Shown in pieces: positions 1 to 64,000 of a stretch of 64,000 nucleotides of DNA. The notes under the pieces are model-generated. The model was not told where the DNA came from. It did no database searches and worked only from the letters and a program-made list of their open reading frames with translations. Position 1 is the first letter of the stretch. Each line of letters begins with the position of its first letter. This stretch comes from an uncultured Nitrospiraceae bacterium (GTDB lineage: Bacteria > Nitrospirota > Nitrospiria > Nitrospirales > Nitrospiraceae), in NCBI GenBank assembly GCA_963846575.1, contig CAWJWJ010000002.1, forward strand, positions 704,001 to 768,000. The letters are read 5' to 3'. Made by a program: the position numbers and the translations under genes.

Positions 1-2
1 CC

Positions 3-992
3 GAAGGCTATATCGGGGACTATTTCCGAGGAGAGAGTGAATTTGCCGTCATGTCTCAGTGTGCGGGAGCCGCATTCGGAGGGGCGCGTGTCTTCACGAC
101 GACGGCTGGTCCCGGCACTATGCGGGCCATGGAAAATTTTCCCATGTGGGCCGGCGCGCGGTTGCCGATCCAATGTATCGTGACCTGTCGCGGCATTAAT
201 TCCCCTCTCTCCATTCAGCCGGACACGATCGAGATTTCCTATCTGATGCAGACCGGGATGCTGGTCTGGCATGCGGAGACGGCGCAGGATTTCTATGATT
301 GGATTCTCATGGGGTATATGGTGTCGGAGGAGCCGGATGTGCACTTGCCGTTAGCCCTTTGTTGTGACGGGTTCTTTGTCACGCACACCAAAGACGTGGT
401 CGACCTCACACCGACCGACATGTGTCTTCCGCCGTACGACCCCTATCGGTCGCCGGTCCCCTGCATGGACATGGAATGTCCGCCTGTTCGGATGATGCGC
501 GATCCCTTTATCATGAAAAGTAATTACATTAGCTATGCTACTCACGCGAGTTGGCAGCAGGAAGTCTGGGCCGCTGCCGAACGGTCGCGAAAGCATACGA
601 TTGCATGGCTGAATGGGTTGATTGAGACGGAGAATAGCGACGCCGATGTGCTCATCGTTACCTCCGGCACGGCGGTGTCCCAGGGGCGTGAAGCCATCCG
701 TCTGTTGGCCGATGAGGGGATACGAGTCGGTCTTGTGAAGATCAAGACGCTCCGGCCCTGGCCTGAGGAGGAAATTAAGGAAGCTACGAAACACGCCACT
801 CACATCATTGTTCCGGAATTCAATGTTATCGGATGGATGGCGAGGGAGATCAAAGCTACCATTCCCAGGAGCGAGCGCGTCGTTGCAGGCCCGCGAGTCT
901 GCGGAGGCATGACGATGCCACCGGAAATTATCGTTGAAGAAATCAAGCGCGCACTCGGCATTCGTTCTACGACGCTTGCCGCTCGCGGGTGA
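3..992 (+). CDS. porA: 2-oxoacid (pyruvate/2-oxoglutarate):ferredoxin oxidoreductase alpha subunit, 5'-truncated by window edge
   Basis: Frame open from position 3 (EGYIGDYFRGESEFAVM...). Motifs ESE, GARVFTTTAGPG, DGFFVTH and KIKTLRPWP are typical of POR alpha subunits; followed by beta subunits. Confidence 0.88.
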   Translation, partial: EGYIGDYFRGESEFAVMSQCAGAAFGGARVFTTTAGPGTMRAMENFPMWAGARLPIQCIVTCRGINSPLSIQPDTIEISYLMQTGMLVWHAETAQDFYDWILMGYMVSEEPDVHLPLALCCDGFFVTHTKDVVDLTPTDMCLPPYDPYRSPVPCMDMECPPVRMMRDPFIMKSNYISYATHASWQQEVWAAAERSRKHTIAWLNGLIETENSDADVLIVTSGTAVSQGREAIRLLADEGIRVGLVKIKTLRPWPEEEIKEATKHATHIIVPEFNVIGWMAREIKATIPRSERVVAGPRVCGGMTMPPEIIVEEIKRALGIRSTTLAARG

Positions 993-1070
993 TGACAGAG
1001 GATCAATGTGCAACAGGAGTCGGCATATCCGGCAACGTGAAACTCAGCAGGGCTGAGAGAAGAGATAAAC

Positions 1071-1967
1071 ATGAGCAAAGAGCGCATCACCATTTCCCCC
1101 GAGTTATATGACATTATGCCGGCGGACTATCAGGATCTCGTCAGCAAAGCCACTTATGGCAAGGACGACCGGGGCTGGAAAGATATCGGTACCTCCAAGG
1201 AACTGATTGAGCAGCACTCACTCTGTGCCGGATGTCCGGAGTCCATGGCGTTTCGCTATATCTTAGCCTCGCTTCCCAATCCGGAAGACACCGTTATGGT
1301 CGGCTCGACCGGATGTACGAGTCTGGTGTTCCCCATGGTGGCCGTCCATAACATTCACTCCCTGTTTGGCAATCAGAATGCCATTGCCTCAGGCCTGAAG
1401 CGAGCATTAAGCGTTCGATTCCCCGATCGCGTTAAGGATGTCGTGGTCCTGGCGGGTGACGGCGCGACGGTAGACATCGGCTTGGACATGACGTTGCAAG
1501 CCTGGTTCCGGCAGGAAAAATTCACCACCATTTGTTTTGACAACGAACTGTATGCCAATACCGGCGGACAAGAGAGCGGGCTGATGCAGAAGGGTTTCGT
1601 TGCTAAAATGGCACCGGTCGGCAAACTCTTCGACAAAGTTCGCCTCCCCGAGATCGCGCGGGAATCCGGTTGTCATTACATCGTAAATTGTACGGTGAGC
1701 AAACCGTCGTTGGTTGAGAAGGTCGTTCGTAATGCCGTTTTGATCGCCCGGGAAATCGGGCCGACCTACCTTCAACTCTACACGCCCTGCATCCTAGAAA
1801 TCGGCAAGAACAGCATGGAAGGTTTGCAGGAAATGCGGGACTCCGAAAAACCCGCCGAACGGTTCGCGTTCAAGGAGTACATCAGCGAACCGGCGAAGCA
1901 ACTTCTGGCCGAACGTGACGCGAAAGCCAAGGAAAAGAAAGCCGCAGCGAAACAGTTAGTTTCGTAA
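1071..1967 (+). CDS. porB: 2-oxoacid:ferredoxin oxidoreductase beta subunit (TPP-binding), copy 1
   Basis: HSLCAGC, GCTS, GDGA...DNELYANTGGQES TPP motif, TPC. Confidence 0.9.
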   Translation: MSKERITISPELYDIMPADYQDLVSKATYGKDDRGWKDIGTSKELIEQHSLCAGCPESMAFRYILASLPNPEDTVMVGSTGCTSLVFPMVAVHNIHSLFGNQNAIASGLKRALSVRFPDRVKDVVVLAGDGATVDIGLDMTLQAWFRQEKFTTICFDNELYANTGGQESGLMQKGFVAKMAPVGKLFDKVRLPEIARESGCHYIVNCTVSKPSLVEKVVRNAVLIAREIGPTYLQLYTPCILEIGKNSMEGLQEMRDSEKPAERFAFKEYISEPAKQLLAERDAKAKEKKAAAKQLVS

Positions 1968-2019
1968 GAGGCGCCACAATTATCGCCGTACCTGCGGCTA
2001 GAAAAGAGCGAGGGTCCAA

Positions 2020-2910
2020 ATGAGTCTTGACTATGTGAAGTTTACACCGGGGTTTGAACAGTTCATGCCGAAAGAATATCGGGATATGGTCGAGCACGGA
2101 CCATTCGGGAAAAAAACGACGGTTTCGCAGATGGGCAGTTTTAAAGAGATTCTTGAAGAGCATCCGATGTGCGCCGGTTGCGCCATGACCCTGTTTATCC
2201 GGTTGGCCATCATCGCCTTCCCAAATCCAGAAGACACCATTACGGTCGGGACAGCTGGCTGTGGGAGATTGGCGATCTCTCAGGCGGCCATTCCCTTTGT
2301 GTATGGGAACTATGGTGACCAGAACGGCGTCGCCAGCGGCTTGTCACGCGGACTGCGGCTCCGGTTCGGAGACAAGCCCAAGGATGTGGTGGTCATCGCG
2401 GGTGACGGTGGAACCGCAGACATCGGATTCCAGCAGGTTCTGCATTCCTGGTTCCGAAAGGAACGATTTACGACCATCATGTTGGACAACGAAGTGTACG
2501 GTAATACGGGCGGGCAAGAAAGCGGGATGACGACGCGAGGCGCGGTGTTAAAGATGGCCCCGCTCGGGAAGAAGTTTGAAAAGATGGACATGGTCACGAT
2601 GGCCAAAGTCGCCGGCTGTTCCTACATTGCCACGGTCGTTCCGAATAACCCGCGGCGAGTCGAAAGCGTCATCAAGAAAGCGGTGCTGATTGCCCGAGAT
2701 ATCGGCCCGACTTATATCCAAGCCTATACGTCATGCAATATTGAATATGCGATTCCCACTGACAAGGTGATGGAAGACGCGAAGACTGTTGAGGACGATC
2801 GTTACAAGTTCACCGAGTACGTCAGCGACGAAGCGAAAGCCTACCTGGCAGAGCGATACGGTTATAAAGAGTTCATGCCGAAGGCGCCCGCTGCAGTCAC
2901 CACGGCGTGA
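2020..2910 (+). CDS. porB: 2-oxoacid:ferredoxin oxidoreductase beta subunit (TPP-binding), copy 2
   Basis: HPMCAGC, GCGR, GDGG...DNEVYGNTGGQES, TSC; collinear paralog of the preceding ORF. Confidence 0.9.
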   Translation: MSLDYVKFTPGFEQFMPKEYRDMVEHGPFGKKTTVSQMGSFKEILEEHPMCAGCAMTLFIRLAIIAFPNPEDTITVGTAGCGRLAISQAAIPFVYGNYGDQNGVASGLSRGLRLRFGDKPKDVVVIAGDGGTADIGFQQVLHSWFRKERFTTIMLDNEVYGNTGGQESGMTTRGAVLKMAPLGKKFEKMDMVTMAKVAGCSYIATVVPNNPRRVESVIKKAVLIARDIGPTYIQAYTSCNIEYAIPTDKVMEDAKTVEDDRYKFTEYVSDEAKAYLAERYGYKEFMPKAPAAVTTA

Positions 2911-2962
2911 TCCGCTGACAGAAAACTGCTGGACTCAAGAGGTACACTAGCCTGAGTGTCGC

Positions 2963-2994
2963 CGGCGGGCAGGGGTTGAATTGCCTGCCCGCCG
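2963..2994 (+). terminator. GC-rich hairpin after the por operon (possible terminator or stabiliser; no U-tract)
   Basis: Perfect 11-bp inverted repeat CGGCGGGCAGG (2963-2973) / CCTGCCCGCCG (2984-2994). Confidence 0.5.
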
Positions 2995-3085
2995 TCGTGA
3001 CAATTCGTTGTTCAATGACTTTGCAGATGCAGCGATTCGCGCATGGCAGGCGGTGAGCACCGACTATAAGGATGCAAAGGAAGTT

Positions 3086-3322
3086 ATGGCGGGACAGAAA
3101 CCTACACTCACATTGGTGAAGGCCCAATTTACGCTGAGTTATGGTATGCGGTTGGATAGGGGGACGGCTCCGGAGTGTGCTCACCCACATGTTTCCGTTC
3201 CTTTGCCCGACGGATCCGAGGGCGGCATGGCCTTGCACGTCATGAACGGTACGCCAGAAGAAATCAAGGCACGGCTTCTCGAAAGTATTGACGCATTCTT
3301 TGAACTACATGCCGACGTCTAG
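3086..3322 (+). CDS. small hypothetical protein (78 aa)
   Basis: Within ORF 2981-3322. ATG at 3086 is preceded by AAAGGAAG; the upstream TTG lies in the hairpin loop, so 3086 is preferred. Confidence 0.65.
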   Translation: MAGQKPTLTLVKAQFTLSYGMRLDRGTAPECAHPHVSVPLPDGSEGGMALHVMNGTPEEIKARLLESIDAFFELHADV

Positions 3323-3431
3323 GCCAATCAACTCATCCCTCAGTCTCGCGGGCAGGCACACAATAGGCTGGATCATTCCCTGGCAAGCCAGCTGTTAAGA
3401 CTTTGCACTGCAAAATAATTAAGTCGCGTAC

Positions 3432-3497
3432 AATCAATGAGTTGCCGTTTCAAGGCCTGCGTCGTCCGTTGACAGCCCACGCTCGACGCTGTAGGGT
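3432..3497 (+). promoter_or_regulatory. IHF-like site plus sigma70-like promoter upstream of the CsbD-like gene
   Basis: AATCAAtgagTTG (3432-3444) matches WATCAANNNNTTR and follows an AT tract; TTGACA (3469-3474)-17 nt-TAGGGT (3492-3497). Confidence 0.45.
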
Positions 3498-3695
3498 GCC
3501 CGTATGACGTTTTGAGCCACGCCGACTGTTCCATCTTGCGCGCCATCCCCTCCACTCTGCGCGTCTGATTCTCCGGTCTTCGCTGCTTCTACGCCAGATT
3601 CTCCGTCTTAGATCACTGGTCCGAGCATGCCTGCGTGCAGATCGGCCTTCACACCAGGGTGTCGGTTCTGCTAGGCACCTATAAAGGAGTACGCG

Positions 3696-3938
3696 ATGAC
3701 ACAAGAACAGTTCCAACAATTTTGGGCGCAGCTCCAGGCTCCGTTGAAAGCCAAGTGGGAGAAAATTACCGATTCGGATCTCAGAGAGATTCAAGGGAAT
3801 TTATCGACGTTTACGGATATTCTCCAGAAACGTTATGGAGAAACGCATAAGGATGAAGTCCGAATCTGGGCCGATCGTCGGCATGCACACTGGAGCGGCA
3901 ATTATTACGGGTACAAGGACCCCCAGCCGGTTGCCTAA
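3696..3938 (+). CDS. CsbD/YjbJ-like general stress protein
   Basis: W..L...LKAKWEKITDSDLREIQGN...LQKRYG matches the CsbD family pattern; AAGGAG RBS. Confidence 0.8.
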   Translation: MTQEQFQQFWAQLQAPLKAKWEKITDSDLREIQGNLSTFTDILQKRYGETHKDEVRIWADRRHAHWSGNYYGYKDPQPVA

Positions 3939-4015
3939 CATTACCGTGATCAGGAAGACCGAACCCTCCCAGTGCGCTGATGGCTCGCTGGGATTAACAA
4001 AGAGAGCGGGTGTTT

Positions 4016-4360
4016 ATGCCGAAGATCGTCATCAATAAGAGTTATGATCGATTCTGCGTCAGCCACAAGGCCTTTCTCCGTCTGCGAGAGCTCGGTCAAC
4101 CGGACGCACTCAAAGAAACAGACCTGGGAGCCTATTGGCCCTCTGCCGCCGGTCCCCTGGAGCCGAGCCTCAATCAGTGCGGGGCGTTAATACCGCGTGA
4201 TGACCACAGGCTTGTGCAGGTAGTGGAAGAGCTGCGTGCAGAAGCTAACGGACATTGTGCCGAGCTCAAAGTAGTGACCATTCCGGAGAACGTGGCCTGG
4301 GTCATTGCCAAAGCAGATGGAAGCGAGCACGTGAGCGAACAGCACCGCACCTGGAGCTGA
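4016..4360 (+). CDS. hypothetical protein resembling a phage/virus-associated family
   Basis: MPKIVINKSY...IPRDDHRLVQVVEEL...ANGHCAELKVVTIP...W.I...DGSEHVSEQHRTW; clean ORF. Confidence 0.75.
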   Translation: MPKIVINKSYDRFCVSHKAFLRLRELGQPDALKETDLGAYWPSAAGPLEPSLNQCGALIPRDDHRLVQVVEELRAEANGHCAELKVVTIPENVAWVIAKADGSEHVSEQHRTWS

Positions 4361-4854
4361 ACGATGACACCATGAGACACGGTGCTTCCTCCGACCGATC
4401 CGGGCGTGAATCCCACCCTGGCGAGGTCTGATAATTCCGGAATCTCTTTGGGCAAGCGGCGCTCGAAGCGAAAGTTGGGGAACCTGACCTGTCACGAAGG
4501 GGCGGTTGAAGCCCTGCTCTCCGAAGGCGAATTCACTTAGCCTCTTCTCGGGGTTTATCCAGCTACAGGCAGGGTCACGAAGCAGTTGCGCTTGATCCTG
4601 CCTGTGGTCTCCCGTCCAGCCTGATGGCAACGCACACCCCACATGTCGTACAGATTGAAGTCATGTATGTGCTCCCCGATGATGACAGATTACTGCAGTT
4701 CACCAAACTCGCTTGATTAGCCTGCCGTCGCGGTACACTTTGCCTAGACGGGTGATGGCCATCCATGCCCTGGTGTAGATGTGCCAGTCAATCCCCGTCC
4801 GGCGGAATTGGCCTGCCTTAGGGAACGACGCTCTGCGAGTTGCGTTTGCACGGG

Positions 4855-6459
4855 TTAATAGGCCCAGGTAAGCAGAGTGGTGAAAACGTTTTTGCTATAA
4901 CTGTAGACGGATATATTGGAGCTGTTGAGCAGCCCTTGATACTGTAAAGCCAATGTAAGGTTCTGGGGCAGGACCTTCGCTACCTGAAAGAAAACGTCTT
5001 GCTCGAGGTCCCGACGTGGAGATGGTCGACCGGCGTCATCTAGGAAAATAACCTGGGTATGGTTGTAGTCGCGCAAGTGGACGTCATAGTCGAGCCGCAC
5101 ATTAAGATCATACCAGGGGAGAGTGGTTTGCCCACCAAACTGAAGTCGGTTGCCGGAATAGGCGAAGCTCGACCCTCGAGCGGCCTCGGTGTCGTATTGG
5201 TAGCCCACACGAATAATATATTTGTCCTGCCGGAATCGGAGGGCATGGAGAAACCCGATCATGTTATTGAACGCATCCCGTGATTCCGGTCGGAACCGAA
5301 TGTCATTGTTGCCGGGTTCAGCGTAAAACTCCTTGCGCTGGTACCGATAAAGAAGGGTGGTCAGGTTCTCCATCCTACCCAGGAACGGCAATGTGACAGC
5401 GGGCGGGACAACGGTCGCGGGGAGGGTGAGACTGTGGCGTGAGAGAAAGCCGGTGTGGTCAAGAAACACGTAGTCGTAACTATACTGCGCCCCGGCCTCG
5501 TAGGGCATTGCCCCTATGGTGCCTCGATAGACCCCCGACAATCCTGCTAAGTGATCTTGGATGTTAAAGTTTCCTACGCCACTGTTCGTATTCACTGTTT
5601 GGTAATAAGAATAGGTCACGGTTGACTCGATCGGTCCGTTGCGATACCAGGCATAGTCACCCTGGGCCGAGGTCACAAATCCCGCTGACTGTGTCGTCCG
5701 CGAGCGAAGCGCCTCCGCCACCGGATCGCTGCTCTTTCGAGGATTAACGGCAACATTGTCATCGTAATAGCCCCCCACCGCTACTTGCAGACGCAAGCGT
5801 TGTCGCTCCGTGCCCTGTTTCGACGTTGCGAGGGCTTCCTGAACGCGCACGGATACCCCTGTGATGGGCGAGCTAGGTTGGGCGCGTTGCGCGGAGGCCA
5901 GCTCGGCTTGCGCCTGATCTGATAGACCGAGAAACCCCAGCGAGAGCCCGCGGTAAAATAAGGCGAGCTGCCGGAGATCCGGATCGGAAGATACGTTCAC
6001 GCTCAATGCGGCCGCCGCCTTATCGTACTCCTTCTGCCGATATCGTAGGAATCCTACGTAGAACCCTAAATTCTCCCGTGCTGGATCCCGACGAAATACC
6101 TCCTCTAATAGGGGTGCGGCGTTGTCAAACTGCCTGGCTGCAAAATGTGCGGTAGCCAGTTGATAGGTAACTTCAAGATCGGAAGGGCGAAGGGTATGGA
6201 GGACTGTGAGAGGAGCGATCGCCCTTTCTGCCTGTCCACGAGCCAGATGACATTGAGATAGATAATAGAAGGCTCGTGCATGACCAGGATTGAGCTCAAC
6301 GGCTCTCGAAAATAGTGCAATAGCCTCATCATAGTGTTTGGCATCATAGGCAATAATTCCTTCGGCGACCAATATCTCCGAGTCCGCCATCTGGGCCTGG
6401 ACAGAATCGGGCAGGTATACCAGCGTAAGGAGAACGAAGATCGAGAGCAGGTCTCTCAT
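4855..6459 (-). CDS. TPR-containing outer-membrane beta-barrel protein (DUF560/Slam-like architecture)
   Basis: Signal-peptide-like N-terminus (MRDLLSIFVLL...VQAQ), TPR repeats, GGYYDDNV barrel start, amphipathic strands, C-terminal aromatic (TWAY). Start uncertain (ORF open to 6648). Confidence 0.75.
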   Translation of the reverse strand: MRDLLSIFVLLTLVYLPDSVQAQMADSEILVAEGIIAYDAKHYDEAIALFSRAVELNPGHARAFYYLSQCHLARGQAERAIAPLTVLHTLRPSDLEVTYQLATAHFAARQFDNAAPLLEEVFRRDPARENLGFYVGFLRYRQKEYDKAAAALSVNVSSDPDLRQLALFYRGLSLGFLGLSDQAQAELASAQRAQPSSPITGVSVRVQEALATSKQGTERQRLRLQVAVGGYYDDNVAVNPRKSSDPVAEALRSRTTQSAGFVTSAQGDYAWYRNGPIESTVTYSYYQTVNTNSGVGNFNIQDHLAGLSGVYRGTIGAMPYEAGAQYSYDYVFLDHTGFLSRHSLTLPATVVPPAVTLPFLGRMENLTTLLYRYQRKEFYAEPGNNDIRFRPESRDAFNNMIGFLHALRFRQDKYIIRVGYQYDTEAARGSSFAYSGNRLQFGGQTTLPWYDLNVRLDYDVHLRDYNHTQVIFLDDAGRPSPRRDLEQDVFFQVAKVLPQNLTLALQYQGLLNSSNISVYSYSKNVFTTLLTWAY

Positions 6460-6720
6460 GCTGAGCAAACCGACTGATCGATTCGATAAAGCGTAGCGGT
6501 ACTCCTGATGTCGCATCATAGATTGTTCTCCATCGCAGTGTGACGCAGGCCGTTTTCCCAGTCTTGACCTGAGCGTGATCAGGCTCCTACTATACGACAC
6601 CTCATGTGGATGGTAGAGCCTTAGTCGCTGGAAAGTGTTAGCCAGCAATGGTTTCAGGGCATGCGCTCAACGGAGAGATGCTCGTTTTTGAACAGTCAGG
6701 GGGGCGAGGAGTCGTGGACT

Positions 6721-7806
6721 ATGAGAAGTATCGGCCTTCCCATGCGGGTACTCGCATACTCATGGATGGTGTCACTGACCGCCACTTCAGGGATTTGCGC
6801 GGAAGAGCCCCCGCGGTCCCAACTCCGCGAGGGGCCTGCGGTGGGGGTGGTGATGGCGATCACCGGCGGACCGGGTTCAATCGTGTCCGCCGGGGCTTCT
6901 TCTCGAGTCCTAAGGAGGGGTGATGTCGTTGCTGCTGGAGAGCTGCTTCATACAGGCGCGGGCGCCCAAGTGGATGTACTGTGGGACCATCGCGCGCTGC
7001 TGACACTGCAGAAAGATGCACGGATGCACATTTTAGAACCCCATCACGGCCAAACTGAAGTGCATCTTCACCATGGTTCCGTCCAGGTCGCCCTATCCTA
7101 TAATGCCGGCAGGATGACAGACAGGCTTACGCTTCAGACGCCGCTCGCCCGAATCGTCGGCCGAGGCGGAATTCTGGAGGTCAGGGTTATGGGAGGCGAG
7201 GCACGCTCTTTCTTCGCGCGATTGCTCGATGCGGCGCCGGTTGAAACCCTTCGGGTGTTTGAGGGGCAGGTGCGGGTTGAACCATTAAACGGAGAGGGGA
7301 AACCCTTTACCCTGAAGGAAGGGTCAGAAGTCAGTTTGACCTCGGGTGCGGTGTCCTCCGTTTCGGAGATTCAACGGGGGGCGGCTGCGACGAAACCGCT
7401 TGCCATTACGGAAGAGGATCAGGGCGTTCCTCATCCGGTCATGCGTCAAATCGTCAACGCCCAGGTTGCTCTCGCGCTGGATGTCGAGGAGGAGCTCCAG
7501 CAACTAACGATATTGGAAGAGGAAAGGGAGCTGCCAGGTACGACTGGCAAGGGGGCGATCCTTTCGACGAGTACCGGCCTGCCTATAATTCCTGGTATCC
7601 GCCAGGCTACCGCATCAGCTAACTCCACAGGCGTGCCATCCTTTCCCACCTCGCCAGCCGTTTCTTTTCCATCGGTGGCCGCGCCTGTGCAGGGTGCTGG
7701 TGCCGGGGTAGGGGGTTCTCAGGTCGGAGGTCTGAATACTGAGAAGTTCCTGCGGAAGATTCTGAACGACGTCGAGAAAGGGGGAAAGGGTCGTAGGAAG
7801 AAGTGA
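6721..7806 (+). CDS. FecR-domain exported protein
   Basis: LRRGDVV..GELLHTG, VHLHHGSV, LQTPLARIVGRG, LRVFEGQVRV FecR-like motifs; low-complexity C-tail; GAGGAG RBS before 6721. Confidence 0.7.
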   Translation: MRSIGLPMRVLAYSWMVSLTATSGICAEEPPRSQLREGPAVGVVMAITGGPGSIVSAGASSRVLRRGDVVAAGELLHTGAGAQVDVLWDHRALLTLQKDARMHILEPHHGQTEVHLHHGSVQVALSYNAGRMTDRLTLQTPLARIVGRGGILEVRVMGGEARSFFARLLDAAPVETLRVFEGQVRVEPLNGEGKPFTLKEGSEVSLTSGAVSSVSEIQRGAAATKPLAITEEDQGVPHPVMRQIVNAQVALALDVEEELQQLTILEEERELPGTTGKGAILSTSTGLPIIPGIRQATASANSTGVPSFPTSPAVSFPSVAAPVQGAGAGVGGSQVGGLNTEKFLRKILNDVEKGGKGRRKK

Positions 7807-7829
7807 AGGGACGACTCGGATGATAGCGC

Positions 7830-8240
7830 TCAGAAAGATCGACAGGCTTGGGCGCGAACCCGCATGAGTCCTTCCTGCTGAAAGTCCTTCTTGTACTTCC
7901 GTTTGAGGTTCAAGATGGCACTGTGGTATTGCCCGCTTTCGTCATATGTCAACTGGAGAGCGTGGGAAGTTTCGTGTTCGATTACGCCGGTGGCCATTCT
8001 CCATCAACCGGTTGCCGCCCAGGAAGTGAGCCCGTCCGGAAACGTTGGCAGCACAACTTCGTTGATACACGTTTCCCATTCCAGGGCGCTTATAACGCCT
8101 CCCAGCTTTGCTGTGCCGAAATAGAGTGTCTCTGTCACGATGGCGTGTTCGCTTGGCAAGCAGGAGATGGTTTGGTTCACCCCGCAGCCAGTGGGAATGG
8201 ATTGGGTGGTCAGTATTTGGAGAATTCGATTGAGCAACAT
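7830..8240 (-). pseudogene. DUF3574-family lipoprotein interrupted by an in-frame TGA at 8004-8006
   Basis: ETLYFGT...EW...EVV.P.FPDGLT.W.A.G*WR...IEHE...YKKDFQQEG.MRV; the frame continues in-frame past the stop to a TGA at 7830-7832. Confidence 0.75.
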
Positions 8241-8318
8241 GGCTTACTATAAACTGGCAGAAAAGAATCCCGACCGACTTCACCTGCTGGCCAGAGGTGG
8301 GGCGCCGTTCCTACGTCG

Positions 8319-8609
8319 TCATTTCTTCGATTTAAGCGAAGTTTGAGGTGCCGTTTTCGGCGGCTGGTTCTCTTTGTCGCTGCCCGTCACCTTCTTGAAT
8401 GTATTCCCGATCGACGGTCCGATCTTTGGGATCTCTTCTTCGATGTTCTTTGCGGCGCTTTTAAGCCCTCGTCCTATATTCTCGAGCGTGAGTCCCTGAT
8501 TTGGTCCGACCTTGCCTGTATTCGTGGATTCTGAGCCTGCCAGCGACACCCGTTCCATGCCGGCAAGTATCAGGGAAGAAAGGAACAGTATGACAAACGT
8601 TGTTCGCAT
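8319..8609 (-). CDS. small exported hypothetical protein
   Basis: Signal peptide MRTTFVILFLSSLILAG...SLA; amphipathic helical core. Confidence 0.7.
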   Translation of the reverse strand: MRTTFVILFLSSLILAGMERVSLAGSESTNTGKVGPNQGLTLENIGRGLKSAAKNIEEEIPKIGPSIGNTFKKVTGSDKENQPPKTAPQTSLKSKK

Positions 8610-8726
8610 TCAGAGCCTCACTGTTATTGGAATACTATCGAAGATTCTGACGTTCGGCAATGGGAACCCACGTGGAACTGAGTAAGGAAATCAGCAGGCA
8701 GATGAAATCTGAAACCAGCATACCTG

Positions 8727-8756
8727 TTGACCATCCATACCAGCATAGGATACAGT
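8727..8756 (+). promoter_or_regulatory. sigma70-like promoter of the DEAD-box helicase
   Basis: TTGACC-18 nt-TACAGT; ACCAGCATA direct repeat at 8714-8722 and 8739-8747 flanks the -35. Confidence 0.45.
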
Positions 8757-8842
8757 GGAGCCTAGTGCAGCATTGTATCGGTCCACCGATGTTGCGTCTC
8801 TTCTACGTGGGCCGCGCGATCGCATCGCGACCAGGTCCAGTC

Positions 8843-8924
8843 CGGAGCTGACTCCTTTCGGATTCACCCTCCCCTCGGTTCTCTGATCCCGTCTTAATGC
8901 GATCACAACGAAAGGATAGCTCCG
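8843..8924 (+). promoter_or_regulatory. 5'-UTR anti-SD stem sequestering the helicase RBS
   Basis: CGGAGCUG-ac-UCCUUUCG (8843-8860) pairs with CGAAAGGAUAGCUCCG (8909-8924): 16 bp, one GU pair, 2-nt bulge. Confidence 0.6.
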
Positions 8925-10219
8925 TGCAGACGACTGCGTTTACTAGTTTTGACACCCTTGGTGTGTCTGCTACTCTCTTGCGAAATCTGACCAAAGCAGG
9001 TTTTGCCGAACCCACCGCCATTCAAGCTCAAGCCATTCCTCATGCGCTCGCAGGTCGCGACGTCTTGGGCTGCGCGCAGACCGGGACGGGGAAGACCGCC
9101 GCCTTCGTGATCCCGATGTTAGAACGGCTAAGTGGGACGCCGAAAGGCCAGCCTCGCGCGCTCATTCTGGCGCCGACACGTGAGTTGGCGATCCAGATTC
9201 AAGGAACGATTGATACCTTAGGGCGTGATCTCCAACTGTTCGCGACCACGGTCGTGGGCGGAGCGGATATGCAAGCTCAGGTCAGAGGGCTGCGGCAACG
9301 TCCTGACATCATCGTTGCCACTCCGGGACGGTTACTCGATCACATGTGGAACGGTACGATCAGTTTGCTCGCCATGACCATGCTGGTTTTGGACGAGGCT
9401 GATCGGATGTTGGACATGGGATTTTCCCAGCAGATCAATCAAATTTTGGATGCCATGCCGGAAGAGCGTCAGACGTTGCTTTTTTCCGCCACCATGCCGA
9501 CTGATCTCGCCCGCTTGGCACAGGCCAGCGTGAAGGATCCTGTTCGTGTCATGGTTACGAAGTCTGCGACGACCGCAGATGGTGTATCTCAAGCCGTGCA
9601 TCACACCACGCATGACCGCAAGAATGCCCTGTTGATGTCGCTTCTTGAGTCTGAATCCGATACCGTGTTGGTGTTTGCACGGACCAAACACCGGGCGGAC
9701 CGATTGGGCAATATGCTCGACTCGGCCGGGCACCGTGTCGCGGTTCTACATGGTGGGCGTACATTGCCCCAACGCCGAGCGGCACTGGAAGGATTCCGAC
9801 GTGGAACGTTTAGGGTGCTGGTGGCTACGGACATTGCCGCGCGAGGGATTGACGTGGCGAACATCGCCCATGTAATCAACTATGATGTGCCCAATTGTCC
9901 GGAGGATTATGTTCACCGTATCGGAAGAACGGCCAGGATGCGGGCGACCGGTCGAGCGACAACCTTTGTCACTTCCGAGGACCAGGAACAGTTGCGAGCG
10001 ATCGAGCGCTTATTAGGTCAGGCAGTCCCGCGTGCGGACGCGAGTGCCGCCTCGACCAGTGTCGCATCACGACCCGAAGGCCATCTGCCTCGTAACGAAT
10101 CGGAACGGCGGCGCCGTCGCGGGGGATCATCCCAGGGCTGGAGGCAGGCTCCCGAGGCGGGACTGCGCGAGCCGAACGGCGGAATCAAACATGGCAGTGA
10201 TTTGGGGCCGGTGTCTTAA
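8924..10219 (+). CDS. rhlE: DEAD-box ATP-dependent RNA helicase (RhlE-like)
   Basis: Q-motif PTAIQ, AQTGTGKT, PTRELA, TPGRL, DEAD, SAT, ARGID, HRIGRTAR; GTG at 8924 follows AAAGGA. Confidence 0.93.
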   Translation: MQTTAFTSFDTLGVSATLLRNLTKAGFAEPTAIQAQAIPHALAGRDVLGCAQTGTGKTAAFVIPMLERLSGTPKGQPRALILAPTRELAIQIQGTIDTLGRDLQLFATTVVGGADMQAQVRGLRQRPDIIVATPGRLLDHMWNGTISLLAMTMLVLDEADRMLDMGFSQQINQILDAMPEERQTLLFSATMPTDLARLAQASVKDPVRVMVTKSATTADGVSQAVHHTTHDRKNALLMSLLESESDTVLVFARTKHRADRLGNMLDSAGHRVAVLHGGRTLPQRRAALEGFRRGTFRVLVATDIAARGIDVANIAHVINYDVPNCPEDYVHRIGRTARMRATGRATTFVTSEDQEQLRAIERLLGQAVPRADASAASTSVASRPEGHLPRNESERRRRRGGSSQGWRQAPEAGLREPNGGIKHGSDLGPVS

Positions 10220-10250
10220 TTTCTACGATCATATGTTGCAAGGAGGAATG

Positions 10251-10592
10251 ATGGTGAGTGACCAGAAACCGGATGCGCCACGCGCCGTGGCTCAGTGGCT
10301 CAGAATTCCTGACGGGACCATGGTGCAACATCGGTTGGATGGACAGAAGGGACACATCGACGGACTGACCGAGATTGTGACGGGCCCAAGCAGAAACCCG
10401 GATGGCCGGACGCAGTACCGGATTAACGTCGGGAAGGGTGACCGGGTGCTCATTGCGGAAGAAGATCTCTTGATCGTGACGGATGCCGAAGGGTTGGTAA
10501 AGATGGCCAAGGAGAAAGGCGAGTACCGCTCCCTGGTCAACAAGCAATTGCGCGGTGTATTTGGTGAGGACCGGTTCGTAAAGACAGCCTAA
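10251..10592 (+). CDS. small hypothetical protein (possible SH3/KOW-like beta fold)
   Basis: AGGAGG RBS at 10241-10246, ATG at 10248/10251, directly downstream of the helicase. Confidence 0.75.
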   Translation: MVSDQKPDAPRAVAQWLRIPDGTMVQHRLDGQKGHIDGLTEIVTGPSRNPDGRTQYRINVGKGDRVLIAEEDLLIVTDAEGLVKMAKEKGEYRSLVNKQLRGVFGEDRFVKTA

Positions 10593-10621
10593 GCCATCCG
10601 GGTGTGTGAGCCAAGCGGAGG

Positions 10622-10654
10622 CCCAGGACCCCTGTTAGTACAGGGGCTCCTGGG
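10622..10654. terminator. hairpin between convergent genes, overlapping the stop codon of the 62-aa gene
   Basis: CCCAGGA-CCCCTGT / loop TAGT / ACAGGGG-c-TCCTGGG, 14 bp. Confidence 0.55.
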
Positions 10655-10823
10655 GTCCCCATTGCAATCCTTCCAGATCAGGATCGCTTCCCTCAGAAGT
10701 CGCGGGCCGCATCGGTTTATCAGCCTTACGTTGCACGCGACGGGCTTCCTTCTCCCGCTGTTTAACTTGTTTGGCCTTCTCTCGATCGCGTTTTGCGATG
10801 GTGGTCTTGCCTGCTCGTGCGAT
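10635..10823 (-). CDS. 62-aa small basic protein with a non-canonical ATC start (absent from the ORF track)
   Basis: AGGAGGAGGG-AACC-ATC; translates (M)ARAGKTTIAKRDREKAKQVKQREKEARRVQRKADKPMRPATSEGSDPDLEGLQWGPQEPLY*; an in-frame TAG 5 codons upstream excludes any upstream start. Confidence 0.72.
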   Translation of the reverse strand: MARAGKTTIAKRDREKAKQVKQREKEARRVQRKADKPMRPATSEGSDPDLEGLQWGPQEPLY

Positions 10824-10877
10824 GGTTCCCTCCTCCTATTCGTGTCCCTGAACGGGTAATCGAATAGCCCTGCCTCG

Positions 10878-11159
10878 TTAGGTAGCGGACGGCCGACGGG
10901 TGGTACGAGTCGTAGTGGGGCGCGCGTGGGCTCGCGCAGGGCGCGCCTGAGTCTGTTCTGACCTGGCCCTGGTTTCTGCTCCAAACCCTGAACTTGCCAA
11001 GGCGGTGACCTCGCGGCGGATCTGATCCATCGGAGTCTCCTGGGATTCCAGTGAAGGATCAACGAGTCCCAATTGCGTCCAACGGATTCTCAGCTTTGGG
11101 ACGGCCCGCTTCTTTTTGTGCGCAGGTTTGTTGCCCCTCCAGACGGACGTAATTTTCAT
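10878..11159 (-). CDS. small Arg/Lys-rich hypothetical protein (93 aa)
   Basis: GAAAGGAG RBS then ATG; basic, low-complexity protein; co-oriented with the 62-aa gene. Confidence 0.7.
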   Translation of the reverse strand: MKITSVWRGNKPAHKKKRAVPKLRIRWTQLGLVDPSLESQETPMDQIRREVTALASSGFGAETRARSEQTQARPARAHARPTTTRTTRRPSAT

Positions 11160-11374
11160 CGTACACTCCTTTCGGCGAACAACAGGATGGCGATGTCCAG
11201 GCCATCAAACTGGGTGCAGTAGGGCAGACACAAAATCCCGCCCCATGCGTTGCCCATTCCCTCATTCGATGAGCATGGAATGGGCCGTAGGAGGAACGGA
11301 AAGTAGGGGAACGGTCACGCAGCTATATCGCAGGAACGCGAAGCGTAGCGTTGCTGTAGCTCGTACGGTAAGGT

Positions 11375-11404
11375 AACTTATCACGCTTTCGGTGCTCCGG
11401 TCAA
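11375..11404 (-). promoter_or_regulatory. sigma70-like promoter for the two small basic genes (about 210-nt leader)
   Basis: Minus strand TTGACC-18 nt-TAAGTT with a TG extension. Confidence 0.35.
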
Positions 11405-11518
11405 TGAGCCAGCTGGGGAGCGGATCAGTGAGCCACCCAGACTTCCTGTCAGTCTTCGGTTCTTTTCGGTAGGGAGCAGGCGAAGGCGCGCGGTGGACAG
11501 GTTTGCCTTCCAACGGGA

Positions 11519-13078
11519 TCAGGCGATAAACCTGGGATCCGGCGATCGCCGAGAGGGGCGTCGAATGCCTAATTTTCTCAAGCGGCTGCGCAAAGTTTCT
11601 GGATTGAGTCCGAGCAAATGAGCGGCCCCTTGTTCACCATAAATCCGCCACTTTGTTCGTTCCAATATTTCCAGAATATGGTTGCGTTCCACCTCACCGA
11701 GTTTCTCTGGCTGTATTTTGGGGGGACTCTGCCCTTCCTGAAGGGGAAGGGCAGGTAGCAGCATTTCATCGACCGTGACGCAAGGCGAGCCGGATAGGAT
11801 CACCGCCCGTTCGATCACATTGTGAAGTTCGCGCACATTTCCGGGCCAAGTATAGTTGAGCAGGCGTGCCATGGATTGTGGATCGAATGTGAGGTGCGGC
11901 CGTTTCAGCTTACTGCCGATCTGCCCCAGAAAGTGCTGTGCGAGGAGGTGAATATCCTCGCGTCGATCCCGTAGGGCCGGCAACGCAATGGGAAAGATGT
12001 GGAGGCGGTAGTAAAGATCGGCGCGGAACGTTCCCTGCTGAATTGCAGCCGACAAATCGACATTGGTCGCGGCGATCAGACGAACGTCTACGGGGAAGGG
12101 TTGAGTGCCGCCGATTCGGTCTACCATCCCGTCCTGGAGAACGCGCAGCAGCTTAGCCTGGGTCTCCAGGGGCATTTCGCCGATCTCATCGAGAAATAAC
12201 GTGCCGGTGTGAGCCAATTCAAATCGTCCAGCCCGGCGAAGCTGTGCGCCCGTAAAGGCGCCGCGCTCGTGACCGAATAATTCACTTTCGATCAGCCCGG
12301 ATGGCAGTGCCGCGCAGTTGACGCGAATAAACGGTTTTGGGTTGCGGGCGCTCAAGTCGTGAATGGCTTGCGCGAGGACTTCTTTGCCCGTGCCGGTTTC
12401 CCCCATCAGGAGGACCGTCGTATCGGTCGGCGCGACCGCTTTGACAAGGTCCACGACCTTGGTGAAGGAGGGCGAGGTGCCCACCACCAGTCGCAGGTGT
12501 CGACTGGCTTTCACCTCCTCCGCAAGGTATTCGTTCTCTCGACGTAATTGTTCGCTGAGTTGCTTGATCTGCTGGTACGCCAATACGTGATCGATGGCGT
12601 AGGCGATTTGGGTTGCGACCTGCTGTAGAAATTTGCAGTCGTCCGGATCCGGATCTCCGGGTTGAACGCTGCCGATGTTCAAGGTGCCGAGACAATGCTC
12701 TCGGACGAGCAGCGGCAAATTGATCATTCTCCCCAATCCCTCTTGGACATAATAGCGATCTTCCAAAAACATTTGCTCCTGCTGAAGATCTCTACGTACG
12801 TGCAAGCGCCGGTTGTCATACACCCAGCCGACCGCGCTGCCTTCACGAGGAATTATGCTGTCATGTGCGAGTGCCGGTGTCGGGAGGTTCGTCACGACGG
12901 CATAAAAGCGAAATGAATCTTTGCTTGGTTCGTAGAGCGTGATGCCGGCCCGATCCCAAGGAATGACCTTTTGAATTTGATCGGCGATCACACGCCACAG
13001 ACTCTCAATGTCCCGCTGCGAATTCAGGGCATTGGTAACTTCGAGAAGCGTTTCAAAATTTAGGGTGGCGCGTTGCAT
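11519..13078 (-). CDS. sigma54-dependent transcriptional activator, GAF-AAA+-HTH (FhlA/NifA-like)
   Basis: N-terminal GAF, GETGTGKE Walker A, ELFGHERGAFTGA, LFLDEIG, WPGNVREL, Fis-type HTH. Confidence 0.92.
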   Translation of the reverse strand: MQRATLNFETLLEVTNALNSQRDIESLWRVIADQIQKVIPWDRAGITLYEPSKDSFRFYAVVTNLPTPALAHDSIIPREGSAVGWVYDNRRLHVRRDLQQEQMFLEDRYYVQEGLGRMINLPLLVREHCLGTLNIGSVQPGDPDPDDCKFLQQVATQIAYAIDHVLAYQQIKQLSEQLRRENEYLAEEVKASRHLRLVVGTSPSFTKVVDLVKAVAPTDTTVLLMGETGTGKEVLAQAIHDLSARNPKPFIRVNCAALPSGLIESELFGHERGAFTGAQLRRAGRFELAHTGTLFLDEIGEMPLETQAKLLRVLQDGMVDRIGGTQPFPVDVRLIAATNVDLSAAIQQGTFRADLYYRLHIFPIALPALRDRREDIHLLAQHFLGQIGSKLKRPHLTFDPQSMARLLNYTWPGNVRELHNVIERAVILSGSPCVTVDEMLLPALPLQEGQSPPKIQPEKLGEVERNHILEILERTKWRIYGEQGAAHLLGLNPETLRSRLRKLGIRRPSRRSPDPRFIA

Positions 13079-13084
13079 GATAGC

Positions 13085-14788
13085 TCAAAAATTTGTCCAG
13101 AGTTGCACGATGCCCCAGTCCTGATCAGCCGAAGTGCCAAGCTGTTGCCGGATATAGGGACCGGAGAAGAAATGGCCGTAAATGAGCGCCAAGGATACCT
13201 TCCCATCCGCAAACATATGGCTCCATGCGATGTCGAGTTCGTCGCCGATATGCGTGGTCGTATTATCTGATTGAGAAAAAATCAACGGACTCTGTGAGCC
13301 ACGGTACCAGTTGTCGCGGGCGCTTGCCAAGTACTTACGCAGGGCCCAAATCTCGACATGGTCGCGGGCCGTCGGGCGAGCCTGCAGGTTGATTTGGGGT
13401 TGCACACTGTTGCGCCAGGCGCCATTCAGCATGTATCCGACGTGCAGAAAGTTTGTCGGAAAAAAGTTCTCGAACGTATTGGCGTTGCCGCCGCAACTGC
13501 GGGCCAGACTTCCTCCAGGGGTCACGCAATTGGCATCGCCGTCTCCCGAGGCGTAATCGAATCCGACGGCGAGTCTGGGTTTCCATCGGTGGTTGTACCA
13601 GGTGTGCCCAAGCCACGTGCCGGAAGCCCAGGCATTGATCGTGAGGTTGCGTTGGTTGTCGAAGCCAATTCCATCCGCAGTGCGACCAAACTGATAAGCG
13701 GTCTCCTGAACAAAGTCCCAATCACCGTCACGGATTTCCAGGCGGAGTCCGATCATATGGCGAAGTTGCCCCGCCGCTTTAGGCGTGTAGAGGCCCGGAT
13801 TGGCACGCTCCGGGAGCCGATTGGAATAGAGCACGTAATAAGGTTCGACAACCATACGCGGAAGGTTGCGGATCTGGTTGTACAACACAACCATGTCGAC
13901 GTCGCTTCCCGCGTCGGAGGCACGTTGTGCGATGGCCGGGTCGCAGGTGCCCGGCGAATTTGCATCAGACCTGCAGGACAAAAGATTCGGGCTCAGGCTT
14001 CCTTCCGACCGGCCTTGGCCGAGGTCCGTTTCAGAGTTCCGAAACCAACCAAGTTTCATGTCGAACTGAGGGGTGGCGTAACTGAACATGACGCCGTCAT
14101 GGGAGTAGCCGGTGTTTGCCCAATCGAAATGTCCGAACAGGCGTTGATTTCCGAATACGACATACTGGCGTCCGAGCTTCACGCTGAGACCTTCGATGCC
14201 GGCCAAATTGCGTATCAGCGCATAACCGGCACGAACGCCCAGCCGGCATTGCCCCGAGCGTAGCGTCCCGCATTGATGGTTTGACGCGTCGCCGCTGTTG
14301 CTGCTTGCGGTAGGATCGCCGTTTCCGCCCCAGGTCGCCGAGTCCTGCAATTCGAGGTAAAAGTTGAGATCGGGGGAAGGGTCGTATCCCAGTCCCAGTC
14401 GGGCCCACTGTTGGATGTAGAAGTCGCTGGCGCCAGGACCGCCATTGGCCGTGGTGCCAGACCCCGAGGCACTCAAACTATTGCAGGCGGCATTAACCGG
14501 CGGCCCGCCTCCAAAGCAGACACCGTTACGCCATTCCGGTCGGACGCGCAGATCGGCTCTCATCCAAAAGTTTCTGAGATCGAAATGCATCCAAGCCGGT
14601 AACCTCACGGCATCGTCCCATTCAACCGGCAGGGAATCGGTCGGCGAGAAAAGGGTTGGGGCGGCAGGCCCATAGTCCGCGCGTCCAGCCTCGGCCTGCA
14701 CTAATGTCGAGGGCAACATGATGCTCGCGGTGACGGTAAGGACAGCGCACCAGAGGAGTAGTCTTCGCGTGGACGTACGTCGCAACAT
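13085..14788 (-). CDS. alginate-export (AlgE-like) family outer-membrane porin
   Basis: Signal peptide; DLRVRPE.R, LELQDS..WG, KLGRQYVVFGNQRLFGHFDWAN, FDYASGD, IGDELD; C-terminal F. Confidence 0.8.
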   Translation of the reverse strand: MLRRTSTRRLLLWCAVLTVTASIMLPSTLVQAEAGRADYGPAAPTLFSPTDSLPVEWDDAVRLPAWMHFDLRNFWMRADLRVRPEWRNGVCFGGGPPVNAACNSLSASGSGTTANGGPGASDFYIQQWARLGLGYDPSPDLNFYLELQDSATWGGNGDPTASSNSGDASNHQCGTLRSGQCRLGVRAGYALIRNLAGIEGLSVKLGRQYVVFGNQRLFGHFDWANTGYSHDGVMFSYATPQFDMKLGWFRNSETDLGQGRSEGSLSPNLLSCRSDANSPGTCDPAIAQRASDAGSDVDMVVLYNQIRNLPRMVVEPYYVLYSNRLPERANPGLYTPKAAGQLRHMIGLRLEIRDGDWDFVQETAYQFGRTADGIGFDNQRNLTINAWASGTWLGHTWYNHRWKPRLAVGFDYASGDGDANCVTPGGSLARSCGGNANTFENFFPTNFLHVGYMLNGAWRNSVQPQINLQARPTARDHVEIWALRKYLASARDNWYRGSQSPLIFSQSDNTTTHIGDELDIAWSHMFADGKVSLALIYGHFFSGPYIRQQLGTSADQDWGIVQLWTNF

Positions 14789-14833
14789 TGATCATCAGGG
14801 AACATGGGAATCCTCCATCCCCCTCTTCGGGGA

Positions 14834-14878
14834 CGGCAAGGGCCGGCGCCTCCGCGATTGGAGCCGCCGGCCCTGCCG
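14834..14878. repeat. GC-rich intergenic hairpin within the sigma54 operon
   Basis: CGGCAAGGGCCGGCG-C-CTCC / GGAG-C-CGCCGGCCCTGCCG imperfect inverted repeat. Confidence 0.55.
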
Positions 14879-14909
14879 AGAGATTCACTGTTCGATGAAC
14901 CAAAGAGTG

Positions 14910-15401
14910 TTAAAAACTCATGCCCGCGCGTTCTTCCATATTGCGGATGAATTCTTCGTGCTCTCTGACCTCGTCAGCGCCCTTCGCACGGATGTGCCGG
15001 TCGCGCGCATGGAATTCATCGGGGGTCACGCGATAGCAAAAATCCCATAAGGCATCGGCGCTATGTTCATCAATGCCCCCGACCCGAGCTTCCAACATGA
15101 CCATGAGCTGGTTGACGCCATCATAGGTGGCACGACGATTTCCGGCGCGATGCAACTCACGGACCTTACTCGTTTGATCGACATAGGCCTGAAAGCTACC
15201 TGGAATCAGATTCTTCTCGGCCATGGTTTGATAGGTCACTACCTGGCCAAGCAACTCTTCAGCCCAGGCGGACGACTTCTGGTTACTGTTCCATAGGACC
15301 GGCTCAAGGGTGCTCGAGAATCCGTGAGCGGGGGGAAGGCCTAAAAAGTTCCAGCCAGCGAGGAGCAGGGTCGCCGAATAAATAACGATCGTTCGATTCA
15401 T
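14910..15401 (-). CDS. exported hypothetical protein (helical, 163 aa)
   Basis: GGGAGG RBS, ATG at 15401, signal peptide ending PAHG. Confidence 0.78.
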   Translation of the reverse strand: MNRTIVIYSATLLLAGWNFLGLPPAHGFSSTLEPVLWNSNQKSSAWAEELLGQVVTYQTMAEKNLIPGSFQAYVDQTSKVRELHRAGNRRATYDGVNQLMVMLEARVGGIDEHSADALWDFCYRVTPDEFHARDRHIRAKGADEVREHEEFIRNMEERAGMSF

Positions 15402-15485
15402 GTTGTCCTCCCTGATAGCCACGACGGTCAGCCGGGCAGGTATGTGTATGTGATTGGTGACTGCGTGTTTCTATTCGTAGGTAAT

Positions 15486-15501
15486 AGCAATGCCCATGCC
15501 T
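15486..15501 (-). promoter_or_regulatory. sigma54 (-24/-12) promoter
   Basis: Minus strand AGGCAT-GGGCA-TTGCT = GG-N10-GC; AT-rich IHF-like tract at about 15525-15560; a sigma54 activator is encoded downstream in the same unit. Confidence 0.65.
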
Positions 15502-15688
15502 GCACAGCAAGTATGGGCATGATGTAAAATATGCTTATTAGTCAATAAGTTAATATTAGGCTTGTCCAAGCCTGCCGATCGGCCCGTTAAGGGGGACGGT
15601 TTAGACGTTAAATAAAACGGTGAAGTCGCTAGGATAGCCGTGATGATTTAAAGCGCGATGGGAAGGCTGAAGGTTGAGAGCGTGGTAC

Positions 15689-17629
15689 CTACGGCCCGTC
15701 GCTCGCGCGTTTCAAAAAGATCGCGGACAGTGCGGGCAACGTGACGGTGACTGAATGACTCCGTCCATGCAGTGGCACGGGTGTCGCCTGGACTCCTCCG
15801 CCGTTGCCCCAGCCACTTCCTCCATAGAGGGTGGCATCGCTGTTCAAGATCTCTTTCCAGTATCCTCCGCGCGGCGCTCCAACTCGATAATTCGGGCGCG
15901 GAACAGGAGTGAAGTTGCAAATCACCAGAATGACATCACCGCTTGTTCGCCCCTTTCTGATCAGACTGATCACGCTCGATTGAACATCCAGACAGTCGAT
16001 CCACTCGATGCCGGAAGGATCAACGTCTCCCTGATGGAGTGCCGGCTCGTGCTTATAGGTACGATTGAGATCGGCGACCCACCGTTGGATCCCGCGATGG
16101 TAAGGGAAATCGAGCAATTCCCACTGCAATTGGCCGTCGTGCGCCCATTCGGTCTGCTGGCCGAACTCACCGCCCATGAACAATAACTTCTTTGCCGCCT
16201 GCGCGTACATATGACCGAACAGCACCCGGAGATTAGCGAATTTCTGCCACTCGTCTCCAGGCATTTTCCCCAGAAGCGATCCCTTTCCGTACACCACCTC
16301 ATCGTGCGAGAGCGGAAGCACAAAATTCTCGTGAAAGGCATAGAGCATGCGAAAGGTGAGGTTGTGATGATGGTATCGCCGATTAATGGGATCCTGCTCC
16401 ATGTAGGCGAGGGTATCGTGCATCCAGCCCATATCCCACTTCAACCCGAATCCCAACCCTCCGAGATATGTGGGGCGGGACACCAGCGGCCATGCCGTGG
16501 ATTCCTCCGCAATGGTTTGGACATCGGGGTACCGACGATACACCTCTTCATTGAATCGTCGCAAAAATGCAATCGCCTCCAGATTTTCGCGTCCGCCAAA
16601 CCGGTTGGGAATCCATTCCCCTTCCTTTCGGGAATAATCCAGATACAGCATGGAGGCGACGGCATCCACGCGGATACCATCAAAATGATACTTGTCCAGC
16701 CAGAATAGTGCGCTGCTGATGAGAAAGCTCTGTACCTCGTTCCGGCCGAAATTGAAGACGAAGGTATTCCAGTCTGGTTGGAATCCTTGTTGAGGATGGG
16801 CATGCTCGTAAAGATGGGTGCCGTCAAAAAATCCCAACCCATGTTCATCGGTGGGGAAGTGGGACGGCACCCAATCGAGCAGGACGCCGATACCATGGTT
16901 GTGCAGAGTATCGAGAAGGTACATGAGGTCCTGCGGTGTGCCGTAATTGCCGGAGGGCGCGAAGTAGCCAGTGGTTTGATAACCCCAGGATCCAAAAAAA
17001 GGATGGTCCGTCAGGGGCATAAATTCCACATGGGTGAATTCCATCTGTTGTAAATATTCGGCCAGGGGAACGGCGAGCTCCCGATAGTTCAGGGACCGAT
17101 TGTGTTCGGCGGCGATTCGCTTCCAGGATCCCACATGCATTTCGTAAATTGCCATCGGAGCATCCAGTGCGTTCGACTTTCGGCGGTTCTGCATCCAGTT
17201 GATGTCTGACCACTCGTACTCGAGGTCCCAGACAATGGATGCCGACTTGGGGGGAATCTCATTGAAGAGCGAGAGAGGGTCGCTTTTTTCGACTTGATAG
17301 CCGGAATGGCGGGATCGAATATGATATTTGTACAGCGTGCCTTTGCCGATCTCCGGAACGAATCCCTCCCAGATTCCTGAGTGCCCTCTTGCCTGGAGCA
17401 GATGCATCCCGGCTTGCCAGTCGTTGAAGGTGCCGATGACTGACACCTGTTCTGCTTCGGGCGCCCACACCGCAAAGTGAGTGCCCGGTTGTCCATTCAC
17501 GTTGCCGGGATGGGCACCGAGCCTGTTATAGAGGTGGAAGTGTGAGCCTTCATTGAACAGGTATACATCCTCAGGCGTCAGTTTGCTGGCCGAGTGAATC
17601 GGTGTGGGTATGGTTCGGTGCTGGGTCAC
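15689..17629 (-). CDS. glgB: 1,4-alpha-glucan branching enzyme
   Basis: FAVWAP, IYEMHVGSW, SWGYQ, DWVPSHF, GIRVDAVASM, IAEEST, LPLSHDEVV. Confidence 0.96.
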   Translation of the reverse strand: MTQHRTIPTPIHSASKLTPEDVYLFNEGSHFHLYNRLGAHPGNVNGQPGTHFAVWAPEAEQVSVIGTFNDWQAGMHLLQARGHSGIWEGFVPEIGKGTLYKYHIRSRHSGYQVEKSDPLSLFNEIPPKSASIVWDLEYEWSDINWMQNRRKSNALDAPMAIYEMHVGSWKRIAAEHNRSLNYRELAVPLAEYLQQMEFTHVEFMPLTDHPFFGSWGYQTTGYFAPSGNYGTPQDLMYLLDTLHNHGIGVLLDWVPSHFPTDEHGLGFFDGTHLYEHAHPQQGFQPDWNTFVFNFGRNEVQSFLISSALFWLDKYHFDGIRVDAVASMLYLDYSRKEGEWIPNRFGGRENLEAIAFLRRFNEEVYRRYPDVQTIAEESTAWPLVSRPTYLGGLGFGLKWDMGWMHDTLAYMEQDPINRRYHHHNLTFRMLYAFHENFVLPLSHDEVVYGKGSLLGKMPGDEWQKFANLRVLFGHMYAQAAKKLLFMGGEFGQQTEWAHDGQLQWELLDFPYHRGIQRWVADLNRTYKHEPALHQGDVDPSGIEWIDCLDVQSSVISLIRKGRTSGDVILVICNFTPVPRPNYRVGAPRGGYWKEILNSDATLYGGSGWGNGGGVQATPVPLHGRSHSVTVTLPALSAIFLKRASDGP

Positions 17630-17696
17630 TGTTCACCTCGTTTGTCAGTTGTCCCGTCGGACAGAGTTACTTGCCGTTCCTGTGCGATCCGCCCTG

Positions 17697-19343
17697 TCAC
17701 CGCTGTAAGCCAGCGGCGTTGGATGAACGTACACACTGAAGAATGCCCGTCAGTGGAAGTGCGACCCAGTCCGGTCGATTGTTCAGTTCATAGGTGAGCT
17801 CATACAGGGCTTTGTCGAGGACGTGTACGTCCAACAGAAGCTGGAATTCTTGCTGAGACCGAGGCGAGAACGGCGCCTGACCGGCAATCGAGCCATAGCC
17901 GACGAGAAACGCCGTGCGGACAGACTGGTACCAATGTTCGGCCCAGGTGACCAGCCCCTGTCTCTCCGTCTCGGTCGTCGGAAGGGCAAGCCTTTGTCGT
18001 AATGCGGCATGGGAGGCATAATGGAATGAGCGCACCATTCCTGCGACATCCACTAGTGGAATGTGCTTGGCCCGGCGTTCGTGTAACGGCTTGGCTGGCT
18101 CGCCCTCAAAGTCAATGATGGCAAAATCTTTACCCGTATAGAGGACCTGTCCAAGATGATAGTCGCCGTGACAGCGGATACGCATCGCGGTGAGCGGTGC
18201 CTTCTTCAGGGATCCCAATCGTTCCAGAATGGCCTCTTCCTGTCCCAGCACCTGTCTCCCTTGCGCCTGATCCGATTCGCGGAGGGTAGACAATCTGTTA
18301 CGCAGCAATGCCAGGGCGGCGGTGGTCGCACGGCCCATGGCTTGAATGCGGGATTGCACATATGACGACACGCAGGGTTCAGGGGCGAAGGCCCGGTCAT
18401 TACTGGGCTGACCAAGCACCATGTGAAGCTCGCCCGTTCGGCATCCCAGCAGGCGCGCCTCATCAATAAAACCACCCAATGGGTCGATGGTATTGGGCGG
18501 GCGAGTCTGATCTCCAACGGAGAGGGACTCTGAGGGAATCTGTGCCGGGTCCGGCTCGGAAACTCTGTCCAGGTAACCGGCGAGCTGGGCCAGCGTGTAC
18601 TCCCATGCATTCCCCTGGTTGGAGATGAACCCTTGCGCAAGGGCCAGCGTGAGAGGTTCGCTGGTCTTCCGGGTGTATTCCAAGGCCCCGACCAGCGCCG
18701 GCGAATGATCGAAGTGACGAGCCGTGAGAGTCCGTCCGATTTCCAGTTCCGGGTTTGTCCCCGGTTCGACCCGGCGATAGAGCTTCATGATGACGCGATC
18801 GCCGAACTTCACCGACGTATTGCTTTGTTCGGCTTTCATAACGGAAATAGGGGTCGTCTCCCGGCTTACGGCTATCTCGTCGAACAGAGTCGTGGCCGAC
18901 CCCACTAACGTGCCTGCTGAGCCGTGAAGCTGATCCCGGTTGCCCATACTGGCCAGCAAGGCATAGGCGCAGTCTTTATTCCACATGGCATCGTACAGGA
19001 CCCCTCGTTGATGTCCCTGGGGACGGACCACGGTCAAGGAGCCGATGACCGCGTGTGCACAGTCGCGCGCCACTCGATCTGCCTCCTCCTCCAGGGCGGC
19101 GGTCATCGGGACTGTATAGGTGTCCGCACCTCCTTCGGTAAAGGAGACTTCGACGAACCCCAACATCAGCCTGGCGTATCCCAGGTCCAAGGGCAGGATC
19201 TCTGAAAAGCGGGCCGAGCATATGGACTTTGCCTTTCCCCCGAACCAACGGGATGACATCAGGAACGGGGGCAGCAGCGCCTCGACCTCACTGCGAGCGG
19301 GGCCCTCAAGGGCGCGTTCCCAATTGTCTTGGATCGTGATCAT
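17697..19343 (-). CDS. mak: maltokinase (Pep2/Mak)
   Basis: RWFGGK N-domain, AEQSNTS, KLYRR, HGDYHLGQVL, IIDFEGEP, KALYELTYELNNRPDW. Confidence 0.88.
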   Translation of the reverse strand: MITIQDNWERALEGPARSEVEALLPPFLMSSRWFGGKAKSICSARFSEILPLDLGYARLMLGFVEVSFTEGGADTYTVPMTAALEEEADRVARDCAHAVIGSLTVVRPQGHQRGVLYDAMWNKDCAYALLASMGNRDQLHGSAGTLVGSATTLFDEIAVSRETTPISVMKAEQSNTSVKFGDRVIMKLYRRVEPGTNPELEIGRTLTARHFDHSPALVGALEYTRKTSEPLTLALAQGFISNQGNAWEYTLAQLAGYLDRVSEPDPAQIPSESLSVGDQTRPPNTIDPLGGFIDEARLLGCRTGELHMVLGQPSNDRAFAPEPCVSSYVQSRIQAMGRATTAALALLRNRLSTLRESDQAQGRQVLGQEEAILERLGSLKKAPLTAMRIRCHGDYHLGQVLYTGKDFAIIDFEGEPAKPLHERRAKHIPLVDVAGMVRSFHYASHAALRQRLALPTTETERQGLVTWAEHWYQSVRTAFLVGYGSIAGQAPFSPRSQQEFQLLLDVHVLDKALYELTYELNNRPDWVALPLTGILQCVRSSNAAGLQR

Positions 19344-19368
19344 GGTGTTAGTTCCAGCGCCAGCTTCT

Positions 19369-21444
19369 CTACAGAAAATAATCGAAGTCCTGTTCTCGCC
19401 GCATGGTGCGCCGCACGGCAAAGATTTGTATCGGGACGGAATGGGGGTCAATCTGCACGTAATTCCGGGATCCCTGCCACTGATAATAGGCATGCGTCAG
19501 TAAGTCGTGGACTTGAAAGGGACGATCAGCTTGTACTCCCAGGGCGGTCAGGTCCAGATCGAGCCAGCCCGAATGCACATGATGTGGACTGAGGTTCACC
19601 ACGACGAGCACGACGTTCATGCCGTCCGGGGACTGTTTGCTATAGGCAATGAGCTGGTCATTGTCGACCGGATGAAAACGTAGACTTGCGTCATGCTGTA
19701 GCGCGGGATGATCGCGGCGTATACGATTGATCAGCGCAATAAATTCCCTGAGGCTGTCTGGCCTCGCGATGTCCCAATGACGGATTTCATATTTTTCGGA
19801 GTCCAGGTACTCCTCACTGCCGGGCTTCTGCGGACGGGCCTCGCAGAGTTCGAAGGCCGGTCCATAAATGCCATAACTGGCTCCAAGCGTGGCGGCGAGG
19901 CCGAGCCTGGCCATGAACGTCGGACGGCCGCCATGCTGCAGCTGTTCGGTCAAAATGTCGGGTGTATTCGGCCACAGGTTGGGTCGGAAATACTCCCGCA
20001 CCTCGGTGCGGGTCAGCTCCGTGAAATAGTCGGTCAATTCGGCCTTAGTGGCGCGCCAGGCAAAGTAGGTGTAGGACTGCGTGAACCCGATCTTCGCGAG
20101 GTGGTACATGACTTTCGGGCGCGTGAAGGCTTCAGCCAAGAAGATAAGGTCCGGATGCCGTTCCTTGAGGTCCGCAATCAGCCATTTCCAAAATAGGAAG
20201 GATTTCGTGTGCGGATTGTCGACCCGGAAGATGCGAATGCCGTGATCAATCCAGTGCTGCACCACTCTGCGAAGTTCCGTCCATAACTCACGATAGGCCG
20301 GACTTTCAAAATTGATCGGAAAGATATCCTGATATTGCTTGGGAGGATTTTCGGCAAACTGAATCGTGCCGTCCGGTCGCTGGGTAAACCACTCCGGATG
20401 GTCGGCGACATACGGATGGTCGGGAGAGCATTGGAAAGCGAGATCGAGAGCGATGTCGATTCCCTGGGCCTTGGCGGCGGTGACCAGGCGCCTGAAATCG
20501 TCTAACGTCCCGAGTTGACGATGGATAGCCGTATGGCCTCCATCGCGCGCGCCGATTGCCCAGGGACTGCCTACCGAATCGGCGTCGCCCCGGGGGTTGT
20601 TGTTGCGTCCCTTTCGGTGCGTTTTCCCGATGGGATGGATAGGAGGCAGATAGAGGATATCGAACCCCATTTCAGCCACATAGGAAAGACGTGTTTCACA
20701 ATCCCGAAATGTGCCGTGCGACTGATCCGGGGTGAGGGCAGAGCGTGGGAACATTTCGTACCACGCACTGAACCGTGCTTTGGGAGGGTCGACCACGACG
20801 GTGAGCTCCTTATCGTACGTGGTGGCCCATTGGCGATCCGCACAAGTTGCCATGACATTGGCCAGATCCTCTCCGAGGAGAATATCAATTTGAAGTTGCG
20901 ACTGACTTTCCGCCGATGAAAGGGTCTCGACAATGGCTTTCAGTCGACGTCCCGATTCTCCGGAGGCGCGGCCGAGCGCCTCCTCGACGAGGCGCCTCCC
21001 GATCACCAGATCCACGCTCACATCTGGCTGCACGCCGAGACGCTTGTGCATGTCGCGTTGCCAGGTGGCGAAATGATCGACCCAGCCCATCACTCCATAA
21101 TAATAGCGTCCCAGCTCTGTCGCCTTGAACGAAGCCTGCCACCGGTCGTTGGTGAGGAATTCGAGCGGCGTCTCCTGCCATTCTGTTTTCTGTGCATGCC
21201 GATAACGCAGAATCCCGCATACCACGTCGTGCCCGTCTGCAAACAGGTCCGCCTCGACGACGACTGTATCACCGACCACTCGCTTGACTGGGTACCGGCC
21301 ACCGTCGATCTCCGGTTCCAGATGTTCAATGGCGACTCTCCGCCGCCCGTCACTCATTGCGGACAGGGAGGGCATGGCGACCTCGGGGGCGACGCGTCCG
21401 GTCAATGCCTCATGTCTCTTATCTGGTGTTGGTGGCTTTTTCAT
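19369..21444 (-). CDS. glgE: alpha-1,4-glucan:maltose-1-phosphate maltosyltransferase
   Basis: WYEMFPRS, YLPPIHPIG, RKGRNN, QCSPDHP, AENPPKQYQDI, FRVDNPHTK, LAEAFTRP. Confidence 0.95.
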   Translation of the reverse strand: MKKPPTPDKRHEALTGRVAPEVAMPSLSAMSDGRRRVAIEHLEPEIDGGRYPVKRVVGDTVVVEADLFADGHDVVCGILRYRHAQKTEWQETPLEFLTNDRWQASFKATELGRYYYGVMGWVDHFATWQRDMHKRLGVQPDVSVDLVIGRRLVEEALGRASGESGRRLKAIVETLSSAESQSQLQIDILLGEDLANVMATCADRQWATTYDKELTVVVDPPKARFSAWYEMFPRSALTPDQSHGTFRDCETRLSYVAEMGFDILYLPPIHPIGKTHRKGRNNNPRGDADSVGSPWAIGARDGGHTAIHRQLGTLDDFRRLVTAAKAQGIDIALDLAFQCSPDHPYVADHPEWFTQRPDGTIQFAENPPKQYQDIFPINFESPAYRELWTELRRVVQHWIDHGIRIFRVDNPHTKSFLFWKWLIADLKERHPDLIFLAEAFTRPKVMYHLAKIGFTQSYTYFAWRATKAELTDYFTELTRTEVREYFRPNLWPNTPDILTEQLQHGGRPTFMARLGLAATLGASYGIYGPAFELCEARPQKPGSEEYLDSEKYEIRHWDIARPDSLREFIALINRIRRDHPALQHDASLRFHPVDNDQLIAYSKQSPDGMNVVLVVVNLSPHHVHSGWLDLDLTALGVQADRPFQVHDLLTHAYYQWQGSRNYVQIDPHSVPIQIFAVRRTMRREQDFDYFL

Positions 21445-22142
21445 AGGTGTGACAACTCGTCGGGTTTATGGTCTTGATGTCTGAAGCGGCGTTCGAGCGC
21501 GCCTCGCATGAGGTGTCGCGCGCCCAGGCCCACAGCTAGCGCGAGTGCAAATACGACACCGCCGAAGGTGATTGAAAAGGCCGCAATGACGATCTCCTTC
21601 GCGATCCCCAGCTGGGTCAATACCATTGCGAAGGTAAAGAGCAAGAGTCCCCATCGTACCAGGCCCGCGACAATGCGGGCTTCCTCCAGCTGCGCGTTCA
21701 CGGCAGCGATCAGCGACGCTTCGGCGAAGAAATTTGCACAGAGGACGCCGATGAGGAGTACGAGCGATGCGGCCAGGACATTGGGGAGAAAGGCGACGAT
21801 CTGGCTGATCAAATTGGCCGTGGCCGGCAAGTTCATGGCATCGACGCCCATAAAGGCGAATAAAAGAAAGACGATCCAAAAGAGGACTCTACTCACGACC
21901 AGGGAGACCGGTTGTCGAACGCCTGCCTGGGACAGCGGTTGGGCAATACCGAGACGCTCGCAGAAGGAGTCGAATTTAAATGTTTTGAGAACTCGCAGCG
22001 TTAAAACCCTGATAAACCACGCCGCGAGGAGTCCCAAGGCCAGAAAGGTGAGCAGCGCGAGCAGTCGTGGCAAGACCAGCACAATCTGCATGACGGTGTC
22101 ACGAAAGCCGGCGACCATCGTTTCTCTCCACAGGTCACTCAT
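21441..22142 (-). CDS. CmpX/MscS-type TM-helix membrane protein
   Basis: Repeated LPRLLA/LPNVLAA TM-helix motifs, LTQLGIA, ALALAVGLG; GGAGG RBS before ATG 22142. Confidence 0.78.
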   Translation of the reverse strand: MSDLWRETMVAGFRDTVMQIVLVLPRLLALLTFLALGLLAAWFIRVLTLRVLKTFKFDSFCERLGIAQPLSQAGVRQPVSLVVSRVLFWIVFLLFAFMGVDAMNLPATANLISQIVAFLPNVLAASLVLLIGVLCANFFAEASLIAAVNAQLEEARIVAGLVRWGLLLFTFAMVLTQLGIAKEIVIAAFSITFGGVVFALALAVGLGARHLMRGALERRFRHQDHKPDELSHL

Positions 22143-23457
22143 CGTGCCACCTCCATTGTTGAACCAGATACGGTTTCGAGCGCTCGAACTGACCGCAGAG
22201 GGCTTCCACCGTTCTGTCCACCTGTGTCCCATCGCCGTGCTGGGTTTCCAGGACAAACGAGGCGGTGCGTCCCAAGTAGAGCGGTGTCAGTGATTTCAGC
22301 ATGTGCTCCCGATGCAAGGTTTGGTCGTGATAGGCCAGGGCGAAATCATACACGGTCTGCACCCACAGAGCCGGGGGAAAGCGGAAGTCTTCGGGGTCCT
22401 GCATGTCAAGCGCGAGGATCTGGCCCAAGGTATCTCGAGAAAGGATCAGCTCCCACAGCGGGAGCAGGTCTCGCAACCCTTGTTTGAATCCGCTGACCAT
22501 GCGACCGGTCTGTAACGGACCGGCGTCGGGCGCCGCTTCGGGTGTGCCATAGATCGGCACGTCGACGGAGGACTTTGTCCGTTCCCAGGAAGATTCGTAT
22601 TCCTCCATGGAGTGGAAAATTCCTCCGACGGTTTGTGCCAGGACGACGGACAGATCGACGGCCCCGATCTTGGTGTCTTGATCCCGGGCGCCAAGAAAGG
22701 TATGACAAACGTGATAATCGCCTGCCAGAGCAGCGGCTGTGATCCAGCCGTCGACACTGAATTTGCCCGTGGTCCCAGTCCAAGTCGACCGGCTGGAGAG
22801 CTCACGTGCGAATGTCCCCGAGAGTGCGTAGGCCCCTCCGCTTGGGTATCGTAATCGTTTGCCGTAGAGCGCACGTGTGAGCGGGTACAGCAGATTGGTC
22901 ACCAAAGTCCCTTCGTAACGGTGACGTCGGTAGAGCGGGACCACATAATCCTGCCCTGATTCGAAGATCGGCCTGGCCAGTTGATCGATCCAGGCAGGGC
23001 TGATCGAGCGAAGCTGCCCTTCGAGGATCAGGCATACCTTGGGTTGAAGTTGCTCGGCGGCCCGGCAGAAATTCCGGATCGCTTCATCTCGTCCGGGAAA
23101 CCCGGACTCCCTGGTCAGATTAGCGTAGGTGCTCGCGGCATTTGACATCGTACGGACGGGGATGAGGCCCGCGGCAATGCGATCGATGAGGCCGGACGTC
23201 CCGTCTTGCGACCCGGCGTCACAATTTACGAGAAGAGCCGGGGCATCAGGGAACGATTGCCGCAGTCCGTCCACTATGGATTTTACGAGTGATTCAATGG
23301 TGCCGGCATTGTTGAGTGTCAGCAGGCCAACCATGAGATCGATGGACTCCGTGGGCGGCTTGCCATCCGATCCGGCTGGTCCTACCGTCGCATCCGGGTG
23401 TATCGCCATATCCGTGTCACTGCTCCCGCCCTGCGGCGTTGAGATTAAGGTCGTCAT
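22135..23457 (-). CDS. glucosylglycerate/mannosylglycerate synthase-like GT-A protein, catalytic motifs degenerate
   Basis: DAGSQDGT, LRSISPAW, PLYRRH, YPLTRALYG, PLYLGRTASF match the family; the DxD position reads EGQ. Confidence 0.72.
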   Translation of the reverse strand: MTTLISTPQGGSSDTDMAIHPDATVGPAGSDGKPPTESIDLMVGLLTLNNAGTIESLVKSIVDGLRQSFPDAPALLVNCDAGSQDGTSGLIDRIAAGLIPVRTMSNAASTYANLTRESGFPGRDEAIRNFCRAAEQLQPKVCLILEGQLRSISPAWIDQLARPIFESGQDYVVPLYRRHRYEGTLVTNLLYPLTRALYGKRLRYPSGGAYALSGTFARELSSRSTWTGTTGKFSVDGWITAAALAGDYHVCHTFLGARDQDTKIGAVDLSVVLAQTVGGIFHSMEEYESSWERTKSSVDVPIYGTPEAAPDAGPLQTGRMVSGFKQGLRDLLPLWELILSRDTLGQILALDMQDPEDFRFPPALWVQTVYDFALAYHDQTLHREHMLKSLTPLYLGRTASFVLETQHGDGTQVDRTVEALCGQFERSKPYLVQQWRWHDE

Positions 23458-23473
23458 GGGTCCGGCGGTGCCG

Positions 23474-24676
23474 TCAGGAAGGGGATAACAGCTTTAATAA
23501 TGTGAGGTCATCGCTCAATTGCCGGGTGATGAGAAAATTGCGACGCACATGTTCGCGCGCCATGCCTCCCATTCTGTTCATGAGCCCGGGATTGTTCAGC
23601 AGATGACGAATCCGGAATGCGGCCCCCTCGACAGAATGGACCACGTATCCTGTAACTCCGTCGACGACTTGAGCGGCAATCCCCCCGGCCGTGCTTCCCA
23701 CGACGGGCTTCCCCTTCCACATCGCTTCCGACACGGTCAAACCGAACCCTTCCTTGATGGACTTCTGGAGCGCGACGGTTGCGCTCCGCTGCAGGGCGTT
23801 GATTTCAAGGTCCGCTTCGGGAGGAAGCTGGATGATATGAATATCGGGATCGTCTCCGACCGCCTCGTGGAGTTCTGCCAGGACCGCCTCGCCTTCTGGA
23901 TCGTGCATGACGCCGCTGCCGGCCAGAACCAGCTGGCAGTCGTGGTGCTTTTTGACCAGGCGGAAGACTTTGACGGCGCCGAACGGATCTTTGAACCGGT
24001 CGTAGCGGCCGACCTGTAGGACCATCGGCTTGGTCCGGTTGATGCCGAGTCGATCAAGCACTTGTGTAATCTCTGATCGGCTCATTTCTCGGTTTTTTGG
24101 ACTTAATGGATCGATAGAGGGGTAGATCAGAAACTTGGGAATCGGGAGGCGTTGCGCAAATCCTGACAGCGAGAATATCGCGGCGTCATACTTCAGGACA
24201 GAGCGTCGGAGAAAGGTCCACGCCGGCCGCTGAGGCTGTGCCAGATCCAAATGACAACGCCACAGCCAACAGCCGTTGGTTCGGTAGTCAACCAGGCCGG
24301 CCGGTTGATGGTCGTGAACCATGACCATGTCTGCGTCGAGTTTCAAGGCCTTGGCGTTTCTCTCGATGATGCTGGAATACGTCTGATACATTTCGGCGGT
24401 GAGTTTTTCGTCTCGCCCCTGAAGGGCGTTCAACATGCGATTGACAACAATAAAATACTCCTGGGTGCCGGCCAGAACTTCCCATCGTGCGTCGACACCC
24501 AGGGACACCATCATCGGAACCAATCGGCGGAGCACTTCCGAAATGCCGCCGCCGTAGCGGACCGCGTTGAGATGTAGGAAGCTTTTCCCCTTGACCAGGT
24601 CGCTTAATCGGTAGAGGAAATCGACGGTGCCTTTCGGTGATACCTCGCGATATTCGTCCAATGCAGAGTTCACCAC
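23474..24676 (-). CDS. treT: trehalose glycosyltransferring synthase (GT4, TreT-like)
   Basis: GGGISEVL, HDHQP, WRCHLD, PSIDPLS.KN, QKSIKEGFGLTVSEAMWK. Confidence 0.85.
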   Translation of the reverse strand: MVNSALDEYREVSPKGTVDFLYRLSDLVKGKSFLHLNAVRYGGGISEVLRRLVPMMVSLGVDARWEVLAGTQEYFIVVNRMLNALQGRDEKLTAEMYQTYSSIIERNAKALKLDADMVMVHDHQPAGLVDYRTNGCWLWRCHLDLAQPQRPAWTFLRRSVLKYDAAIFSLSGFAQRLPIPKFLIYPSIDPLSPKNREMSRSEITQVLDRLGINRTKPMVLQVGRYDRFKDPFGAVKVFRLVKKHHDCQLVLAGSGVMHDPEGEAVLAELHEAVGDDPDIHIIQLPPEADLEINALQRSATVALQKSIKEGFGLTVSEAMWKGKPVVGSTAGGIAAQVVDGVTGYVVHSVEGAAFRIRHLLNNPGLMNRMGGMAREHVRRNFLITRQLSDDLTLLKLLSPS

Positions 24677-24722
24677 TTTCCCTCCACTTCAGAATCGACC
24701 GCCAACAGCCTCATCTGCTTCA

Positions 24723-26402
24723 TCAGATGGCACTCCATTCCATGCTGTAAGGGCTGGCTCCCGACCGCAGGGCCGGCAGATGTAACCAATAGGAACTGTA
24801 GGGGCCCAAAGTCAACACATAGGGCCGCTCGGTAATCACCGGGAAACGTGATTCCCCGAACAATTCTTCCGGAACAACGTCTTTGTACCGACTAAGATCG
24901 AGTTCCACAGCCTGGGCCGATTCAGCAAGGTTATGAACGAGCAACACCGTCTGTTGTTCGTAGGTCCGGAGGTAGACCAGCACTTTTTCGTTCGTCGGGC
25001 TGAGGAACTCTAAAGTCCCGCGCCCAAACACCTTACGCTTCTTGCGGATGGAGATCATCCGCTTCATCCAGTTCAGCAGAGAATGGGTCGCCTGCTTCTG
25101 GGCCTCGATGTTGACCGATTGGTACCCGTAGACCGCGTCGGCGACCACGGGAAGAAACAATTGTGCGGGGTCCGCTTTGGAAAAACCGGCGTTGCGATCG
25201 GCGGTCCAATGCATCGGCGTGCGAACTCCATTGCGGTCTCCGAGGTGAATGTTGTCTCCCATGCCGATTTCATCGCCGTAGTAGATGATGGGGCTTCCCG
25301 GCAGCGTGAAAACGATACTGTTCAGGAGTTCCACCTTCCGCCGGTCATTCTCCAGCAGGGGAGCCAAACGGCGGGAAATGCCGATATTCCGACGCATTTG
25401 AGGGTCGCGAGCATAGGCATAGTACATGTAATCGCGTTCCTCACCGGTACACATTTCGAGGGTCAGCTCATCGTGGTTGCGTAAGAACAGGCACCACTGG
25501 CAGGCCGCCGGTATCTCAGGGGTGTGTTTGAACATGTCGATGATCGGCTGGCGATCCTCGCTCCGTACACCCATGAACAGGCGAGGCATGAGCGGGAAGT
25601 GGAAGGCCATATGGAATTCATCGCCGTCACCGAAATACGGGCGTACGTCGCTGGGCCATTGATTGGCCTCCGCCAGGAGCACGCGCCCTTTATACCGCTG
25701 ATCAATGCTACTGCGAATCTCTTTGAGGTACTCATGGGTTTCCGGCAGGTTTTCGCAGATGGTGCCTTCGCGCTCAAAGAGATAGGGCACGGCATCACAT
25801 CGGAACCCATCCAATCCCTGATCGAGCCAGTATTCCATGACCTGAACCATGGCCCGTCGGACCTCGGGATTGTCGTAATTGAGATCCGGCTGATGACTGA
25901 AGAAGCGGTGCCAGAAATAGGCGTGAGCTTCCGGATCCCATGTCCAGTTGGACTTTTCGGTATCGATAAATATGATCCGTGCGCGAGGATACTTCCGGTC
26001 TGTGTCACTCCAGACATAATAGTGCCTGGTCGGGGCGTCTGCGGCGGCTTTGGCCGCTTGAAACCAGGCGTGCTGGTCGGAGGTGTGGTTCAGGACCAGG
26101 TCGACGATCACCCGCATGCCGCGCCGGTGGGCTTCATCCAGGAGGCGGCGGAAATCTTCCATCGTGCCGTAGGACGGGGCAATGTTGCGAAAGTCCGCCA
26201 CGTCGTATCCGTCATCGCGCAAGGGCGAGGGATAAAACGGAAGCAGCCAGAGGCAGTCCACGCCTAACCATTCCAGATAATCGAGCTTTTGTATCAGCCC
26301 GGCAAAATCGCCCACCCCGTCGTCATTACCGTCAAAAAATGCACGGACATGGAGTTCATAAAACACGGCGTCTTTGTACCAGAGAGGATCCTGATTCAGC
26401 AT
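24723..26402 (-). CDS. treS: trehalose synthase / maltose alpha-D-glucosyltransferase
   Basis: [53 protein letters not shown]. Confidence 0.96.
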
Positions 26403-26405
26403 CGA

Positions 26406-27080
26406 TTAGACCTTTGCCGAATCGCCGGCGAGGAATTCGTCGCAGGCGGTAATAAGTTTGGAGCGTAACCGTTCAAGACTTCCCTGGTAGGGGTTGATTG
26501 CGCGAATGCAATCGGCCAGTTTCAACAGGCCGAGACTCGAACGTATCCAAGCGGAGAAATCGTTCTCCTCGCGTCCGAGGCGGAAACGAGCTTCGAACAT
26601 GTGATAATAAATCGTACTGACATCGATGTCGGCCACCCGGTCGCGGAACTCTTGCAGGGTGCGCGCTTCCAACCCGATCGGGACCTCTAGAATTCGCGAT
26701 CGCTTGAAATGAAACGGCTGGCCGAACACAACCCGGGGAATGATCGGTGAGCGAGACAGATGGTCGTCGATGATGGAAATAATTTCTTCTCGAAGGTTCT
26801 CTAGGTCAGGGTAATCAAAGGGGTCGATAATCGCCAGTCGTTCCCCTAAGACGTGATCACCGACTTGAAGTACGACCCATTGGGCGAAATCGTTCGGATA
26901 AGCCCCTTCAATCAAGCCATGCCTAAGAAAATAGCTATGGGTATGGAAGTGAATGGAATCTAACGGAACTTCTTCGATCAGTTCCGCCAATTCTTTTTCA
27001 TCATCCGCTTGATGGGCTATGCTTTCCTGTAACTCGCTGCAACCAATGAACGTAAAGGGGGCCTCCGCGATGTTTGTCAC
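26406..27080 (-). CDS. DUF5752-like protein (TreT-associated, internally duplicated)
   Basis: PFTF...SIHFH...NDFAQWV repeated as PFHF...TIYYH...NDFSAWI; first gene of the operon. Confidence 0.75.
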   Translation of the reverse strand: MTNIAEAPFTFIGCSELQESIAHQADDEKELAELIEEVPLDSIHFHTHSYFLRHGLIEGAYPNDFAQWVVLQVGDHVLGERLAIIDPFDYPDLENLREEIISIIDDHLSRSPIIPRVVFGQPFHFKRSRILEVPIGLEARTLQEFRDRVADIDVSTIYYHMFEARFRLGREENDFSAWIRSSLGLLKLADCIRAINPYQGSLERLRSKLITACDEFLAGDSAKV

Positions 27081-27566
27081 TCTCTGTTACCCTTTCATTT
27101 GTGAGAAGTCGGCAAAAGCGAGGCTGCCCGCCGTCGGCAGGAGTGAGCCGTCCACAGCAACTGCTCATTTTTTTTGTGCCTGAGACGCATCTTACTATAA
27201 TTCCATGACGGAGGCATCAAGGCTAGTAAAAGACCTAGCTGATACTAGAGTGTCTTCCTGGTATTGGTTACACGATGCTCCACCTCACCCGAACGGCTTT
27301 CCGTGTCATACACGCCACCATTTGGATGGAGTGAGTGTCAACATCGCCGTGCGGCACGCAGGTATCGGGTCGTCACCTGCCAGGGGCAGGCAGGACCTCT
27401 CGCTCTTCCCATCACGACGGTGAACACCGCAGGAAATCGCATGACAAAGAGTCTGAGCCGGGTTGAGCCCCACGGTCTATTTAAGGTCGTTCACCAAGAG
27501 GTCATCATTACATCAGACTAATGTTGTGATATAGGATGTCGTCCGCCGCATCAAATCTGTCCACCT

Positions 27567-28682
27567 GTGTCTAACGGAGCTGAGTGTTTGCCAGGGCCTG
27601 AACTGTCGATCATCGTTCCTACGTTCAACGAACGGGACAATGTTGTTCGGCTTGCCGAACTTCTCGAAGCCTGTCTGGCTGATCTGGAGTGGGAGCTCAT
27701 CGTCGTCGATGACGATTCTCCGGACCGGACGGCGGATCAGGTTCGACGATTGGCCCGCTCCAACCCTCGCGTGCGCTGTCTTCAGCGGATCGGGCGTCGA
27801 GGGTTATCGTCTGCCTGTATCGAGGGCATGTTGTCCAGTTCGGCCCCATTTCTCGCGGTCATGGATGGTGATCTCCAGCATGACGAGCGACTGCTCGCGA
27901 ACATGCTCAGCCACTTGAAGCAGAAGGGATACGACATCGTCATCGGGAGCCGGTATATCCAGGGCGGGAGCATTGGCGAATGGCAGGGCCTTCGCGCTGC
28001 GACCAGCCGATGGGCCACGTGGCTCAGCCGCCCACTGGTCCCTGCCGGTCTGACGGATCCGATGAGCGGATTTTTTGCCATACGTCGCGAGGTATTCGAA
28101 GAGCTTGTGCGACGGACGTCCGGCCTTGGCTTTAAATTGCTGCTGGATTTCTTCGCCTCCTCACCCCGTCCTTTGACGTTCAAAGAATTGCCCTATGAAT
28201 TCAGGACACGGCAGGCTGGGGAGAGCAAAGTCGACAGCCAGGTGGCCTGGGATTATTTCATGTTGTTGCTCGACAAATCGCTCGGCCGCTTCGTGCCGGT
28301 GCGTCTGGTTACCTTCGCGTTGGTCGGCGGTTCCGGTGTCCTGATCCACTTCTCGGCGCTATTCCTGCTGTACGAGGGCTTCGCATGGTCTTTTGCCTGG
28401 GCACAAGGAACGGCGACGCTCATTGCGATGAGCAGCAATTTCCTCCTGAACAACGTGATTACCTACCGGGATCAACGACTACGCGGCTGGCGGTGGCTCC
28501 GGGGGTGGTTCTCCTTCGTGCTTGTCTGCAGTCTAGGAGCCGTGGGGAATGTTGGAGTCGCTTCATATCTGTTCAATCAGGAATTCAACTGGGGTCTGTC
28601 CGCACTAGCGGGAATTGCTGTGGGGACGGTGTGGAATTACGCCGTGACCTCGTCTTATACCTGGAATACGAAGGCCCGGTAA
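27567..28682 (+). CDS. polyprenol-phosphate glycosyltransferase (DPM1-like GT2) fused to a GtrA-like flippase domain
   Basis: IIVPTFNE, VDDDSPD, MDGDLQH, GSRY, DPMSGFF, GESK; four C-terminal TM segments of GtrA type. Confidence 0.88.
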   Translation: MSNGAECLPGPELSIIVPTFNERDNVVRLAELLEACLADLEWELIVVDDDSPDRTADQVRRLARSNPRVRCLQRIGRRGLSSACIEGMLSSSAPFLAVMDGDLQHDERLLANMLSHLKQKGYDIVIGSRYIQGGSIGEWQGLRAATSRWATWLSRPLVPAGLTDPMSGFFAIRREVFEELVRRTSGLGFKLLLDFFASSPRPLTFKELPYEFRTRQAGESKVDSQVAWDYFMLLLDKSLGRFVPVRLVTFALVGGSGVLIHFSALFLLYEGFAWSFAWAQGTATLIAMSSNFLLNNVITYRDQRLRGWRWLRGWFSFVLVCSLGAVGNVGVASYLFNQEFNWGLSALAGIAVGTVWNYAVTSSYTWNTKAR

Positions 28683-28713
28683 TTCCTCCGCCGGTGTGCT
28701 CCTAGGCAGTTCC

Positions 28714-30330
28714 TTACGATCCTTCCTTATCGATTCGATAGAATTGAAACTCTTCCCCACCGGAGCCAAACAGCCGGAACTGCTCAGGCAGCGGCGGGCG
28801 GAGGCGCTGACTACGCCGAATCACCACGTAGTCGTATTGGGTGCGAATCTGGTCCCATGGAATCGGCACCCCTTGGACAAGGAATTCTTCTATCGTCAGC
28901 ATGTGCCGAACCTCCGGAGTGAGTTGAACCGGTTGTTGGCCCGGTGCGCTAAATATATTCGACACGAAGAGTGATCGACGGATAATGCCCCAGCAAGACA
29001 AATTCGCCATCGGCATACGCTCAGGAACCCGACTGTCGACGGGAGACGACGCATCGAATGAAGCAAGCTTAATGGCCGACAGAAGGCGGGCTCCTTCCGG
29101 AAGTTGGTCGAGCTGTTGTATGAACTGACGATAATGACGATCGGTTTCCTTCCAATGGTCGGTGACATAGGCCACCCGCACTACAAATAATGTGATCAGG
29201 ATCAGTGCCAATGGAACGCTCCACCGCCGGTGCACATTCGGCCAGTCTGTGCTTGCAATAGCGAGCAGGACGAAGGCTATCGGCATGCGAATGTCAACGA
29301 GCGCGGTCGTACCGATCCCGCCGGGCATCGCCAGGGCCGTCAGTACCACCACGCTGAGCGGAAAGTACATCGAGGGAAGTATGGAGCAACGGCGCAGGAG
29401 CAGCCCGGTCCCGATGAGGCCGACCAGCAGGAGTCCGGTCATCCGATCAAGAAGTTGATGCTCCGTTCGAATCGTGGCCTTCAGGGCCTCGAACTTGCCG
29501 CTGAGGGGCGCATAGGTCATTGCTGGCGGGGGCTGCGATCCTCTCAGCCAGAATGGATACTGGTCCGGGCGGTTTTGAAAAGTGGGGGCCAGTACCAGGA
29601 GGAGAAGCGGCACCAGAAGGGCCGGTAGTGGTTTCCACCAGGAGACCGGGGGCCGAACAGGCTCGCGACGATGCATCACCCATTGCGAGGCTTCATAGGC
29701 CAACACGATCATGGCGAAAATGCCGAAGGCGAAGAGATGCGCGAAAAATAACACGGTTGCGAAGAGCGAACACAAAGGGATTAGCAGAATGGCCGGGCGA
29801 TCACGTAACGTCACCCATAGCGCGCAGGCGAACAGGGCCAGTCCGAGCCCGAAGAGGTAATTGAGAAAGCCCCATAGGAAGACACTGTTATAAAGGAAGA
29901 AAAACGTCAGGAGCGGCCAGGGTGAGCAGCGCCGGTGCAAGGCGGCATGTAAAGCCATGACACCGCCTGCCAGTAAGGCAAATGTGAGGCCGATGAAGAC
30001 TTTGCCGGCTGTTTCGACCGGCATGAAGCGAGTCAGTACAGGCACCACGAGATCAATGGAAAGGTTCGGCAGGATATCCCAATGAATTTCGTAGTATCGG
30101 CTGAGCCATGACGACCGTCCGGCATCGGCCAGAATATGCACGCGGGCCATGTGATTCGGGTAGTCCACGAGCGGAGGGATGTGCACCATCATCACGGGAA
30201 CCAACGCGATGCTGAGCAAGATGGCAGCTGCCGTGAGAGTTCGGAACAGCGGCCCTTTGTGGAAGGTGGAGATGGCAGTCCTGCTCCGGTGGCAAACCTG
30301 TATCGTTTGTAGTGAAGAAAGCGTGGTCAA
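28714..30330 (-). CDS. multi-pass membrane protein, probable GT-C-fold glycosyltransferase
   Basis: PPLVDYPNH.AR first loop, GFLNY, FFAHL, many TM segments, soluble C-terminal domain. Start uncertain. Confidence 0.7.
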   Translation of the reverse strand: MTTLSSLQTIQVCHRSRTAISTFHKGPLFRTLTAAAILLSIALVPVMMVHIPPLVDYPNHMARVHILADAGRSSWLSRYYEIHWDILPNLSIDLVVPVLTRFMPVETAGKVFIGLTFALLAGGVMALHAALHRRCSPWPLLTFFFLYNSVFLWGFLNYLFGLGLALFACALWVTLRDRPAILLIPLCSLFATVLFFAHLFAFGIFAMIVLAYEASQWVMHRREPVRPPVSWWKPLPALLVPLLLLVLAPTFQNRPDQYPFWLRGSQPPPAMTYAPLSGKFEALKATIRTEHQLLDRMTGLLLVGLIGTGLLLRRCSILPSMYFPLSVVVLTALAMPGGIGTTALVDIRMPIAFVLLAIASTDWPNVHRRWSVPLALILITLFVVRVAYVTDHWKETDRHYRQFIQQLDQLPEGARLLSAIKLASFDASSPVDSRVPERMPMANLSCWGIIRRSLFVSNIFSAPGQQPVQLTPEVRHMLTIEEFLVQGVPIPWDQIRTQYDYVVIRRSQRLRPPLPEQFRLFGSGGEEFQFYRIDKEGS

Positions 30331-30374
30331 AGCAAGAACAAGAAGCGGATCTTCGGCTGAAGGGCGGTCTCAGA

Positions 30375-31625
30375 CTATTTGGCGGTGGAATCGCTCAGGA
30401 TGACGAACTGCTTGCGGAATCCGACCACTCTGGCGAGGTAGTCGCGGGTTTCCTGATAGGGGAGCGCGGTGCGAAGGCGATCATAAAGCGCGGACGGCTG
30501 GAGGCCGTTGATTTGTTGCAGGGCCGTGCGTTGGTCCTTTGCAAACGTTTTGAAGACGTTACCGGCACCGGTGTTATAGGCGGAGATCACGCAATATTCC
30601 CGTGAAACGAGATCCGTGACACTGTCTAACTGAGAATAGGTTAAGACATTCAGGTAGGCCGCTCCCAGCTCAATATTGTTTTCCGGAACGAACAGAAAAT
30701 CGCGCGTGGGCGCCTTATCTTCGCCTTTGGCTTTGCGGTAGGCGTCCCGCCCCCCGCTGGTGGGAACCAATTGCATGAGCCCATAAGCGGGCGCTGAACT
30801 CACAGCGAATGGATTAAAATTGCTCTCCGTCCGAATGATGGCGAATACGAGGCTCGGACTGATCTGGTATCGCTCCGCGAACTGGCTCACCACCCCACGA
30901 TATTTCTCAGCCTGCTTGTGTGAAAAATTGGATACCATGGGGATGGTCACCAGGTGCGCAGTCTTTGACCCAGTATCCTGCTCAACCTCGCGCGTGGTCG
31001 CCATGTTCGAGACCAGGGTTTCGGCGAATTGTTCCGCCTCTGGGGGGGTTCGCACCGGTTTACCAGTCTTATCCAAGACAAGACCCAGGAGATAGGGCTC
31101 CTTGTCTCCGGTCAAACTGATTTCTTTATCCGTAAAGAGGTCGACACTGCGGGGATCGTCTGGCGTCAGAAGCGTCGTGATTACGGCGTTCTTCAGACTG
31201 GCTCGAGGATCCTTCTCGTCAAGTGTCTCAATCAGAATGCTCCCTGCGTCGAAATCGACGATGGCCCGGCTGCGATAGTTTTGAGTGTATTTGACATACT
31301 TCTTCTGCTCCGGAAGTTTAACTTCCTTGCTGCCCCACTTCTTTCCGACTTCCCCGGTCAGCGCGGCCATCAACGCTTGAAAGTCGCGTTGCATCGACCG
31401 AAGATCTCGGAGCAGAGCCTGGGGATCTCGCCCGTAATTCTCGATTCGTCGCCGGGCGATATCTGCCGGGTCCCTGCCGCTGACGATATCCCGGACGGCT
31501 CTCCCGCTGTTACTCCCGACGACGCGTTCAGCGGCGCCGAGCATTTTGTCGGTCGTTTCACAGCCGGATATGAGAGCAGGAATGGTGAGACTGAGCAACA
31601 GCCAAGAAAATTGTCGGTCACGCAT
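30375..31625 (-). CDS. mltC: membrane-bound lytic murein transglycosylase C (DUF3393 + SLT)
   Basis: Lipobox ISGC, YVKYT, IIRTESNFNP.AVS, GLMQL, AYNTG, ETRDY. Confidence 0.9.
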   Translation of the reverse strand: MRDRQFSWLLLSLTIPALISGCETTDKMLGAAERVVGSNSGRAVRDIVSGRDPADIARRRIENYGRDPQALLRDLRSMQRDFQALMAALTGEVGKKWGSKEVKLPEQKKYVKYTQNYRSRAIVDFDAGSILIETLDEKDPRASLKNAVITTLLTPDDPRSVDLFTDKEISLTGDKEPYLLGLVLDKTGKPVRTPPEAEQFAETLVSNMATTREVEQDTGSKTAHLVTIPMVSNFSHKQAEKYRGVVSQFAERYQISPSLVFAIIRTESNFNPFAVSSAPAYGLMQLVPTSGGRDAYRKAKGEDKAPTRDFLFVPENNIELGAAYLNVLTYSQLDSVTDLVSREYCVISAYNTGAGNVFKTFAKDQRTALQQINGLQPSALYDRLRTALPYQETRDYLARVVGFRKQFVILSDSTAK

Positions 31626-31826
31626 GGCGGGAGTATACCGAAGCTTTCAAAGAGAGGAAAAGAAAATTTCGTTAGGGGCTCAAAATCCGAAGGGAAATTT
31701 CACAAAAGGCCGATAATTGAGGCGATCTCCAGACGAGGAACCAGGTAGATCCACGTGCTTGACGGGCGGTTTTGGGGACCGGTACCATACTACCCTCAGG
31801 ACCAAGGTGATCGAAAGGCAGGGTGT

Positions 31827-32501
31827 ATGGAGCGCTTTCTCAGCAACGTGAGGGCTGAACTCGGTACAACCGGCCGTCGTTGGCCTCGACTGGCGGTCTT
31901 CTTAGTTTTGCTGGTGCTACTACCCGACCACGGCTCCTCAGTGATCCATGCTTCTGACCAGGGTCCCACCGCGGCTGTCCAGCGTACCTTGAAAGAAATT
32001 CTCTATATCCTGACCGAGTTGAAGGACGCTAGCCGGTCGACGCAACGGCAGTGGGAACTCGAACAAGTTATACGGCGCTCGTTTAATTACGAAGCGATGG
32101 CTGAGCGCTCCCTGGGAGAGGCTTGGGCCGGACTGACTGCCGCGGAGCGGCGACAGTATGTACGGCTCTTTGTGCAGCTCTTGCGCGATGAGGTCGCCGA
32201 CAAGCTGCATGAATACTCTTCAGCGCAGATCGCGTATCTCTCCGAGCAAGGCAATGAGGAATCGACTCAGGTTTTGACTGCGCCCGCCGGTTCGAATATC
32301 GATGCGAGAATGGAGTTTCAGGTGGTGCGACGATCCGGAGCGTGGATTATGAATGATTTGATCCATGACGGTGTGAGCATTGTGACAAACTACCGGACAC
32401 AGTTCTCGCGCATCTTGAGCGAGGGAACCTTTTCCGATTTGATGGAACATATGAAACAGAAGGCGATCATCGCAAGGGTCACCGAGAAAGTTAATTCCTA
32501 A
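31827..32501 (+). CDS. mlaC: MlaC/Ttg2D-family periplasmic phospholipid-binding protein
   Basis: FNYEAMAERSLG..W, F..LL, W...D....GVSIVTNYRTQF. Confidence 0.8.
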   Translation: MERFLSNVRAELGTTGRRWPRLAVFLVLLVLLPDHGSSVIHASDQGPTAAVQRTLKEILYILTELKDASRSTQRQWELEQVIRRSFNYEAMAERSLGEAWAGLTAAERRQYVRLFVQLLRDEVADKLHEYSSAQIAYLSEQGNEESTQVLTAPAGSNIDARMEFQVVRRSGAWIMNDLIHDGVSIVTNYRTQFSRILSEGTFSDLMEHMKQKAIIARVTEKVNS

Positions 32502-32558
32502 CTGGCTCCTGGCGCTTAGTCCGTCCCTGGCAGCTCTCTCCTCCTGAATAGATCGGTA

Positions 32559-33254
32559 TCATGCAGACGTTTTGAACTCCATCAGGCCTTCCTGATGGGC
32601 TTTGATTAAAAGATTCTGCCGGTTGGTCACGCCAAATTTGCCGAAGATGGTCGTGAGATGATGTCGCACCGTCGTGTGGCTAATGCTGAGGCGGCCGGCG
32701 ATGTCTTTGTTAGACAGTCCTAACCCAATCAAGTGGGTGATCTCACGCTCTCGCTTGGTCAGGGTCTCAGCGGAACGTCTGAGCGAGGAGCCGACAGCGC
32801 AGATTCCGAGAGCGGTCCCCTCCCTCCGGTCTGACCCGTTCTGACGGGATCTTATCGTTTTGGCCAGGCTCTGACAGAGGTAATCGATAGTGGCAAGCAG
32901 GACCGTCCTCGGCTGATTACTCAACACGATGGCGTCTATTCCTTTTGACAACGCCTCCCACGTGCACGGCGCGTCTTTCATGGCAGTCAGTAAAATTATC
33001 TTCGTTCTGGAAATGGACACATCCAGCTCGGTCGCCCATTTTAGTATATGTCCGTCATTTTCCATATCGAGCATCAGCAGGTGAGGTGCTCGGCGCGCAA
33101 CCAGTTCCTCAGCCTCATCGATGCTTGACGCCTGGCCAATCAGTTCAATCTGCGGGCGATCCTTGATAACGGTCTGTAAGCCGAGCCGTACCAACTGATT
33201 CGCGCTAACGATGGCGGCGGTGATAGAGGCATCTGCACCTCCCGGTCCGATCAT
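32559..33254 (-). CDS. LuxR/NarL-type regulator with an atypical receiver domain
   Basis: LTKREREI..LIGLGLSNKDIA..L.IS..TV..H HTH; the receiver lacks the acidic pair and the conserved Lys. Confidence 0.82.
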   Translation of the reverse strand: MIGPGGADASITAAIVSANQLVRLGLQTVIKDRPQIELIGQASSIDEAEELVARRAPHLLMLDMENDGHILKWATELDVSISRTKIILLTAMKDAPCTWEALSKGIDAIVLSNQPRTVLLATIDYLCQSLAKTIRSRQNGSDRREGTALGICAVGSSLRRSAETLTKREREITHLIGLGLSNKDIAGRLSISHTTVRHHLTTIFGKFGVTNRQNLLIKAHQEGLMEFKTSA

Positions 33255-33360
33255 GATTCAAGTTTCCTGATGAAGATGATCATCACAGGTGAGCAAGCTC
33301 GGGCGGATTACACCTAAAAGGAAGCGAGTGATTACCCGGCAATTCGTCAACCCTTCACAA

Positions 33361-33843
33361 TTAGAGCGAGGAGCCCTCCTCCGGGCCTCCCAATCCCTGC
33401 CTCCGGCAATAGTCGTAACAGCTGGAAAGCACCAGATCACCTGAGGGCCGAACTGTTCCACAGACCTGTCCCATAAGCAGGGCCCATTCGGCAACGTGAG
33501 CAGCCAGCATGGTGGGTGCGAGGCCGTGCACCTTAAAGAGGTTCAGCGTCACAGTCGACAGCACGACTTTGAGATAAGAAAGCGAAGGACCGTAACTAAA
33601 AGTATATTCTTGCGGTCCGGCGAAAAGGAGCTGGACTCCGTCTCGTGCCTTCATGCCTCGATGACCACACTGACCGCACTGTAAATACTCAAGACCGGTG
33701 CGTGGGTCATACTGGGCACGGACCTCAGGCGTCATCACGCTGCCGCAGTGAGCGGCGGGGCACAGGGTCCCGAGCTTTTCCATGACGGCTTTCTCCGGTA
33801 TCATCTCGGATGTCCTCCACTGCTGAGTCCATAGAGGGGACAT
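33361..33843 (-). CDS. hypothetical protein with an N-terminal zinc ribbon
   Basis: CPAAHC...CGQCGH; clean ORF in a co-oriented small-gene run. Confidence 0.65.
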   Translation of the reverse strand: MSPLWTQQWRTSEMIPEKAVMEKLGTLCPAAHCGSVMTPEVRAQYDPRTGLEYLQCGQCGHRGMKARDGVQLLFAGPQEYTFSYGPSLSYLKVVLSTVTLNLFKVHGLAPTMLAAHVAEWALLMGQVCGTVRPSGDLVLSSCYDYCRRQGLGGPEEGSSL

Positions 33844-33864
33844 GCCGGCAAGAGCCGGCTCAAG

Positions 33865-34131
33865 TTATCCGTTTGGTCGGCTTTCCAGGGTAAGACGTTC
33901 CGCCTCCAACCAGTCTTGTTCGTGGCAGCCTTCTTGTCCTCCGCGTCGTTGATAGAGTTCATAGGCTAATTTTTCGATGCGTGCCCGCACATCCTGAGTA
34001 CTCGCCCTTCCGTTGGCAGGGTGAGGTGTCAATTCGCTGCGGGATTCCTGTGATGCCGTCATTGGTGTCTTCATGACTGGCCGGCTTGGTGCGGGTTCAC
34101 TATTGCTGGTTTGTCTCCGTCGTTGTGCCAT
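33865..34131 (-). CDS. DUF2934 domain protein
   Basis: RIEKLAYELYQRRG..EG..EQDWLEAER; GAGGA RBS. Confidence 0.85.
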   Translation of the reverse strand: MAQRRRQTSNSEPAPSRPVMKTPMTASQESRSELTPHPANGRASTQDVRARIEKLAYELYQRRGGQEGCHEQDWLEAERLTLESRPNG

Positions 34132-34179
34132 TCCTCAGACCTTTCCTAAGTTGCGAACAATGCTGTGGGGTCGGCTATT

Positions 34180-34590
34180 TTACTGAACCCGTACGCAAGG
34201 CATGCCCAAACTTGCCCGTATCCACTCTTCCACGCGATGCCGCGGGGAGGGCAAGGGTTGCGTCTCGCGGGAGGCTGGCTGTGGCGTGGCTAATGCCGTG
34301 CCCTCTTTGCCCGCGTGAGACAGGCTGAGGACAGAAACCTTTGGGTAGAGGCAATGGAGGGCCCTGATCGCATTGTGTTGCTCGGCGCGCGAGGCGGAAC
34401 TGAGTAGAATGGCCTCGGGCTGAATTTGATTGAGTTCCGCAAGCATGGAATCCAAGTTCCGAACGAGGATTGCATGGTAGCCGCCCGTCGCTAGACAATC
34501 AGCGAGTTTCAGGCCGAGGTGCCACGTCGGGTCGACGATCATCACCCGCGTTCGCTCGGTTTGCTTAACGCTACTCGTACCGACATTCAT
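34180..34590 (-). CDS. degenerate receiver-like protein
   Basis: RVMIVD...LADCL...GY...QPEAILLS (the phospho-Asp position is not Asp); AAGGAGG upstream. Confidence 0.6.
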   Translation of the reverse strand: MNVGTSSVKQTERTRVMIVDPTWHLGLKLADCLATGGYHAILVRNLDSMLAELNQIQPEAILLSSASRAEQHNAIRALHCLYPKVSVLSLSHAGKEGTALATPQPASRETQPLPSPRHRVEEWIRASLGMPCVRVQ

Positions 34591-34663
34591 CTGGTCATGA
34601 CCTCCTTTGCTGTTATATGCGACGTGTTGTTACCTGTGACGCGTGCGCTAGGCGGGACGTTGT

Positions 34664-34906
34664 CTAGGTCGCTGCCGTTCCACGCTGCAGGGGGCGATGC
34701 TGAGGGGCAGAAGCCAGCGATATCAGATACTGGAAACGAGCATAGGGTTGCAGTCTGATGGCGCCGTTTCTCGACAGGCCGTCGACCGCGGTAAATACCT
34801 GATTCCAGCTATAAGCAGAGAATTTGCGGGCCAATGTTTCCAAGGTGCAGGGCCCCTGTTTTTCCAATTCCTGAGTGATAAGCGAGCGAATGTTGTGCCC
34901 GGTCAT
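34664..34906 (-). CDS. small winged-helix-like hypothetical protein
   Basis: GPCTLETL......SWNQVF.AVD.LSR.G.I.L; GGAGGA RBS before ATG 34906. Confidence 0.65.
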   Translation of the reverse strand: MTGHNIRSLITQELEKQGPCTLETLARKFSAYSWNQVFTAVDGLSRNGAIRLQPYARFQYLISLASAPQHRPLQRGTAAT

Positions 34907-35063
34907 GTCATCCTCCAACGCACCACAAATGGTCTCGGCATCCACGTATGTGTTGTGCCGACTGGCCGCTTGATTTGAACCGAACAGGAGGCCGGATCAC
35001 GGCCGGTCATGCGTGGACTGCAGCGGCCCTGTTATCTGTAGCGAGAAAAGATGGCAAATAACA

Positions 35064-35176
35064 TCGCCTTTTCAGTCGTTTGTGCGTCGCCGTTTGGCCG
35101 GTTTTGTCTGTCGACGTTTATGCTACGAAGAGTGCTGTCCGCGAGGATGATGATGTGAGAATCGGGATGTGAGAAG
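35064..35176. promoter_or_regulatory. phased direct repeats upstream of the small-gene operon (candidate regulator sites)
   Basis: TTTGTGCGTCGCCGTTT (35079-35095) / TTTGTCTGTCGACGTTT (35103-35119), third core at 35064; GATGTGAGAA twice at about 35152 and 35167. Confidence 0.4.
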
Positions 35177-35187
35177 TGGGAACGACG

Positions 35188-35832
35188 TCACTTGACGAGG
35201 CGGTTTACAAGACGATGTTCGATCGCGTAGTGCGTTAATTCCGTATTATTCTTGAGCAGCATTTTTTCGAGGATACGGGCTCGATAGGTATTCACGGTAC
35301 TAATGCTGACACGCAAATCATCGGCAATCTCCTTCAGACTCTTGCCGACGGCAATCAAGCACATGACCTGATACTCGCGGTCTGATAGTTGTTCATGTAG
35401 GGGTTTCTCGGTGTCGTTCTCGAGGTTGAGGGCTAATAATTCAGCCACCGATGCACTCACGAACTTACCTCCGCTGAGAATTTTTCGGATGGCTTGCACC
35501 AGGACATTCGGCGCACTGTCTTTGGTGAGATAGCCGGAGGCGCCGGCTTTTAACATACGCAGCGCGAGCTGATCCTCGGGATAGGCGCTGAGCACAAGGA
35601 CGGGAAGTTTTGGGCAGAGTTGCTTGAGTTCCTTGAGCGCATCGAGGCCGCTTTTCCCCGGCATGCCGACATCGAGCACTACGATGTTCCAGCTGGTTTC
35701 TTGGACCAGCGCGAGCATCTCCTCGGCATGTTGAGCCTCGCCAACCAGGGCACCCGGAAATTGTTCGCTGAGAATCTGTTTGACGCCGTGCCGTACGACT
35801 GCGTGATCATCGACGACCAACATCCTCGTCAT
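35188..35832 (-). CDS. NarL/UvrY-family DNA-binding response regulator
   Basis: VVDDH, VLDVGMPG, LS, GYLTK; LSDREYQV LuxR HTH. Confidence 0.93.
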   Translation of the reverse strand: MTRMLVVDDHAVVRHGVKQILSEQFPGALVGEAQHAEEMLALVQETSWNIVVLDVGMPGKSGLDALKELKQLCPKLPVLVLSAYPEDQLALRMLKAGASGYLTKDSAPNVLVQAIRKILSGGKFVSASVAELLALNLENDTEKPLHEQLSDREYQVMCLIAVGKSLKEIADDLRVSISTVNTYRARILEKMLLKNNTELTHYAIEHRLVNRLVK

Positions 35833-36044
35833 GATCGGCTCCTATCGCATGGCTTCTGCCTGAAATAAATGGGGTTCTGCGAGGGACGGTCTGCCTCCTC
35901 CCCGATGTGTTGCACTCGTCGCATCGAGTCAGGGCGTAACAGAAGTAGCAAGGTGGTACAGGTAGGGAGCTCGGGCATATCGGCGGCCCACCGGTGCAAG
36001 GGCCTCTCAATTCATTGGATGCTCTGAGATACTCTAAGCGATAT

Positions 36045-39035
36045 TTACGCCAGGGGCAACCATACCTTTACCACAGTTCCATGTCCGGGTTCTCCCGTGA
36101 GAGTGATCTCCCCTCCCAAAAGCAGAGCCCGTTCGCGCATCCCCACCAGGCCAAGAGACGTCGGATCCGATAGCTCGGCGTTGCTTGCACCGCGTCCGTT
36201 ATCGCGCACCTCCAGCACCAGACCGCCCGCCTGCTCTTGCAGCGTGATCGTGACCGCGGTGGCCTGCGCATGTCGAGCCACGTTCGTCAGAATTTCTTGG
36301 AAGATGCGGAACATCGCGGTCGATTCGGAGTGAGTCAAGTTCACGGTTCGGAGATAGATATCTAGCGTGCACTGAATGCCCGTGCGGGCCTGAAATTCGT
36401 GGGCCTGCCACTCAATAGCCGGGATCAAGCCTAATTGATCCAGCACAATGGGGCGAAGCTCTGTGGCGATTCTCTGTACGGATTGAATGGTGGTATCGAT
36501 GAGGGCCACGATTGACTCCAGCTTGGACGTCACCGGCGAGCTGTTCTCCGGCAACTGGTCCCGCAAAAGCGACAGCTCGAGCTTGACCCCCGTCAATTGC
36601 TGCCCTAGTTCGTCATGGATTTCGCGCGCGATGCGGATGCGTTCCTCTTCTCGAACGGATTCCAGCCGGGCGGTCAGCTTTCTCAGACGGTCATGGGAAA
36701 GGGTCAGTTGCTGTTCTGCCCGTTTCCGTTCGGTAACATCAAGGAAGACGACAACGGCTCCAATGATCCGATCCTGTTCTCGAACGGGAAAGGATGAGTA
36801 TTCGACGGGAAGCGCGGTGCCATCCGCCCGCCAATAGACTTCATAATCGATTTGTTTTCCCTTTCCGCTGTTGAGCGTCTCATGGATATGACAGCATTCC
36901 CCGGGATAGGGCGTGCCATCCTGAAAGGAATGATGGATGAGCTCGTGCAGGTCTCTGCCTAACAGGTCGTCCAATGTATACCCGAGCATGCGGGCCGCGG
37001 CTGTATTGATGAATGTGCAACGTCCGTCTTGGTCTATGCCATAAATCCCTTCTCCCGTGGACTCAAGGAGCAGAAGACGGTCCTTGGCCAGTCGATGTCG
37101 TTCTTCGTCCACGCGTTTCCGATCGGTAATATCGGTGGCAATGCCGCAGAGGGCGTAACAATGGCCTGTTGCGTTGAGCAAGGGAAATTTTACGACCAGG
37201 CATGTATGGAGTTCGTCGTCATAGAGGACGGTTTCCTCAAACTCCAACGGCACGCCGGCCGCCAAGACCTTGCGGTCATTGGTGCGAAATGCGAGGGCTT
37301 GATCAGACTGGAAGACGTCCTGGTCGGTTTTCCCAATGAGAAGCCGATTCGGCAGGTGGAATGCGGTCTCGAACCGTCGGTTGACCTGAAGATAGCGACC
37401 CTCGACGTCTTTGATGAAAATGAAGGCCGGGCTGTTGTCCATGATCGCCCTGAACCGTTCCTCGCTTTCGCGTAAGGCCGCTTCCGCCCGCGTGCGTTCG
37501 CTGATGTCGCGAATGATCCCCGTGATAAACACGGTTGACTTGGCGGTCCAGGCCGCCAGACTGAACTCCAACGGGAACTCGGTACCGTCCCGCCGCAAGC
37601 CCACCAGTTTGAACATGTCAGCCTGCACGGTCAACCGTCCGGCGGCGGCGACCCGTTCGACTCCTCGTTGGTGAGCCTCGCGGAATCGTTGCGGCACGAT
37701 GCGGGCAACCGGATGGCCCACCATTTCCTCGGACGTGTAACCGAATGTTTTTTCTGCGCCCTTATTCCAAAAGGCTACCTTTCCCTGGGTATCCATCAGA
37801 ATGATCGCATCGCCAGTCGATTGGACGATGGAGCGTAATCGTTCTTCACTTTCCTGCCTCGCCTCCTCGGCACGTTTGCGTTCGGTGATGTCCCGTGCCA
37901 CGGCTTGGAACCCGACGACTCTGTTCTCCTCAAGAAGGACTTGCACATTCTGGCCGATCCAGACTTCGCTCCCGTCCTTTGCAAGGGACAGAAATTCATA
38001 GTAGGTGCTTGCCCGTCGCCGGACGAACTGCCGGGCGTAGAACCGCTCGGCCGCCGGCTGATGCTCGGGATGGATCAACTCGATGAAGCGGCGTCCTAGC
38101 AACTCCTGCTCGGAATACTTCATGATTCGGGTGGCGACGGGATTCACGAACGTAAACCGCCCCATGGCGTCGGTTCGATAGATGATGTCATTCGCTTTTG
38201 TCACCAAGAGCCGGTACCGCTCTTGGCTTTCCCGCAGCGCTTCATCGGTCCGCTTTGCCCCGGTAATGTCCCGAAAGACCGCTACGCCTCCCTTCAACTG
38301 GCCGGTTTCATCCCGCAGTGGTCGTGCGTTGACACTGAGCCATGCTCCGTCCGGTTGATCGGGCCTGCGGAGAAATAGCAGCACGTTGGTGACCGATTCG
38401 CCACGAACTGCCCTCGCCAGGGGCAGGTCATCGGGCGGGTAGGGTGTCACCTTGTCCAAGAGATAGAGACGATGACCCTCGGACCGGCCGTCGGTCCCGG
38501 CACCCGTGGGACCAGCTTGCATGATGCGTTCAGCGGCGGGATTCCAGACTTGGAACGAGCCGGTTTCGTCGGCCATCACCACAGCATCGGCCATGCTGTG
38601 GAGTACGGATTGAAGCAGCCGGCTTTTTTCCCGTAACTCTGTCTCGAGCCTGGTCCGCTCCATCGCATATGTGAGCGCGCGAGTTAACAGGGGAGCGGTG
38701 ACTTGCCCTTTGACAAGGTAGTCCTGAGCTCCCGCCTGGATCAGCCGCAGACCTAACTCCTCATCTTCCAGACCGGTCATGAGCACGATAGGCGTACCCA
38801 TGGCCGCCTCACGCGTGCGGGCCAGCGTCTGAGCCCCCTGGCTGTCGGGCAGCGAAAGATCCAACAGAATCACATCGACCGGGGTCTGCTTCAGAAATTG
38901 GATGCCGGCCTCAAGCCGGTCCACGTGGGTAAGCGTGAAGCGTCCTGCGCCGGTTTCTGCCAGAAGTTCCCTCAGCAGACGGGCATCGCCGGGATGGTCT
39001 TCTACCAACAGGATATGAATGGGATGGGTGATCAC
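36045..39035 (-). CDS. hybrid sensor kinase REC-5xPAS-HisKA_3-HATPase
   Basis: LLVED...LLDLSLPD receiver; five PAS/PAC blocks ending [40 protein letters not shown]. Confidence 0.92.
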
Positions 39036-39496
39036 CTGTTTCCGCGTTGCTCCGGGACTGGTAACACGACGATGCCAAGCCAGAAGTCCTCAATGGATCG
39101 AACGACCTTGATAAATTGGTCTAGGTCCACGGGTTTCGTGATGTAGCAATTCGCGTGAAGGTTATAACTTTTCAAGACATCCTGCTCATCCTGTGACGTC
39201 GTGAGCACGACCACCGGGATGCGTTTCAAGCTATCGTCGGACTTGATATCGGCAAGCACTTCCCGGCCATCCTTTTTGGGAAGGTTCAGGTCGAGCACGA
39301 TGAGGTGGGGGCGTGGCGCACCGGCATGTTGTCCTTGCCGGCGAAGGAAGGCCAACGCCTCCACGCCGTCCTTGAGCACCGTCAGATGGTTGATGACCTT
39401 CGCTTCTTTCAAGGCTTCGATGGTCAGGCGTACGTCACCGGGGTTGTCTTCCACTAAAAGAATCTCAATCGGTTTGACTAATTCTGGGGGGACCAT
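39032..39496 (-). CDS. single-domain response regulator (Rcp1-like)
   Basis: [47 protein letters not shown] before ATG 39496. Confidence 0.9.
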
Positions 39497-39527
39497 GAGA
39501 TAGCTCCTTTGCCCTATTAAGGTGACT

Positions 39528-41339
39528 TCACACCGACCCTGCAAGCTTCGTACGAATCGGTGGCGCGGGGTCCGTGGGCTGTTCCGGATGTGATGGCTCG
39601 GGGGAGTGATCCGGGATGGTGAAATAAAATGTGGCGCCTTTGCCGAGTTCGGACTCCACCCACATGCGCCCGCCATGGCGCTCGACGATCTTCTTGCAAA
39701 TCGCCAAGCCGATGCCGGTTCCGGGATATTCGTCTCTCGAGTGTAGCCGCTGAAAAATGACAAAGATACGATCGGCATACTGGGGATCGAGCCCGATGCC
39801 CTGATCCCGTATCCCCAACACCCACTCGTCATGACCTCGTGTGCTCGAAATGTGGATTCGAGGTTGAGGACTGCTGAATTTGATCGCATTACTCAACAGA
39901 TTTTGGAACAGTTGGGCCAACTGTTTTTCATCGCCCATGACAGTGGGTAACGGGTCATGCGTGATCACAGCCTCGCTTTCCTTGATGGCGTTTCCCAGGT
40001 TGACCAGCGCATAACTGAGTGACGTCTGCGCGGAGATAGGCGCAAATGAGCGTGCCTCCCGGCTGATCCGTGAATAGGCGAGGAGATCTTGTATAAGTTT
40101 TTGCATGCGGTTGGCGCCGTCCACCGCATAGGCGATGAACTCAGACGCGTCGGAGTCCAATTTTCCTGCATAGCGTTTAGCCAATAGCTGGGTGTAACTA
40201 CTGACCATTCGCAGGGGTTCTTGCAAGTCATGGGATGCCACATAGGCGAATTGCTGGAGGTCGGCGTTGGAGCGGGCGAGTTCAGCCACAGATTGCTGCA
40301 GCTCCTGGCGCGTGGTGATCAGGTGATTCCGTTCGCGTCCCAATCTCCAGGATACCCAGATACCGTAGCCGGTCAGAGGAAGCACAACGAGCAATCCGAT
40401 CCCGCCCACCATCCATATAAGTCGATTGACGGGTGCATAGATCTGGTCGTGGTCCAAGCGGAATAGAACGATCCAGTCGAATCCCGGAAAGTCCTTGTAC
40501 CCTTGGGTGTGGGCGTAGCCGGTAACCACGGACTTTCCATTCCGGTTATGGATTTCCTCCACGAAGCCTGGCTGATACGGGTTGGCGATGGCTCTGGCTT
40601 GCGAAGGCAGCGCTAACTTAAAGGATGCCTTGTTCGTGTCTCGTTCAAGGTGTTTCTCGGTGATGACCTCTCCTGCAGGCGTAAGTAGCAACCAGTCATA
40701 GGTTTCCGCTCCGTATCGCAACTTGCCTTCCTGTTCAAAAATCGGCCGAAGATTCTGAATGGGCACCCGAGTGACCACCGTCCCACGAAATTCTTTCTGC
40801 GCTCCATACACCGGCGCCATAAATGTCACGGACTGACTCCCCTGTGGTCCGGAGGAAGGGGAGACATCTTCCAAGTGAACCAGTCCACTGCTTTGTACCG
40901 ATTGCACAGAGACCGGGTTCAAGGCCTGAATATCCGGCGGCGGCGGTTGATCGGTGCTTGCGATCAGTCGCCCGCTTGCGTCGGTGACACCTATCCAGGA
41001 GTAATACCAATAGAGTTGTTTGAACCGTAGCAGTCGGGCAGTCTTCACTTCGGGTGTGCCCTCAAGGAGTATTCCGTCATTTGCAAACCATTGGATATCG
41101 CCGAACCGTTCATACAACACCCGATCAATGCCATTAGCGACAGCCGAGGCATTCATGGCCAAGTCGGTCCCCCGTTCGGAGACCAACACTGTGCGCAAGA
41201 ATAGTAGGGCGTAGAGGCCTAGAGCTGCGGCGATGACAAAACATAGCGAGAGGACCAAGGGAAGGGTCCCCTCCATCCCCGTTTTTTTATTGCCAGAATA
41301 GGCCCCTGAAACAGGCGTGTTGTGAACAGCAGTCTTCAT
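39528..41339 (-). CDS. membrane sensor histidine kinase (Cache-like periplasmic domain + Cph1-type kinase core)
   Basis: Two TM segments, extracytoplasmic region, [37 protein letters not shown]. Confidence 0.9.
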
Positions 41340-41558
41340 AAAACAGGCTGTACTTCAAAGTTTCGAAGGCGCGATATCATAACTCGTTCTCATGGAGAGT
41401 TTCATCTGTGAGCGTCGCAGGAGGATCGTCATTCGTGGCGTGGTCGTTGTGCGCCGGGGCCAGCCCTCATGCTCAGAGAGTGACGATGCGAGCGTGGGGT
41501 TGACTCCCAGTGTAGCCGCCGCGTACGGTCTGATCAGACATAAAATACGGCTATTTGC

Positions 41559-41975
41559 ATGCTGACCATCTCCACACACGTGACCATTCCTGACGATGAG
41601 ATCGACATCACCGCCGTTCGTGCTCAGGGGGCAGGCGGGCAACACGTCAACAAAGTGTCCTCAGCGATTCACTTGCGGTTTGATATCGCCGGTTCGTCGC
41701 TGCCGCCCTTCTACAAGGAGCGGCTTATGGCTTTGCGGGACCATCGCGTCACCCGTGAAGGCGTGATTATCATCAAAGCGCAGGATTCACGAAGCCAAGA
41801 GCGCAACCGTTCCCTCGCTCTTGACCGGCTGCGGGAGTTGATTCAGGCGGCAGCGGCACCGCGCACCCCACGTCGTCCCACGAAGCCGACGAAAGGATCA
41901 GCTCAGCGGAGATTACAGAGTAAAACCAAGCGTGCGCGGCTCAAGGCGTTGCGCGGGAAGCTCGCGGAGGATTGA
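41559..41975 (+). CDS. arfB: alternative ribosome-rescue peptidyl-tRNA hydrolase
   Basis: GAGGQHVNK GGQ motif, RSQ..N, basic C-tail RRPTKPT. Confidence 0.93.
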   Translation: MLTISTHVTIPDDEIDITAVRAQGAGGQHVNKVSSAIHLRFDIAGSSLPPFYKERLMALRDHRVTREGVIIIKAQDSRSQERNRSLALDRLRELIQAAAAPRTPRRPTKPTKGSAQRRLQSKTKRARLKALRGKLAED

Positions 41976-41991
41976 AGCATAAGGGTAAAAC

Positions 41992-42027
41992 AAAAAAGAA
42001 GGGGCGCCTCATGCGAGGCGCCCCTTC
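41992..42027 (-). terminator. rho-independent terminator of the RRM gene
   Basis: 13-bp perfect stem GAAGGGGCGCCTC / GAGGCGCCCCTTC, 4-nt loop, U-tract on the minus strand. Confidence 0.85.
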
Positions 42028-42053
42028 AGAGACAAGACGAATCTTGAATCGAC

Positions 42054-42377
42054 TTAGAAGCGGTTGCGGCCGCCGCGGTTTTCGCCGCCGCCAAACCGAC
42101 CACCGCCACCGCCGCCACCGGAACGAGCTTCCTGGGGCTTCGCCTCGTTCACGGTGAGCTGCCGGCCATCCATGTCCGAGCCGTTCAAGGCCGTGATGGC
42201 TGCCTTTGCTTCTTCCGCGGTGGACATTTCGACGAAGCCGAAGCCTCGCGATTGTCCGGTAAACTTGTCCGTGATCACGCGTGCCGACTCAACGGTGCCG
42301 TGGGTCGAAAACAAGTTGCTCAGTTGTGACTCAGTAGCTGCATACGGCAATCCGCCGACGTACAATTTAGTACCCAT
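42054..42377 (-). CDS. RRM (RNP-1) RNA-binding protein with Gly-rich tail
   Basis: KLYVGGL (RNP2), RGFGFVEM (RNP1), GGGGGR tail; AAGGAG RBS. Confidence 0.94.
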   Translation of the reverse strand: MGTKLYVGGLPYAATESQLSNLFSTHGTVESARVITDKFTGQSRGFGFVEMSTAEEAKAAITALNGSDMDGRQLTVNEAKPQEARSGGGGGGGRFGGGENRGGRNRF

Positions 42378-42647
42378 GGGGGTCTCTCCTTTTGAATGAT
42401 GACATTGTCGGCGACGCGAGAACAGACATATGAGGGGATGAGCTGGCCGAAGACGCAATCATTGAGGCGGCTTGGGTCTGACTTCCGATCAACTTCTCGG
42501 TAACAAACAACATCGGTGATGGGCCATCTAAAAACATGTTTCTCATGCGGCCCGTCATGAGATTACTGCGCATCCTAGCAGAAGAGGTTTGAGAATACTA
42601 TCTCTTTATTGAGCAAGTAAAAAAAATCGGTTGGCTTCCGGCTGCCA

Positions 42648-43550
42648 TTAAACTGAGGAACCGGACGAGGCGGTCCGGAGCGATCTGGCCAGACCTGCCT
42701 TCGACAGCAGGTATATGAGCCACTTGGACGGATCGAAGTTGTACCAGAGCGGTCCGTTCCGGTAGTCGCTGGGATAGGTGTGATGATAGTTATGGTAGCC
42801 TTCACCGAAGGTCAGCAACGATACAAACCATGAATTGCGGCTTGAATTGGCCTTGCTGTAAGGTTGCTCTCCCCACAAATGACAGACCGAGTTGATGCAG
42901 AAGGTGGAGTTCAGCACGGCGAACGTTCGTCCGACTCCGGCCAGCATAAAGCCACCGATTCCGCCCCGCCAGCCATTGTGAAGAAATCCCACCACAAAGG
43001 GGAGCGCCAGGCCGATCATGACGATTGCCGCGTAATGGCGGTGTTGCCACATGGCGACCCGGTCCTGCGTGACGCGGGAGCCGAATCGCTCGTCAGTGCA
43101 GGGTACGGGATTGAGGAGCCAGCCGCAGTGGCTATACCAGAACCCTCGTTGAGCATTGTAGGGATCGGCCGGGTCATCGCAGTGCGCATGGTGACGCAAA
43201 TGGTCGGCCGTCCATTTCGCACCTGAGTTCTGTAGTGCCCAGCCGCCTGCGATGAGCAGGCAAGCCTTCACCCAGTCGGGGCATTCGAAACTGCGATGGG
43301 TCAGGAGGCGGTGATAGCCTACCGTGATGCCCAGTCCGGTGATGACGTAGAGCACCACAAACATCGTCCAATCCAGCCAGGAATATCCATAGATCAGTCC
43401 GTACCCCGGGACGGCGATCATCGAGCCTGCGACGATCGACCAGAAAAGCAGATAGGTCCAGAATTTATGGTGAATACGATGTACGACGTCGACGGGAACC
43501 GCAACCTGAGAGACATCTTGCATCTCACCAGAATAATCAAGCCCAGACAT
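42648..43550 (-). CDS. delta-9 acyl-CoA/acyl-lipid fatty acid desaturase
   Basis: His boxes HRLLTH, HLRHH, HNYHH; NSVCH; GEGYHN. Confidence 0.92.
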   Translation of the reverse strand: MSGLDYSGEMQDVSQVAVPVDVVHRIHHKFWTYLLFWSIVAGSMIAVPGYGLIYGYSWLDWTMFVVLYVITGLGITVGYHRLLTHRSFECPDWVKACLLIAGGWALQNSGAKWTADHLRHHAHCDDPADPYNAQRGFWYSHCGWLLNPVPCTDERFGSRVTQDRVAMWQHRHYAAIVMIGLALPFVVGFLHNGWRGGIGGFMLAGVGRTFAVLNSTFCINSVCHLWGEQPYSKANSSRNSWFVSLLTFGEGYHNYHHTYPSDYRNGPLWYNFDPSKWLIYLLSKAGLARSLRTASSGSSV

Positions 43551-43738
43551 TTTCGCAAGCGCATTCTCAGTGGAGGGTATCCTGCGTTGGAAATTCGGTG
43601 CGATTCGGCGGCCCTTGCCAGAGAGACGTTAGGGTGAATGGCCGGTCAACCGGCTGCTGGTCAGGCCGTTGAAGTTGTTACATCGTGGAGAGTCGGCTCA
43701 ATGCATCGAGTCGTTTCAATACCCAAGGGAGGACGGGG

Positions 43739-44081
43739 ATGCGTGTACAGGCTGTAAATGTACGAAGGGCGGTTCTCGTGGTGTTTGTGAGTGGGTGTCT
43801 CCTTGGGCTTTCCGGACTGATCGAGCCTCTCTTGTCGGCCACCGATACTCCGTCCTCAACCGACCAAGACCATGCCTCCACGCCGGCGGGTTCGCCAAAC
43901 AGTTCGAGGAAAGCACGTGAAGGAAAGGGCAACCATCCCGTGAGGAAAGCCTGCGCGGAAGACGTCAAGAAACTTTGTCCTGACGTGAAGGCCGGAGAGG
44001 GGCGAATCGTTCAGACAACAAACACAAGCTCTTTCCCAGGACTGTGCCAGCGCCATGCAGCGAGGCAAGCATCGGCAGTGA
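43739..44081 (+). pseudogene. exported cysteine-rich-repeat protein, frameshifted near 44015
   Basis: ACAEDVKKLCPDVKAGEGRIVQ, then the motif continues in the +1 frame (QQTQALSQDCASAMQRGKHRQ*); the expected CL is missing. Confidence 0.65.
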
Positions 44082-44277
44082 GGGCCGGTGCCCGGCAGGT
44101 AGATCTCCCGACTTGCCGTCCTGCCTGAAGCGCTGTCTCGGAGCCGGCGTAGGCGCGGCGTAGGCGGGCCGGCTCGTGGCGGTATCGTGAGGAAGTTTTT
44201 CGTTGATTTTGTGTATTTGATGTTAGAAGGGGGATGGTTGCGATAGAGTGGGCCATCATACATACGGGAGGTTACGT

Positions 44278-44658
44278 ATGACTGGAGCCACAGGGGAGGA
44301 ACAATTCTCGGTTGATTTGCGCCAGCATCCACGGTTGCGAGTGCCGGCCCCGTTCGCCTGCTCGCTTTCCCGCCTGGGACTGGCCAAATGGCTCGGTCGT
44401 GGAGCTGACGGAATCGGGGTGGTGTTCGATGTGTCGATGAAGGGGGCGAAGGTGATGAGTGAGGCGGGCATTCAACGTGGAGACAGGTTGGCCGTGAGGC
44501 TGTCTTTACCAAATCAGGCCTCTCCGATGACCGTCGAAGAAGCGACGGTGCGTTGGGAGAAAGATCATGTCTACGGGTTGGAGTTCGTGGATTTGTCACC
44601 GGTCGCCGAAATGCGGCTTCGAAAATTCATCACCATTACGACGAAACCGGCCTCTTGA
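44278..44658 (+). CDS. PilZ-domain protein
   Basis: RQHPR and DVSMKG motifs, VRW...GLEF; GGGAGG RBS. Confidence 0.85.
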   Translation: MTGATGEEQFSVDLRQHPRLRVPAPFACSLSRLGLAKWLGRGADGIGVVFDVSMKGAKVMSEAGIQRGDRLAVRLSLPNQASPMTVEEATVRWEKDHVYGLEFVDLSPVAEMRLRKFITITTKPAS

Positions 44659-44873
44659 AGCTGTTGCTCGTTCGCACCGTTCAATCAGGCTCGACGGCGT
44701 CTGTGGCAGAATGCCGCGCCCGCTCCAGGACTGCCGGTATCAAGAAATATCATGCGATGTCTCTCATCGTTCGGGAGACGGTGCCGCATTCCCATCCAGC
44801 GTTCGACCCGCTGACTGCAACTTGACATTGCGCTCCTCGACTCAATTCTCTAGAATGACTTCCCCATTCGGCC

Positions 44874-45809
44874 ATGCCCAGCACACATACACGAAGTCAG
44901 CGGCAGGAGCCGCGTGGTCCCTATCATCCCTTTCATTGGCCCACCAGGCTCGGCTTCGGACTGTTTCGCCTGCTGTCAGCTCTTCCGTACCGTTGGCAGC
45001 TCGCCCTTGGACGACAATGCGGACGTCTGTTACATGGGCTCCTCACCAGGCGGCGGGATATTGTCCGTGTGAACCTGGAGCTCTGTTTCCCTGACCAATC
45101 TGTTGGCGAGCGTAATCAGACCGCTCTGCGCTGTTTCGAATCCATGGGGATGGGTATGTTGGAGATCGGTATTGCCTGGTGGGCGAAAGATCCACGCCGC
45201 TATTGTGAGTGTACCATCAAAGGCTTGGAGCACATTCAGGAGGCACTGCAGCTGGGACGGGGAGTCTTGCTCTGTGGGGCACACTTGCATACGGCAGAAC
45301 TTGCCGGCCGCTTTTTAGCCCTGGAACAGGCCATCGCAATCGTGTACCGGCCGCAAAACGATATTGTGGCAGAAACGGTCGCGAACGGATGTCGGAGCCG
45401 GTACTATTCAGATCTGCTCCAGCATCGGGATATGCGGGGCGTGCTACGGGCCTTGGCCAAGAATCGGGTCGTCTGGTATGCCCCCGATATCGATGCGGGA
45501 TCGAAGCGTAGCGTGTTTGCTCCTTTTTTCGGAGTGCCAGCCTCGTCACTCACGGCCACGTCCCGGTTGGCCAAAGTGAGCGGGGCGCCGGTGGTTCCCT
45601 GCTTCTATTTCCGCAGAGCGGATGGCAGCGGGTACGATATCGAAGTGGGGGCGGCGCTCGACCGGTTTCCATCCGATGAGTGGGATGATACGGTGCGTAT
45701 CAATCGTCTGATCGAGGGAGCCGTCCGCCGAGTGCCGGAGCAGTATTTTTGGCAGCATCGCCGATTCAAGAGCCGCCCTCCCGGCGAACCGCCGGTATAT
45801 AAGCGATGA
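44874..45809 (+). CDS. lpxL: lipid A lauroyl/acyltransferase
   Basis: NLELCFP, H(X4)E (HLHTAE), WYAPD.D, PFFG, PEQYFWQHRRFK.RP. Confidence 0.88.
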   Translation: MPSTHTRSQRQEPRGPYHPFHWPTRLGFGLFRLLSALPYRWQLALGRQCGRLLHGLLTRRRDIVRVNLELCFPDQSVGERNQTALRCFESMGMGMLEIGIAWWAKDPRRYCECTIKGLEHIQEALQLGRGVLLCGAHLHTAELAGRFLALEQAIAIVYRPQNDIVAETVANGCRSRYYSDLLQHRDMRGVLRALAKNRVVWYAPDIDAGSKRSVFAPFFGVPASSLTATSRLAKVSGAPVVPCFYFRRADGSGYDIEVGAALDRFPSDEWDDTVRINRLIEGAVRRVPEQYFWQHRRFKSRPPGEPPVYKR

Positions 45810-45973
45810 GTTCCCTGACTTGAATGTGTGGCGACCGTTCGAGCCAGGATCGCTTCCCGTCCTAGTAAATTTCTCACCGTGCTCAAAAGACGAGAAGTAG
45901 TCGGCCTCAGCGGGGTCTTGGGCTATACTGCCCCTAGCTGGATGTAAAACAGGGGCTCAAGCCGCGCTCTGTC

Positions 45974-46354
45974 ATGAACCGATCCAATCAGCGCCCCGAC
46001 AAGAGAATTGAATTACGACGTCATCCGCGACGTGATGTGCCGCCGACCTGTGTGCTCTCATTCTCCCGTTTTGCCCTTTCGATTACGTTCAACGGCGATA
46101 CGGAGGGCGAAGGCTCGATTGTGAATCTCTCTCTGAAAGGATGCAAGGTCGAGAGTGACGCGGCGGTCAAAGTGGGAGACGCCATGTCCTTGATTCTGCT
46201 CCTTCCGGGGGGAGAAGCGCCCGCGACCATCGATCTAGCCCTGGTGCGTTGGACCCACGGACCATGTTTTGGGCTGGAATTCATTTCTATCGGGACAACC
46301 GAGGTGAACCGGTTGCGCGGCTTTCTGGAATCCGCCGGGATGTCTCAACCGTAA
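45974..46354 (+). CDS. PilZ-domain protein
   Basis: RRHPR, NLSLKG, VRW...FGLEF. Confidence 0.85.
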   Translation: MNRSNQRPDKRIELRRHPRRDVPPTCVLSFSRFALSITFNGDTEGEGSIVNLSLKGCKVESDAAVKVGDAMSLILLLPGGEAPATIDLALVRWTHGPCFGLEFISIGTTEVNRLRGFLESAGMSQP

Positions 46355-46407
46355 GTCTGTCTGCAGAGGTACGTTCGACGCATCGTCCTGACGAAGGGGA
46401 GGGGTCA

Positions 46408-46737
46408 TTGGCGTTACTTAAAGCAGAGCGAAAACCACGCCGGATCACGATCGGTTGTCGATTAGAATTCTCAGGAGAGGATCATGTGGAGGGCGAAGGA
46501 GAGGTGCTCGATCTCTCCTTGAGCGGCTGCATGGTCAAATCGAATAGTGCGGTGCCGCCCGGACTCCAGATGAAGGTCGCATTATTTTTGGCGGATGGGC
46601 ATGAATGGCCGATTCGGGTGGATGAAGCCATCGTCCGTTGGGCGCGGGGAGGTGAATTCGGTATTGAGTTCCTTGCGATGCGCCCCCCTCAGCTTCAGCG
46701 CATTCAGCAGTATGTCATCGAGACCAAGCCTCGCTAA
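46408..46737 (+). CDS. PilZ-domain protein
   Basis: RKPRR, DLSLSG, VRW...FGIEF; TTG start after GGGAGG. Confidence 0.82.
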   Translation: MALLKAERKPRRITIGCRLEFSGEDHVEGEGEVLDLSLSGCMVKSNSAVPPGLQMKVALFLADGHEWPIRVDEAIVRWARGGEFGIEFLAMRPPQLQRIQQYVIETKPR

Positions 46738-46853
46738 GCTCGCCAGGCGGTGACAGGCCACGGGGTGACTCCGCAAACTCCTCGAATTCATCATTTAGGA
46801 TCATTCTGCGCTTTCAGCCGGTTGCTGATTTAGCGGATTACGACTCACCGTCA

Positions 46854-46882
46854 TTGCTTTACTTCCAAGGCTTCCCTACAAT
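46854..46882 (+). promoter_or_regulatory. sigma70-like promoter of the mla operon
   Basis: TTGCTT-17 nt-TACAAT. Confidence 0.45.
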
Positions 46883-46957
46883 TTCGCCGGACGTTGGGAC
46901 CTCGCTCTGAGGCCCCGGCGAGTCGCTCTACCATGTGATGGAGGTTCCTCACAACGC

Positions 46958-47737
46958 ATGATCGAGTGGGTCGGACGAAAAACCATCGCGGGCTATACCT
47001 ACCTCGCAGCCTTGGGCACACTGGCTTCGCAAGCCTTTCTTGATTTCATTCTTCCGAGGAGGCAGGGGCGTCAGGAGTCTCTGCTAGTCCTGATCAGGCA
47101 GATCTTATTCACAGGGGTGGACGCATTGCCTGTAACGACCGTCATTGCCCTGATGGTCGGCATCATCATCATTACGCAAGCAGGGACGCAGCTTCCGAAG
47201 CTCGGTGCCGGCGGGTTGGTCGGGAGCATCATTGTCGTGGTTGTGGTCCGTGAACTGGGCCCCTTGTTGACGGCGTTCATTGTGGTCGGCCGATCGGGGG
47301 CCGCAATTGCCACCGAACTGGGCAACATGTCGGTGACGCGCGAGGTGGTGGCTCTCCGGCTCATGGGGATTCCGATCAGTCGATTCGTGATCATGCCCCG
47401 CATGGTCGGTATGGTGCTGTCGATGATCTGCCTGACGCTGTATTTTGACGTTGTCGCCGTGCTGGGCGGTTACCTCGTGGCTCATGCGAGGCTGACGATT
47501 CCCTTCTCTGCATTTTTGGCGGGGGTGCTGAAGGCGCTGTCCTCGTCGGATATCGCGTTAACCGTGCTGAAGGGACTACTGTTTGGGGCGGCTGTCGCAG
47601 CCATCTGCTGTCATCATGGGTTGTCTGTCAGGACTTCGTTCACGGAGGTACCGCAGCAGACGACCAGGGCCATGATCAATTCATTCGTGCTCTGTCTACT
47701 GATCGACGTCCTCGTGACGGTACCGCTCTACCTATGA
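46958..47737 (+). CDS. mlaE: MlaE-family ABC permease
   Basis: RELGPLLTAFIVVGRSG.AIATELG.M, PR, VP..TTRA. Confidence 0.9.
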   Translation: MIEWVGRKTIAGYTYLAALGTLASQAFLDFILPRRQGRQESLLVLIRQILFTGVDALPVTTVIALMVGIIIITQAGTQLPKLGAGGLVGSIIVVVVVRELGPLLTAFIVVGRSGAAIATELGNMSVTREVVALRLMGIPISRFVIMPRMVGMVLSMICLTLYFDVVAVLGGYLVAHARLTIPFSAFLAGVLKALSSSDIALTVLKGLLFGAAVAAICCHHGLSVRTSFTEVPQQTTRAMINSFVLCLLIDVLVTVPLYL

Positions 47738-48474
47738 AAGGGATCGTGCTTACCTTCGAGCGGGTCCGGATGCCGCTATTCGGGGTGCCGTATCAACTGG
47801 AGATCGATCTACAGATTCATGCCGGGGAATTCGTGGCCCTCATGGGGCCGAGCCGCGCCGGGAAAAGTGTAATCGTCGAACTCGCGGCGGGGCTTGTCTC
47901 ACCGCAAGCGGGTCGGGTCATTCTGCTCGGCTCTGAGTGGACCGCGGGGATGGACGAGGAGCCGAGTGCCATTCGTCTTCGCTTGGGAACCGTGCTGCAA
48001 CAGCCGGGCTTACTGAGTAACATGACGCTGTTCAACAATGTGGCCTTGCCCCTCCGCTATCACCACACGTCGCTTTCGGAGCGGGACCGTGAACGTGCTG
48101 TCATGACGCAGTTGGAGCAGCTGCATCTGGCTACCATGCGCGATCGTTTTCCCGCTGAGCTCAATGAAGGGGAAGTGCGCAGGGGTGCCATCGCTCGTGC
48201 CTGGATGCTCGACCCGGAGGTGGTATTGCTGGATGATCCCGTGGGAGGACTGGACGCGGAAACCATTCTGACGTTGAAAGCCTATGTGGAAGAACGTCGG
48301 CGTACTCAAGCAGTGACCGTCGTTGCCGCCCTGCGCTCGTTCTCTCCGTTTATTGAACAAGCCGACCGCTTCATACTGGTTCGCGACGGTCGTGTGGAAG
48401 CCGATGGGCCCCGTGCCGCACTGGTCAACACCGTTGGCCCGATGCTCAAAGGATATCTCGGAGAGCATGCATGA
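47734..48474 (+). CDS. mlaF: MlaF-like ABC ATP-binding protein with degenerate motifs
   Basis: GPSRAGKS, NVALPL, FPAELNEGE, LLDDPVGGLD; located between mlaE and mlaD. Confidence 0.8.
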   Translation: MKGIVLTFERVRMPLFGVPYQLEIDLQIHAGEFVALMGPSRAGKSVIVELAAGLVSPQAGRVILLGSEWTAGMDEEPSAIRLRLGTVLQQPGLLSNMTLFNNVALPLRYHHTSLSERDRERAVMTQLEQLHLATMRDRFPAELNEGEVRRGAIARAWMLDPEVVLLDDPVGGLDAETILTLKAYVEERRRTQAVTVVAALRSFSPFIEQADRFILVRDGRVEADGPRAALVNTVGPMLKGYLGEHA

Positions 48475-48510
48475 TGGATCCATGGTTCAGCGAGATGGAG
48501 GGGTGGATTG

Positions 48511-49506
48511 ATGGCTATGCATTATTCACATCGACTGTCCAGCGGACGGCTTGCGCAGATCGTTGGGACATTTGTGTTGATACCCGTGCTCATTCTCGCG
48601 GTGGCCGGCTTCTGGATGTCAAAAACCGAACATCTTTTTGAGCCGACGTATCAACTACGGACCAGTATGAGTAAATCGTACGGTCTGGAACCGGGATCGC
48701 CGGTGCTCGTATCAGGAATCTCAATCGGACGGGTCAAGCAGGTCGATCTCAACGATCGGGGCACGGTCGATCTGCAATTGCAGCTCTTAACCCGGTATCA
48801 GGACATGGTGAAGGACAATTCGGAGTTGCGTGTGACCAAGAGCGGCGTCGTGATGGGACAGACACAGGTTGAGATCGGAATGGGCACCATCGGCAGTCCG
48901 ATCCTGACCGAGGGAGCGACGATTCGCGCCGTCGAGCCGAGAGACATCGGAGATCTCATCAATGAAATCGAGCCCGTTCTCGTGTCGGTGAAACAAACGC
49001 TTTTGCGGGTCGAAACCATTACCCGGGATTTGCAGGGCGGACTCAAAGCCGGAAGCAAAGCGCTGGAGCAGGTGGCGGTGGCCATGCAAGACCTGCCGGC
49101 CGTCGTCGCCTCGGTGCAGCGCACAGTTGCCTCGATCGAAAAAACGGCTGGTACACTTCCCGCCATGACCGGCTCCATTCAGCGAACGTTAGGAGTCGTG
49201 GATCGGGTCACGACGGACGTACAACACACCACCGATAAACTGCCGGCCATCCTGAACAGCGCACAATCCACATTGAGCAGCGTCAAACGGCTTTCAGACT
49301 CCGCAGGCGAACTCAGCCAGGAGCTGGCTTCCGTCATTCAGACTGCTCACAGTACGCTGACGGATGTGTCAATCCTGGTGCGCGGCGCGAAACAGACGTT
49401 TCCCTTTAATCGCTTTGCGCAGAATGCCGGACCGGCGCCGACGCATCATGCGGACGGTGTTCCACCCGGTTCACAGAGTCTGCGTGGAGACCAACTTTCA
49501 CGATGA
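48511..49506 (+). CDS. mlaD: MlaD/MCE-domain protein with long helical extension
   Basis: N-terminal TM, GLEPGSPVLVSGISIGRVK MCE motif, coiled-coil tail. Confidence 0.87.
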   Translation: MAMHYSHRLSSGRLAQIVGTFVLIPVLILAVAGFWMSKTEHLFEPTYQLRTSMSKSYGLEPGSPVLVSGISIGRVKQVDLNDRGTVDLQLQLLTRYQDMVKDNSELRVTKSGVVMGQTQVEIGMGTIGSPILTEGATIRAVEPRDIGDLINEIEPVLVSVKQTLLRVETITRDLQGGLKAGSKALEQVAVAMQDLPAVVASVQRTVASIEKTAGTLPAMTGSIQRTLGVVDRVTTDVQHTTDKLPAILNSAQSTLSSVKRLSDSAGELSQELASVIQTAHSTLTDVSILVRGAKQTFPFNRFAQNAGPAPTHHADGVPPGSQSLRGDQLSR

Positions 49507-50459
49507 ACGTGCTGGTACGCAAGCTTCTTCCGGGGGTCTTCGCGATGGCAGAGATCGTCTGGCTGGGTTGCGCGCGACCGGTGCCACCTGCTCCGGAACC
49601 TGTTTCAGGACCATTGATTGCTCAGATGGATTCGTTCTTGATGCAGGGTGGTCGCTGGCTAGCTCGAGACGAATTGGTCCGCGCGGAAGAAGCCTACGAG
49701 ATGGCGCGTCAGAAGGCGGAGGGGCTCGATGATGCGAAGGGGCTTATCGCGTCGCTTCATGGTCTCGGGCAGGTCGCATTCCGTCAAAGGGATACGTCTC
49801 GGGCCGTTCGTTTTCATGGCCGGGCCGTCGGGCTGGCCATGAAACTCGGGGACGCCGGCCTTCTGCTCGAAAGCCTGACTGCGTTGGGGGCCGCCGAGCA
49901 TCAAGCGGGGCATGTCCGGCAGGCCGAGGACCTCTATCGGCGGGCTCTGGAAGTTTCTCAGCAGCGAAAGGATCGGTCGGCGGAAGCGGTCCTGCTAAAT
50001 AACCTTGGTCTGGTGCGGCAGTCGATGGGTGAGGATACGCAGGCTGAACAATTGTTCCATGAGGCGCTGGCCGTGAACCAGGCGATGGGGAACGGGGCCT
50101 CCGAGGCCAGTAACCATGTCAATCTTGGACTCCTGGCAGAAGCTCGCCAGCAGTACGATGTGGCAGAACGGGAATACGAGCGAGCTTTGGAACTGGACAA
50201 GGACGGAGAACGCCGAAATGAGATCGCGGCCGATCTGTATCGACTGGGTGGAATAAATGATCGTCGGGGCGTTCCCCATCGTGCGCTCGGTTATTTCGAG
50301 AGGGCTTATCGAAGTTACTTGGCGCAGGGGAATATGCCCCTCGCGGTCAGGGCCCTGACCCATGCCGTCGAATCTGCCGGCAAGTCACAACTGGGGGAGG
50401 AACTGGCGCGATTACAGAATGAATTGGCTGTGCTGAAGGAGGCTCAGGGAAAACGATAG
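49503..50459 (+). CDS. TPR-repeat lipoprotein
   Basis: Lipobox WLGC; TPR repeats (LNNLG, NLG, LYRLG); overlaps the mlaD stop. Confidence 0.82.
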   Translation: MNVLVRKLLPGVFAMAEIVWLGCARPVPPAPEPVSGPLIAQMDSFLMQGGRWLARDELVRAEEAYEMARQKAEGLDDAKGLIASLHGLGQVAFRQRDTSRAVRFHGRAVGLAMKLGDAGLLLESLTALGAAEHQAGHVRQAEDLYRRALEVSQQRKDRSAEAVLLNNLGLVRQSMGEDTQAEQLFHEALAVNQAMGNGASEASNHVNLGLLAEARQQYDVAEREYERALELDKDGERRNEIAADLYRLGGINDRRGVPHRALGYFERAYRSYLAQGNMPLAVRALTHAVESAGKSQLGEELARLQNELAVLKEAQGKR

Positions 50460-50473
50460 CATCGCAGCCCGGC

Positions 50474-52786
50474 TTACTTAATGGCGACGGCTTTCACCTC
50501 CTTATAGGTCGTATGTCCCTGCAATACCTTATGGATGCCGTCCTGGACAAGGGTGGTCATTCCCTCAGACATACCCATATGTACCATTTCATCAGTTTTG
50601 GCCTTGTTCTGGATTAGGCGTTTCATATTGTCGGTTCCCAACAGGAGTTCATGAAGGGCGACGCGCCCTTTCAGGCCCGTACGGTTGCACGTATCGCACC
50701 CCTTGCCTCGGTAGAGCCGGAAGTTGTGGTCGTAGACAAGGCCGAGTGCATCCCACTGTTGATGACCGTACCCCTGCCGCAGTTCCTCAAACTCTTCTTT
50801 CGAGGGAGGATAGGCCTCCCGGCACTCTTTACAGATCCGTCGAGCCAACCGTTGCGCCAGAACGCCCAGCATGGCGTCGGCAAAACTGAACGAGTCGCAA
50901 CCCATGTCCAATAGGCGTGTGATGGTTTCCACCGCGCTATTGGTGTGTAATGTGCTCAGCACAAGGTGCCCGGTCAGCGATGCTTCAATTCCCGTATCCG
51001 CGGTTTCCTTATCCCGCATTTCGCCGACCATGATGACATCCGGGTCGGCACGAAGAAATGCGCGCATGGCTGCGGCGAATGTGAAGCCGATTTTGGCATG
51101 GACCTGCACTTGACGGAGTCCATATTGAGTGATTTCTACTGGGTCTTCCGCCGTCCAGATTTTGATATCCGGGGTATTGATGTGACCGAGCACGGAGTGA
51201 AGCGTCGTCGTTTTTCCTGATCCGGTTGGGCCCACGCAGAGGATGATGCCATACGGCTTTTCGGCAATACTTTTGATCTCGCGCAGGTTTCGGTCGGAAA
51301 AGCCCATCTTGTCGAGAGGCAAAGGCTCGCTGGCGGCGAGAATACGCATGACCACGTCTTCGTTGTATCCCGCGGTCGGAATCGTGGCGACACGTAGTTC
51401 AATCTCCTTATTCTCGCCGATCTTGAACTTGATCTTTCCATCCTGGGGCTTCCGCCGTTCCGCGATATCAAGGCTTGCCATGATCTTGAGGCGGGACACG
51501 ATGGCCCGACGGTAACTCGGCGGAATTTTCATGTACTCGAAACAATCACCGTCGACCCGAAACCGAACCAGCGTGTCACGCTTCTCGCCGTAAGGTTCGA
51601 TATGGATATCGGAGGTGCCTTGCCGGAACGCATCGGCGATAATCTGGTTGGCGAGACGCACGATGGCGTTGTCATTTTCGTCCAACCCTGAACCGGCGGC
51701 GTCCTCCTGGGCTTCGAGTTGAGCCTCGTTGACCAATTCTCCAAGAATGTCCGAAACATTCTCGTTCATCTTGGTCGTCACGTCCGGTGTGCCGGTCGTA
51801 GTCGAGAGAAAGAGCGTGATATCGCGGCGGAGGCTGACCGCAAAGCGGATATTCAATCCCGGGAAGGTGCGCTTGATGTCTTGAACCCGATCCATGTCGC
51901 CCGGATCATCGGTCAGGATTTCAATCGCAGCGCGATCCCGCTTGAGCGGCATCCAGTGATTTTTTTTCAAGTAATCGACGTTCAGATTTTTGAGTAACTC
52001 GATGTCGACGATCGTGCGCTCGCTGTACTCTATGTAGGGGCACTTGTGGAATTGAGCCAGTGACTTGCCAAGATCGGCTTTGGGAATTTTATACTTTTCG
52101 ATCAGGACCGACTCAATGTCGCCGGTGCCCTTTTTGGATTCTGCGAGGGCGTTGTCCAAATCGCTTTGTGAGATCTTGCCGCTCGTCAGCAGGATATCGA
52201 ACTTGGAAGGGGGTTTTTTGGATGTTTTTCGAAGACCATAAAATGCGGTTCCCAGCGATTTGGCGATTTCCGCCACGCTCTCTTCGTCCTTGCGTGTGAA
52301 ACGTCCTCCGCTCTTTTTGTTCAGCAGTTGGATCACACCCATCAGGTATTTGTTGTCGGCGACGACCGGATAGGTGAGGACCTGCTTGGTCTTAAATCCG
52401 GTGTCTTTGTCGTACCTGGCATCGTGAGTCAGGGAAGGATGTACGGCGACGAGTTCAGCCTGATTGTACGCGTCACCCACGTTGACCGGGCGAAGGTATT
52501 TAGCGCAGAAGCCTGCGAGGCTCAATTCGGTAATCGGGGTTCGAACCTCCTGGATGGTATCGAGATGCGGAATCTTGGAGAAGATTTCCTTCTTTTCGGA
52601 ATCGACTACGAAGAGCGTCAGATCCTCGGCATCGAAACAACTCAGAATTCCATGTCGCAGATCCAGCAGTATCTGATCGATGTCGCTCGCTGCGAGGATT
52701 TGTGTGCTGATGCGTTTGATGTTTTCCGCGGACCCGGACTTGAGGAGACTGTCGCCTAATCCGGGTAGCGGGGCTTTGGACTGCAT
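50474..52786 (-). CDS. pilB: GspE/PilB-family secretion ATPase with N-terminal GAF domain
   Basis: GAF (QLLNK..G.F...DE), SDIHIEP, ERRKPQDG, GPTGSGKTTTL, EDPVE, DPDVIMVGEMRD, CxxC...CxxC. Confidence 0.9.
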   Translation of the reverse strand: MQSKAPLPGLGDSLLKSGSAENIKRISTQILAASDIDQILLDLRHGILSCFDAEDLTLFVVDSEKKEIFSKIPHLDTIQEVRTPITELSLAGFCAKYLRPVNVGDAYNQAELVAVHPSLTHDARYDKDTGFKTKQVLTYPVVADNKYLMGVIQLLNKKSGGRFTRKDEESVAEIAKSLGTAFYGLRKTSKKPPSKFDILLTSGKISQSDLDNALAESKKGTGDIESVLIEKYKIPKADLGKSLAQFHKCPYIEYSERTIVDIELLKNLNVDYLKKNHWMPLKRDRAAIEILTDDPGDMDRVQDIKRTFPGLNIRFAVSLRRDITLFLSTTTGTPDVTTKMNENVSDILGELVNEAQLEAQEDAAGSGLDENDNAIVRLANQIIADAFRQGTSDIHIEPYGEKRDTLVRFRVDGDCFEYMKIPPSYRRAIVSRLKIMASLDIAERRKPQDGKIKFKIGENKEIELRVATIPTAGYNEDVVMRILAASEPLPLDKMGFSDRNLREIKSIAEKPYGIILCVGPTGSGKTTTLHSVLGHINTPDIKIWTAEDPVEITQYGLRQVQVHAKIGFTFAAAMRAFLRADPDVIMVGEMRDKETADTGIEASLTGHLVLSTLHTNSAVETITRLLDMGCDSFSFADAMLGVLAQRLARRICKECREAYPPSKEEFEELRQGYGHQQWDALGLVYDHNFRLYRGKGCDTCNRTGLKGRVALHELLLGTDNMKRLIQNKAKTDEMVHMGMSEGMTTLVQDGIHKVLQGHTTYKEVKAVAIK

Positions 52787-53030
52787 GGGACTATCTCCAG
52801 ACGGATCGAACGAGGCGCTGCATGGTGTCGATCAGCAGTTGGATGCTGAGCCTGGAAACCTTTATGGGGACGGGGTTCTTGGCCGGACGTCTCCCCGTGA
52901 GTCAGTGTATCCGAATGCGACGTCAAGGCAAGCAAAAGGTCTTTTCACGAAGCTGGTTTCCGCCTGACTCTCAGGTGCGTGTACGTCTCGGGGGGCAATC
53001 AGGATGTGCGGGGGGAAGAATGAAGCGTTG

Positions 53031-54737
53031 TTAGGTGGCCGTGGCGAGCCAGGACGATAGGGTCGTGAGAACCTGGTCGGGAGATACTTTTGTGGTTTCG
53101 CCCGTCTGCCGACGCTTGAGCTCAACCTGGCCCTGCGCGAGACCCTTGTCGCCAATGACCAGGTGATAAGGTGCACCAATCAGATCGGCGTCGTTAAACT
53201 TGACCCCAGCCCGTTCATCCCGATCATCCCACAGTACTTCGATCCCGGCGTCCTGCAAAGTGGCATACAGGGTTTCAGCCAATTGCGCTACCGCTTGAGA
53301 TTGACTCAGCGGGAGGAGGGTGACATGAAACGGAGCGATGGGAAGAGGCCATTTAATCCCCTTGGCATCGTGGTTTTGTTCGACTGAGGCCGCGGCGGTC
53401 CGGCTCACCCCGATTCCATAACAGCCCATCACGGCCAGTTGCTCCTGTCCCTGCGCATCCAAGAAAGTCGCCTTCATGGCTTGGCTGTATTTCGTGCCCA
53501 GCATGAACACATGGCCGACTTCGATGCCTTTGGCGGTTTTCAGAGTACCGTCTTTTCGCGGCGAGGGATCGCCGGCTTGCGCATTACGGAGATCGGCAAA
53601 TTGCTCGACGCTGAAATCACGCTCCCAGTTGGCATCCACGATATGCATATCGGCTTTGTTGGCGCCGACCACGAAGTTGACCATGGCCTTCACGGCCCAG
53701 TCAGCGAGGATGCGGATGTTTTGCAGACCGATTGGGCCCACATAGCCGGCCGGGGCGCCGGTGAGCTCAGGAATCAACTCGGGCTTCACGAGCTCAAGAT
53801 CGGTGGCGCCCACCAGCCGTTTGACTTTGATTTCATTCACCTCATGATCGCCCCGGATTAGGACTGCCACGACCTCTTTGCCCGTGTTGTACAGGAGCAT
53901 TTTGACGAGTCGACCTGGCGTAATTTTGAGAAAGGTCGTCACTTCTTCAACAGTCCGTCGTCCCGGCGTGGCCACTGGGGTCATAGGCCGGGGACTGTCG
54001 GATTCTTGTATGTCCGGGGGGACCGCTTCAGCACGTTCGACGTTAGCGGCGTAACTGCCGGTTTCGCTGTAGAGGATGGTCTCTTCTCCGGTGTCAGCCA
54101 ACACCATGAATTCATGTGAGGAGGTGCCTCCGATCAAGCCCGTATCAGCCTCAACAGGTCGAAAGGTGAGCCCGCAACGCGTGAAAATGCGAGTGTAGGC
54201 ATCGTACATCTTTTGATAGTTTAGCCTTGCTCCGGCCTCGTCTCTGTCGAAGCTATACGCGTCCTTCATGATAAATTCACGACCGCGCATCAGCCCGAAC
54301 CGCGGACGGATTTCGTCGCGGAATTTCGTTTGGATCTGATAGAAATTCAGCGGCATCTGTCGATACGACCGGACTTCCCGCCGGAATAGATCGGTGATTA
54401 CCTCTTCGTGGGTTGGTCCGAGGCAGAAGTCTCGTTCGTGTCGGTCCTTAAACCGGAGTAACTCTTTGCCATAAAAATCCCAACGTCCCGTTTCACGCCA
54501 CAGCTCGGCCGGGGAAGCCACCGGCATCAGGAGCTCTTGGGCTCCGGCCCGGTTCATTTCCTCACGCACGATGCGCTCGATTTTTCGAAGGACTCGGAGG
54601 CCCAGCGGGAGGTAAATGTAGATACCGGCTGCTACTTTGCGGATCATGCCGGCGCGAAGCATCAGGCGATGGCTGACGGTTTCAGCCTCGCCTGGATCTT
54701 CGCGCAAAGTGGGAATAAGGGTCTGAGAGACGCGCAT
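53031..54737 (-). CDS. proS: proline--tRNA ligase
   Basis: LGPTHEE, FRDEIRPRFG, editing (INS) domain, GIEVGH, MGCYGIG, anticodon-binding domain. Confidence 0.97.
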   Translation of the reverse strand: MRVSQTLIPTLREDPGEAETVSHRLMLRAGMIRKVAAGIYIYLPLGLRVLRKIERIVREEMNRAGAQELLMPVASPAELWRETGRWDFYGKELLRFKDRHERDFCLGPTHEEVITDLFRREVRSYRQMPLNFYQIQTKFRDEIRPRFGLMRGREFIMKDAYSFDRDEAGARLNYQKMYDAYTRIFTRCGLTFRPVEADTGLIGGTSSHEFMVLADTGEETILYSETGSYAANVERAEAVPPDIQESDSPRPMTPVATPGRRTVEEVTTFLKITPGRLVKMLLYNTGKEVVAVLIRGDHEVNEIKVKRLVGATDLELVKPELIPELTGAPAGYVGPIGLQNIRILADWAVKAMVNFVVGANKADMHIVDANWERDFSVEQFADLRNAQAGDPSPRKDGTLKTAKGIEVGHVFMLGTKYSQAMKATFLDAQGQEQLAVMGCYGIGVSRTAAASVEQNHDAKGIKWPLPIAPFHVTLLPLSQSQAVAQLAETLYATLQDAGIEVLWDDRDERAGVKFNDADLIGAPYHLVIGDKGLAQGQVELKRRQTGETTKVSPDQVLTTLSSWLATAT

Positions 54738-54741
54738 GCGG

Positions 54742-56133
54742 TTACGGAGAGATCAATCGCTCGATGTCGTTCCAAAAGGCAAAGATCATGATGCCGACGA
54801 GCAAAACCAAGCCCACCTGTTGGGCCAGTTCGCGCTGCCGGTCTTCCAAGGGTTTTCGACGGACGGCTTCAATGAAAAAGAAGAGCAAATGGCCTCCATC
54901 CAGGATCGGGATGGGCAATAGGTTGAGCACACCCAGATTGATGCTCAGCATAGCCATCAGAAATACTAAACTGGAGGTCCCTTGTTCTGCCGCATCTCCC
55001 GCTGTTTTGGCGATCGTGAGAGGGCCTCCTATGTTTTTGCGGGAGATCTCTCCGGTGATGATCTTATAAATCCCCACCACCGTCAGTTCGGTCCACCCCC
55101 AGGTGGCTTTTGCTCCAAGCCAGGGCGCCTTCAGGGGATCATTGGTTTGCAGAATCGTTTGATTCTGAGCGGAAATGCCGATCTTACCGATTTCCACCGC
55201 CTTCCCGTCCAGCGTGGCTTTTTCACCCAAAGGAGTCACCGAAAGTGATCGGGCCGCGCCGCTTCGCTGCACATCGAACTGTAGTGGCTTATTAGGACTT
55301 TCCCGTACGAGCGACGTCATCTGTGACCACGTGAAGATATCGTGCCCGTCGATGCGGACGACCCGGTCTCCCGCCTCGAGGCCGGCGGCTTGTGCACGGG
55401 ATCCTGGGATTACCGCTGTAATGATGGGGGCCCGCTCCTCAATGCCAAGTTGGTAAATGGTCACGGCTTTGCCGTTGTCTTGCAGTGTGGTTTTGGCAGG
55501 CGTAACCAGTGCCGTCTTGATTTGTTCTCCGCGCGTAAGGTCCAAGGTCAGCTGTTTGCCGTTGCTTTGTGAGATGTATTTCAGCAACTCAGCACTCGTC
55601 GAGATTTCTTTGTCGTTGACGCGAAGGATGCGATCGCCTGGCTTCAATCCTGCCTGGTCGGCCGGGGATCCCGGCAAGACGGCTTCGACTTCTGGAATGA
55701 TGTCTTTGAAACTTGGCACCGGAAGGGTATATCCCAGGCCGATGTAGACCGTGTAAATGAAGTAGGCCAGAATAAAATTGAAAATCGGTCCCGCGGCCAC
55801 AACCAGCGTCTTCCCCCACAGTGACTGATGGGCGAATGCGCGCTTTTTATCTTCCGGTGTGATGGTTTCGTGTTCGTCCTCGCCAAACAGCTTGACGTAT
55901 CCTCCCAGCGGCACCGCGGACAATAAATATTCGGTTTCACCGATCTGTCGTCCGAAAATCTTCGGTCCGAACCCCAGGGAAAATTTCAAGACCTTGACCC
56001 CAACCCACCGGGCGGCCAGAAAGTGCCCCATTTCGTGGAAGGCGACGAGGACGCCCAGCACCACCAGGAACGGAAGCGCCCAGTGGGTCAGAAGGGAGAC
56101 AAAATCAGGTGACCAGGCAAAGGCTGTTCCCAC
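54742..56133 (-). CDS. rseP: RIP metalloprotease RseP
   Basis: HEMGH, PLGGYV, AGP..N, two PDZ domains, NLLPIPILDGG. Confidence 0.95.
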   Translation of the reverse strand: MGTAFAWSPDFVSLLTHWALPFLVVLGVLVAFHEMGHFLAARWVGVKVLKFSLGFGPKIFGRQIGETEYLLSAVPLGGYVKLFGEDEHETITPEDKKRAFAHQSLWGKTLVVAAGPIFNFILAYFIYTVYIGLGYTLPVPSFKDIIPEVEAVLPGSPADQAGLKPGDRILRVNDKEISTSAELLKYISQSNGKQLTLDLTRGEQIKTALVTPAKTTLQDNGKAVTIYQLGIEERAPIITAVIPGSRAQAAGLEAGDRVVRIDGHDIFTWSQMTSLVRESPNKPLQFDVQRSGAARSLSVTPLGEKATLDGKAVEIGKIGISAQNQTILQTNDPLKAPWLGAKATWGWTELTVVGIYKIITGEISRKNIGGPLTIAKTAGDAAEQGTSSLVFLMAMLSINLGVLNLLPIPILDGGHLLFFFIEAVRRKPLEDRQRELAQQVGLVLLVGIMIFAFWNDIERLISP

Positions 56134-56157
56134 AACACACTCCTTGGGTTCAGAATA

Positions 56158-57318
<1,161 letters not shown>

Positions 57319-57350
57319 GGCGAACTCCAGCGCTGACGGTCGGTCATCCG

Positions 57351-58199
57351 TTACAGATTATTGGTGATACTGACATAGTAGTAGAAGGCTGGACCCGTGA
57401 ACAAGAGACTATCCAATCGATCAAGCATGCCACCGTGTCCTGGAATCAGCGCGCCGGAGTCTTTGATGCCGGCATTTCGTTTGATGGCCGATTCCGTCAA
57501 ATCGCCGAGCAGTCCCGTCATCGTGAGCAGGATGCCCAACATTACGCAATCCCACAGAGAGAACGTCGGGAGAAACCAGGCACGCGCCACTACGGCCATG
57601 ATGCAGGCGAGGACGAGGCCGCCGGCCAGGCCTTCATAGGTTTTTTTGGGGCTGATGACCGGCGCGAGCGGGCGCCGTCCCAATGACTTTCCGGCGATAT
57701 AGGCGCCAGTATCCCCCGCCCAGGTCACGAGCACTACGAAGAAGATCAGCAGCGCTCCCTCAGTCATTCCTCTGATCAGCAGGAGGTAGCCGAGTGCCAA
57801 TCCCACATAGGCAACGCCCATTATCAATACGAGGCCGTCCGTGAATGCACTGACGAGCGGTTTTTTTGACAACAGCGGCAAGCCGAGTGCGATGACTACG
57901 GTGCCCATTAACACGGCGCGGTCTGAAATCAGAGCGGGCCACTGAGTACTCCCGAGCAATAGGGCGGTGCTTGCCACACCTGCCCAACCCCACCAGGGCC
58001 ACGATGTCTGGCCGAGATGAAGCCGATAAAATTCTCCCACCGCCAGCAGCCCGGCAAGGGTGACCAACCCGAAGAATGCGACGGGTCCGAGATCGTGTAC
58101 CAGAACATAGAAAAACGGAATAAACACGACGGCCGCGAGAACACGGCGTACGGCTTCCGATGAGGAGCGTGGCCGTTCGGCATCCGAGGGTCTCGGCAT
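57351..58199 (-). CDS. cdsA: phosphatidate cytidylyltransferase
   Basis: DTGAY, ISPKKT.EG, GDL.ES.IKR..GIKDSG..IPGHGG.LDR.DS. Confidence 0.95.
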   Translation of the reverse strand: MPRPSDAERPRSSSEAVRRVLAAVVFIPFFYVLVHDLGPVAFFGLVTLAGLLAVGEFYRLHLGQTSWPWWGWAGVASTALLLGSTQWPALISDRAVLMGTVVIALGLPLLSKKPLVSAFTDGLVLIMGVAYVGLALGYLLLIRGMTEGALLIFFVVLVTWAGDTGAYIAGKSLGRRPLAPVISPKKTYEGLAGGLVLACIMAVVARAWFLPTFSLWDCVMLGILLTMTGLLGDLTESAIKRNAGIKDSGALIPGHGGMLDRLDSLLFTGPAFYYYVSITNNL

Positions 58200-58242
58200 C
58201 CTGTCCTCGCACTGGATAGCTCCTGGTTTCACCACGAAGAGA

Positions 58243-59028
58243 TTAGGAGGAGACGCTGCTCAACACGCGGCCGAAACGGCGTTCACGCCGCTGGTATTCA
58301 ATCAACGCGACTAATGTTTCGCGCCGACGGAAATCCGGCCACAATGTCGGGGTGAAGTAGAGTTCCGTATAGGCCAACTGCCACAGCAGAAAGTTGCTGA
58401 TACGGGTCTCCCCGCTGGTGCGGATTAAAAGGTCCGGGTCCGGAAGGGCATGTGTATACAAGGCTTGTTGGACTGCCTGTTCATCGATCTGGTTCACGGA
58501 GAGTCGTCCGTCCTGCACCGCGCGGGCGAGATCCCTGGCCGCATCGACCAGTTCTGTACGGCCACCGTAGCTGAGCGCGACGTTCAGAATCATTTTGCCG
58601 AGATGGGCGGTTTCCTGCTCGGTAGTTCGAACCCACTGCAAAGCGGTCGGCGGAAGCGAGGACACCCTGCCTATTGTTTGGAATCGCACTCCCTTCTCGA
58701 TCAGACTCGAACGTTCAGTGGACAGGTAGTGTTCAAGCAGGCTCATGAGGGCCTTGATTTCCTGTGCCGGCCGATTCCAGTTCTCTTGCGAAAACGCGTA
58801 GATCGTCAGGATTTTGATGCCTAGCTCAAGCGAGAGCGAGATTAGTTCGCGGACGGATTTTATCCCCTCCTGGTGGCCGGCTATACGCGGTAGCCCGCGT
58901 AACTCCGCCCATCGACCATTGCCATCCATGATTACGGCCAGATGTTTCGGCAGGAGGTCTGGTTCGAGTTGCGAGAGCAGGTCAGAGTCAGGGATAGGCT
59001 CGATATCGCGTGATCGAGAATCATTCAT
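58243..59028 (-). CDS. uppS: undecaprenyl diphosphate synthase
   Basis: IMDGNGRWA, YAFSQENW.R, LSYGGR, IRTSGE.R.SNFLLWQ. Confidence 0.96.
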   Translation of the reverse strand: MNDSRSRDIEPIPDSDLLSQLEPDLLPKHLAVIMDGNGRWAELRGLPRIAGHQEGIKSVRELISLSLELGIKILTIYAFSQENWNRPAQEIKALMSLLEHYLSTERSSLIEKGVRFQTIGRVSSLPPTALQWVRTTEQETAHLGKMILNVALSYGGRTELVDAARDLARAVQDGRLSVNQIDEQAVQQALYTHALPDPDLLIRTSGETRISNFLLWQLAYTELYFTPTLWPDFRRRETLVALIEYQRRERRFGRVLSSVSS

Positions 59029-59220
59029 GGAGCGGCGTCTACACCTTTGTTTATCCGTGGTGGACCTCCGAGAAGGCAAGGCGAGTCTATCCGTGAGGTA
59101 TGGCAATGTCAAACAATTTTTCCCAAATTCGCTGTATTTGCAGATGGTTCGAGGGCCTTTGCATTGCGCCTGCTGAAAAGAGTGCGTTATACTCAGCGAC
59201 TGTACAGGAGGAGTATCTTT

Positions 59221-60657
59221 ATGGCTAAGGACGAGGCCGGAGCGCTGGCACGTTTCGGGGTGACCGATCGAGAGATCGAGCAGGCGCTGGGGCGGGTCAA
59301 GGTATCGACGGTCGATTATGCCGACTTATATTTTGAATATTGTCAGTCGGAATCGGTTTCCATGGAAGAGGGAATCGTCAAGCGCGCGACCAAAAGTATC
59401 GGGCAGGGGGTCGGTGTTCGTGCGACCGTCGGTGAAAAGACGGGATTTGCATACTCCGACGAACTGACACCTACCGATTTGAACATCGCAGCTGAGACGG
59501 CAAGATATATCGCCGATTCCGGCCATGGCACCTCTCCGGTGTCCGTGACTCATCGTCCGACCCTGGCACAGAACCTCTATCCCCACGACCGCACCGATAT
59601 CGAGGTGGCGACTCGCGATCGCGTCACGTTGCTCAATGACATCGACGCCGAAGCACGTCGGTACGATCCCCGGATCAAAAATGTCATGGCCGCTTACAAT
59701 ACTGAGTACAAAGTCATGCTGGTCGCGACCTCGGACGGCCTGATGGTGGGGGATATCCAGCCCCTGTCTCGGCTTCAGGTGACGTGTATTGCCGAGGAAA
59801 ACGGCAATCGCCAGGTTGGTACGTTCGGCGGTGGCGGCCGCATTGGACTGGAATATTTTCAGAAGGATCAGCGATACCTCCAGTTCGCCAAAGAAGCGGC
59901 TCGGGAAGCGATCCTCAATCTCAGTGCTGTCGATGCCCCCGCCGGGGTTATGCCAGTCGTGCTCGGCGGGGGATGGCCTGGAATTTTGCTGCATGAAGCC
60001 ATCGGGCACGGTCTCGAGGCGGACTTTAATCGAAAAAAGACCTCGGCCTTCTCCAATCTTCTCGGAAAAAAAGTAGCCTCGGAAGTCTGCACGATCGTGG
60101 ATGACGGAACGCTTCCCTTCCGCCGTGGGTCGCTGAACGTCGATGACGAAGGCACGCCCACCAGCCGCACGGTCCTGATCGAGCGGGGGATCTTGCGCGG
60201 TTACATTACGGATAAACTGAATGCGCGTCTGATGGGTATTCCCGTGACTGGAAACGGTCGCCGGGAGAGTTACCAGAGCGTGGTGCTGCCGCGAATGACC
60301 AATACGTTCATGCTGGCCGGCGAGTCCGATCCACAAGACATTATCAAGTCGGTGAAGAAGGGGCTCTACGCGGTGTCGTTCGGGGGCGGGCAAGTGGATA
60401 TCACCAACGGAAAATTTGTCTTCTCAGCCAGTGAGGCCTACCTCATCGAGGATGGACAGATTACGAAGCCGGTGAAGGGTGCGACGCTGATCGGCAGCGG
60501 GCCGGATATTTTGAAACAGGTCTCCATGGTCGGATACGATTTGAAGCTGGATGAAGGCATCGGGACTTGCGGAAAGGAAGGGCAGTCGGTCCCAGTCGGC
60601 GTTGGTCTCCCGACTATCCGCATCGATGAAATCACTGTCGGCGGAACGAAGGCATAA
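59221..60657 (+). CDS. tldD: metalloprotease TldD
   Basis: HEAIGHGLE.D, DDEG, GNGRRESY, PRMTNT, CGKEGQ.VPV; AGGAGG RBS. Confidence 0.95.
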   Translation: MAKDEAGALARFGVTDREIEQALGRVKVSTVDYADLYFEYCQSESVSMEEGIVKRATKSIGQGVGVRATVGEKTGFAYSDELTPTDLNIAAETARYIADSGHGTSPVSVTHRPTLAQNLYPHDRTDIEVATRDRVTLLNDIDAEARRYDPRIKNVMAAYNTEYKVMLVATSDGLMVGDIQPLSRLQVTCIAEENGNRQVGTFGGGGRIGLEYFQKDQRYLQFAKEAAREAILNLSAVDAPAGVMPVVLGGGWPGILLHEAIGHGLEADFNRKKTSAFSNLLGKKVASEVCTIVDDGTLPFRRGSLNVDDEGTPTSRTVLIERGILRGYITDKLNARLMGIPVTGNGRRESYQSVVLPRMTNTFMLAGESDPQDIIKSVKKGLYAVSFGGGQVDITNGKFVFSASEAYLIEDGQITKPVKGATLIGSGPDILKQVSMVGYDLKLDEGIGTCGKEGQSVPVGVGLPTIRIDEITVGGTKA

Positions 60658-60659
60658 CC

Positions 60660-62018
60660 ATGACACGCGTGGTGGGTGAACAGGACTATTCGAATCTCGC
60701 GCAGGATCTTCTCGCGAGAGCAGCCAAACAAGGGGCGACCGGGGCGGATGTGATGGTGGCCGACGGAGAGACGTTGTCGGTGCAAGTCAGGGTGGGGGCG
60801 GTTGACCGATTGACGAAGGCACGTGAGAAGCGCCTCGGACTGCGGGTCTTCTTCGGTCAGCGATCGGCGAGCGCGTCCACGTCTGATTTTTCCCGTGATT
60901 CTTTGGAGCGGTTCGTCGGCGAAACCTGTTCGTTGGCGCAGGCGGTGATCGAAGACCCGGTCTCCGGCCTGCCTGAGCCGGGAGCGTACGCAACCGAGTT
61001 TCCAGAGCTCAACATTTACGATCCCACGAAGTTGCAGACCGACCAGCAGATTGATCTTGCGATGCGTGCTGAACGTGCCGCCTTTGCCGCCGATTCCCGC
61101 GTGACCAATTCGGAGGGCGCGGAGTGCGACTCGTCATCCGGTCGAATTGTTCTCGCCAACAGTCACGGTTTCCTTGGTAACTATGCCAACAGTAGTTTTT
61201 CGCTCTCCGTGTCTCCCATCGCCTCGGACGCCGCTGGGATGCAGCGCGACTACTGGTATGGCGTCGATCGGTCGTTTGCGAAACTGGAGAGTCCGGAATC
61301 GATCGGGCAAGAAGCCACGAGACGCACGGTGCGGAAACTCGGCGCCCGAAAGGTTCCCACCTGCAGCGCGCCGGTAGTGTTCGATCCTGAAGTGGCAGGA
61401 GGTTTACTCGGCCATCTCTGCAGCGCCCTTTCCGGGTATGCCCTTTACAAGGGGGCCTCATTTCTTATTGGACAGCTGGGCAACCAAATTGCTCCTGATT
61501 TCGTGACTATTTACGATGACGGTCTCATGCCGGGAGGGCTGGGCACGCGCCCATTTGATGGCGAGGGATTGCCGACGAGAAAGCAGGCCGTCGTGGAGCG
61601 CGGTCGATTGAAAAGCTACCTGCTCGATACTTATTCAGGTAGGAAGCTGGGTTTAGCTTCTACCGGGAATGCGGCGCGCAGTATCGGTGAAAGTCCGTCG
61701 GCTGGACCGACGAATTTTTACATGGTGCCCGGGACCACCTCACCGGAAGCGATCCTGGCGTCGGTCAAAAAAGGCCTTTACGTGACCGACCTCATCGGCT
61801 TCGGCATCAATATGGTGACCGGCGACTATTCGCGCGGGGCGAGTGGATTCTGGATCGAAAACGGTGAACTGGCCTACCCGGTAGAAGAGATCACTATTGC
61901 GGGCAATCTCAAGCAGATGTATGGGAACATCGACACGATCGGGACCGACTTGGTGTTTCGCGGCCGTATAGCCTGTCCAACCGTGAAGCTGGCCGAGATG
62001 ACCATCGCCGGACAATAG
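60660..62018 (+). CDS. pmbA: TldE/PmbA protein
   Basis: MQRDYWY, FDGEG, STGNA, VTGDYSRGASG, EITIAGNL; lacks HExxH. Confidence 0.93.
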   Translation: MTRVVGEQDYSNLAQDLLARAAKQGATGADVMVADGETLSVQVRVGAVDRLTKAREKRLGLRVFFGQRSASASTSDFSRDSLERFVGETCSLAQAVIEDPVSGLPEPGAYATEFPELNIYDPTKLQTDQQIDLAMRAERAAFAADSRVTNSEGAECDSSSGRIVLANSHGFLGNYANSSFSLSVSPIASDAAGMQRDYWYGVDRSFAKLESPESIGQEATRRTVRKLGARKVPTCSAPVVFDPEVAGGLLGHLCSALSGYALYKGASFLIGQLGNQIAPDFVTIYDDGLMPGGLGTRPFDGEGLPTRKQAVVERGRLKSYLLDTYSGRKLGLASTGNAARSIGESPSAGPTNFYMVPGTTSPEAILASVKKGLYVTDLIGFGINMVTGDYSRGASGFWIENGELAYPVEEITIAGNLKQMYGNIDTIGTDLVFRGRIACPTVKLAEMTIAGQ

Positions 62019-62259
62019 AGCTGCCTTCGTCGATCATGACTGAGTTTCGCGAAACAATGGGACGATATATCCGCGTGGTTCCCGTTTGTTCTGGATAGCA
62101 GGACAGGTCTCGACAGCAGCGGAAGGAAAGATGCTCGGGTACAGATGCGGGAGTGTTCTCATCGGTATCTGGTGCGACGGTCTCCGAGATCGAGGTTTGA
62201 ACGAAAGTAACGTCTGGAGTTGAGGGAGTTTCACACAGCGGACACAATCGAGAGGCACC

Positions 62260-62715
62260 ATGGCACTTGATGCAGATTTCGGCAGAACGATGCTCCAATT
62301 AATTACCTCGCGGTACGACGATCGCCATTGGAGAAAAAAAATCGAGAAGACGCTTAGCCTTCCTCATAGCGGGGTAGGCGATGCGAAACAGCAACAGGTG
62401 TTTATGTACCTGAAGTTGGAGCTCAAGGCATACAAATCGCGGCGGGCGGATCCTGACTCGTGGATCTTAGGCGGATATGCCACGAAGGAAGTGATCGATC
62501 GGGCGAAATTCCAGCCTAAGCTTCTTGGAGAAGGGCTTTCATCAGAGGATGTGTCCTTCCTGGGCGTTGATCCAGGACCAGAAATCGATGAGGCCTGGTG
62601 GGATGAGATGCTGGTGGCCTGGTTCGGAGCCCCAGAAGAGGAGGAACAGCCTGAAGCCAGCACGGACGAGACTCCTGCCCCAACCGACTCCGATAAAAAC
62701 CCCGCACGTATCTGA
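62260..62715 (+). CDS. hypothetical protein with acidic C-tail
   Basis: GAGG RBS, clean 151-aa ORF. Confidence 0.75.
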   Translation: MALDADFGRTMLQLITSRYDDRHWRKKIEKTLSLPHSGVGDAKQQQVFMYLKLELKAYKSRRADPDSWILGGYATKEVIDRAKFQPKLLGEGLSSEDVSFLGVDPGPEIDEAWWDEMLVAWFGAPEEEEQPEASTDETPAPTDSDKNPARI

Positions 62716-62728
62716 ATAGGCGGCTCCT

Positions 62729-62771
62729 TCGATCTGGCTGAGCTCGCTCAGGAGTCAAGCGGCCAGATCGA
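62729..62771. terminator. hairpin between convergent genes
   Basis: TCGATCTGGC ... GCCAGATCGA inverted repeat. Confidence 0.4.
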
Positions 62772-62782
62772 CGGTGGCTCCA

Positions 62783-63454
62783 CTAGGACCCGAATAAATC
62801 CATCTGTTGTGCTAACGAGGCAGGCGGCTCGCTTTGCGGCGCCGGGGTTGCGCTCGTCGCCGAGTTCTGTGGTGTCGCGGGGGTCTGGTTGTGCCGGTCA
62901 AGAAATTCCCTGAGCTTATGGAAATCTTCCCGCAATGGTTCCAGGAGGTTCGCTTGATGCAACGCGGCAGCGGGATGAAGCAGGGGAAAGAGCACGAACT
63001 CCTTCAGATAGAAGGCTTGCCCCCGCACCCTCGAGATGCCAACCTTCCGTTCCAGCAGAGTCTGTGTTGCCCAGTTGCCTAACGAACACACCAGTGTGGG
63101 TTTGATCGCGGCGATTTGTTGCAAGAGAAACGGTTTGCACGTCTCCACTTCCTGTGGATCGGGATCGCGGTTGTTCGGCGGTCGGCATTTGATGACATTG
63201 GCAATGTACACATCGGCACGCGACAGTCCGGCCGACTGCAATAATTCGTTGAGCAGTTGCCCCGCCGCGCCGACGAATGGTTCTCCCTTTTGATCTTCAT
63301 GAAAGCCGGGGGCTTCCCCCACGAACATGACCGATGCGCGAGGATTCCCGACGCCGAAGACCACCTGCCTGCGGCCCAGTTTGGCAAGCGGGCATCGCTG
63401 ACAATCGTGGAGCGAGTCGGAAAGTTCCTTGAGTGTAGTGAGGGGCTGAAACAT
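62783..63454 (-). CDS. udg: uracil-DNA glycosylase family 4 ([4Fe-4S])
   Basis: C..C.L, GEAPG, PFVG.AG, KCRPP.NR, C, HPAA. Confidence 0.93.
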
Positions 63455-63574
63455 GAGAGGTACGGTTCAGATTGAATGTGGAATCTTAGTCGCGGGTCAA
63501 GACCTTGTCAATGTCGCGGTAAGTGATCGTGATGTGGAGGGTCGAGGCGGCGGAGAGTCTTGCGCAGTCGGCGA

Positions 63575-64000
63575 TTATGCGGGGATGGCCTCGCCGCACC
63601 GTTGGCCACTGAGAATGGCGGACTCCAGGTTGGCCGGCCAGCCGGTATCGGTCCAATCGCCAGCCACCAAAAAATTGTGGAACGGGCTTCTCGGCAGCGG
63701 CCGACATTGTTGTGTCGCCGGTTTGGGTGTGAGATAGGCCTGGGGCTGTCGCATGACACCCGCTTCGATCAGGCGAGGGGCTGAGGGGGCGGGAAAGGCC
63801 GACTCTATATCTTTCAAGGCAAGATGGATCAGGGCGTCATTCGATTGCGCCATGAGTTCCGGAGCGTCCACGGCGAGGGCCCAGACCACGGAGGCCTGCT
63901 GGTGCCGTTCCCCATCCGGATGTCGGATCATGTAATGAAAGGAGTGTTGCTCAAGGAGCACAAGTTGTGTGTGGGTGACCTCCTGGTTGAGGTGCAGGCA
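63575..64000 (-). CDS. hpnE: HpnE-like hydroxysqualene dehydroxylase / FAD oxidoreductase, C-terminal part (truncated by window edge)
   Basis: AGDWTDTGWPANLESAILSG C-terminal motif; frame open to the window end. Confidence 0.68.
   Translation of the reverse strand, partial: CLHLNQEVTHTQLVLLEQHSFHYMIRHPDGERHQQASVVWALAVDAPELMAQSNDALIHLALKDIESAFPAPSAPRLIEAGVMRQPQAYLTPKPATQQCRPLPRSPFHNFLVAGDWTDTGWPANLESAILSGQRCGEAIPA

Follow-up and report, generated by a model that had tools for sequence, protein, structure and literature searches.

IF3 destabilises initiation complexes that form on AUU, AUC and AUA codons, and the start codon of infC, the gene for IF3, serves as a feedback sensor; pcnB is another gene with a non-canonical start of the infC kind. 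To our knowledge, very few bacterial genes have a documented conserved AUH (AUU, AUC or AUA) start. The ccpN gene of Staphylococcus aureus, which starts with AUA, is of the same non-canonical kind. A small protein of this kind has also been published, the 61-aa product of S. aureus cvfC1, whose start is AUU (available text of PMC13009471). Near-cognate starts yield 1-2% of the output of AUG in E. coli, and discrimination by IF3 is temperature-sensitive (both from the accessible part of PMC5499595).

New small ribosomal proteins are still emerging lineage by lineage, with bS24 in 2026 according to the accessible parts of the reports on it. In those parts, bS24/cS24 is described as a basic protein of 55 aa with one helix and a disordered tail, bound beside the anti-Shine-Dalgarno (anti-SD) and co-purifying with bS21 (PMC13640635; bioRxiv 10.64898/2026.07.03.736309; PMC11797042), and the usual position of its gene is behind a co-oriented RRM gene (PMC13640635; bioRxiv 10.64898/2026.07.03.736309). 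The protein is reported in cyanobacteria and algae only, its authors reporting no homologs outside cyanobacteria (accessible part of PMC13640635).

Within the window, a 64,000-nucleotide stretch of the genome of an uncultured Nitrospiraceae bacterium, a gene for a basic small protein lies on the minus strand (10635..10823) and runs for 62 codons from an ATC start codon (10821..10823, at a position aligned across 89 genomes) to a TAA stop (10637-10635). A strong Shine-Dalgarno (SD) sequence, AGGAGGAGGG (10828..10837, minus strand; -12.9 kcal/mol against the 3' end of the 16S rRNA), is separated from the ATC by the bases AACC, and an in-frame TAG (10836..10838, minus strand) overlaps the SD five codons 5' of the start. 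The SD, the ATC, the 62-codon frame, the stop and the upstream TAG had all been claimed in the original prediction, and all were re-read as claimed. The gene is present in a single copy in the genome, and a sigma-70 promoter search found none for it. Its product (7.1 kDa, pI 10.1) carries 15 K/R within residues 1-37 and an acidic tail, in the order of a basic helix followed by DPDLxGxxxGPQ; AlphaFold2 models a single helix at residues 6-35 and then coil, with a mean pLDDT of 70.6 and a pTM of 0.33.

Orthologs of the gene were matched in 49 of the 61 genomes searched. A family-profile search of the phylum matched 80 of 251 genomes, including 44 of the 46 in the bacterium's own family, and found the small gene in 0 of 16 genomes of genus g2 (family f2). 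Over 32 equal-length sequences of the genus, dN/dS in the 62-aa frame is 0.068 and stops are absent; each of the remaining five frames is interrupted by stops in 6-28 of the 32 sequences. Variable third codon positions number 55 in the same set, versus 19 and 15 at the other two positions. By this pattern of constraint the 62-aa frame is a real protein gene, as the original prediction had proposed. One ortholog (G059, L036:107-238) has a premature TGA after 44 codons and loses the conserved tail, by mutation or assembly error. A divergent paralog of the small gene with an ATG start (L048-L057, L080, L100, L103) lies mostly directly behind a paralog of the 115-aa neighbour described below; it was not found in the present genome (G000).

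The stop codon sits at the loop of a hairpin (10622..10654, minus strand) with a 14-bp stem and one bulge, which had been noticed at the outset and is indeed present. Its folding energy is -35 kcal/mol (z -2.98; a stability reached in 2 of 200 shuffles), and in the genus 90% of cells are paired (26 sequences). Covariation amounts to 12 two-sided cells versus 5.9 in shuffled alignments, which comes from only 2 such pairs and is reached by shuffles. Families f3 and f4 showed no such hairpin. The one here lacks a U-tail and drew no call in a terminator search; it is probably a 3'-end or convergent-junction stem. Its conservation in the genus could suggest that the region holds a conserved RNA element and no protein gene; a related doubt is that the start codon is a sequencing error. 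However, the low dN/dS and the excess of variable third positions, the finding of ATC in 72 separate assemblies and the lack of any Rfam match to the gene region make either reading barely credible.

Start codons were tabulated with one ortholog per genome, excluding 13 paralog loci, two duplicates and short-form hits. At the aligned position they are ATC in 72 of 89 genomes, ATG in 12, ATA in 4 and GTG in 1, where the counts are non-independent because related genomes are kin. A conserved AUU/AUC/AUA start behind a strong SD is thus found in 76 of the 89 genomes, and ATG or GTG in 13, which counts against an explanation built on AUC. By family, ATC occurs in 64 of 68 orthologs of the bacterium's own family and in 8 of 8 in family f3, ATA in 4 of 4 in f4, and ATG in 6 of 6 in f2 and 3 of 3 in f5. 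Pairing of the SD with the 16S 3' end averages -12.4 kcal/mol in the ATC orthologs versus -9.3 in the ATG orthologs, and the spacing, tighter than in the ATG orthologs, is 5 in 70 of the 76 ATC/ATA orthologs. The original prediction had allowed that close orthologs might all start with ATG, leaving ATC as a private mutation or an error; since most of these separate assemblies have ATC at the same aligned position, with a strong SD before it, it is no private mutation. The protein tree leaves 23 of 66 inner branches open and, short as it is, does not polarise the ATG/ATC changes. Judged by this recurrence, the AUC is a conserved, selected start in a coding gene, kept behind a strong SD in two families of nitrifier-type bacteria and relatives, with AUA in a third family and ATC again in myxobacteria.

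The original prediction had also held that ORF callers miss the gene. It is absent from the list of ATG/GTG/TTG ORFs, but databases also carry mis-started versions of its relatives. The 59 database homologs, of which the nearest named ones are from Nitrospira and Nitrospiraceae, span 43-108 aa and mostly have spurious N-terminal extensions or start at codon 20, a scatter expected where the true start is unusable by gene callers; the start positions of the Nitrospira entries need correction. Ten homologs of 43 aa begin at codon 20, and a canonical codon lies within 11 codons downstream of the start in 9 of the 76 ATC/ATA orthologs, as if translation began at codon 20 or far upstream and the ATC were an ordinary Ile codon. 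Codon 20, however, is GTG in only 14 of the 32 genus sequences and residues 2-19 are nearly invariant, an upstream in-frame ATG/GTG/TTG is absent from 68 of the 76 ATC/ATA orthologs, and in the ATG orthologs the residue aligned with the ATC is Met. A start elsewhere is therefore very improbable.

Non-canonical starts are not a habit of this genome. A genome-wide scan of the codons at set offsets behind SDs of at least 6 bases gave, per offset, 59-135 ATG, 5-8 ATC and 4-13 of the decoy codon GTC; ATH codons stand at decoy level, and a general ATH start habit was rejected. The ATC scan recovers both the 62-aa gene and infC, and four further candidates without a nearby canonical start seemed internal or weak. 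The infC gene lies away from the window (L199:1222-1725; G000:C1:957377-957883, minus strand) and itself starts with ATC behind an SD, so the precedent invoked by the original prediction occurs in the same genome. Outside family f2, infC starts with ATC in 43 of 44 genomes and with ATT in 1. In all 15 f2 loci (one locus cut) it starts four codons further upstream, at an ATG that has no clear SD; to judge from these starts, the classic feedback of IF3 on infC may be lost in this family. Family f2 is also where the small gene begins with ATG (6/6) or, in genus g2, is not found (0/16). The co-variation of the two starts is a lead only, because it comes from one lineage (f2) and because infC keeps ATC in 7 genomes whose small gene starts with ATG or GTG.

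These features suggest how the start might work. The strong SD at fixed spacing would very probably bring the AUC into the P site, the place taken by AUG in some orthologs. Destabilisation of AUU, AUC and AUA complexes by IF3 would then keep output low and let it rise when IF3 proofreading is weak, as might happen when IF3 per 30S subunit is low, when 30S subunits are immature or possibly in the cold. Immature 30S subunits bypass IF3 proofreading (available text of PMC6868393). An in vitro study of five codons, AUC not being one of them, found that cold and ppGpp put an AUU mRNA at a disadvantage (accessible part of PMC5499595); a stress response might thus run in either direction, which counts against the explanation. 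By analogy with the described AUH starts, output is probably throttled by the AUC and sensitive to IF3.

The same start could instead act as a fixed dimmer: an excess of this basic protein would be harmful, the AUC would do no more than keep its level constantly low, and IF3 would have no regulatory use. Such a role would suit the varied weak codons of the family (ATC, ATA, TTG, GTG) and the weaker SDs of the ATG orthologs, which would be an alternative route to low output; in S. aureus, AUU gives cvfC1 about 10% of the AUG output with no effect of the medium (available text of PMC13009471). A weak SD would, however, be the simpler means of holding output down, and in this gene, as in infC, the weak codon goes together with a very strong SD whose spacing is fixed. 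We regard constant low output as a somewhat unlikely alternative to the IF3-gated start.

Beyond the orthologs, a profile search returned 1195 clusters at E <=0.001, from Nitrospirota, Myxococcota and Acidobacteriota, and at least 571 genome loci were confirmed. The family consensus is a basic helix with a DPD[IL]xG[IL]xPGPQ tail, and K11, R12 and K25 are invariant. A shorter sister form lacks the tail and aligns to the long form at 96.7% probability; a bS21 sequence, used as a composition control, reached 0.6%. Cluster names across the family are all hypothetical or absent. For the 62-aa protein, a Pfam scan gave sub-threshold matches only (DUF7091 at E 0.04) and NCBIfam no match; a PDB sequence search that included ribosomal chains found no match for the family, Foldseek returned 0 matches to the single-helix model, and the ESM Atlas gave hypothetical clusters only, or nothing. 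Phages, plasmids and viral contigs searched held no family match. By these comparisons it is a large, multi-phylum family without a name or a profile.

Automatic start calls in the best 80 of the at least 571 loci, which are from other phyla (mostly Myxococcota and Acidobacteriota), are ATG 45, GTG 23, TTG 10 and ATC 2, and ATG as the commonest start there also counts against the AUC explanation. In 42 myxobacterial loci from the class and the order that surround the two ATC genomes (one is titled Vulgatibacter), starts are ATG 29, GTG 9 and ATC 4, two of the ATC being from the same genomes as in the 80-locus set. Of 79 short-form loci (L263-L342), 45 have TTG, 22 ATG and 5 GTG as the start and 7 are offset, in a sample biased to the query's close relatives; this TTG usage is far above that of the RRM genes adjoining family loci, which start with ATG in 47 of 48 cases.

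The neighbours of the family recur. Counting up to 4 kb, 30 of the best 80 of the at least 571 loci have an RRM gene nearby and 7 a DEAD-box helicase; in 20 the RRM gene is upstream in the same orientation, no more than 900 nt away. In family f3 an RRM gene is directly upstream in 7 of 8 loci. By comparison, the present genome (G000) has 4 RRM genes in 4.2 Mb, which gives any 8-kb window a chance of about 1%. In 27 of the 42 myxobacterial loci a cold-shock gene is directly upstream; for the short form, 14 loci have a cold-shock gene in 7 cases and bS21 in 4, and a cold-shock gene is nearby in 15 of 79 loci. RRM is also a fusion partner. It is carried by 7 of 59 longer hits, six of which (P0308, P0311, P0312, P0314, P0317, P0318; 172-177 aa, 51-66% identical) share one architecture of family domain, linker and C-terminal RRM, in an unnamed family whose N-termini bridge the short and long forms. 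P0315, which resembles a frameshift join, was left out of the six, and a search for short-form fusions, in which 28 of 34 longer hits were read, gave none. The copy in this genome has no RRM or cold-shock neighbour, its nearest RRM gene being about 31 kb away, which counts against a link to an RNA-handling set. Taken together, gene context and RRM fusions point to RNA metabolism for the family.

Two other proteins were noticed around these loci. A GGQ-bearing gene (41553-42374), putatively ArfB-like, adjoins the RRM gene of the window, and similar genes are neighbours in 7 of the 79 metagenome loci of the short form (e.g. L299:1931-2356). An unnamed protein of 125-150 aa (L118:2669-3046; L194:4645-5103), with no Pfam match, turns up repeatedly close to the small gene, with 7 cases in 14 short-form loci and 8 in the best 80 of the at least 571 loci.

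In the window itself, the gene for a 93-aa basic protein precedes the 62-aa gene on the minus strand (10878..11159, ATG start). All 34 genus loci have it (one copy is frameshifted), as do 22 further loci; it was found in the bacterium's own family only and has no Pfam or NCBIfam match. Its leader (11164..11223, minus strand) is conserved at 88-98% column identity over 34 genomes and contains a 6-bp inverted repeat, with a folding z of 0.77 and no Rfam match. Matching words reached at most 0.06 among 24 RNA runs; of four RNA runs placed on the region, which gave contigs from relatives that carry no strand, start or level, two cover both the 93-aa and 62-aa genes (10768-11352 and 10714-11213). 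The 93-aa gene is probably the first gene of a transcript shared with the 62-aa gene. On the plus strand, a conserved hypothetical gene of 115 aa (10245..10592) is convergent with the 62-aa gene, and a DEAD-box RNA helicase (8897..10219, plus strand; Pfam DEAD and Helicase_C; 34 of 34 genus loci) faces it across this ORF. The original prediction had suggested that the helicase, the 93-aa protein and the 62-aa protein may form a ribosome/RNA stress module. The 93-aa gene is real and conserved, and neighbours and RRM fusions tie the family to RNA metabolism; however, the helicase is on the opposite strand and hence not in the same operon, the 93-aa gene was found in one family only, and the partners found across phyla are RRM and cold-shock genes. 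A complex prediction of the 62-aa protein with the helicase core scored 0.00, which is evidence neither way.

Quite likely the product serves RNA metabolism as a member of the RRM/cold-shock/DEAD-box gene set; RNA would be bound by its basic helix and a partner by its conserved acidic DPDLxG..GPQ tail. To judge from its composition and context, the 62-aa protein probably works on RNA or the ribosome. That the RNA target is the 30S subunit, as for cyanobacterial bS24/cS24, is a plausible step that we place just short of an even chance. On that view the gene would encode an accessory translation factor and, alongside infC, would sense the stringency of initiation through its own start codon. The protein might, on the other hand, be a cofactor of RRM/cold-shock mRNA chaperones or of RNA decay, with no ribosome binding. 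RRM fusions, the predominance of RRM and cold-shock genes among the neighbours and the lack of a match to PDB ribosomal chains or to bS21 speak for such a cofactor, but the neighbour varies (RRM, Csp, DEAD helicase, bS21), which fits a shared pathway better than a fixed partner, and bS24 has the same RRM neighbour yet is ribosomal; we consider a chaperone cofactor rather unlikely. For the whole explanation by analogy, an AUC-translated, IF3-gated gene with an accessory RNA- or 30S-binding product, the balance is even. The broadest version, in which the long DPDL-tail form, the short form and the RRM fusions together are an unrecognised multi-phylum accessory small-subunit protein that tunes initiation or SD recognition, with an AUC/AUA/UUG start closing an infC-like feedback wired to cold-shock RNA-chaperone genes, is speculative and on balance improbable. 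If true, it would be a second infC-like circuit on initiation stringency, wired to cold-shock RNA-chaperone genes. Family members in Myxococcales make ribosome association and IF3 gating directly testable.

A conserved AUH start is already known as a kind, and the gene and its family are apparently without a paper: no publication on either was found in a search that was thin on subscription journals, and the accessible part of PMC6627406 does not mention the gene. Like infC, the small gene has a conserved AUH start behind a strong SD, the start of infC being ATC in this genome and most relatives, and it is exceptional within its genome. Unlike infC, it has AUG in 12 of 89 orthologs and GUG in 1, and its product is not IF3 or a known fidelity factor. 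Cold-shock RNA-handling sets (CspA-type CSD proteins, RRM Rbp proteins, DEAD-box helicases, bS21) supply its recurrent neighbours and, with RRM, its fusion partner, but the 62-aa protein has no CSD, RRM or helicase domain by Pfam and is linked to them by gene context. Profile similarity to the one bS21 sequence compared is absent, and there was no PF01165 hit. The best analogue, as an analogy only, appears to be bS24/cS24 (Ssr3189, Asl3888; COG5794, PF30515), with which the modelled protein shares small size, basic character, one N-terminal helix and a disordered tail. The upstream RRM gene of bS24/cS24 is found in relatives (7 of 8 in f3; 20 of the best 80 of the at least 571 loci, in other phyla), and not in this genome; a search of the genes that follow plasmid-borne RRM genes for a cyanobacterial bS24 found none. 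In direct numbering without alignment, the bS24 invariants K9, R14 and N15, as given in the available text, face I9, R14 and E15, so that K9 and N15 are unmatched; the tail is highly conserved in the 62-aa family and, by the same text, not in bS24.
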